From the human T2T-CHM13v2.0 reference genome, Homo sapiens: 64,000 bases of DNA. Location: NCBI RefSeq assembly GCF_009914755.1, contig NC_060940.1; one strand, written 5' to 3'. Below are positions 1 to 64,000 of this stretch, in pieces. The notes beneath the pieces were generated by a model that was given only the letters and a program-made list of their open reading frames with translations, was not told the DNA's origin and searched no databases. The first letter of the stretch is position 1. Each line of letters begins with the position of its first letter. The position numbers were made by a program, and so were the translations under genes.

Positions 1-240
1 TTCCCATGCTGTTCTCATGATAGTGAATAAGTCCCATTAGATCTGATAGTTTTATCAAGGGGAGTTCCCCTGCACAAACTCTCTCTTGTCTGCCACCATG
101 TAAGATGTCCCTTGCTTTCCTGACATGATTGTGCAGCATCCCCAGCCATGTGGAACTATAAGTCCATTAAACCTCATTCCTTTACAAATTACCCAGGCTT
201 GGTTATGTTTTTATTAGTAGCAGGAGAACAGACTAATACA
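1..240 (+). mobile_element. THE1B-type MaLR LTR (3' part, cut by window edge)
   Basis: Diagnostic THE1 motifs: gttctcatgatagtgaataagtc, ccccagccatgtggaact, attaaacct, and terminal acagactaataca at 240. Confidence 0.85.
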
Positions 241-1468
241 TTTATTTTGCCAAAGTTAAGAACCCACCCATGGCAAGCCTCAGGAAGTCCTGAGACATAT
301 GCCCAAGGTGATAGAAATACAGCTTGCTTTTATACATTTTAGAGAGACATGAGACATCAATCAATATATGTAAAATGCACATTTTTTTTTCCTTCAAGAC
401 AGGACAAATTGAGAGAGGGTTTTGCAGTTTAGAAGTAGATAAGACACAGTAGATTGCATTGTTTTAAGTCCTTTATCAGCCTACCACTGAATCCACAATT
501 TAGTCAGACTTAGTGAATCTTCATTTTTTCATAAGTGATACTGAAGAGGAAGCAATCAGATATGTATCTGTCTCATGTGGGCCTCAGAGGAATGACTTTG
601 AATAGAAAGGGAGGCAGGTTTGCCCAAAGCCCTTTCCAGTAAAACACCCTTGTTTTCTGGAATATCACCGAAGGTTCTTTGTGTCGTGGCTATGAAAATC
701 AAGGACACAGACACACAAAAGGTGAGGTTGGAGCAGAAATTTCATATGTAAAAGGAAAACAAAAAAGCTCTCTGTCACAGAAAGGGGTCCCAAATGGGTT
801 GCTGTGCTGCAGTAAAATGTAAGGATTTTTATAAATGTGCTACTGGGGAGAGGGTATCTTATCAACATAGGATGCAAAAACAGGACCAGGTGTGCCATCT
901 GCATAGAGCGAAGTCTCTGGCAGCCCCATCTCATGCTTTTATTATGCAGGTGGGGACTTAGCTTGGTCTGCTCCACGTTCCTTATCTCCTTCCACCATGC
1001 GTGTGCTGAAAAAGGAGGGAGGAGTTTCCATGCCAGGTCCCAGGTACCTCCTTGCAGCTGGGGGCATCCCAAACCCCGTGCAAGCTAACAGCTTTCCTAG
1101 CTCAGTGTGACCCCAGAAAAGGAAAGGAATGTGTTCATTAAGGCCCAGTGTTTTTATTGGGACCCATCCTATGTATGTGAACTTTGGTGATTACAAACAG
1201 AAATACCCTCTCTGCCAGAGTTGTTTATCTATATTTTACAGCCCGATCTTTCAGGCTGCTCTTTGTTAGAAGTGATCTCTTTGAACTGTGTCTGATTAGA
1301 AAAGAAGTTATTTTTGAGCTGATTCTTGTTAGAAGAAAAGTTTTTGCCAGAGACGCTTTCATCCTAACTATCTACCTAAATAATTTCTTTCTATCTCCTA
1401 TTACACCAGCTGGACTCTTCTCTTTAGCTTAGTGATTTTGGGGTCTCAAGATTTATTTTCTCTTCACA
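241..1468 (-). mobile_element. MER4-family ERV1 LTR, split by a second LTR
   Basis: gtcctgagacatatgcccaaggtg...tatacattttagagagacatgagacatcaatcaa and the end ttagtgattttggggtctcaagatttattttctcttcaca resemble reversed MER4 LTR (recognised by recall). Confidence 0.65.
640..1405 (-). mobile_element. MER61-like ERV1 solo LTR nested in the MER4 LTR
   Basis: Flanked by a 4-bp direct repeat CCAG (636-639 and 1406-1409). Motif aagctctctgtcacagaaaggggtcccaaatgggttgc is typical of the MER61/LTR9 group. Confidence 0.55.
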
Positions 1469-1511
1469 ATAGGCAGGTACAAAAGGAGACTTCATATGTA
1501 ATTAAGTTGCT

Positions 1512-1879
1512 TGTATTAGTCCATGTTCAGGTTGCTATAAGGACATACATGAGGCTGGGTAATTTATAAAGAAAAATAGGTTTAATTAACTCACAGTTCT
1601 TCATGGCTGGGGAGGCCACAAAAAACTTACAATCATGATGCAAGGGGTAGCAAACACATGCTATTTCACATGACTGCAGGAGAGAGAAGTGTTAAGTGAA
1701 GAGGGAAGCCCCTCATAAAATTATCAAATCTTGTGATAACTCACTCACTAACAGGAGAAAAGCAGGAAGAAAACAGCCCGTATGATTCAATTATTTCCAC
1801 CTCATTCCACCCTTGCAATGTGTGAATTATTACAATAAAAGGTGAGATTTGGGTAGGGACACAGAGCCAAACCATATCA
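1512..1879 (-). mobile_element. THE1/MST MaLR solo LTR
   Basis: Runs tgtattagtcc...gagatttgggtagggacacagagccaaaccatatca. Near-TSD ttgct/ttgat. Confidence 0.85.
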
Positions 1880-7100
<5,221 letters not shown>

Positions 7101-7171
7101 GCAAGATACAAGAGGAACCCTCCTCCCTGCTCCCACTCAGGGAACTGATTTGGAGCTGCCTCCTAAGGGAG

Positions 7172-8203
7172 CAGTGGTGTCCTCAGTGCCCCTTGGTGTC
7201 CTCACTGCTCCCTGGTTTCCTGAGCACCCCCTGGTGTCCTGAGTGCCCCCCTGGGGTTCTGAGCACCCCTGGTGGTTCTGAGCACACCCTAGTGGTTCTG
7301 AACCACCTGGTGTCCCGATCGTCCCCGGTGGTTCTGAGTGCCTCCTCATGTCCTGAGTGCTCCCTAGTGGTTCTGAGTCCCCTGGTTTCCTGAGTACCCC
7401 CTGGTGGTTCTGAGCACCCCCTGGTGTCCTGAGCGCCCCCTGGTGTCCTCAAAACCCCCTAGTGGTTCTGAGCCCCCTGGGGTCCTAAGATCCCCCTAGT
7501 GGATCTGAGCATCCCCTGGGGTCCTGAGGGCCCCCTCGTGGTTCTGAGCACACCCTAGTGGTTCTGAGACCCCTGGTGTCCTGAGCACCTCCTGGTGGTT
7601 CTGAGATCCCCCTGGTGTCTTGATTGCCCTTTGGTGTTTCTGAGCTCCCCCTAGTGTCCTGAGGGCTCCCTGGTGTCTCCAGTGTCCCCTGGTGGTTCTG
7701 AGTGACCCCCACCAAGTGTCCTGAGTGCCCCCTGGTGGTTCTGAGCACCCCTGCTATCCTGAGCTACCCCTCACCACAGTGTCTGGAGTGCCCCCTGGTG
7801 GTTCTGAGTGACCCCCCCCCCCCCCCAGTGTCCTGAGCGCTCCCTGGTGGTTCTGAGCACCCCTGCTATCCTGAGCTACCCCTCACCACCGTGTCTGGAG
7901 TGCCCCCTGGTGGTTCTGAGTGACCCCCACCCCAGTGTCCTGAGTGCCCCCTGGTGGTTCTGAGCACCCGCTGTTTTCCTGAGGCTCCGCACCCCCAGGT
8001 GGTTCTGAACATCCTTTCTTGTCATCAGTGCCCCATGGTGGTTCTGAGCACCCTCTGGTGGTTTTGAGTGCCCCCTTGTGTTCTGAGCGCCCCCTGGTGG
8101 TTTTGAGTAACCCATGGTGTCCTGAGCACCCCCTGGTGTCCTGAGCATCTCCTGATGGTTCTTAGCGCCCCCTGATGTCCTGAGCACCCCCTGGTGGTTC
8201 TGA
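7172..8203 (-). repeat. ~19-20-bp GC-rich minisatellite (~50 units), each unit a CTCF-motif variant
   Basis: Unit CTGAGYRCCCCCTGGTG(G)TY. Reverse complement is CCACCAGGGGGCRC. Exact cores at 7725-7738, 7788-7801, 7900-7913, 7944-7957 and 8087-8100. Confidence 0.9.
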
Positions 8204-8245
8204 GAAGCATCTACCAGGCAGTCCCCTCCTGTCCCCCTGCAGGGA

Positions 8246-8284
8246 GGTTGGTGTCTGAGCTCACTCAGATGTCCCCTCACTGTG
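8246..8284 (-). promoter_or_regulatory. 23-bp-spacer recombination signal sequence (V-RSS)
   Basis: Minus strand: heptamer CACAGTG (8284-8278), exactly 23-nt spacer, nonamer ACACCAACC (8254-8246). Confidence 0.9.
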
Positions 8285-8710
8285 TCCCTCAAAGTAATAC
8301 ACGGACTTTTCCTGAGCTCTCAGGTTAATCATCTTAAAAGAGAATCTCCTGAACTGAGTGTATTTGAGGATTGTTAATCATCTTTTTACTCAAGGAGAGT
8401 CCCACTGAGAACTTCCATTTGAATTATTGTTATTACCCACACCCACCCCTGTCATGAAGCCTGCTGGATCAAGCTTATGCTGTTTTCAGTGAAAGTGAAT
8501 CCAGAGGCTTTGCAGAAAAGGCAGAATTCCTGGTCTGTAGTATTTCTCTGTCTGACTCCGTTAGTTAACGTCACAGGGGACTTCTGCAAACACAGAGGCA
8601 ACAGACTGAGAACAGCCCCACCTTTGAGCAGCCACAGCAGGGCCTGATCCACGGGGAACCTGGATATTGAGAGTGATGACAAGAGAAGCCCAGATCAGCA
8701 CAGACCCCAT
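8285..8710 (-). pseudogene. IGHV clan III pseudogene orphon (probably IGHV(III)-13-1-like)
   Basis: Leader ATG at 8710 (MGSVLIWASLV), intron, acceptor tttgcag at 8584. Translates FCKASGFTFT...IQQAS* with an in-frame TGA in FR2. Ends VYYFEG (conserved Cys lost) directly before the RSS. Confidence 0.85.
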
Positions 8711-8784
8711 GGTGTGGACACTAAGGAGGGCACAGATGTGGGGTGGCTCCTCACCAGGATCTACAGGAACAGGGGATGAGCTAC

Positions 8785-8817
8785 TTTTCATTTGCAGAGG
8801 AGGGGCTTCATTTCCAT
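8785..8817 (-). promoter_or_regulatory. Degenerate VH3-type promoter
   Basis: Mutated octamer ATGGAAAT (8817-8810), 18 nt, then ATGAAAA TATA-like box (8791-8785), the VH3 promoter spacing. Confidence 0.7.
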
Positions 8818-9225
8818 GTCTTTCTCCCTGGGGACATGAGTGCACTGCTCAGCAGGCCTCTTCCCATCTCTGTCTCTGGATTCCAGGGAGGGCAGGGTCA
8901 AAGGATTCCTGGGACTGGATGTTCAGGGTTGATCTGCCCATTACTCTTTTTTTTCTCGTATGTGGACCCCTATAGGGTATCTTTATAGTATCAATATTTA
9001 TCAACAAATAGGTACAGTAAACAAATAAAAATAAACCTTGCCCAGAGGAAATGGACTCCTGCCTGTAGGCTGTGCAATTAGAGCTGTAAAGGACTGTCTT
9101 CTACAATAAAGGAAAGTCTTCAGTTAGAATTTTAAAAATGACAATTTCTACAAACTATCAGAGCTGGAGTCCATAATTACCACTATCCTAAGCTCATCTT
9201 GCCACATAACTGTTTGTTGTCAGCT

Positions 9226-9440
9226 ATATGTGCTTGTCTGAGGAAAAAGTCAATGTGGGGACATGTGTGCTTATCTGAGGGAAGAGTTCACATGAAGACA
9301 GGGGTGCTTGTCTGAGGGAAGAGTCAACCTGAGGATGCGTTTGTCTGAGGGAAAGGTCCACGTGGGGACAGGTGTGGGCATTGTCTGATGGTAAATGCCC
9401 ATTCAGAGACGGTGTGTGCCTGGACTGAGCTGAAGTTTGA
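9226..9440. repeat. Degenerate ~37-bp tandem repeat (~6 units)
   Basis: Recurring tgcttgtctgagggaa(g)agtc; tctga/actga anchors at 9237, 9274, 9311, 9344, 9384 and 9424. Confidence 0.75.
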
Positions 9441-10799
9441 GGGAAATCTTTCTCAGTCAAAGGAAGATGCGAATCATCTGGATTAATTGCTTGTCAGCAG
9501 GGAAACTTGGTTGCACATGAACCTGATAAAAGAAAAGTCTCTTGTGAATGGAAACATCTTATGTGCAAATGGGGAAAGTTACTTCATTCTTTGTTGCCTG
9601 CATCTCATGCAATTCCCTGCCCACACGGTGTAAATGTATTTGATATTTTATTTTTGTACACTCTGCATTTTATCCTGGGGTTCATGATGTGCTACATCAT
9701 TTTATAAGTTGTATATATTTAGATTCATAGTTTACATCATAGAATTATGAGAATTAACAAATTGTGTCATGCGTTCACTACTGCAGATCATAAAAAAGTT
9801 TCACTGTTTGCAAACAGTACCTTTTTCTCCTAATGCATACCCTCTCTCTAAATTTCTAGAAAATCCTCATATATTTATGACATCTACAGTTTTGTCTTTT
9901 ACAGAATGTCAAATAAAATGTATACAACATATTTCAAATAACCTCACTGAAGAAGGTGACACATAAAGTTTCTCACCTATATAACTTAGAAGTCAGGGTG
10001 TTCTGTAAATCTAAAGTATAAAGAAACTGCACTTAAACACTTTTTTCTAGTCAATAAACATACTTCCAACAGGGGTACAAGTTAACAATTCTAATACCAC
10101 GATGCATATATTCTAAATTGTACAACAAATTGAATGAATGGCAAATGATGGGAGGGGTTCCTCACTTTGCAGTAGGTGGTTATGGACAGGCAAGGAAGGA
10201 AAGCTTGAAACATTCATGTATCATCATAGTAGATTGTAGATACCAGTGTTCTAAAGTTTGAGGCAATAAACATACAGAAGATTGGATACATAAATAGATT
10301 AGATGGGTCCATTAACATGGGTTAATATATACATACACATTTTCTAGGCCTGTTAGCTTAGAGATTCTAGAAACACTTACAGTACGTTAACAACACACAC
10401 ACCCAACATCATAATTTTGTGTGTTGATATAATTCTTTAATATCAAGGACCGGCAATCCTTGGAGAAATAACTGATTCTATGTGTAGAAAAGATAATAGA
10501 GATAATGAGCTTAGTATTTCTTGTAACACCAGGAAATAGGGAAGTGATCAAAAACAAAAGGATGGGGCATGCTGTAAAAATACAGAATCCAAACTAAATG
10601 AGCTCACAGAACCTAAAAAAAAGCTGTGGTGATTTGAGCGATAAAATAAATAATGTAGCACCAGATCTTCTCCATAGTAAAAAATAAACATTCATGAGCC
10701 AACACCGACATTAACAGATTATTGAATAAAGAAAATTAGAAAAAAGGCACCTTCCATTCAGAAGAATTCTAAACATCTTAATAATCTTCTCATTAAATA

Positions 10800-11530
10800 G
10801 GAGAAATTCAAATAATTATGCTGTGATTGTGGCCTGAGATTAGAGACAAGAGAAAAATCCTGTTAGTGGAATTCATAATTAGTTTTTAGATATCATGCCG
10901 AAAGTATGAGCTATGAAATAATTATTTTATGTAAGTTTACACATACACACACACACACTATATATATATGCACACACACACATATGTATATAAATATTTT
11001 TCTGCCACAGACACTGATATGGGAGTAAAACAACAACTACAATTTGGAGAATACACTTGTAAAACACATATTTGTTAATCAATTTTTTGTTAACTTCGTG
11101 AGTGACTTATATAATGGGTATATAAGGAAACTTACAACTGATCAAAAAGAAACAATGCAATAAAAAATAATCCACATACCATACGAGACACTTCATCACA
11201 ATTATATGAAATAATTAAATACAAAATTTTAATTAGAAATATGTGCGTTTAAACAACAATGAGATATCACTACTAATCTATTAGAATAGTTAAAATACGC
11301 AATACTCATAGTGCCAAATGGCAATGAGGATGCGGAAGAACAAGATCTATCATGCATTGCTGGCATGAACACAAAATTATAATTGCACAAAATGGAAAAC
11401 ATTAAAACATTTTGATATTTTATATAATGGAGATAAGTGTAGAGTTAAAATGTGATCTTAGCAGCTGTGCTCCAAAACATTTACAACACCCGTTCCAAAA
11501 CTTATGCTCGCACTAATATTTTCAGAGGAA
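10800..11530 (+). mobile_element. Old L1M ORF2-end fragment
   Basis: acaatgagatatcactactaatctattagaatagttaaaat...tggcaatgaggatgcggaag resembles the L1 3' ORF2 region. Confidence 0.6.
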
Positions 11531-11749
11531 TTCTATTATTGGTTTTATTAATTTGATTTGTTCTCCACTCCCTGAATTTTGCTTACAGAATAAAAGTTGT
11601 ATGGAAAATTTCCCACATAATTAGAGTCCATACGCATTTCTATTTTCCTTTTTTCAGCAATGACTTAAACTCGCTTTCTAAAAAAAGTCTTTAAAGCAAA
11701 TAAAATCCCTGTCATCTCTCAAGCCCAGCACTGCTGCCACCTCCCTCAG

Positions 11750-11788
11750 GATTGCTGACTGTCTCAGGATGTGGGTTTTCACATTGTG
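11750..11788 (-). promoter_or_regulatory. Degenerate 23-RSS of the IGHV1 pseudogene
   Basis: CACAATG (11788-11782), 23-nt VH1-type spacer TGAAAACCCACATCCTGAGACAG, nonamer TCAGCAATC. Confidence 0.85.
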
Positions 11789-12221
11789 TGTCTCGCACAG
11801 TAGTACACATCTATGTCCTCAGATCTCTGACTGCTCAGCTCCATGTAGGCTGTGCTCGTGGACATGTCCCTGGTCATGGTGACTCTGCCCTGAAACTTCT
11901 GTGCATAGCCTGTCTTACCATTGCCAGAGTAGATCCCTCCCATCCTTTCAAACCCTTATCCAGGGGCCTGTCGCACACAGTGAATATCGTAGCTGGTGAA
12001 GGTGTATCCAGAGCTTTGCGGGACACCTTCACTGAGGCCCCAAGCTTCCTCCTTCAGCCCCAGACTGCACCAGCTGCACCTGGAATTGGGCACCTGTGGA
12101 GAGAATACAGGAGTGGATGAAATTCTTTTTGACTGAAAAGAGTCCTCTCATCCTTCGGAGTAGGTGGTCCTTTACCTGTAGCTGCTGCCACCAAAAAAAT
12201 GATCCTTCAGGTCCAGTCCAT
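11789..12221 (-). pseudogene. IGHV1-family pseudogene orphon (IGHV1-14-like)
   Basis: 46-nt leader 12221-12176 reads ATG GAC TGG ACC TGA (premature stop). V exon from 12093 gives QVQLVQSGA..., with small deletions in FR1/FR2, TAA in FR2 (GCCCCTGGATAA), then [26 protein letters not shown]...YYCAR. Confidence 0.95.
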
Positions 12222-12302
12222 GGTGAGGAGCTGTGTTCTCAGCAGCTTCTCTAGAGGAGGGATGTGGTTGTTGGGTGATGCTCTCAGGGCACAAGAATAA
12301 CC

Positions 12303-12346
12303 ATATTTAATCTCAGTGGATCTCATGATATTTGCATATTCATGAT
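12303..12346 (-). promoter_or_regulatory. VH1 promoter: heptamer-octamer-TATA
   Basis: Minus strand ATCATGAATATGCAAAT with a perfect octamer at 12337-12330, and TTAAATAT at 12310-12303. Confidence 0.85.
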
Positions 12347-15124
12347 TCAGAGAATTTTATAACTCAAGACCTGATTCAGGACAAGAAAGAGAGGATAAAT
12401 GGCACATCAGCCATACAAAAGTGAGATGGTGATGGTCCAAGTCCTAATCCCACTTGAGGAAATGCATGCCCTGCTCCATTTCCAAACACTTTGTGGACAG
12501 AGGTCCTTTCACTGAAGAACCAGCACCCACAGGACGCGTTCCTCACAGTGAACCCATATTTGATTAGCATGGAGACAATCTGGATCATTTCTTGGACCAT
12601 CACTACGACACTGAGCAGATGCCTTTGCCTCATTCTGGTCTCATCAGCCACCCGCACAGACCACTGGTGACTCTGAGAAAGAGAATGCTGGATGTCCCAT
12701 GTGAGTGTCCAGCAGGGCCTATGGACAAGCTGGGTGCTCCTGAGACAGTGTCTTCAGCATCTGCCTGAGATCCTAAGATCTTTAACAGAAGACTTTTAGT
12801 TTACTGATTTGGCCTGTGATGTGTGATTGGCGCTGATTTTCTCATAAGACTGACAATAGCAATGAAGGGTTGGCATAGCAATTAGGAGTTCTTCATGAAC
12901 TCCCAGCTCTCAGAATAATTTCCAAGGAATCTGTGTTTTGAATAGGCTTGGGTTTTATTTCTCACTCTATTGAAAATAATTTTGTGATGTATTTACATCA
13001 GGAAACAAGACACTCTAACAAGAGAGCTGTTTTTAGGTGAGGTGCAAAGTAGTGGAGAGATGGAGGTGTCCTTGAATTCTCAGAATTGCTGGAACTTGAA
13101 TACCAAGTTCACCTCTGAAAGGCAGTAGTCTATCTGTGAGGATATCAATCAGCTCTGCCTTCAGGAATCTTTGGATGTGGAAAAGATCAGGAGTGTGATT
13201 TATTTTTATCCATCGTGGTTAGAGGGAAACTTCCGGTCCCAGGAAGTGGGTGATTTTAACAGAAGCACCTGAGACCTTTCCTTCTGAGTCGTTTTGAATC
13301 CTGAGATCTATTGGAGATCGTAGGAGAAAGCAATGGGGCAGATCTCCATTCTCCTTAATGTGTGATCCTGAGGATGTGGCCTGACCTCTGTACACTTCCG
13401 TGTTAAAAGATGTAGATTGGGGATTGCAGTGACAATTTCATATGCAAACTCTATAATAGGTCAGCACTGGAGAATAGTCTCATCACCAAGATTACTGCAA
13501 TTACCTTTCCTGGGAACCAGAGAGAACCTCCGTGACCCCTCTCATCTGAGCACACAAGGAACTCTGCTTCTGCCCTGACAGATCACACCTGTGACACGGG
13601 GCAGGACAACGACAATCAAGTCTAGTGTCCTCATTCATATATTGACCAATCTAGCTCGATCCTTCTATCTCTGAAAGGCCCTCTCCTCCACTGAATTGCA
13701 TGAACATACCTTTGGGTGTGGGGCATTACAGCTTTGTTATTTGATATTAGTTTAGTGAATTACATAATAAATAATCTGCCTCCATGGACGCTGGCAACAG
13801 GAGAATCATCAGAAGCTGGGTGAGTCATATAATCAGGACAAAACTGTGCTCTCTTCTTCGGACCTGGAAAGAGTGGGCTGACCTTGTGTGGGGCAACAGA
13901 GGGGAGGAGACAGACCAAACATCCAGAACCAGGTGAGCACCTCACTTACCAGGTAGTCTCTGGGCCTTTTGTTTGAACACATGCAGAAGGACCTGTGCTC
14001 ACCTTCAGGGAAATGGTGAACTTGGAGAAAAGATCACAGTGACCAATAATTTTTTACTTATCGAGAAAAAAGTGTCATAGGTCTCTATGCATCAGTATGC
14101 ATGTGTACAGGTTGCTACACAAAAAAGAGGAAATTATATTAGCTGGAAAGAAAACCAAAGAGCTTCTGAATGCGTAGATGTTGTTATTCTCAAATATGCT
14201 AGCTCCCATTTTAGGATGCTGCTCCCTAGGGGCCAGGACACTGGGGCCGACAGAACATGCTGCTGAGGCTCAGTTCTGGACAAGAGCTACTGAGAACCAG
14301 AGACTCACTTCTTCCACACAGCCTCACTGATGGATGAAGGCTCTGCCCTGGGTGCAGCAGCACTGAAGACGTTGGCCCCCTGGTTCCCAACCCTGCTTCT
14401 ATGGAAGAAGGTCTACCCCAGCAGGAGCTGCATGCTGATAAAGTGGAAAGTTTCTCCCCAACCCTGCACTGAGCACTCAGCTCCTACCTTGAAGAAGAAA
14501 AACACTCCTAATCTCCACCTGCAGAATCTTATCTTGGAGCTCTGTCTCAGGAGCGGGGGTGAGGCTGAAATTTGGTCATAAAATAGAGTCCCGAATCTGG
14601 TCTTGAAGGACCTGACTTCATTTACAACAGAGTGTGGAGAATTACAAAGCCCAAGAGTTGCTTCAAAAACGGTGGAGGCTGTGGTAAAATGCACTTGGAC
14701 GGAGATGGGTGAATGCATGGGAGATCCAGGCTAAACTGCAGGGCTGCTGGCCTGCAGGAGAGAACCAAGAAGAAAGAGAGCTGGGAAGAGTTCTCCTGGG
14801 ATCAGTACAAATGTCAGGCACTGTTTGTTCAAAGGCGCCCATGTTTGTTTGGTTCCATCTGTAGAGCAACTTAGACCTCAGTGCATTGTTGAAAATATAA
14901 ACTTCCAACTGCAAGTAGTGGAGCTCAACATCTGGTCCTGGTCAGGGAAGAGACAGAGAGAGCCCAGCCCAAACCAATGACATGTGAGGGTGACAGTGAA
15001 ATCCACAACTGTGTCTCTGGGGATCTTTCAGGCAGGCCTTCTGTCACTCAGAAGAAAGTCTGGAGTTCACCTGTAATGCTTTATGTCAAATTTTCAAAGA
15101 CATTCATGTTGTTTTTAGTTTCTA

Positions 15125-15129
15125 ACATA

Positions 15130-15160
<31 letters not shown>

Positions 15161-15164
15161 CACA
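15125..15164. repeat. (CA)n microsatellite
   Basis: Directly visible. Confidence 0.95.
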
Positions 15165-15169
15165 ATGTT

Positions 15170-16480
15170 AAACATCTGAATACATGTGTGTGAACATATG
15201 ATTTTAATCCTTTGTAGGACATACTTAGGAGTGAGAGTTCTAGGTCATGGATTAAGGACATGTTTAATTGTATAGGAAACTGTAAATGATTTTCCCAGAA
15301 ACTGTTTCATTTTGCATTCCCACTAGCAATATATTAGTCTCTAGGGTGACTGACTTCTTCACCGACGCTGATATTGTCAGTATTTCTTCTTTATTTTTTG
15401 TCTTTCTAGGAAGTCTATGGTAGTGTCTCCTTTTGGTCTTGATTTGCAGTTCTCTAGTGGAAAATCACATTCATATGCTGGTGTGTCATCTGTACATCTT
15501 CGAGGTTTGCCGGTTCATATTATAATTACATTGGTAGATATATGACTTGCAAATATTTTCTCCTTTGCAGCTTGTCCTTAATTTTCTTGATAGTCACTTG
15601 AGTAGAAAATGTTTTAAAATTTGAAGTTCAACTAACGTTATTTTCATTTATTGGTCACAATTTTAATTTTCAGTATTGTTGATCAACTGTTACTAATCAT
15701 GTTTTAATTATATTTGTTTTTATTTTATATGTATAAATTTGTGGGGAGTGACTGCAATTTTGTTACATATATATATTGCATAGTAGTCTTGGCTTTAATG
15801 TATCCATGATCCAAATAATGTACATTGTACCCATTAAGTAATTTCTCACCATTCTCCCACCTTCTGCTCTCCCATCTTTCTGAGTCTCCAGTGTCCATCA
15901 TTCCTTTCTCTATGTCCCTGTGCACATATGAGTTAGCTCTCATTTATAAGTGAGAACATGTGGTGTGTGATGTTCTGTTTCTCAATTATTATACTTAAAA
16001 TAATGATGAATTCCATCCATGTAGCTGCAAAAGATATGATTGCATTCCTTCATATGGCTGGATAGTATTTAAATGTATATATATGTAACATTTTCTTTAT
16101 AAAATTATCTGTTGTTAGGCATAGGTTAATTCCTAAGTTTGATGACTGGGCTATTATGAATAGTTCTGCAAGAAAACAAAAGTCGGCTTATCATTCTGAT
16201 ATAATGATTTATTTTTCCTTTAGGTAGTTATTTGTGGTTATCGAATCAAAGTAGTTCTACTTTTACTTCTTTGAAAAATCTCCATACTGTTTTCCATAGA
16301 GGCTGTGCTAATCTACATCCTCACCACAAGTGTCCGAGCGTTCCTTTTGCCTTCAATCCTCACCAATACCTGTTATTTTTGGCTCTTTAATAGTAGCCAT
16401 TCTGACTGGTTTAAGAAATATCATTGCAGTTTTAATTTGCATCTCCCTGATAATTAGTGCTGTTTAGCATTGTTTACTTA
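15170..16480 (-). mobile_element. L1M/L1MA 3'-end fragments
   Basis: ctctcatttataagtgagaacatgtggtgtgtgatgttctg and tagccattctgactgg match the reversed L1 3' end. Confidence 0.75.
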
Positions 16481-16984
16481 TTTATCATCCAGCATTTTCC
16501 CATGTATATCAATACATCAACTGGTGTACCTTAAATACATACAATTTTATTTGTCAACTTTAGCTCCATAAAGCTGAAAATGTAACTCAGTCTTATAATA
16601 AAAAAATGCATACTTATATTTCTATGTATTTTATCAATATGTGAGAATATAAACAGAAAAACTTGTACGAAAATAGTTATAACAGTTTGTTTATAATATT
16701 TATGTTGGAAAGAAATTTAAATTTCATCAACAGGAAAACAAATATACATATTGTCATTATTTCACATAATAAACTGATTTATTTACTTAATAAACTGTCA
16801 TTTACTGATGTTATGGATTGATTCAGATATGAAATATTCATATGTGTATTAGTACGTACATATGTATATATATGATGACAAAACCTTGAGACATGAAATT
16901 ACATAAATAAACCTAAAAAATAGCAAAAATAAGTTCAAAACAGAAAAAATTAACCTATAGTGACAAAAATTAGAACATTTTTCT

Positions 16985-19900
16985 ATTTGCATTTTTCTGA
17001 TGGTTAGTGATGATGAGAATCTTTTAAAATATTGCTGGCCACCTGTAAGTCTTCTTTTCAGAAGTGTCTGTTCTTGTTATTTGCCCATTTATTAATGGGG
17101 TTATTTGTCTTTGGATTCTTGATTTGTTTAAGTTTCCTATACATTCTTGATATGGTTTGATTGTGTCCCCACACAAATCTTATCATGAATTGTTGCTCCC
17201 ATAATTACCATGTGTTGTGGGAGGGACCCCGTGGGAGATAATTGAATCATGGTGGGGGGGTCTTTCCCATGCTATTCTCATGATAGTGAATTAGTCTCAT
17301 GAGATCTGGTGATTTGATAAAGGGGAGTTTCCCTGCATGAGTTCTCCTCTCTTGCTGATGATTTTATAAAGGGGAGTTTCCCTGCATGTCCTCTCTTCTC
17401 TTGTATGCCACCATGTGATATGTGCCTTTCACATTCTGCCATGATTTCGAGGCTTCCCCAGCAACGTGGAAGTGTGAGTCTATTAAACCTCTTTCTCTTG
17501 TAAATGCCCAGTCTCAGGTAAGTCTTTATCAGCAGCATGAAAAGCAACTAATACAGTAAATTGGTATCAGTTGAGTGAAGTGCTACTGATAAGATACTCA
17601 AAAACATAAAAGCGAATTTGGAACTGGAAAACACACTGAGGATGAAACAGTTTGGAGGGCTCAGAAGAAGACAGAAAAAAATGTGTGAAAGTTTGAAACT
17701 CTCTAGAGATTTGTTGAATGGCTTTGGCCAAAATGCTGATAATGATGTGAACAATAAAATCCAGGCTGAGGTGGCCTCAGATGGAGACGAGGAACTTGTT
17801 GGGAACTGGAGCAAAGTTGACTCTAGTTAGGCTTTAGCAAAGATACTGGTGGCATTTTGCCTCTGCCTTAGAGATTTGTGGAACTTTGAGCTTGAGAGAG
17901 ATGATACCAGGTATCTGGCAGTAAAAAATTCTAAGCAACAAAGTATTCAAGGTGTGACTTGGGTGCTGTTAAACACACTCAGTTTTAAAGGAGGTAGAAC
18001 ATAAAAGTTCAGAAAATTTGCAGCCCGACAATGCAATAGAAAATAAAATCCCATTTTCTTAGGATAAATTCAAGCCAGCTGCGTAAATTTACATAAGTAA
18101 TGAGGACCCAAATGTTGGTCACCAAGACAATGCAGAAAATGTTCCAGGGCATGTCAGAGACTTTTGTGGAAGGTTCTCCCATCGTAAGCCAGAGACCTAG
18201 GAGGAAAAAATGGTTTCATGGGCTGGGCTCAGGGTCCCTCTGCTATGTGCAGTCTAGGGACCCGGTTCCTTGCATCGGAGCTGCTCCAGCCATGATTAAA
18301 AGGGGCCAAGGTACATACAACTCAGGCTGTGGCTTCAAGGGGTGAAAGCCCCAAGCCTTAGCATCTTCCATTTGGTGTTGAGCCTGCAGGTGCACACAAG
18401 TCAAGAATTGAGGTTTAATAACCTCTGCCCAGATTTCGGAGGATGTATGTAAATGCCTGGATGTCCAGACAGAAGGTGGCTGCAGGGAGGGGCCCACATG
18501 GGAAACTCTGTTAGGGGCAGCGAGGAAAGAAAATGTGGGGTGTGTGCTTTCACACAGAGTCCCCACTGGTGCATTGCCTAGTGAAGCTATGATTAGAAGG
18601 CCACAGTTATTCAGACCCCAGAATAGTAGATCCACCAACAGCTTGCACCATGCACCTAGAAAAGCCATGGACACTCAGAGCAAGCCAGTGAAAGCAGCTG
18701 GGTGAAAGACTGTACCCTGCAAAGCCAGAGGCATATAGCTGCCCAAGACCATGGGAACCCAACACTTACATCAGCATGACCTGGATGTGAGACATGGAGT
18801 CAAAATAGATCTTTTTTGAGCTTTAAGATTTGACTGTCCCACTGGATTTTGGACTTGTACAGGGCCTTTAGCCCCTTTGCTTTGGCCAATTTCTGCCATT
18901 TGGAATTGCTCTATTTACCCAATACCTGTACTCCCATTGTGTCTAGGAAGTAACTAACTTACTTTTGATTTTACAGGCTCATAGGCAGAAGGGACTTGCC
19001 TTGTCTCAGATGAGGCCTTGGAATGTGGACATTTCAGTTAATGCTGAAATAAGTTAAGAATTTGGGACTGTTGGGAAGGCATGATCCATTTTGAAATGTG
19101 TGTACATGAGATTTAGGAGGAGCCAGGGGCAGAATGATATGATTTGACTGTGTCCCCACCCAATTCTCATCTTAATTGGAGCTTCAGTAATTTCCTAATA
19201 TTGTGGAATAAACCCCCTGTGAGATAATTAAATCGTGGGGGCGGGTCTTTCCCATGCTATTCTCTTGAGAGTGAATGTCTCATAATATCTGATAGTTTTA
19301 TAAAGGGGGATTTTCCTGCACAAGTTCTCTTTTCTTGTCTGCTGCCATATGGGACGTGCCTTTCACATTCCACCATGACTGTGAGGCCTCTCTAGCCTTG
19401 TGGAACTGTGGATCAAACCTCTTCTTCTTCTTTTATGATAAATTGCCTAATATCGGGTATGTCTTTATTAGCAGCATGAAAACCAACTAATACAATTCTG
19501 GATATTAGGGCATTGTTGGATGCAACATTTGTGAATAACTTCCCACAATCTGTAGGTTGTCTGCTCACTATGCTGATAGTTTTGTTTGTTTGTTTGTTTG
19601 GTTGGTTGGTTAGCTGGTTGGTTTGCTGCATAGTAACTCTTTAGCAAATTAGTCTCTCCTTATCTATTTTTGTTTTTGTTGCAATTGCTTTTGGATACTT
19701 AGCCAAAAAGTATTTGTCAAAGCTGGTGTTGAGAAGAGTATTTTCATGTTGTCTTCAAGGATTTTTATAGTTTGATGTCTTACATTTAAATCTTTTATCA
19801 ATTTTGAGTTAATTTTTATATATGTTGAAAGCAGACATCCAGTTTGAATCTTTGTCATATGGCTAGCTAGTTGTCCCAGTACCATTTATGGAACAGGGAA

Positions 19901-20622
19901 TTCCTTTCTCATTTCTTGCTTTTTTGTCAGCCTTATCAAATATCATATGGTTGTAGGTGTGCAGCCTCACACCACTCAAATTTTTATCACTAAAAAGTCA
20001 AAAACCAGTGGATACTGATGGGGCTGTGGTGAAAAGAAAACACTTACACACTGTTAATGGGAATATAAATTAGTCCACCCACTTTGGAAAGCAGACTGGA
20101 GATTTCTCAAAGAACTTAAAACAGAGATATTATATGAACCAGCTATCCTTCTACATGGTATACACTACAAGGTAAACAAATAATTCTACCAAAGAGACAC
20201 ATGTGTGTGTATGTTTATTGCTGTGTTATTCACAGTGGCAAAGACAAAGATCAGCCCAGATGCACATCGATGGTAGAGTGGATATATAAAATGTGGTATA
20301 TGTAAAATGTATAATACTACACAGCCATAAAAAAGAATGAAATCATGTCCTTTGCAGCAAAACAAATGGAGCTGGAGTTCTTAATCCTAAACAAATTAAT
20401 TCAGGAAAAGAAAACTGAACACCACATATTCTCCTAAGTGGCACCTCAGCATTGAGCACACATGGATAAATATGGGAGCAACAGACACTGTGGACTGCTA
20501 GACAGTGGAGGGAGAGGGTGATGAAATCTGTATTCCAAACCTCAGCATCACCCAATAATCCCATGTAACAAATCCACACATGAACCCTCTGTTTCTAAAT
20601 TATAAAGTTGAAATAAAAAAAA
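16985..20622. mobile_element. 5'-inverted L1 (minus 16985-19965, plus 19966-20622 with A-tail), interrupted by THE1A
   Basis: Minus part starts atttgcatttttctgatggttagtgatgatgag. Plus part starts ctcacaccactc...aaaaagtcaaaaa and ends aaagttgaaataaaaaaaa. Confidence 0.65.
17148..19494 (+). mobile_element. Full-length THE1A MaLR element (5' LTR 17148-17555, internal, 3' LTR 19135-19494)
   Basis: Two TGATATG...CTAATACA LTRs around ~1.6 kb internal sequence. Perfect 5-bp TSD ATTCT at 17143-17147 and 19495-19499. Confidence 0.92.
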
Positions 20623-20984
20623 TACTTATGGGAGAACTAACTTGAAGCACTGAAGAGGACACTTTGTGGGGAGATGGACCTGTTCCTCACCCTCACTTAG
20701 CTGCTGTAGACAAGTATGTGCACATTTGCCTGGAACCCTCTAACTGTACCTGGAAAATCTGTGCATTTTGTATATGCTAATTTTATCTCACAAAAATGGA
20801 AAATAGACAATTGTAGAAAAATATTTTATATTAAAATTAAAATCTTAAAATAAATATGAAAATTCAAATACAAAATGAGAATGTGATTGTTACAATAATT
20901 ATTAATGTGCATTCAGCTATATCTACTAGAATAAAATCACAGAAATAAGAAAGATAAATGTAACATCTGAAAATAAAAAAATTA

Positions 20985-21005
20985 ATGAACACACCGAAGA
21001 CACCT
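20985..21005. other. Segmental-duplication junction (IGH-derived | 17q12-derived)
   Basis: Abrupt switch from AT-rich aataaaaaaattaatgaacacac to GC-rich cgaagacacctgggacccacagg. Alu content goes from about one full copy in 21 kb to dozens. Confidence 0.75.
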
Positions 21006-23225
21006 GGGACCCACAGGTGGGGTGACTTGACCTTCAGTCATCCTCTTGGTGATTTGAGGGTTTTCCCAGGAAACGATGAGACATAGTTTTTCAATGGGGC
21101 TCTGGTGACCCTGGTGAGATGTCTGAAGGTCCCCGAGGCCTGACCATCCAGCCAGCGCCCCTGGCCTCTGGACGCCCTGCCTGCCCTGCAGAGGCGGTTG
21201 GCAGTGCCACCTGGCTTTTGGCCGGGTCCTGGGGAGGCAGAGAGAGGCCAATTTTGGTTCTCACTCCTGGCCCCCCAGAGGGCACAGTGAGGAGCCAGTA
21301 GGGAGAGGATAGGAGAAGAGGAGGAGGAGCGGTGTCCCCGGCAGCAGGATTCCCACTTGGAGCACAAAGTGAAGCAAGCACAGGGGAGGGGGACTAGAAT
21401 CAGTCCCCCACAGCAAGCACAGAAAGGAGGAGCTGCGCAGAAGGCAGAGCCCCCCAGCCCCTGGGGCCTGGCTGGGGAAGGTCCGCACTTAGGGAGAGCT
21501 GGGAGCTGTTGAAGGTTTGGGGGGAGGGGAAACGGGTTGTGTTTCTTCATTTCTTTTTTTGTTTTTGACTTTGTTGGTTCATCCTTATTTTCTAGCTTTG
21601 GATCATTTTTGTACCAAGGCGAGCAAGCCTTTTTGAAAAATAACAAAAGAGGAAAAAAAAAATCCCTCCTGGAAAAAAAAAAAAACCCTGGAAAATAGAA
21701 AAAAAAAAAGGACCTCATAAATGATGCAATTACTTTTAATTGCAGGCAACTCTTTACATTTAAGTGAAGTGTCTTAACATTTTATACGGTTTTAAAAATA
21801 TATTTACATATTCTATATATAATATACGTAATATAAATATATATAAATATTTAAAAAAGAAAAAAGTAAACCACGGCACTCTTCCTGGCCACTGTTTTGG
21901 TGGGGGAGGGGGGCTGGGGGGGGCGGGCACGTCTGCCTGGCTTCTGTGGTCCCAGTGAAATGGTCTGGTTTGATTTGGCTGTACAGAGATCCCCTGACTT
22001 GGGAGGGGAGGGGGGAGTGGTGCCCCCTCCTCCCTCCACTCCATTACTCTCTGCTTGCTACTTCGCTTGCCCCCAGCTCCCACCCTCAGCCCTGTGACTG
22101 GAATGTGTGCCCCACCGTCATTGTCCTGAGTTGAATGTCCCTTTGTGGGGGAGGTGGGGGGGTAGTGTCCATCCACGAAGGAGCAGAAGGAGGGAGCCAC
22201 GGGCCCTGCCCCAACCGCTCGGGGGAAGCCCAGTGGGATTTGCATCTTTCTTTCCCTTTGGTTCCTGCACATTTATGGGCTGGGAGGCATCCGTGTGGAA
22301 TTGCGTGCAGCCTGTGTGTGTGCTGGCACAAGCCCATGCACTGTGTGTGCAGACGCATGGCGCCTGCACCCACAGGCATGGCCGAGCACATGTGTGGGGG
22401 AAGGTGTGGGCACATAGGTGCATGTAACCTGTTTGCGCATTGGCACGTGCCTACCTGCATGTGAGCGTGAGAGGAGCTTTGTGTGTGAGAACATGTGTAA
22501 TGTGTGTGCAGACATGCCGAGCGCCAGAGACTTGTGTGTGGGCCACGTACATGTGGACAGAGACGCATACATGGAGGTGCATGTAATCTGTGTCTCCGTG
22601 TGTGTGCACGTATGTGTGCTGGTGCAGACCCAGGTGTGTGGGTGTGCCTCTGTGTGCGTGTGTTCCATCATCCCTGCACCACTGGCTCCAGATCTCTTCC
22701 TGAGCCCCCGTCCCCACTGGCCCTCTCACAGCCTGCAACACATCAGTGCCCCCAGCTGCATGCGCCTCGCTGCTCTGTCCATCAGTGTGTGCTTGACCAA
22801 GAGAAAACTAAGACGTCTCGGGGGGCCCCTGTACCTGGTCCTCTCAGCCCCCGCCCACTGTGCTGTGTTACTTGCATGGGGGATTTCCTGCCCCTTCCAC
22901 AATATGCTGTTTCCCCCAGGAGCCTCAGGCCTGAGGCTCGGAGTGGGGTCCCCAGAGGGCCCCCTGGGGTGAGCCCCGGCTCCACACCCTGCCCCATCCA
23001 CCCTGTAGGGCCCATGTTGGTGTAGCGGTGATGGCTTCTGTGGATATTCTATGACCTCTGTCGGTGTAACTTGACAATTTCTAAATGGAAAAGGGTTGCT
23101 GTGTTTTCTCTGTCTCTTTTTTTAATGTCCTTTTTTCTTCTCCCCACCTCCCTGCTCTCTTTCCTTTTCAGTTTTTCTAGCCAAGTGTTTGGGGCTTTAA
23201 TAAAACTTGTTTCTTTTTCCTCTCC
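20995..23225 (+). pseudogene. Duplicated terminal 3'UTR fragment, probably of SRCIN1
   Basis: Repeat-free 3'UTR-like composition (A/U tracts, UG-rich block) ending in AATAAA plus a U-rich element. It is convergent with the ARHGAP23 exons, matching the tail-to-tail ARHGAP23/SRCIN1 arrangement on 17q12. Identity is inferred from synteny. Confidence 0.65.
23199..23204 (+). terminator. Polyadenylation signal AATAAA
   Basis: ggggctttAATAAAacttgtttctttttcc at the end of the UTR-like block. Confidence 0.65.
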
Positions 23226-23344
23226 TGGATCTCCTTCCTATAGGCTGATGTCTCATTATTTCTCTGCTTCACTCTGGAGGATCTGGAAGGTGCTGGGATG
23301 GGTGGGGTGGCAGGTGGGGAATCCCTGGCAGCCACTGGCCTTCA

Positions 23345-23603
<259 letters not shown>

Positions 23604-25447
23604 CTAACCCTCACAACCATCGGTGAGGTAGCTACCGGTACTACCTACTCAGGCAAGTGACAAAGCTCAGAGATGTTGGGCATCTTACCCAGAGTCATAC
23701 AATTGGTAGGTTGTAGACAAACCAGTAAGTTTGAATCCAGCTCTGCCTGACACCAAAGCCCATGGTTACCCTAAAACCAAGCAGGGCTGATGACCTCCAG
23801 CAGTCCCCTGAATTGGGTCTCAGCCTCCTGCCCTTTGAGTGAGATGACCCTTGGTGGGGGTCCACCAATCTTTTCTTTCTTTTCTTTTTTTTCTTTTTTT
23901 TAGACGGGGTCTCCCTCTGTCACCCAGGCTGGAGTGCATGAGTACAGCTCACTATAGCCTCAACTTCCCTGGGCTCAGGTAATCGTCCCATCTCAGCCTC
24001 CCAAGTAGCTGGGACTACAGGTGCCTGCCACCACACCTGGCTACATTTTTTTGTATTTTTTGTAGAGACGAGGTTTCGCCATGTTACCCAGGCTGGTCTC
24101 GAACTCCTGAGCTCAAGTGATCTGCCCACCTCGGCCTTCCAAAGTGCTGGGATTACAGGCGTGAACCACCGAGCCCGGCCACACCCATCTTTTCTAGATG
24201 CAGCAGCTTTCAAACCCGTAAAGTGGTAACAATACAAAATGCATTTGACACCTCTGTGCTTTAGGTATGTACAGACATGTGCACAAACAGCCACAGCAAA
24301 GCAGCACCTGCTACACAGAGCACCATGGTGTATGCCACGGGTCCTGATTGGGTTTTACAGGCTTTCCCGGAATTCTGAAGGCTGTGCCACTGTTCCAGCC
24401 TGTTCTAAGAGTCCCCGAGTCTGCCTTCCAGCTGTTCTGCATGACTGAGGGCTGGCATGTTACCGAATCTCTTCTCCCCCCTCAGCATCACTTCACTTCC
24501 ATCCCTGAAGGTAGTGACCGTGTCCTGGAGCCACAATCTTCCAGTCATCACAGGGGCCCCAGTTGCAGTTTCTTCTCCTAAAGACCTCTTTGGAGACAGA
24601 GGGCAGCAACCTGCCTACTGTCTGCAGGGAATGCCCCTCCATGAGTCACCCACCCACCAAAGCCCAGCAACCCTTGAGACTCACAGAAAGCCAGTCCCCA
24701 GCCTGCCCGTAGCCCATCCCTATGTCCTTTTTAGAATGTCAGCAGATCTTGCCTTCTCTCTGCCATCCTATTCCCCAAAAACTGGGAGAGGAGCCAAAAA
24801 AAACCCTCTCCCAGAATCACTGCACTCATGACAGTTCAAGATCAAGTAACAAACGGAACCATCCGCTGCACACCTGGAAGGAGGCCAGCACTCATTCAGC
24901 CGCCAGATGCCTATCCAGGATGCACTCCCTGTGAGGCACTGCTCATCCACTCCTTGGGGCTGGGGCTCTGTCTGGCAGGGGAGCTGCCAGGACAGCCAGC
25001 AGACAGAACACAGACACCCGAGCTCAACCAAGGCAGGTGCTGGGAGCACACAGGGAAAAGGCCAGTGACAGGTGTGGTGGGGAGTAGCAGGGTTGGTCAC
25101 ATTTGAGAGGAGACCTTGTGGGTGGGTGAGGAGTGGGCTTTGGGGGTGCTGGTGGCTGAGGGTCCCAGGCACAAGGCCCTGGGTGGGACGTAACCAGTGG
25201 GTTCTGGAAAATGAAGGAAATCCAAGAAGAGTGAGGAGGGGAAAGTGCAGTGTGGTGGGCAGAAGACACCTCATGTGAGGCCTTATGGGCTGTGGTAAGG
25301 AAGGTGCCATGGAAAACAATAGGAGGGTTTAAAGTAAGAAAGTGTCATGAACTGACATGTTGTTTCAGAAGTTGTCTCAGAGTGGGCTGGGCGTGGTGGC
25401 TCACGCCTGTAATCCCAGCACTTAGGGAGGCCGAGGTGGGCAGATCA

Positions 25448-25627
<180 letters not shown>

Positions 25628-26016
25628 TCACTCCAGCCTGGGTGACAAGAATGAGACTCCGTCTCAAAAAAAAAAAAAAAGAAGTTAATCAGAGTGGCAT
25701 GCACCTGCAGTTCCAGCTACTGGGGAGGCTGAGGTGGGAGGATTGCTTGAGGCCAGGAGTTCGAAGTTTCAGTGAGCTATGATGGCATCACTGCACTCCA
25801 GTGTGGGTGACCGAGGGACACCCTGTCTCAAATACAATACTGCCTACTGTCTGCAGGGAAGGCCCCTCCATGAGTCACCCACCCACCAAAGCCTAGCAAA
25901 CCTTGAGACTTTCAGAAAGCCAGTCCCCAGCCCTGTCTCAAAAATGAAAAATAGGCCTGGCGCGGTGGCTCACACCTGTAATCCCAGCACTTTGGGAGGC
26001 AGAGGCGGGCGGATCA

Positions 26017-26307
<291 letters not shown>

Positions 26308-27080
26308 TTATGATACTAATTGCTACAATTTATGAAGAGTCCGTTAATCTTCTAACAACCCAGACAATAGATATTATTACCTCTGTGCTATCAGTGGGGA
26401 AGGCTGACTCTGGCCAAGATTTGAGTGCGATCTGACTGCCTTCAGAGCTCAGGTTCCTGATGGAGAGGAGGCAGGCGCTACTTGACGTGTAGTGGTCGGG
26501 GAAGCCCTCAGCTTCTCTCCTTCACTGTATGCACATCCTCTCTGGGCCCCCCTGGGCATTTTCAGACTGTTTGATCATTGAGTGGCTTAAGTGGTCCCTG
26601 AGCTCAGAGTGACAGAGCACCATCCACAGGATGGGGACCTGGGGCTAGTGGCATCTGTGCCCCTTAACTGAGAACAGGCTTCCTCGAAGCTCACTGGTGC
26701 TGACTGGCTGATACCACTCATAATGGCACACCTGGCAGGGGGATCCCTCCATCCCCTCCCCTTTGTCATTGTTCCAGAAATCTTCACTCAAAATCTCAGC
26801 CTCTGCTTTAGTTCAGGGTGACAATCATGCTGCCTCTCTGTGTCCATACTAGAAGGGCAGGAAAAAATCTCTATTCCTTTCACCTAAGCCCTCATAGATT
26901 TGGAGTTTTCCCAAAGAAATGTTTCCTGCCGGGCGTGGTGGCTCACGCCTGTAATCCCAGCACTTTGGGAGGCCGAGGCAGGTGGATCACGAGGTCAGGG
27001 GTTCGAGACCAGCCTGACCAACATGGTGAAACCCCGTCTCTACTAATAATACAAAAATTAGCCGGGCGTGGTGGCAGTCA

Positions 27081-27223
<143 letters not shown>

Positions 27224-27335
27224 CTATGAAATATATCAAACCCCACTGGAGGCCGGGCGCAGTGCCTCATGCCTGTAATCCCAGCACTTTGGGAGGCCAA
27301 GGCGGGTGGATCACGAGGTCAAGAGATCGAGACTA

Positions 27336-27530
<195 letters not shown>

Positions 27531-27890
27531 TCAAAAAAAAAAAAAACCCACTGGATAGGCAGAGCAAGTTTTACTGTATTTTATTTACCCTATTTTATTT
27601 GTTTGAGACAAGGTCTTGCTTTGTCACCCACACTGGAGTGCAGTGGCGCCATCATAACTCACTGCAACCTCAAACTCCTGGGCACAAGCGATCCTCTGGC
27701 CTCAGCCTTTTGAGTAGCTGGGACTACAGCTGCAAGTCACAACCCCTGGCTAATTTTTCAATTTTTGCAGAGACAGAGTTACCAAGGCTTATTTTGAACT
27801 CCTAGACTCAAGTGATCCTCCTGCCTTGGTCTCCCAGAGTGTTGGGATTACAGGCGTGAGCCAGCAAGCCTGGCCTAGAGCAAGTTTTAG

Positions 27891-28338
<448 letters not shown>

Positions 28339-28464
28339 TAGAATGCAGTGGTACTATCTTGGCTCACTGCAGCCTCGACCTCCTGGATTCAAGCAGACTT
28401 CCCACTTCAGCCTCCAGAGTAGCTAGGACTACAGGTATGTGCAACCATGCCTGGTCAATTTTAG

Positions 28465-37226
<8,762 letters not shown>

Positions 37227-39170
37227 TGAAGTAGATAGGGAAACCCTGCATTCCAATATCTGTTGTCAATGCAAAAATTTTCACGGCCAGTTCTCTGTCA
37301 GGGTCAGGGTCATGGGGAGGTTTCTTATGGGGCAAGGGTTGGGGTCAAGGAATTTGAGGAACTTGAATAGGGCAGGGCCGAGGAAATCAGAGCCTGGTCA
37401 GGAGCTAGACTTCTCCCTGTACCAGTGGGGGTGCTCGGGGATTATTGCAGGCCGTAAAGAAAGCTAAGCATTAGGCGAGGGACCACCAGAGAAGACAAAA
37501 GTGGTCCCCTTCCTCAAGAACTTAGAATTAAGATGATAAGGAGAGTGGGTGCCGTGGCTCATGCCTGTAATCTCAGCACTTTGGGAGGCTGAGGCAGCAG
37601 GATCCATTGAAGCCAGGAGTTCAAGAACATCCTGCACAAAGAAGCAAGACCCCATTTCTACAAAAAGATACAAAAACATTAGGCAGGAGTGGTGGTGTGT
37701 GCCTGTAGTCCAGCTAACTCAGGAGGCTGAAGCAGGAGGATCACTTGAGCACAGCAGTTAGAGGCTGCAGTGAGCTGTGTTCAGGCCACTGCACTCCAGC
37801 TTGGGTGACAGAGCGAGACCTGTCTCAAAAAAAAAAAAAAAAAGATGATAAGGGAGGCTTCTGAGTAAAGAACAGCTCCACTCCACCTGCCGTGGAGCTG
37901 AGAGACCGCCATGTGTGCCTGCCCACACTCCTACCCAGGACAGCCTAAACCATCCACACAGGGAGGCAGGATCAGAATGTGGCTGTAACTTGGGGCACCG
38001 ACGCCGCCTGGGTGTCCTGGACACAGCCTGGAGAAAGTCTAGAGACAGGGCTGTCACATCTAGAACAATGGTTTCTGATGAGCTTGGGAGCACCCTGTCC
38101 AAATTGAATCCTCCCGAGAAACCCAGCAATGTGAGACAGAACCAAGAGTGGCTCAGATGGAGGCCGTGGGAGCTTGGATGCCTGCACACTTGGTCCTCTC
38201 ATATACCTGTTGGTGGTCACAACCCCATGGTGGCTCCAGGGAACACAGTTTGACCATCACGGACCTGGGTTTTAGAGTCAGGCAAGAGAGACAGAGGCTG
38301 GCAGTCGTGAGTGTCCGGCACTTGCAGGATTTGTGCCCACCCTCAGCACTCACAGCCTGGTGGGAGGCCAGGCCCTGGTGCCCAAGGCAGCCCCTTCCCT
38401 ACAGCTGGGACAGGAGGCCACAGGTTCTCAGACACCTGGTGCCTCCTGCTTCCCTGACTCTGATTCCTGGTCTCCCCAGTAGATGAGACTGAGACCACTG
38501 CGGCAAACACAACTCAACGTCCCTGTCCCTGCAACAGTTATTCCTATCGCTGTACTTAATAGACTGGCAGTCTCATCCATGCCTCCGTTTCTTAGAGGCT
38601 TGGCCAGCTGGTTTCAGCTCAGGCTCAGGACAGAGCCAGTCCGTGTGCCAGAAAATCAAGAAACACTCAGAGCCTGAGAACAGAGGATCAGAACTCAGAT
38701 ACCAGAGCACCACCAAGGAAGGAGGCCACCTAACCAGCTCCCCTGCCTGAGGCCCAAGAATATGCCCAACCTTCTAGTTACTTAAGTTCTCTGAGCCTTG
38801 GTTCCCCCATCTGTAAAATGGGGATGGTACAAAATTCAAGGTTTTCCGTAAAAATGAAATGAAACCGATGTTTGTGAAAAGTTATCTGCATACTGGCTGG
38901 CACCTAGTAGGTGCTCAGTAAATGTGCATTCCCTCCTCTTTCATCTCATGCTAGTGATTGTGATGAACTCACTGGGTCACAGTGAGGTCTCTGAGTCAGT
39001 TTACAGTAAAGACGTACTCTCTGAAAAGCACGTTCTATTGTTCAAGCCCCTATAATTGAGAAGGCCTCCTGCAGGAGTCAGGCAGGCCCAGACTGGGAAG
39101 CGGTAACTGCTAGGGTCTCAGGAGGAAGGAATTTCAAGCCAGGAGGCTTCAGGGAGGCAGTGGCCTGTGA

Positions 39171-39911
<741 letters not shown>

Positions 39912-40374
39912 TAGAGTTGAGGTCTCACTATGTTGTCCAGGCTGGTCTCGGACTCCTGGGCTCAAGGGATCCTCCTGCCTCGGCCTCCAAATGTGTTGGG
40001 ATTACAGGCATGAGCCACCATGCCTGGCTGCTTTCATCTTTTAATGAAAGTTTCCCTCAAGCCACATATTTTCCCATTTTTGTTCTGTAAATATCTCTTC
40101 ACAATCGGACTTCTCACAAGAGTGGTCTATGTATGCGCTCTTCCCTCCCTCACTTTATTAGCTCATTCCATCTGGTTTCTGCCTCCACTGTGCCTCCAAA
40201 CCTGCCAGACAGATAGTCTATTTCTTCATTAGCTTAGTGTCTGTCTCTCAGTAGAAGATAAGCTTTGTGAGGGCAGGAACCTATCTGTTTGGCTCATTAT
40301 TTATATTTTCAGTACCCAGCACAGTACTGATATAAAGTAGACATTCAACAAGTATTTGTGGTATTATCATATGA

Positions 40375-41712
<1,338 letters not shown>

Positions 41713-42162
41713 GCTCTCCAAAGACCTTAAAGGATATCTGTTTTATTTATTATAGCACCCCACAGATTTACTGATATTCCCATTTTATAGATGAGGAAGC
41801 TAAGGATCAGAAAGTGGTTAAGTAACTTGCCCAATATCCCAAACTACTAAATGGTGGAGCCAGAACTCAAACCCAGGACTGTCTGACTCCAGAGTCTGTG
41901 CTTCTAACTACTGAGTGACATTGCCTCCTAGCCACATAACTCCCAGGCCAGGTCCTTCTACTACAGCAGATGCCTCACCAAACACTGCCAAGGTAAGCAA
42001 CTTCTCAGCTTACCTTGGGCACTCGGTACCTCCTGACTTCCCTCCCAGGGACCATCAACTTTCCCCACAGTCCAATTGCCATTCCCTCAATTCTCTTGAA
42101 CAAAAACCAAAGTGGGCTGGCTTGTACAGGGATCAAGCCTTCAGAATTGCCTTCATACGTAC

Positions 42163-42194
42163 CTTGGACTTGACTGAACTACAGGTGGTAGAAT
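42163..42194 (-). pseudogene. Exon, 32 nt: DSTTCSSVKSK (last ARHGAP23 exon present)
   Basis: caacag|ATTCTACC...AAG|gtacgt. Confidence 0.88.
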
Positions 42195-43834
42195 CTGTTG
42201 GTGAAAGACAGAAAAAAAAATGAAAGTTGCATCAGGGAAAAAGAAAGTTGAGTCTTATGCACACAATTCCTCTCCTCAAAGGCTTCAGAAACCAGGGAAT
42301 TCTGAAACATGAGATCTCCCCAGGCCCTAGGAGTATGATGGACCTCTGATGTCCATCTATGGGAAAGGGATGGAGCAGAAAATGATGTTAATTGCCACTT
42401 CCTCTAGAGGCAGGAAGTGACATCAGGCTGCCAGCCACTGGCCCCTCATTTACCGATGGCTAAGGGCAAGGGGGCATTGTCTTTGAGCCTAGTTCCTCTC
42501 CCCTTCCCCGCCTGTCCCTGTTACTCTGAAGCACTGGAGAGAAAATGCCAAATATCAGGTGCAGTCCATGGAAACCACCACAGTGAAACACAGCAAATCA
42601 CAGATGCTCTGGAGAAATGGAGACCACACAGTGCACAGAGAGGTGGGTGCCCTACATCCACCCCCGAGCACACAACAAAGAAGAGGGACCACATGAATAA
42701 TGGATAAAAGGGAGAAATGAAATGGGTGGGATGCAGGAGGTGGAGTGGGCTGGTGATTAGAGCCTTGATAGGTTCCACCTCCAGACCTGGGGTCACCCTG
42801 CCTCATGGGCAGTGTCCCCAGTTATCACCCAGTTGTGAAGGAGACTAAAAGCATGATTTCTATGGGACTTGGGTCCCACTCCCTTAATATCACTGGGGTG
42901 GAGAAGGAACCAGAAACACGTCCTGGTGGGTCCTCTCCAAGGCTAGAGAGGGAGCAGGTTGGTCCAAGGGCCTCCTGGGGTCCCACAGGGTAGTGGGCAG
43001 GTGTGGTTAATCCACACTCTCTGGCAGGCAAGTTAGATGCCCCCCTCTCCGGACCCCTCCCCCTGCACAAGGTGAGAAAAGCAAGATGGGCGATCACACA
43101 TGACACACGGGGCGTGGGGGGCGGCAGGTGATTAGAAGAGACATGGGGTCACTCTCTGCCGTCCCACCCCCATGTCTTCTGGCCCCTCCTGAGCCTGCCT
43201 CTGGTGACTAGGGAGCTCCTGTGTGCCTCTGTCAGAGACAAACAGAAATGCTAAAACTAAAGGGAGGGACAACAATGGCGGGGGGAGGAGTCAGTGGCTG
43301 CAGCCACAAAGGGAGTGGCCCTCATCTGTCTCTGAGCATGTAAATCATCTGTCCTCTGCCATGAGAGGGCCACAGGCCCTGCAAACAGGACTTAGGGCCC
43401 AGGTTTCTTAAGCAGGAGGAGGCGGCCCATTGGGGTGACTGAGGCAGGAGTTAGAGATAAAGAGAAGCTTCTGGGCGTGGCATCGCTGGTCTCCAGAGAG
43501 TGTCAGTCCCCAGCCCGGATGACTAGCAGTGGTGAGACTCGGCAAAGAGAGGCCACAAGGTCTGTGGCACTGCAGAAGGGCAGCAATTCGATGCCCCGGT
43601 GTCCAGGCAACGGGGAGGGCCCTGGGCCCAGTGAGTGCCTCCTTCCTCCTGAGAAGGGGCTCTAGGATGGGAGGGGCATGGACTGCTGGGGTAAGTGGAT
43701 AACAAGCAGGGGTAACTGGCATGTCAGTGTGGGGTCCTCACAGTCCGGGACATTCTGCCTGCCTCTGTGCCCACCCAGCCTTCTTATAATCACCCGCCAC
43801 TGTTAGTGACCGAGGCCGCGACACTGCACTGTAC

Positions 43835-43857
43835 CCTTTAAATCTCCAACAGGTCCG
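43835..43857 (-). pseudogene. 23-nt alternative microexon (ADLLEI-stop in the parental frame)
   Basis: >100-nt polypyrimidine tract, then ctccag|CGGACCTGTTGGAGATTTAAAGG|gtacag. Matches the short ARHGAP23 isoform ending ADLLEI (recalled). Confidence 0.75.
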
Positions 43858-44278
43858 CTGGAGGAGGGGAGGGGGAGGAGAAGAGAAAGGGGTGGGAGGA
43901 GAGCACGGGGAGAGGAGGAGGGAGAGGTGGGGGTGCAAGGAGAAAAGGAAGAAAAATTAAAAAGAGGAACATGCCCAGAGGGACACAGCCACCCCATGAG
44001 AAATTAAAGGCTGAGGAAAGAAACCAGTGAGAGAGGGGGAACAAAGCTCCAACCCTGCCTGGGGCGGGGCAGCTGCACAGACAGGAGGTGGGCACAGGGC
44101 AAGCTGGACTTCCCCAGGGAGGGAGAAGGCCCCCAACAGCCCCATCTCCATGGTGGCTGGCAGGGGAGGGCCCCGCTGGGGTGGCACAGGGAAGCTGGGC
44201 ATCTGGCCAGGTATCTGGGACCATCAGGAATGCAGTGTCCACTCTCCTGCCTCCCCACTCCCAGGCCCCTGTGCTCAC

Positions 44279-44375
44279 CTGACCCCGGGTCACCAGGGGG
44301 CACTGTCCTGCCAATGTTGGGCAGGAGGTACTCAATGTTGGGCACTGCCTGAGGCTCCTTGCTGCCCACAGGGGC
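44279..44375 (-). pseudogene. Exon, 97 nt: [32 protein letters not shown]
   Basis: tcgcag|GCCCCT...TCAG|gtgagc. Confidence 0.92.
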
Positions 44376-44962
44376 CTGCGAACAGGAGGAGGGGTCAGCT
44401 GGCATGCCCTCGGATGCTGGGCTGCCGACCCCCCAGAGGGGGGTGCCCTGATGACAGAGCCGGTGTCTCCTCCATCAGACCGGGCTCACTGGGGCAGGGA
44501 CCGTCTCCCTCATCAGCCAGGTGCTCTTGAGGATGATTCCTACATGTCCCCTGTTAGACAGCTTTGTGCCTTCCTCAACATCTCAGAACCACGAAGGCCA
44601 GAGCGGCCCCTTCAGCTAGGGGCAGGAGCTGTGTCTCCCGCACTAGACTGGAACTCCTCCAACCTAAGTCCTTCTCAGTAGCCTGGAGGGCAGGAGCTGC
44701 CTTTACTTCTGAATTGGGTTCCCTCTGAGCAAGGCCTGTATCTCCCCCATTTAGACTGGGGATTCCTGAAGGCAAGCTTTGTGCTTCTCTATCAGACTAG
44801 GGGCTCCTGAGGAGAGGGTCTGTGTTTCCTCCATCAGACTTGAGGGAAGCCTCAAGGACAGACACCTTCCCCAGCTTAAGTCTCGCTGCCTGCCCCACCC
44901 CCAAGGACTGGGGCTCACCCCAGACCAGCCCCCATGCCAGCCCAGCCCACGGCATCACTTAC

Positions 44963-45006
44963 TCTCTCTCTCCCTTGTCCTCTTCGTCACTGAAGAACCA
45001 GTCTGA
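44963..45006 (-). pseudogene. Exon SDWFFSDEEDKGER + 2 extra nt (44 nt; frameshifting)
   Basis: ctgcag|TCAGAC...GGAGAGAGAGA|gtaagt. Both neighbouring junctions are phase 0, so 44 nt shifts the frame. Confidence 0.88.
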
Positions 45007-45812
45007 CTGCAGAGAAGACAAAAGGAAGGGATGAAATCAGCATGGGAAAGAAGAGTCTCTTCCACCTGCTCATTCCAGAGGACCCACTCAGGCGGCAAGG
45101 GGTGCCTCTCTCTCAACAAACCCCAGGCTGGCGGGGCTGCAAAAGAGGGCTCAGAGGGAGCTTGATGGACGCTAAAACCTGACTCCACAGACTATGAAAA
45201 ACCCTGGGGGAGAGAAAAGGTGGGACCCCAGTGTGGGAGGAGACAGGGCAGTGAGTGGGAGCGGCCACCTCAGACGGGAGATAGGCTTAGGGAGAGCTTC
45301 GCTTTTACTTGCTTTTCTCTAAACACTGTCCTGGGCACACCCCTATGGTATACTCCCCACAGCGAGCCGGGGGGCAGGGAGGCACCAGTGCCGTTAGTGT
45401 TGGCCAGGTCCATGGCTGTGACAGCCGAGCATGCCCCAGGCCACCTGCCACCCATGGGTGCCACACTGACAACAGGGGTGTCACATACTCAGCCCAGAAA
45501 AGGAAAATGACAGGAGAAAGGTGTTGGAGGTTTCCTGATGGGCAGGAGGCGAGAGCTTTCTCATAAAGGCCAAACAAGAGACAAAATAAAGACCCCCACA
45601 GTTTAATATATTTTGTAAAATTTGAGAATCTTGAAGATAAAATTCTAAGTTTTCTGAAAAAAAAATCCAGATTGCTTATAAATGAACACGTATCACAGGT
45701 ACTTGGAACTTTCAGCAGCAAGACACAAGAAGACAAGACAAGAAAGTAAGTTTTGATGTGTTGAAGGAACCTAGAATTTTATACCCTGCTAAACTCTCAT
45801 TTAAAAAAATGA

Positions 45813-46058
<246 letters not shown>

Positions 46059-46612
46059 TGACCTCAAGTGATCCACCCACCTCCACCTCCCAAAGTGCTG
46101 GGATTACAGGCATACCACAGATTGTTTTAATCACCCCTTAAGTGAACCTCCTGCTCTCTGGAGCCACCACACCTGGCCTTGAAATAAAGCTATCCTGAGA
46201 CAGCAGAAAATTTATTACACAAAGACTCTCTTAATTGAATACTTGAGCAAGTAAAGAGATGGACTTCGGCAAGCTCCAAGAAATAACTAAGGCACTTTTG
46301 GCTTTTATTGTATTTATTAATTTATTTTTGAGATAGGGTCTCTTGCTGTTATCCAGGTTGGAATGCTGTGGCATGATCCTAGCTCACTGTACCCTTGAAC
46401 TCCTGGGCTCAAGAGATTATCCCACCTCAGCCTCCTGAATAGCTGGGACTACAGGCATGTGCCACCTTGCACAGCTAATTAAAAAAAAAATTGTAGATTT
46501 TGGGATTACAAGCATGAGCCACCGCACCCACCACTTTTGGCTTTTAGATGTGGTGGAAGGAAGACACAGAAACTGATAAGCATTAGAAATTGACAGTGAC
46601 AGGCTGGGTTCA

Positions 46613-46882
<270 letters not shown>

Positions 46883-48639
46883 TCAAAAAAAAATAAATGA
46901 ATAAAAATTAAGGCAATTACCCTTTACCCCCCTCAACACCTATGAAAGAACAGGAACAGGCAATTTATAATCTCATTATGTAGACTTAAAACACACAAAG
47001 AATATTATATATATTTAAGGATAGCCATGCATTTACAATAAGTGGAAGGTGTCCTGGAAGGACACATATTAGCCTATTAAGAGTGGGCACCTAGGGGAAT
47101 GAAGAGGGGAAACAAGGGGACTTGCCTGAGCATGCGCCATGAGCCTCAGTTATTATTGCTCATGATCTGACATGTGATTAAATCAAACAGCACAGGAAGG
47201 CCAGAAGGGAAACAAGAAAGGGATAGAAGAGAAGAGAGCAAAGGAAGATAAGAAAAATGCAAGCTCTGGCCGGGCACAGTGGCTCACACCTGTAGTCCCA
47301 GCACTTTGGGAGGCTGAGGCAGGTGCATCAGCTGAGGTCAGGAGTTCAATACCAGCCTGGCCAACAGGGTGAAACCCCAGCTCTACTAAAAATACAAAAA
47401 TTAGCCCGGCATGGTGGCGTGCGCCCATAATCCCAGCTACTTGGGGGTGCTGAGGTGGATCACGTGAACCCAGGAGCTGGAGGCTGCAGTGAGTGGAGAC
47501 TGCGCCATTGCACTCCAGCCTGGGCGACAGAGTGAGACTCTGTCTCAAAAAAAAAAAAAAAAAGAAAAGAAAAAGAAAAATGGAAGCTCTGGAGTCAGTT
47601 ATCTTGGTTCGAGTTCACCTTAGCCAAGTTACTTTCCCTCTGTAAGTCTATTTACTTATCTCTAAAACGGGCATGATGTGAGTACCTCCTTCTAGGCCTG
47701 AGGAGGATTGAGATGAAATACTGTATGGAAAACGTTTAGTGAAGCACGTTGTTAATGTATAATAGATGTCAGCTACCGTTATTCAAAAGTGCGGCTTCCA
47801 GAGACAGGCTGACCAGGGGGAGCCTGAGGATCGGCCCAAAGAAGCCAGCTGTTAACTCGGGTTGGAAGGTGCCCAGAAGTACTCTGCAAGCCACAGCGTC
47901 TACAGGAAGTGCCCGGGTGGCCACGGCTCTCAAGAGGAATCCACACTAGTTCCTGCCACCCTGTTTCTGCACATGCTGTTCTTTCCGCCTGGGATGCCCT
48001 TTCTCCCTGCTCTGCCTGGCTAAGTTCTCATCATGGTCCTCTAAGGCAGTTCAAGAACTCCATGACTACGACCCTAGCCCTGCACCCAGGGCCAGGGTGG
48101 GTCCTTCTGTGGGGCTTCCTTGGACATAGCCCAGAGCAAAAAGAGATGCAGCTCTTACTCTGATAAACATTATTAAATGAATAAATGAATGAGAAACATC
48201 ACTTTATGGATTTTTTTTTTGTGTGTGGCAGGGTCTCACTCTGTCACCCAGGCTGGAGTGCAGTGTCACAATCTCGGCTCACTGCAGCCTCCCACCTCAG
48301 CCCCCCCAAGTAGTTGAGACCACAGACACGCACCACCACACCCGCTGGCAATATTCCTTCTGAGCAGGCTCCCATGCACCTCCGTGTTCCCAGCATGGGG
48401 ATCTGTCTCTGGCGTGGAATAATGACCATGAGGAAGAGGTTGACAGTCAGTTCTCACACAACACTTAGGACCTGCCAGGCACCGCCGTGAGTGCTTTAGC
48501 AGACATTCACAACAATGTGAGGTAAACAGTATTGTCATCTCTACTTTATAGGTGTGGATACTGAGGCACAGCAGGTAAGGAACTTGTCCAAGGCCACATA
48601 GCACATAGGAGCAGGCTGGCCCTAGAGCCACTGCCATCA

Positions 48640-48830
48640 ATCTCCCACCCCAGGGGGCACTTGGCAATGTCTGGAGACATTTTTGATTGTGACAACTAGA
48701 GTGATATTCCCAGCATCCAGCAGGTAGAAGCCAGCGATTCTGCTAAATGTCCTATAACACACAGAACAGCCTCCCACAATAAAGACTTATCTGGACCTCA
48801 GTGGTCACTAGTGCTGAAGCTGAGAAACAT
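48640..48830 (+). mobile_element. MER20 (hAT-Charlie)
   Basis: cagggggcacttggcaatgtctggagacatttttgattgtgacaact...gctgagaaac. Confidence 0.8.
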
Positions 48831-51276
48831 TAGGTATCACTGCCTTTGCTGAGTGAGTCCCTGAGCAAATGCCCTGGGTGATCTTTGTTTGGGTTCCACT
48901 TGACTTCGTAAACATAGGTAGAGGCTCCTGGCAACTTGCCCGCTGCAAGATCAGACATCCAGGTTTGCTCTCCTCTCTGCTCTGCCATTATCTTGCTGCG
49001 TGGCCCTGGGCAAGTCGCTGTTCCTCTTTACCCCTCAGTTGCCACCCTCTTTCCAACCTGAAGACTGGTCTGGGTGCCCCAAGTGACAGCAGCACTGCCC
49101 TGGCTATGGAGTCTCTGGGCTAGACAGAGCTGGCACGCTTGGGTGGGCAGGCTTTCAGGGCTTGCAGAGTGGGTGGCTCATTCCCTTGACAATCATCCAG
49201 GGCTGGTTACGTTCAAATGCCAAGGAGGCAGAGAAGGGAAGGACACTAGCTCAGTTAGCCAGTTAGCTCTCGGGAATGAATCTCTGAGTAGAAAAGCCCA
49301 GCCTGGCCGGGCGTGATGGCTCAAACCTGCAATCCCAGCACTTTGGAAGGCCGAGATGGGAGGATCGCTTGAGTCCAGGAGTTCAAGACTAGCCCTGGCA
49401 ACATAGTAAGACCTCATCTCTACAAAAGAATACAAAAATTAGCCAGTTGGTGTGGTGGTGGCATCTCTAGTCCCAGCTACTCAGGAGGCTGAGATGGCAG
49501 GATCGCCTGAGCCTGGAAGTGGGCCATATTTGCCCACTGCACTCCAGTGTGGGTGACAGACTGACTCTATCAAAAAAAAAAAAAAAAAAAAAAACCCAGA
49601 AAGCGAAAAGAAAGAGAGAGAGAGAAAGAAAGAGAAAGAAAAGCCCAGCCTGATATAACCTCAATTAGCAATTTACTCATTCATTTATACTCCACAAACA
49701 CTGAGTATCCACTGTGTGCCAGGCGCTAGTGTCAGTGCTAAATGAGACAAACTCCACCTTCTCCACCCTGCCCAGAGCAGGGACTCCCCCTTGGGGCTTT
49801 GGCCTCCTTCCTCCCTGAAGGCTGCAGTTCCTGACACCTCAGCTGACCTCAGACCTTGGGCTTCCAGGGGCTTCTCCAGGAGCACAGGGCCAGACACCCA
49901 CTCTTCCCTGCTGCTGCCCCCAAAACACAACCTCCTGGGAGGTTCCGGGGCTCCCTGGTGCCCTGGAGAGCTAAGCTTTCCCAAGGCCTCACCAGGATCC
50001 CAGACGCTGCAGGGCAGCCCTGGCCTCCCAGACAGCTCTGGAGTGGTGTTCCCAGTGTCCGGATGCAGCAGGCTGTGATGCTCCCTCCTGTGGCTCGGAG
50101 CCCTGAGCATGCAGTGAAGGAGGAGATGGGCAAGCAAGGCTGTTAACATGGCTCAGCTGCCCACAACCTCGCATCCTTACCCTGGCCCCCTCCCTCCGTC
50201 CCAAGCCAGCTCAAGGAGGGACCTAGGAGTCTGGCCTTTGGGTTGATAGCAGGAGGAAAACACAGGCTTTGGTCAGTCAGATCTGGCTTGAAATCTTGGG
50301 CTGCCACTTATTAGCTGTGTGACCATGAGCAAGTTGCTTTGCCTCTCTGAGCCTGTTTCCTCCTCTGTAAAATGGGGGTGATAGGGCCCAGCTTTCCTTC
50401 CCTAAAGTGTCTAGGGGGCTTGGGACTGAGGCTTCCCTTCCTCTGACCAGCTGCCAGTCTTATTTCCCCTGGCAGGAGGGGCTCTGTTCTCATCCTCTGT
50501 GGGCTGTAACAAGAATTGGAAATGGAAAATCTATGATTCATAATGACATCTGTGTGTGCCCCAGAAGGCGGCAGTGCTGCCTTAGGGTTGGGCTCTGGAA
50601 GACCAAGGCCTCCTGAGCCCTCTGCTGGCCACTCTGGGCTCTCCTCCGCCCATGCACGGTAACAAGAACCTACAGGACCACGGCTGTTGGCATCCAGGAA
50701 GCCATGAGAAGGGAGGTGGCCAGCCCAGTACATGCCAAGCACTGGTGCAGGATCCTGCCTCAGGCCAAGGCCCTGTGCCTTGCCCCATCCACCCCTTGTT
50801 ACCATGGACATCACCTCTACCTCCCCAAAACCTCAGTGGGGCCAGCAGGGAAAGTCACTAGAGCCGGGGCCTCCTGATGTCAGGCCAGACCTTGGCCCCC
50901 GTCTGCTCGTGTCTGCCAGGACACCTCTCCAGGGGCCACCTTCTGAAGCTGCCCCTTCTGCCCTCCACCTGTAGCACCTTCCCTGCCCTTCCTCCTCTTC
51001 TGCCTTTCCCAGGCATCTTGGACGCTCGGGGGCCTCTTGACTCTCCTGCTGGGGACACAACATCCCAGGGCAGCAAGGATTCCAGGATCCATTCCTGCCT
51101 TGCCTTGAAATGCAGCCCATGGCTTTGGAGGAATATATACCACCCTAGCAGCATGCTCTAAAGCTGCCGAGCCCTTCCTGGGGCACACCCCGCCAGGCTG
51201 AGCAAGAGTGAGGGGCTCAGAGGAACATGGCCTGGGCCCCAGGGGCTGCCGGGTGACCCCCGGAACAGGGGCTTAC

Positions 51277-51402
51277 GTGCTGGATCAGTGTCTCCACGAT
51301 CTTGTAGAGGTCAGGCATGTGGGTCACCATGTCTGTCATGTTGTCCTCAGACGTCCTCACCAGTGTCCGCCCAAAGACCAGGGCCAGGTTCCGGGGTTCC
51401 AT
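51277..51402 (-). pseudogene. RhoGAP exon, 126 nt: [42 protein letters not shown]
   Basis: gcccag|ATGGAA...CAC|gtaagc. Confidence 0.95.
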
Positions 51403-51736
51403 CTGGGCAGCAGGGAAAGCAGGTCACTGTCAACATCCTGAACTCAGTCCTCCCTCACTCTGGCCCCTAAGGCCTCTATCCCCAACTACATCCTCACCAG
51501 TCCCCAGCTTAGAGGGTGGACACCCCCTTGTAGGGGCATGGAGATGCTTGATGAGTAGAGCACAGGCCAGATTTCAGCCCCTTTCATCCCCAGGCCCAGC
51601 AGCCATGAGCAGTGCCCAACCTGCACACCTATACAGGGCAGCCCTGAGTGGTCAGTGCCAGCAGTGGGAGACCCTTCAGTAGAAAACATGTTGGAGGTCC
51701 CAGGGGTTATTTTAGGCCTGGGAAAAAATCTGATCA

Positions 51737-51901
<165 letters not shown>

Positions 51902-52250
51902 CTATCACTCCCCTCATTTTCCCCACTGCAGAACCAGAAGGCATAAGGGGTTTGATGAGGAAAATGCAATACGAGGGACTTGAGCTAAGTCGGAGGATGG
52001 CAATGCATCGGATACGGGGAGCCGGGGTTCCCTGCCTCTGGAAAGCCCTCAGAAACTCAGGAGATGGCTCTCTGGGGGAAAGCACTGACCAGCATGTAGG
52101 AGCGGGATGGGGACGGAGCAGTCATAGGAGGAGGGCGTGCCTAGAGGGGCCTGAGTTATTGGACCTGCAGGAGCTCAGTGCGTGCTGAGGGCCCCCACAC
52201 AGTAAGTCCGTGCTTGCCTCCCCCAGACTCCATGCGGGACTCCTACCCAC

Positions 52251-52340
52251 CTTGTTTTTCTCAGAGTGGTCAGCGATGGTCTTGAGATGGCCCACAAGGA
52301 ATTTGAGTGTTTCATAGTAGTGTCCTGGGAGATCCCGGAT
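52251..52340 (-). pseudogene. RhoGAP exon, 90 nt: [30 protein letters not shown]
   Basis: gctcag|ATCCGG...AAG|gtgggt. Confidence 0.95.
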
Positions 52341-52619
52341 CTGAGCAGGAGAGAGGAGGGGCATGGGGACAGGCTGTAAGGGCCTGCCCCTGTCCCCTGT
52401 CACCACCATGCCCCAAAGATCTCCCACTACCATGCCTCAGGGAGTCTGGAACCTATCCTCTAACCCCCGTTCTCTTGTGTGGATGGGGAAACTGATGCCC
52501 TGAGTGGAGCAGGGCAAGGCCACAGGTGTCGTGGGCAACACCGGACTCCCTGCCTCCTGGGACAGAGGTGCTCAGGCAGCTGCCCCACCTCGTGCCTGGC
52601 AGCACCTCTCTCTCCTTAC

Positions 52620-52693
52620 CAGCTTCCGCAGCGTCCTCATCCACTCCCGCGCGTCCTCAATGCAGTTGGCCTCAATGAAGTCGTTGTATTTGT
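52620..52693 (-). pseudogene. RhoGAP exon, 74 nt: [25 protein letters not shown]
   Basis: ttctag|ACAAAT...CTG|gtaagg. Confidence 0.93.
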
Positions 52694-52845
52694 CTAGAAC
52701 ACAGCAGAGACTCTTTAGAGAGGTAGGGGCAGCACCTTACCCTGTTCTCCAGGCCGAGGGCCCTGCTGGGAGGGCTGTGTTTTGAACTCCTCCAGTTCGG
52801 GGGCTCCAGCATGGGCGACAGCCTCTTGTGTATGTGAACACACCC

Positions 52846-52905
52846 ACCACAGCTGCACTTACCACAGCTGCACTCACCACAGCTGCACTCACCACAGCTA
52901 CACTC
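52846..52905. repeat. 15-bp tandem repeat x4 (ACCACAGCTGCACTC)
   Basis: Directly visible; two perfect units and two single-mismatch units. Confidence 0.95.
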
Positions 52906-53553
52906 GGGTGTGCACCTGACCTGGGGTAGCCCAGCTGTGTTCATTTGGGAGGCAATATGACCTGAGGTGCATGCTGATCGCAGAAAAGGGGTCCATGCCC
53001 CCGTCTCCAGGACATGGACACCAAGGTTCAGCAGGTCAGAAGAGAAGGGCACCTGGAGAGGAGGAGGGGCTTCAGACAGCCTCGACCAAGGATTCCCCCA
53101 ACTCCCTTCAGAACAATTCCATGGGGACCTTTAAAGAATGGAACATGATAAGCCTATTCTGAAATTCATCTGGATGAGCTAATGCACAAAGACAGCCAGG
53201 AATAGTTTTTAAAGAAAGAGTAACGCGGGAGGATCTGCCCTACCAGGGACTGAAACATCCTGAATGGATGGCACAGCTGAAGCCGGCTGGCATGGCAGAA
53301 AAGGCAGAGCAATGTTAAGGCTAGAAAGGGGGGAAGCGGTCCATGTGGATATTTATTATATGATAAAGGCAGCACTTCCAATCGGGGGGAGGGATGGGGG
53401 CCTCAACAGATGTCCCCGGGACAAATGGCTACCATCGGGGGCGGGGGGGATCATTTCTAGCTCACAATACACAAATGCAATCACACGGCAGAGCCAATTG
53501 TGAAAATTATAAAAGCACTGGGGAAAAAATAAGAAAATATTTTTATAATCCTA

Positions 53554-54448
<895 letters not shown>

Positions 54449-54815
54449 TCAAGTAATTACAGAGAAAATAGAAACAGCCAATATGCTAATGAAAAAAGAT
54501 TTAATCTCCCTAGTAATGAGGGCAATGAAAATAAAAACAATAATGAGATGCCATTTCTCTTATCTGATTAGCAAAAGTTTAAAATATTAATAATATTTAA
54601 TGCTGTCTGGGTGAGGTGGCTCAAGCCTAAAATCCCAGCACTTTGAAAGGCCGAGGAGCGATGATCACTTTAGACCAGGAGTTGAAGACCAGCCTGAGCA
54701 ACGTAGTGAGACCCTGCCTCTACCAAAAAAAAATTTTTTTTTTAATTAGATGGGTATAGTGGCACAAACCTGTAGTCCCAGCTACTCAGGAGGCTGAGAT
54801 GGGAGGATCACTTGA

Positions 54816-55392
<577 letters not shown>

Positions 55393-55650
55393 TAAGAATC
55401 CCCTTAGAGAGCACAGATCCAGGCGTGCAAGGACTTATTCAAGGAAAGCCATTGCAACAGGTTGTGTGATAGCAAACATTTGAAGACAAGCTAAATATCC
55501 ATCAATAGAGGAGTACTTAAAGAAATTATAGTCTATTCAAACCATGAAATTCTATGTGGCTGATTTAAAAGAAGAATGAGGTAGAGCTCTCTGCACTGAC
55601 ATGAATGAATCTCAGAATTACAACTCTGCTTTTGTTAAAAACAACTCAAC

Positions 55651-55852
55651 CAGCGGTGTGCTGGAGTCCACTCACACCAGCTCCTGAGAGCGACTGTGTG
55701 CCTCTCTTCCCAATTCCATGTTGGTGACATCATGTTGGTGGCTTGAAATAAACCATGGTAGGAGTATTTACACCATGGAAGCTGGAAAACGCTAGGCATT
55801 AGGGCTTTTTTCTCCCAGAAACAGATGTTAAACATCTGCCAGCACACCCCTG
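55651..55852 (+). mobile_element. MER63A-like hAT MITE
   Basis: TIRs CAGCGGTGTGCTGG / CCAGCACACCCCTG with a degenerate 8-bp TSD aactcaac/aacccacc. Confidence 0.75.
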
Positions 55853-56559
55853 AACCCACCCAACTCCAAACCCCACGCAGGCACGTGTGTATCTCTGCCA
55901 TGCATATAAGAGGGCCAGGAGAGAAACACAACAGATTGTGAATAAGCAGTTCAGCAAACGGCCAAAGCCCATCGGAGCCCGACGCCTGGGGTGGAATCCT
56001 GGCTCTGCCATTTACAACCTGTGTGACCTTGGGCAAGGCATTAAACCTCTCTGAGCCTTGGTTTCCTCATCTGTAGAGGGAAGACAATAGCACCTTCCTC
56101 ATGGAGTTGCTGTAGGGAGTTGTGCTTGGCACACACTAATGCTCAGAAAGTGTTAGCCACAACCTCCCGTGAAAGGGAGGAGGAGATTCACAGGGTCCTG
56201 TGCTGTTTTTATTCACATCTGCACAATCTATGTTTTTTTTAATAAGCTTTTGTGTTAAAAAAAAAAAAAAGCCAGCATGGTGGCTCATGCCTGTAATCCT
56301 AGCATTTTGTGGGGCTGGGGCAGGCAGGAGGATTGCTTGAGCCCAAGAGTGCAACACCAGTCTGAGCAACATAGTGAGAAACTCCCCCCATCTCTGAAAA
56401 AAACTTTTAAATTAGCTGGGTGTGGTGGTGTTCACCTGCTGTCTCAGCTACTCAGGAGGCTGAGGTGGGAGGATCGCTTGAGCCCAGTAGCTTGAGGCTG
56501 CAATGAGCCGTGATTGCGCCACTGCACTCCAGCCTGGGCGACAGAGCAAGACTGTCTCC

Positions 56560-56590
<31 letters not shown>

Positions 56591-56674
56591 GTAAAACCAA
56601 ATGCAAAAGTAGTGGTCAGGGGTGCGGCACAGACTGGTGTCCCCTCCCCACCCCCACTTCCACCTCCTACTCAC

Positions 56675-56753
56675 CATCAGTGAAAAGAGGCTCGGGCAGC
56701 TTTTGGAAGAAGGACTTGAGCAGGCTGTTGATCACATTGAGGTCTTGCCAGCG
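56675..56753 (-). pseudogene. RhoGAP exon, 79 nt: [26 protein letters not shown]
   Basis: ccccag|CGCTGG...GATG|gtgagt. Confidence 0.95.
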
Positions 56754-57467
56754 CTGGGGGAGGAGTCAGATGTCAGGCCACAGGCAGGCCTAGCCCAATG
56801 CCCATGCCTCCATGATCATTCACCCCAGAGCCCAATCAAGCCCACCAGGCCCTCCCTGGGACCCACTTAGACTAAGCTCTCTACTCATCAGGATGGTGGC
56901 AGCAGAACTGAGTCCCCAGAGAGGTCCTGTGCCCACACTCACACTTGGCCCCAGCCCCTCCCTGCTCCTGCCAGCACGTGGGCTCCAACACCTCCCCATT
57001 CACACAAAGTCCCAGGCACTGTGGGGACACAGTGAGTGGCAGCTGCTGCCTCCACTGGGCACAGTTTAAGCATCCGTGACACAGCAGTCATTCATGCCAG
57101 CTCCTTCCTGTCTCAGGTCCTCTGCATGTGCTGGTTCCCTCAACCAGAACTTTCCTCCCCGCCTCCACACAACTGGCTCCTCATCCCCGCCTAAAAGTCG
57201 CTCTTCAAAGAGGCCTTCTCTGACCCTCATAGCTAAAGCAGCCACCTTCACCACTGCCCTGTCACCTGCACCCCAGCCCTGACTTTGTTTCCTTCATGGC
57301 GCTTAACCCAATTTGTCATTATTTTCTGCTTTTGTTTCTATGTTCATGCCTGTCTCCCTGCAGGACTGTAAGCTCCAGGAGGAGCCAGGATCCCATCTGT
57401 CTCATTTCCCACTGTGCTCCTATCACCTAGCTAGGACAGTTAGCCTGATACTTACATGGCCCTAAAT

Positions 57468-57695
57468 CAGTAGTTCTAACAGAAGGAGGCAATTTTGTCA
57501 CCCAAACTCCCACTCCACCCCCAGAGGACATTTGACAATGTCTGGAGCCATTTTGATTTTCCCAACTGGGAGGTGACACTTGCATCTAGTGGATCGAGGC
57601 CAGGGATGATTCCAAATTTCCTCCAGTGCACAGGGCAACCCCACACAACAAATAATTGTTCTTCCCAAAATGTCCACTGAGGTTGAGAAACCCTA
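57468..57695 (+). mobile_element. MER20 (hAT-Charlie)
   Basis: cagtagttct...gacatttgacaatgtctggag...gcatctagtggatcgaggccagggatg...gttgagaaaccct. Confidence 0.8.
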
Positions 57696-60136
57696 CTCTA
57701 AAATAAATGGTTGTTGAGTACAAGAACTAACGGCCGGGTCGTTGTCCCTTCTGTCCTCCAGGGGGCACCATCACCCCACATTGCAACCAAGTCGGGCACA
57801 GCCGCCTCGCTGGGAATGGCTCACAATAACTCAGGCCCAGAAAGCGACCTAATACCCCCAACAAAGAGACACAGCACAGCAGTACACACACTCATTACAA
57901 TGGATCCACAGCTTAATGCCAGACAATCCCATAAACAATACACTCCCCACAGGCTCACCAGGGGTTAGATTCATCCCCCACTACACTTACTCCCAGCACG
58001 ACCCACAACAAATGACACAATGATATCCAAGACAAAACAACACACTCAATATACCTTGTATGCCCCCAGCTGGCCCTGGCTTGGACCAGTTGCCTGCCAG
58101 CATGGCCCCCTCATCTCACACACACCCAGTGCGGCTCCTGCCCACCCGACTCCGTTACCTCCTGGCCCTCAGGTGTGAGCTCCTCTCAACTCCCAGCTGC
58201 CAAACCCAATGCCCTGGCCAGTGCTTCCTGGCTCCTCCAGAGTGAAGTGTCTGCCCTCACTCCAGCCTCACCGGCGGTCCTCTCCTTCTGTCCCACTCAG
58301 CACATGGCCCCTGCTGTTCTGTGGCCCACCCTTGGTCATCCCATGCCCCAGCTGCAGCAGGACCCATGCCACTCTCTAGTCCACGCTCAATCTAGCGCCT
58401 GTTTATGCCCTCGCCCCATGCAAGGGACTTTCCATACCCCAAATCCAATGGAGCCACTCCCTGAGACGGCCCTTCCCTTCTACCTCTCCTCACGCTGCCC
58501 TACTCCCTGGTTTCTGCCAGGGGAAGATACCACCAGCCCCAGCTCAAACATGCGGCTCTTCCTCGCCCCTCCTTCCTCCCTCTCATGCAGCCAACTCTTA
58601 GGGTTGCTCCCATCCTCCCCCTTCCCCCGGGACCACCAAGTCCTCCCGACACTTAGCGCTTCCATAGATCAGTGACTTCTCCCCAGACCCCTGCCCTCCG
58701 CATTCCTATCCAATGGACATGAGCAGGAGCATTACTCTTTCTTGAACTTTATACTCACGATGCCTCCCCAGCTTAAGAACCATCAAAAGCTCCCTACTGT
58801 CCATCAGATCAAGGTCGAAGTCTTCAGTGAAGCCATCAAATGCCCTCTCTGTCCCCCTGGGGCCTCACCCTCTCCACCTTCATGCCCAGGAGGTAGATCC
58901 ACTCTCTGTCCTAACCCTCAAGCCCTCCCTGGCCCTTGCTGGGGTTTTGGAAAATGCCATCGTCTCACACCCCGAAAGGCTTCCTGTCCACCTACCCCCT
59001 CCTATTCATTCCTCCAATACTCAAATCCTCCAGCCACCACCTGCTCCAGCCTGAGCACCCTGTCCTTCCTCATCACAGTGTGGTCCCTGATGAGAGATCA
59101 TCTTTTTCTCCTGTCCACAATTTCACACACACTTGTCTCAGCTCCTCATTCTCCAAGGACAGGAAGACTTGTGTATTCCATGAGCCTTCACGTGTGTGAC
59201 TCATGGGACATCACTGCCCATGTTCATGGTTTTCCAAAATATCTTTTTTATCAGAGCCCCTTTGGGCAAATAAAATTGTACGTGAAAACCCAGTACAACA
59301 GACAGGGCAAAGGAGGGTTGCTCTAGCAAGGACACGGGGTCCTGACCTGACCCTGGCCTCCCAAGGCCCCTCTGGGGAACCCTAGGACTCTGGAGAACAC
59401 CCTTTGAGAATCGCCGGCCCTACTGGAAACACTTAAGTGTGATTGCAGATTCCTTCACAGGCTGGTCTCATCTCGCCTGATCAGCCACTTCTCTTTCCAT
59501 GTTGCAGCCACCCAAATGGCTGGCCATTCTAGAAAACATCATATATTCCCCTTTTTCTAAGCCGGCAGTTTGTAAAACATGATCTGTAGGCAATATCTAG
59601 CCACAGCCTTCTTTTGGATGGCCCTTGAGCTAAGTATGGTTTTTACGTTGTTAAAGGATTAGGAAGAGAAGGAGGAGGAAGAGAAGGGGGGAATGCAACA
59701 GAGCAAACTACAGCAGAAAATATTTACTCTCTGCCTTCTACAGAGAAAGCTGGTTGACTCCTGGCACACTTTCGCGTCTACACCATCGCGCAGGCCATTC
59801 TGCTGCCTGGAATGCCCTCACCTAGCTTTCACCGGCCTTTGGTGAACTCTACTCATCCTAAACACTTGGACAAAACTGCTGTTTGTGAGCCTCTGCCTCA
59901 GAGCTCCCCAGGCCATGACTGCATTTACTTGGTCAGCTTCAGCCTGGGGTGATGCCCATCCCCAGGCTGGCCAGCAGAGGCAGTTCCCATCTTGCCCATC
60001 TTGGTGTTCTGGACCAATGCCGGGCATGTCATAGGGCACAATGCATGCAACACAATAGAACACAGAACTCTCCAAGCAGAGCACCACCCACACACCATCT
60101 CAGCCCCCCTTCCACAGACCCCCCAGCTTCACCCAC

Positions 60137-60292
60137 CTCATCCTGCTGGTTGATGTCACCAGGCCCACGGTTGAGCTGCTCCTGTAGGCTGGACACCACT
60201 GCATTGTTGCCAGGCACTCGGTAAAAGCCTGTGGACTCCAGCCCTCGTGCCTCCACAATGTGACAGCATGCAGCCACGATTAAGGGGACATG
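60137..60292 (-). pseudogene. RhoGAP exon, 156 nt, carrying the arginine finger (GFYRVPG)
   Basis: ccccag|CATGTC...GAG|gtgggt; [52 protein letters not shown]. Confidence 0.95.
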
Positions 60293-60664
60293 CTGGGGAC
60301 ACAGGGGAGGGGTGTTAGGGGGGACAGGGGCCAGAGGAGCTGGGGAGGCCAAGAAGGGGACAATGCAAGGCCCAGAGCTGCTGCCAGGAACCCTTGGGGG
60401 GAACAAAAGGCCCTTGCTGCCTCCAGTCTGGGAGCTACAAATGACACCAAAGCCTCGCCATGGTCTGAGAAGGAGCCGGGCTCAGCCTCAGCCCTGCTGC
60501 TCCCTCCCTGGGAGGCCCAGGGCAGGCCTCCCCTCTCTGGGCTGTTTTCCCAGCTGTGTTTGTACAATGAGGTGGAGAGCTTGTTCCATGTCCCTTGCTG
60601 CTCTGACCCTCTGTGCCTTGGTCTCCCCCTGCCGGGCCTGCTCTGGCGTGTGGCAGAGACCCAC

Positions 60665-60786
60665 CTGGTTCTCCGTGGCTGGCTGGCAGTCCTCCAGCCT
60701 GACCCCAAATGCCCTTGGGACAGCCTTCTTATTTTTCTTGATGATGTTGATGCCCCAGGGGGTTTTGGGGGCTGCAGCACTGTCAT
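60665..60786 (-). pseudogene. ARHGAP23-like exon, 122 nt: [41 protein letters not shown]
   Basis: cttcag|ATGAC...CAG|gtgggt; contains the FGVxL start of the RhoGAP domain. Confidence 0.92.
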
Positions 60787-60914
60787 CTGAAGTGGGGGAG
60801 ACAGAGCCAGAGTGAGCTGGAGTATCCAGGAGGGTCGCACACATTCACTGCCACATTCACACATTTGGATGTATGGGGATTCCATCAGAGAAGAAACCAG
60901 ATGCCCAGGGCTGA

Positions 60915-62592
<1,678 letters not shown>

Positions 62593-62928
62593 CAGGTAAG
62601 AACTTTCTAATAGCCAAAGGTGAGGGAAATGGGAAAGGTTGCTCTTGGAAAGGGTGGGCCTCTCATCCCTGCGGAGACACCAGCAAAGATTAGAGGACCA
62701 CCCAGCAGGGATGTCAGGGAGGGGAATCAGGCTCCAGGCCCTTCCACCCCAAGACCCTGAGAGCCCCCAGACCCTCACAGGCATGCACATGCAGACAGAC
62801 ATACCGGTAACCCTGGCACACAGTCAGGCACACACGAGCAGACACAGCCCAACACACACACACATGCTCTCCCCTCTCCATGCCCTCTTCCCCAACACAC
62901 CACCCTGTCTCAGTGGCCACCTTCCTAC

Positions 62929-63059
62929 CTTTGCTCCCTGCGGGCAGGTCCTGAGTCCTGAGGCCACGTGCCGCACTCTGCTTGAGGAACTCAGACTTGA
63001 GGCCCCCCAGGCCGCGAGAGCCTTTGGGGGAGGAATCAGCTTTGGGCCCAGAGCTATGG
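62929..63059 (-). pseudogene. ARHGAP23-like exon, 131 nt: [43 protein letters not shown]
   Basis: acacag|CCATAG...AAAG|gtagga; phases match neighbouring exons. Confidence 0.9.
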
Positions 63060-63323
63060 CTGTGTAGGAAAAAGGGGGAGAGGAGAGGTCTTCACTTGGG
63101 GTGGCCAAGCAGGCCACCCACCCTGGCCTCCTGCCCCTCGGGACATCCCCTCCACCCTGAGGCAATGCCTCCATGCCAAACTGCAGCCTGGAGACCCTGG
63201 ATACCCTGGATACCCCTTTCCCCAGCAGAGGGCAGCCCTGGAGGTGGTCCAGGAAGACATCCTCTGCCTTCAGCCCCCTACCACCCCCACAGAGGAGACT
63301 GCTCCATGAGGGCTAGGCCTCAC

Positions 63324-63385
63324 CTCACTTTGCGATAATCATTAAGCTTCTTGCTGATCAGAGCTTGGTTGGCACAGCCGGGGTC
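63324..63385 (-). pseudogene. ARHGAP23-like exon, 62 nt: [20 protein letters not shown](S)
   Basis: cttcag|GACCCC...GTGAG|gtgagg. Confidence 0.9.
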
Positions 63386-64000
63386 CTGAAGCAGGAGAGG
63401 AGAGAGCGGATCATGTCAGTGCCCACAGCCAGCCCACCCCTGGGTTCATCCCTAGCCCTGCTTCCCCTCTTGTCCACCTGCCAGGTGGACAGCCCAGACC
63501 CTGGAGTGAGAAAGACCAGGCCTGGACTCCCCAGCACCCTCTCACCAGCTGAGGCCTTGGGGAAGCCTCTTAGGCTCTCTGAGCCTCAGTCTCCTCGGTA
63601 ATAAACATGGGGGGCTAAAAGGGAAGGCTCGGGGCTGGGTGCAGAATCATGCAGCACTCGCCACTTTCCTGGCAGATGCTGAGCAGGCATGGAGGAGGTG
63701 CCCCAGGAGGGACTGCTACTGCCATAGTGATGTGACTTGGAACCCCCCTGACTAAGCCTTGTTGGAGACAGCCAAGCCAGGCCCCCAGAGGAGGAGGCCC
63801 AAATTCCAGGTGCCTTCCTCCCTGCAGTGGGGAAAGCTGTTCCCGGGAGAGCAGAGCCTGGTCAGCGAGAGGATGTGTCCTCAGCAAGAGGCCATGCACT
63901 AGCGCCCCCTCCCACGGCCAGAGCAGGCCCAGGCCCACTGCCCTCTTGGCAGAGACCCCAGGCCCGGGATGCCCACATGACTTTGTGTGGGTGTCTCAAG

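What the first reader, a model, noticed from the sequence alone, without database searches (positions are those of the whole stretch)
7172..8203. 1-kb tandem array of ~50 co-oriented CTCF motifs next to a V-gene RSS (possible amplified loop-extrusion barrier)
Seen: starting ~45 bp beyond the RSS nonamer, a 19-20-bp unit repeats for ~1 kb. Its minus strand is CCACCAGGGGGCRC, the CTCF core consensus. There are five exact cores and dozens of near matches, all on the V-gene strand, which points toward D-J-C in the native IGH geometry. Established: single RSS-proximal CTCF elements of mouse D-proximal VH genes (e.g. VH81X) impede cohesin extrusion and license RAG use. Inference: here that single element has been expanded by minisatellite turnover into a superanchor-like array. 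Many units have lost the CpG (gtgccccc/gcaccccc), so they could bind CTCF regardless of methylation. Copy number could act as a heritable dial on insulation strength in the orphon and on V usage in the native IGH homolog.
Basis: partly seen in the sequence, partly recalled or inferred. Interest (0 to 1): 0.82.

Follow-up and report, generated by a model that had tools for sequence, protein, structure and literature searches.

The report
CTCF-motif minisatellite beside a VH pseudogene
A 1-kb run of about 53 short repeats, each descended from the single CTCF-type site that normally follows an antibody V gene's recombination signal, sits beside a dead V gene copy on chromosome 16; it looks like a decaying copy of a repeat family native to the antibody heavy-chain locus, not a proven chromatin barrier.

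Summary
The array is real: 7175-8204, about 53 units of 19-20 bp, starting 48 bp past the RSS nonamer of a minus-strand V gene. The title over-counts. Five units match the 15-base CTCF core exactly, 13 within one mismatch and 25 within two, all on the V strand. Four of the five exact cores are copies within one 112-bp higher-order repeat.

The V gene is a decayed VH3-like (clan III) pseudogene. The array is a family trait, not an orphon novelty. Ten native chr14 pseudogene loci carry it, including about 105 units below IGHVIII-2-1, as do chr15 and chr16 copies. The native counterpart is IGHVIII-13-1.

The first unit aligns with the single core-like element 21-45 bp past the nonamer of IGHV3/IGHV4 genes.

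Function is untested, and the sequence leans neutral. CpG observed/expected is 0.11, and decay hits core positions 12-13 hardest. CTCF-contact positions are no better kept than linker positions in any of 11 arrays. Every host gene is a pseudogene, and chr16 has no D-J partner. A 2023 population study found no tandem repeat as a lead gene-usage variant.

Best reading: a CBE-derived minisatellite with latent, sterically limited CTCF capacity.

The parts
7175..8204 (-). Minisatellite of about 53 units of 19-20 bp. Minus-strand dimer consensus: AACCACCAGGGGGCGCTCAG + GACACCAGGGGGCGCTCAG. There are 5 exact, 8 one-mismatch and 12 two-mismatch matches to the 15-base CTCF core, all on the minus strand.
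   Evidence: TRF rows; IUPAC scans; unit tiling and wraparound alignment
7673..7983 (-). 112-bp higher-order repeat inside the array (2.9 copies, 88% matches). It holds 4 of the 5 exact cores and a run of 15 C at 7812-7826.
   Evidence: TRF row; positions of exact cores; sequence
8205..8245 (-). Unique spacer between the RSS nonamer and the array (reads CTCCCTGCAGGGGGACAGGAGGGGACTGCCTGGTAGATGCTT on the minus strand, running a few bases past both stated ends: it starts in the nonamer's last C and ends in the array). It is shared by all native family members, and its first part by IGHV3/IGHV4 genes.
8246..8284 (-). 23-bp-spacer RSS of the pseudogene: heptamer CACAGTG (8278-8284), 23-bp spacer, nonamer ACACCAACC (8246-8254).
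8285..8710 (-). Decayed VH3-like (clan III) V pseudogene, not annotated by RefSeq. Leader-like exon about 8660-8710, intron, V exon about 8285-8583. At least 4 in-frame stops in the V exon and TGT changed to TTT at the second cysteine. Only 73-82% identical to IGHV3-72, in patches.
   Evidence: nearest native gene IGHVIII-13-1

Best explanation
This is a GC-rich minisatellite. It arose once, in the ancestor of the IGHV(III) clan-III pseudogene family, by tandem amplification of the single CTCF-type element that lies just 3' of the RSS in VH3/VH4-type genes. Block duplications spread the module (array, RSS, V pseudogene, and in at least some copies an upstream 37-bp repeat) through the 14q32 IGH locus. 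A block colinear with IGHV3-11 to IGHV3-15 then carried it to 16p11.2, where later segmental duplications copied it four times. In this window the array is a passenger. It changes length by slippage or unequal exchange and loses its one CpG per unit by deamination, which implies germline methylation. About a quarter of the units still carry a good core. If the DNA were open and unmethylated, those units could hold several CTCF molecules, all facing one way. A 19-20-bp period cannot take one CTCF per unit, so the ceiling is roughly 8-11 good sites, or 13-19 including weak ones. Shown here: the anatomy, the homology, the family distribution, the decay pattern and the length turnover. Inferred: neutrality, the methylation history and the binding ceiling.
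For: Array anatomy. Family trait: a whole-genome search with 6900-9000 finds the module at 3 more chr16 sites (87-91%), at chr14 IGHVIII-13-1 (83%), at further IGHV(III) loci, and on chr15. TRF finds the array in 10 of the 12 native chr14 pseudogene loci fetched: 163 bp to 2.1 kb, with IGHVIII-2-1 at about 105 units and 15/26/26 hits at 0/1/2 mismatches. The two without it, IGHVIII-25-1 and IGHVIII-11-1, match only the 5' part of the V region. All 10 share the same spacer between RSS and array. An exact two-unit pattern occurs 28 times in the genome, all in chr14 IGH (10), chr15 (4) or chr16 (14) copies, with 0 for the reversed control. Origin from the single element: (15 of 17 IGHV3/IGHV4 genes; CAGGGGG invariant in 8 of 8 aligned rows). 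Decay: CpG observed/expected is 0.11, against 0.41 worked out by hand (no call) for an intact 20-base unit. After AGGGGG the next two bases are CG 3, TG 4, CA 5 and other 8. No selection signal: the match rate at the 7 CTCF-contact positions is 0.80, against 0.84 for linker positions and 0.49 at the CpG positions (core 12-13). In all 11 arrays tested the contact positions are no better kept than the linker. The orphon scores 5/8/12 and its native counterpart 6/4/8, so they are equally decayed. Turnover: flanks 99.3-99.9% identical, arrays 892-1368 bp. Context: no RefSeq functional element within 5 kb of any of the 10 chr16 arrays. Every host gene is a pseudogene.
Against: The dominant unit carries the most preferred 15 bases of the canonical CTCF motif exactly. 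Four of the five exact cores here are the CpG-free form CCACCAGGGGGCACT. Strong motifs like these are often occupied in open chromatin, though that is recalled knowledge and comes from no call. The arrays have persisted in at least 10 native copies that have diverged to about 70-78% identity, which could reflect maintenance. The family's single-copy counterpart is kept in 15 of 17 sampled IGHV3/IGHV4 genes. Equal conservation of contact and linker positions is a weak test, because homogenisation within arrays blurs site-wise selection and nearly the whole unit is motif. No occupancy, methylation or Hi-C data could be consulted, so 'not a working barrier' is not shown.
Confidence: 0.65

Rival explanations
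1. The array is a working, amplified loop-extrusion barrier: many co-oriented CTCF molecules stall cohesin coming from the side the V strand points to, and copy number sets insulation strength. On chr16 it would act as an ectopic boundary; in the native IGH arrays it would influence V usage.
For: Motif density and strict co-orientation. Descent from the RSS-proximal element of IGHV3/IGHV4 genes. In mouse, RSS-proximal CBEs govern proximal VH use, and an inserted array of 20 CBEs re-drew Igh loops and reduced recombination over 355 kb (review PMC7930373, passages). A synthetic IGH locus uses 20 tandem CBE motifs as its 3' anchor (PMC13261652, passages). Gene-usage SNVs are enriched in CTCF-bound elements of human IGH, and a three-allele tandem-repeat SV lies between IGHV1-2 and IGHV1-3, the interval that holds the 2.1-kb IGHVIII-2-1 array (PMC10362067, passages). 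Array length differs between near-identical chr16 copies.
Against: There are no occupancy data. Only 13 of about 53 units lie within one mismatch, and at most 8-11 of those could be filled at 38-50-bp spacing. CpG decay falls on core position 12, and contact positions are not favoured over linker positions. The arrays sit only at pseudogenes, whereas in mouse the proximal pseudogenes lack CBEs. chr16 has no D-J-C partner. In this window no plus-strand core within 2 mismatches lies below 7172 to converge with it. The 2023 study found no tandem repeat or small SV as a lead usage variant.
Confidence: 0.2
2. The relevant property is DNA structure, not CTCF. The V-sense strand has G4-G5 runs every 19-20 bases, so read-through transcription from the V promoter could form R-loops or long-loop G-quadruplexes. 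That would make the array unstable and recombinogenic, as in other GC-rich minisatellites.
For: The array has 37 runs of four or more G on the minus strand against 3 on the plus strand. Length changes between near-identical paralogues. Higher-order repeats of 95 and 112 bp show recent unequal exchange.
Against: Loops of about 14-15 bases are long for stable quadruplexes (recalled). No transcript is annotated over the pseudogene. This explains instability, not origin, and it is compatible with the best explanation. The PRDM9 13-mer is absent from the array: 0 of the 11 window matches fall in it.
Confidence: 0.08
3. The likeness to the CTCF core is a coincidence of a GC-rich repeat and has no link to V-gene CTCF elements.
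For: Many GC-rich minisatellites exist, so some will resemble any GC-rich motif by chance (general knowledge).
Against: The first unit is positionally and sequence-homologous to the single element of IGHV3/IGHV4 genes. The two-unit pattern occurs only in IGHV-derived DNA. The unit consensus equals 15 consecutive bases of the canonical 19-mer.
Confidence: 0.02

Closest known systems
RSS-proximal CTCF-binding elements of D-proximal mouse VH genes (VH81X-CBE type)
   Same: It lies tens of bp 3' of a VH 23-bp RSS, on the V strand, and points toward D-J-C in the native geometry. The array's first unit is homologous to the single human IGHV3/IGHV4 element. The mouse facts come from review PMC7930373 (passages).
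   Different: It is an array of about 53 units, not one site. It is attached to a pseudogene, whereas mouse proximal pseudogenes lack CBEs. This copy is on chr16 with no D-J partner. Binding is untested.
CTCF-binding macrosatellites DXZ4, FIRRE and ICCE (superloop anchors) and the 1q23.3 tRNA/CTCF VNTR
   Same: Tandem, co-oriented CTCF motifs with variable copy number. Contacts at Dxz4 depend on orientation (PMC5899087, PMC6125249 and PMC4041453: search listing and start of abstracts only).
   Different: Those units are kilobases long (for example 7.3 kb at 1q23.3), so each unit can hold its own CTCF. Here the period is 19-20 bp, neighbouring sites overlap, and occupancy is unknown.
Engineered CBE arrays (20 CBEs inserted in mouse Igh; 20-CBE synthetic 3'CBE in SynIgh)
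   Same: Many like-oriented CBEs placed in an IGH locus, with shown effects on loops and V use (PMC13261652, passages).
   Different: Those were designed with full-strength sites; I did not see their spacing. The natural array is degenerate, with 13 of about 53 units within one mismatch.
GC-rich minisatellites / VNTRs
   Same: Unit of 19-20 bp, about 1 kb long, strand-asymmetric G/C, higher-order repeats, and length differences between near-identical copies. The native locus is subtelomeric (PMC2212390, passages).
   Different: The unit is a recognisable regulatory motif with a traceable single-copy ancestor. Allelic variation of this array could not be tested in one genome.
2xCTS clustered CTCF/BORIS sites
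   Same: Closely spaced CTCF motifs (under 100 bp apart) that can be co-occupied by two 11-zinc-finger proteins (PMC5973138, passages).
   Different: Those have two motifs, usually at active promoters or enhancers. Here there are dozens, in unannotated, CpG-depleted duplicated DNA.

Membership tests
CTCF-binding element (CBE) | Match to the CTCF core motif | tested here: met
   Five exact, 8 one-mismatch and 12 two-mismatch matches to the 15-base IUPAC core, all on the minus strand. About 28 of roughly 53 units fail at 2 mismatches or fewer. The IUPAC string was recalled; the canonical 19-mer was seen. No PWM or FIMO scan was run.
CTCF-binding element (CBE) | CTCF occupancy in cells (ChIP, CUT&RUN or footprint) | not testable with these tools
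   No read data or tracks are available. No RefSeq functional element lies within 5 kb.
CTCF-binding element (CBE) | Cohesin retention or a loop anchor with a convergent partner | not testable with these tools
   No contact maps. In the window, no plus-strand core within 2 mismatches lies at coordinates below 7172.
RSS-proximal VH CBE (mouse VH81X type) | Lies just 3' of a VH RSS, on the V strand | tested here: met
   The first unit is 48 bp past the nonamer on the V strand.
RSS-proximal VH CBE (mouse VH81X type) | Serves a recombining V gene in a locus with D-J-C | tested here: not met
   The host is a pseudogene with stops in a chr16 orphon block. The native counterpart IGHVIII-13-1 is also annotated as a pseudogene.
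RSS-proximal VH CBE (mouse VH81X type) | Single element | tested here: not met
   About 53 tandem units.
Minisatellite / VNTR | Head-to-tail units of 10-100 bp forming an array of 0.5 kb or more | tested here: met
   TRF: 7175-8204, periods 19, 39, 95 and 112.
Minisatellite / VNTR | Copy number varies between alleles | tested here: inconclusive
   One haploid reference only. Paralogues with flanks 99.3-99.9% identical have arrays of 892, 1039, 1367 and 1368 bp.
CTCF macrosatellite superanchor (DXZ4 / FIRRE / ICCE) | Unit long enough for one CTCF per unit | tested here: not met
   The period is 19-20 bp. At spacing of 38 bp or more, at most 11 of the 13 good sites fit; at 50 bp or more, 8. The footprint size is recalled, not from a call.
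CTCF macrosatellite superanchor (DXZ4 / FIRRE / ICCE) | CTCF-dependent long-range contacts | not testable with these tools
   No Hi-C or Micro-C data.

The most novel reading that the evidence does not exclude
The IGHV(III) arrays are a natural set of multi-CTCF, one-way extrusion brakes. About a dozen of them (0.16-2.1 kb, up to about 105 units) lie on average roughly 80 kb apart through the human VH cluster. Each is tethered to a dead V gene, faces D-J-C, and varies in length. On this reading their copy number tunes how long RAG scanning dwells in each V sub-domain, so it shapes the inherited repertoire. The transposed chr16 and chr15 copies would be ectopic boundaries inside pericentromeric duplications. 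The chr16 window would then be a ready-made 'no V(D)J' control for the native arrays.
Probability: 0.15. Interest if true: 0.75.

Novelty: new variant of a known kind. Interest (0 to 1): 0.45.

Why it matters
Control of V(D)J recombination by CTCF and cohesin is worked out in mouse. [quoted passage not shown] This work shows three things. Sampled human IGHV3/IGHV4 genes carry the same kind of RSS-proximal element as the mouse genes. One old pseudogene family turned that element into arrays of up to about 105 units spread through the locus. Copies of those arrays also sit on chr15 and chr16. If the arrays bind CTCF, they are natural counterparts of the engineered 20-CBE arrays, and they are length-variable, so long-read footprinting plus repertoire genetics could test them directly. 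If they do not bind, they show how a strong-looking motif array can be an inert, methylated minisatellite, which is a caution for motif-based boundary prediction in newly assembled duplications. The window's own copy is most likely a decaying passenger.

Tried and rejected
PRDM9 hotspot motif as the driver of instability: the 13-mer CCNCCNTNNCCNC (recalled) has 11 matches in the window and none in 7172-8203. Rejected.

Chance resemblance to CTCF: rejected by positional homology and by the IGHV-only distribution of the two-unit pattern.

Orphon-specific expansion: rejected. The native IGHVIII-13-1 array fills an interval of about 1040 bp, against 1039 bp here, and 10 native loci have arrays.

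Whole-locus scan of chr14 IGHV for all CTCF cores and arrays: not possible. The native picture therefore rests on search hits, their loci, and 15 short cuts. V families other than 3, 4 and III are thinly sampled. In one search, of 10 genes examined, IGHV3-72 (exact), IGHV4-80P (1 mismatch) and IGHVIII-76-1 (array) had hits. IGHV3-74, IGHV2-70, IGHV1-67P, IGHV1-68P, IGHV3-76P, IGHV3-79P and IGHV5-78P had none within 260 bp.

A selection test by per-position conservation gave no signal. It is weak, for the reasons given under evidence against.

Literature. Searches of the held library found no paper describing these arrays. I searched for the unit string on either strand (0 papers hold either 16-18-base unit string), for six IGHVIII gene names (5 papers, all incidental by title and start of abstract), for CTCF with minisatellite, VNTR and IGHV, for CTCF with human IGH, RSS and CBE, for CTCF-motif tandem repeats, and for orphon with 16p11 and CTCF. 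Most subscription-journal papers are not held, so this is not proof of absence. The primary mouse VH81X-CBE paper was not held, so I relied on the review.

Supplementary Fig. 6b of PMC10362067 could show whether the IGHV1-2 to IGHV1-3 tandem-repeat SV is the IGHVIII-2-1 array. Supplements are closed. I could not map the hg38 cCRE that the paper highlights between IGHV3-66 and IGHV1-69 onto T2T. That interval holds the IGHVIII-67-3 and IGHVIII-67-4 arrays.

Other primates and mouse could not be searched, because no such genomes are on hand.
Full report
OBSERVATION. Tandem Repeats Finder reports 7175-8204, with nested periods of 19, 39, 95 and 112 bp. A wraparound alignment to the 20+19-base dimer gives about 53 units. 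Read on the minus strand, the units are AACCACCAGGGGGCGCTCAG and GACACCAGGGGGCGCTCAG and their variants.

A 15-base IUPAC form of the CTCF core, which I recalled from memory, finds 5 exact matches in the array: 7724, 7787, 7899, 7943 and 8086, all on the minus strand. The rest of the 64 kb holds one. None of 100 shuffles reached 6. Allowing mismatches, the minus strand has 5, 8, 12 and 8 hits at 0, 1, 2 and 3 mismatches. The plus strand has none at 2 or fewer.

The title's 'about 50 CTCF motifs' therefore counts units, not motif-grade sites. Thirteen units lie within one mismatch and 25 within two. Four of the five exact cores sit in a 112-bp higher-order repeat (7673-7983, 2.9 copies, 88% matches), so they are recent duplicates. 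Two preprints print the canonical CTCF motif as TGGCCACCAGGGGGCGCTA (passages). The 20-base unit contains 15 consecutive bases of it.

THE NEIGHBOUR. On the minus strand, just upstream of the array, lies a V gene 3' end. It has heptamer CACAGTG (8278-8284), a 23-bp spacer and nonamer ACACCAACC (8246-8254). The first core-like unit begins 48 bp past the nonamer. The gene is a wreck. In the frame set by TAT TAC it has at least 4 stops in the V exon, the second cysteine codon is TTT, and it matches IGHV3-72 only in patches of 73-82%. RefSeq annotates nothing here. The array is not soft-masked, and no functional element lies within 5 kb.

WHERE ELSE IT OCCURS. A search of the whole reference with 6900-9000 found the same module at three more chr16 sites (87-91% identity). 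It also found it on chr14 at IGHVIII-13-1 (83%) and at IGHVIII-2-1, -26-1, -38-1, -47-1, -67-3, -67-4, -76-1, -82 and IGHV3-57P, plus chr15 and a fragment on chr2.

TRF found the array in 10 of the 12 native chr14 pseudogene loci fetched. The two without it, IGHVIII-25-1 and IGHVIII-11-1, match only the 5' part of the V region. Array sizes run from 163 bp to 2.1 kb. The largest, below IGHVIII-2-1, has about 105 units, with 15, 26 and 26 hits at 0, 1 and 2 mismatches. Two further array-like matches, near IGHVIII-5-2 and at chr14:100,984,342-100,984,817, were not examined. Every hit in every copy lies on the V strand.

All 10 native members share one layout: V end, RSS or its remnant, a conserved spacer of about 45 bp, then the array. 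The heptamer is intact in 3 of the 10. An exact two-unit pattern occurs 28 times in the genome, all in these chr14 (10), chr15 (4) and chr16 (14) copies. The reversed control pattern has 0 matches. So the array is a trait of one old pseudogene family. This is probably the clustered VH3 pseudogene group noted in the 1998 locus paper (PMC2212390, passages), although that paper describes 5'-truncated members and this copy keeps a leader-like exon.

ORIGIN. Among 17 sampled IGHV3/IGHV4 genes, 15 carry one core-like element (2 mismatches or fewer) on the V strand and none on the other strand. In the 13 of these whose heptamer the script found, the element lies 21-45 bp past the nonamer. It is exact in IGHV3-15, 3-49, 3-11 and 3-72. 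IGHV3-13 and IGHV3-74 have none at that threshold. In alignment A1, the first array unit of the window and of IGHVIII-13-1 falls in the same columns as that single element in IGHV4-4, 4-30-2, 3-23, 3-30, 3-15 and 3-11. CAGGGGG is invariant in 8 of 8 rows, and the preceding CCTCCCTGCAGG is shared. Other families looked different in my small sample: no hit within 260 bp for IGHV2-70, IGHV1-67P, IGHV1-68P, IGHV5-78P, IGHV3-76P or IGHV3-79P.

HISTORY OF THIS COPY. The flanks of the four chr16 copies are 99.3-99.9% identical, yet the intervals between those flanks measure 892, 1039 (the window), 1367 and 1368 bp. The chr14 counterpart has flanks 95-97% identical, an interval of about 1040 bp and array identity of only 78%. 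Neighbouring hits show the chr16 block is colinear with chr14 IGHV3-11 to IGHV3-15. The array therefore came with a transposed IGH block, was copied by later segmental duplications, and has kept changing length.

DOES IT LOOK SELECTED FOR CTCF? The array is 62% G+C but has only 11 CpGs, an observed/expected ratio of 0.11. An intact 20-base unit would give 0.41 by my own arithmetic, not by a call. After AGGGGG the next two bases are CG in 3 cases, TG in 4, CA in 5 and other in 8. TG and CA are the two deamination products of a methylated CpG. CA keeps the consensus. TG replaces core position 12, which recalled structural work treats as a contact base.

Per-position match rates tell the same story. 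The CpG positions are the worst kept, at 0.49. The seven contact positions average 0.80 and the linker positions 0.84. In all 11 arrays analysed, the contact positions are no better kept than the linker. The orphon scores 5/8/12 and its native counterpart 6/4/8, so they are equally degraded.

This is the pattern of a germline-methylated, neutrally drifting minisatellite. It does not exclude binding in lymphoid cells. The review I read says CTCF binding to mouse Igh is lymphocyte-specific.

MECHANISTIC LIMITS. Neighbouring cores are 19-20 bp apart, less than a CTCF footprint (a recalled figure of tens of bp). If sites must be at least 38 bp apart, 11 of the 13 good sites fit, or 19 of the 25 including weak ones. 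At 50 bp or more, the numbers are 8 and 13. Closely spaced pairs can be co-occupied (2xCTS, under 100 bp apart; PMC5973138, passages). The array could thus be a multi-CTCF, one-way obstacle at best, with far fewer than 50 molecules. The motif points along the V strand. On chr14 that is toward D-J-C, the same sense as the single elements of the IGHV3/IGHV4 genes sampled. The review describes mouse VH CBEs as convergent with the 3' CBEs.

WHAT THE LITERATURE ADDS. In mouse, proximal functional VH genes have a CBE just 3' of the RSS and nearby pseudogenes lack one. Repairing a pseudogene's CBE made it the most used VH. An inverted array of 20 CBEs changed Igh loops and lowered recombination over 355 kb (PMC7930373, passages). 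A synthetic human IGH locus uses 20 tandem CBE motifs as its 3' anchor and counts 94 CBE motifs among 60 VH modules (PMC13261652, passages).

In people, gene-usage SNVs are enriched in CTCF-bound elements. A three-allele tandem-repeat SV lies between IGHV1-2 and IGHV1-3. However, 'none' of the small SVs or tandem repeats was a lead usage variant (PMC10362067, passages). A preprint counts about 121 CTCF peaks in IGH in one cell line and warns that about a third of the peaks in heterozygous regions fall in unmappable duplicated sequence (10.1101/2024.03.06.582860, passages). That is exactly the problem these arrays pose. I found no paper describing the arrays themselves. The library lacks most subscription journals, and supplements were closed.

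VERDICT. The origin idea is supported. The claim of a working 'superanchor' and a heritable dial is untested, and the sequence evidence leans against it for this chr16 copy. The thing is best called a CBE-derived minisatellite of the IGHV(III) pseudogene family.

It is a new variant of known kinds (RSS-proximal CBE, CTCF tandem arrays, GC-rich VNTR), because the unit is only 19-20 bp and descends visibly from a V-gene regulatory site. Interest is moderate (0.45). The window's copy is probably inert. The native arrays, especially the 2.1-kb array between IGHV1-2 and IGHV1-3, are a concrete target for long-read tests of CTCF control in the human heavy-chain locus.

Noticed in passing
window 9229-9376: A 37-bp tandem repeat (4.1 copies, TRF score 142) lies about 520 bp upstream of the pseudogene's leader-like ATG. 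TRF finds the same repeat upstream of the V in paralogues L005, L007, L008, L011, L012 and L028, so in those copies it belongs to the duplicated module. Its function is unknown.
   Followed up: partly
window 7812-7826: A run of 15 C on the plus strand lies inside one copy of the 112-bp higher-order repeat. The sister copies have shorter C runs mixed with A. It looks like a local slippage product.
   Followed up: no
window 63222-63236 (+): This is the only other exact match to the 15-base CTCF core in the 64 kb. It lies inside an exon row (62929-63059 / 63324-63385 neighbourhood) of the ARHGAP23-like pseudogene LOC124903682. One-mismatch hits occur at 44290 (+) and 57755 (+).
   Followed up: no
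L007 430-2534 (chr14:100,270,452-100,272,556), below IGHVIII-2-1: This is the largest family member: about 105 units, with an 81-bp higher-order repeat (26.5 copies) and a CpG-retaining consensus. It has 15/26/26 core hits at 0/1/2 mismatches. It lies between IGHV1-2 and IGHV1-3, the interval where a published study reports a three-allele tandem-repeat SV. Whether the two are the same was not confirmed.
   Followed up: partly
chr14 interval IGHV3-66 to IGHV1-69D (T2T 100,995,534-101,037,824): The CTCF-bound cCRE highlighted in PMC10362067 for a clique of usage-linked SNVs lies in this interval in hg38. In T2T the interval holds the IGHVIII-67-3 (about 1 kb) and IGHVIII-67-4 (about 0.16 kb) arrays. 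The coordinates could not be mapped between assemblies here.
   Followed up: no
chr16:33,274,945-33,387,773 (around the window): Hits to IGHV3-type 3' ends and to IGHV(III) modules occur in the same order as chr14 IGHV3-11 to IGHV3-15 and beyond. The interval that holds the ARHGAP23-like pseudogene is much longer on chr16. RefSeq annotates only one V segment nearby (LOC124907787), so several orphon V pseudogenes, including this one, are unannotated.
   Followed up: partly
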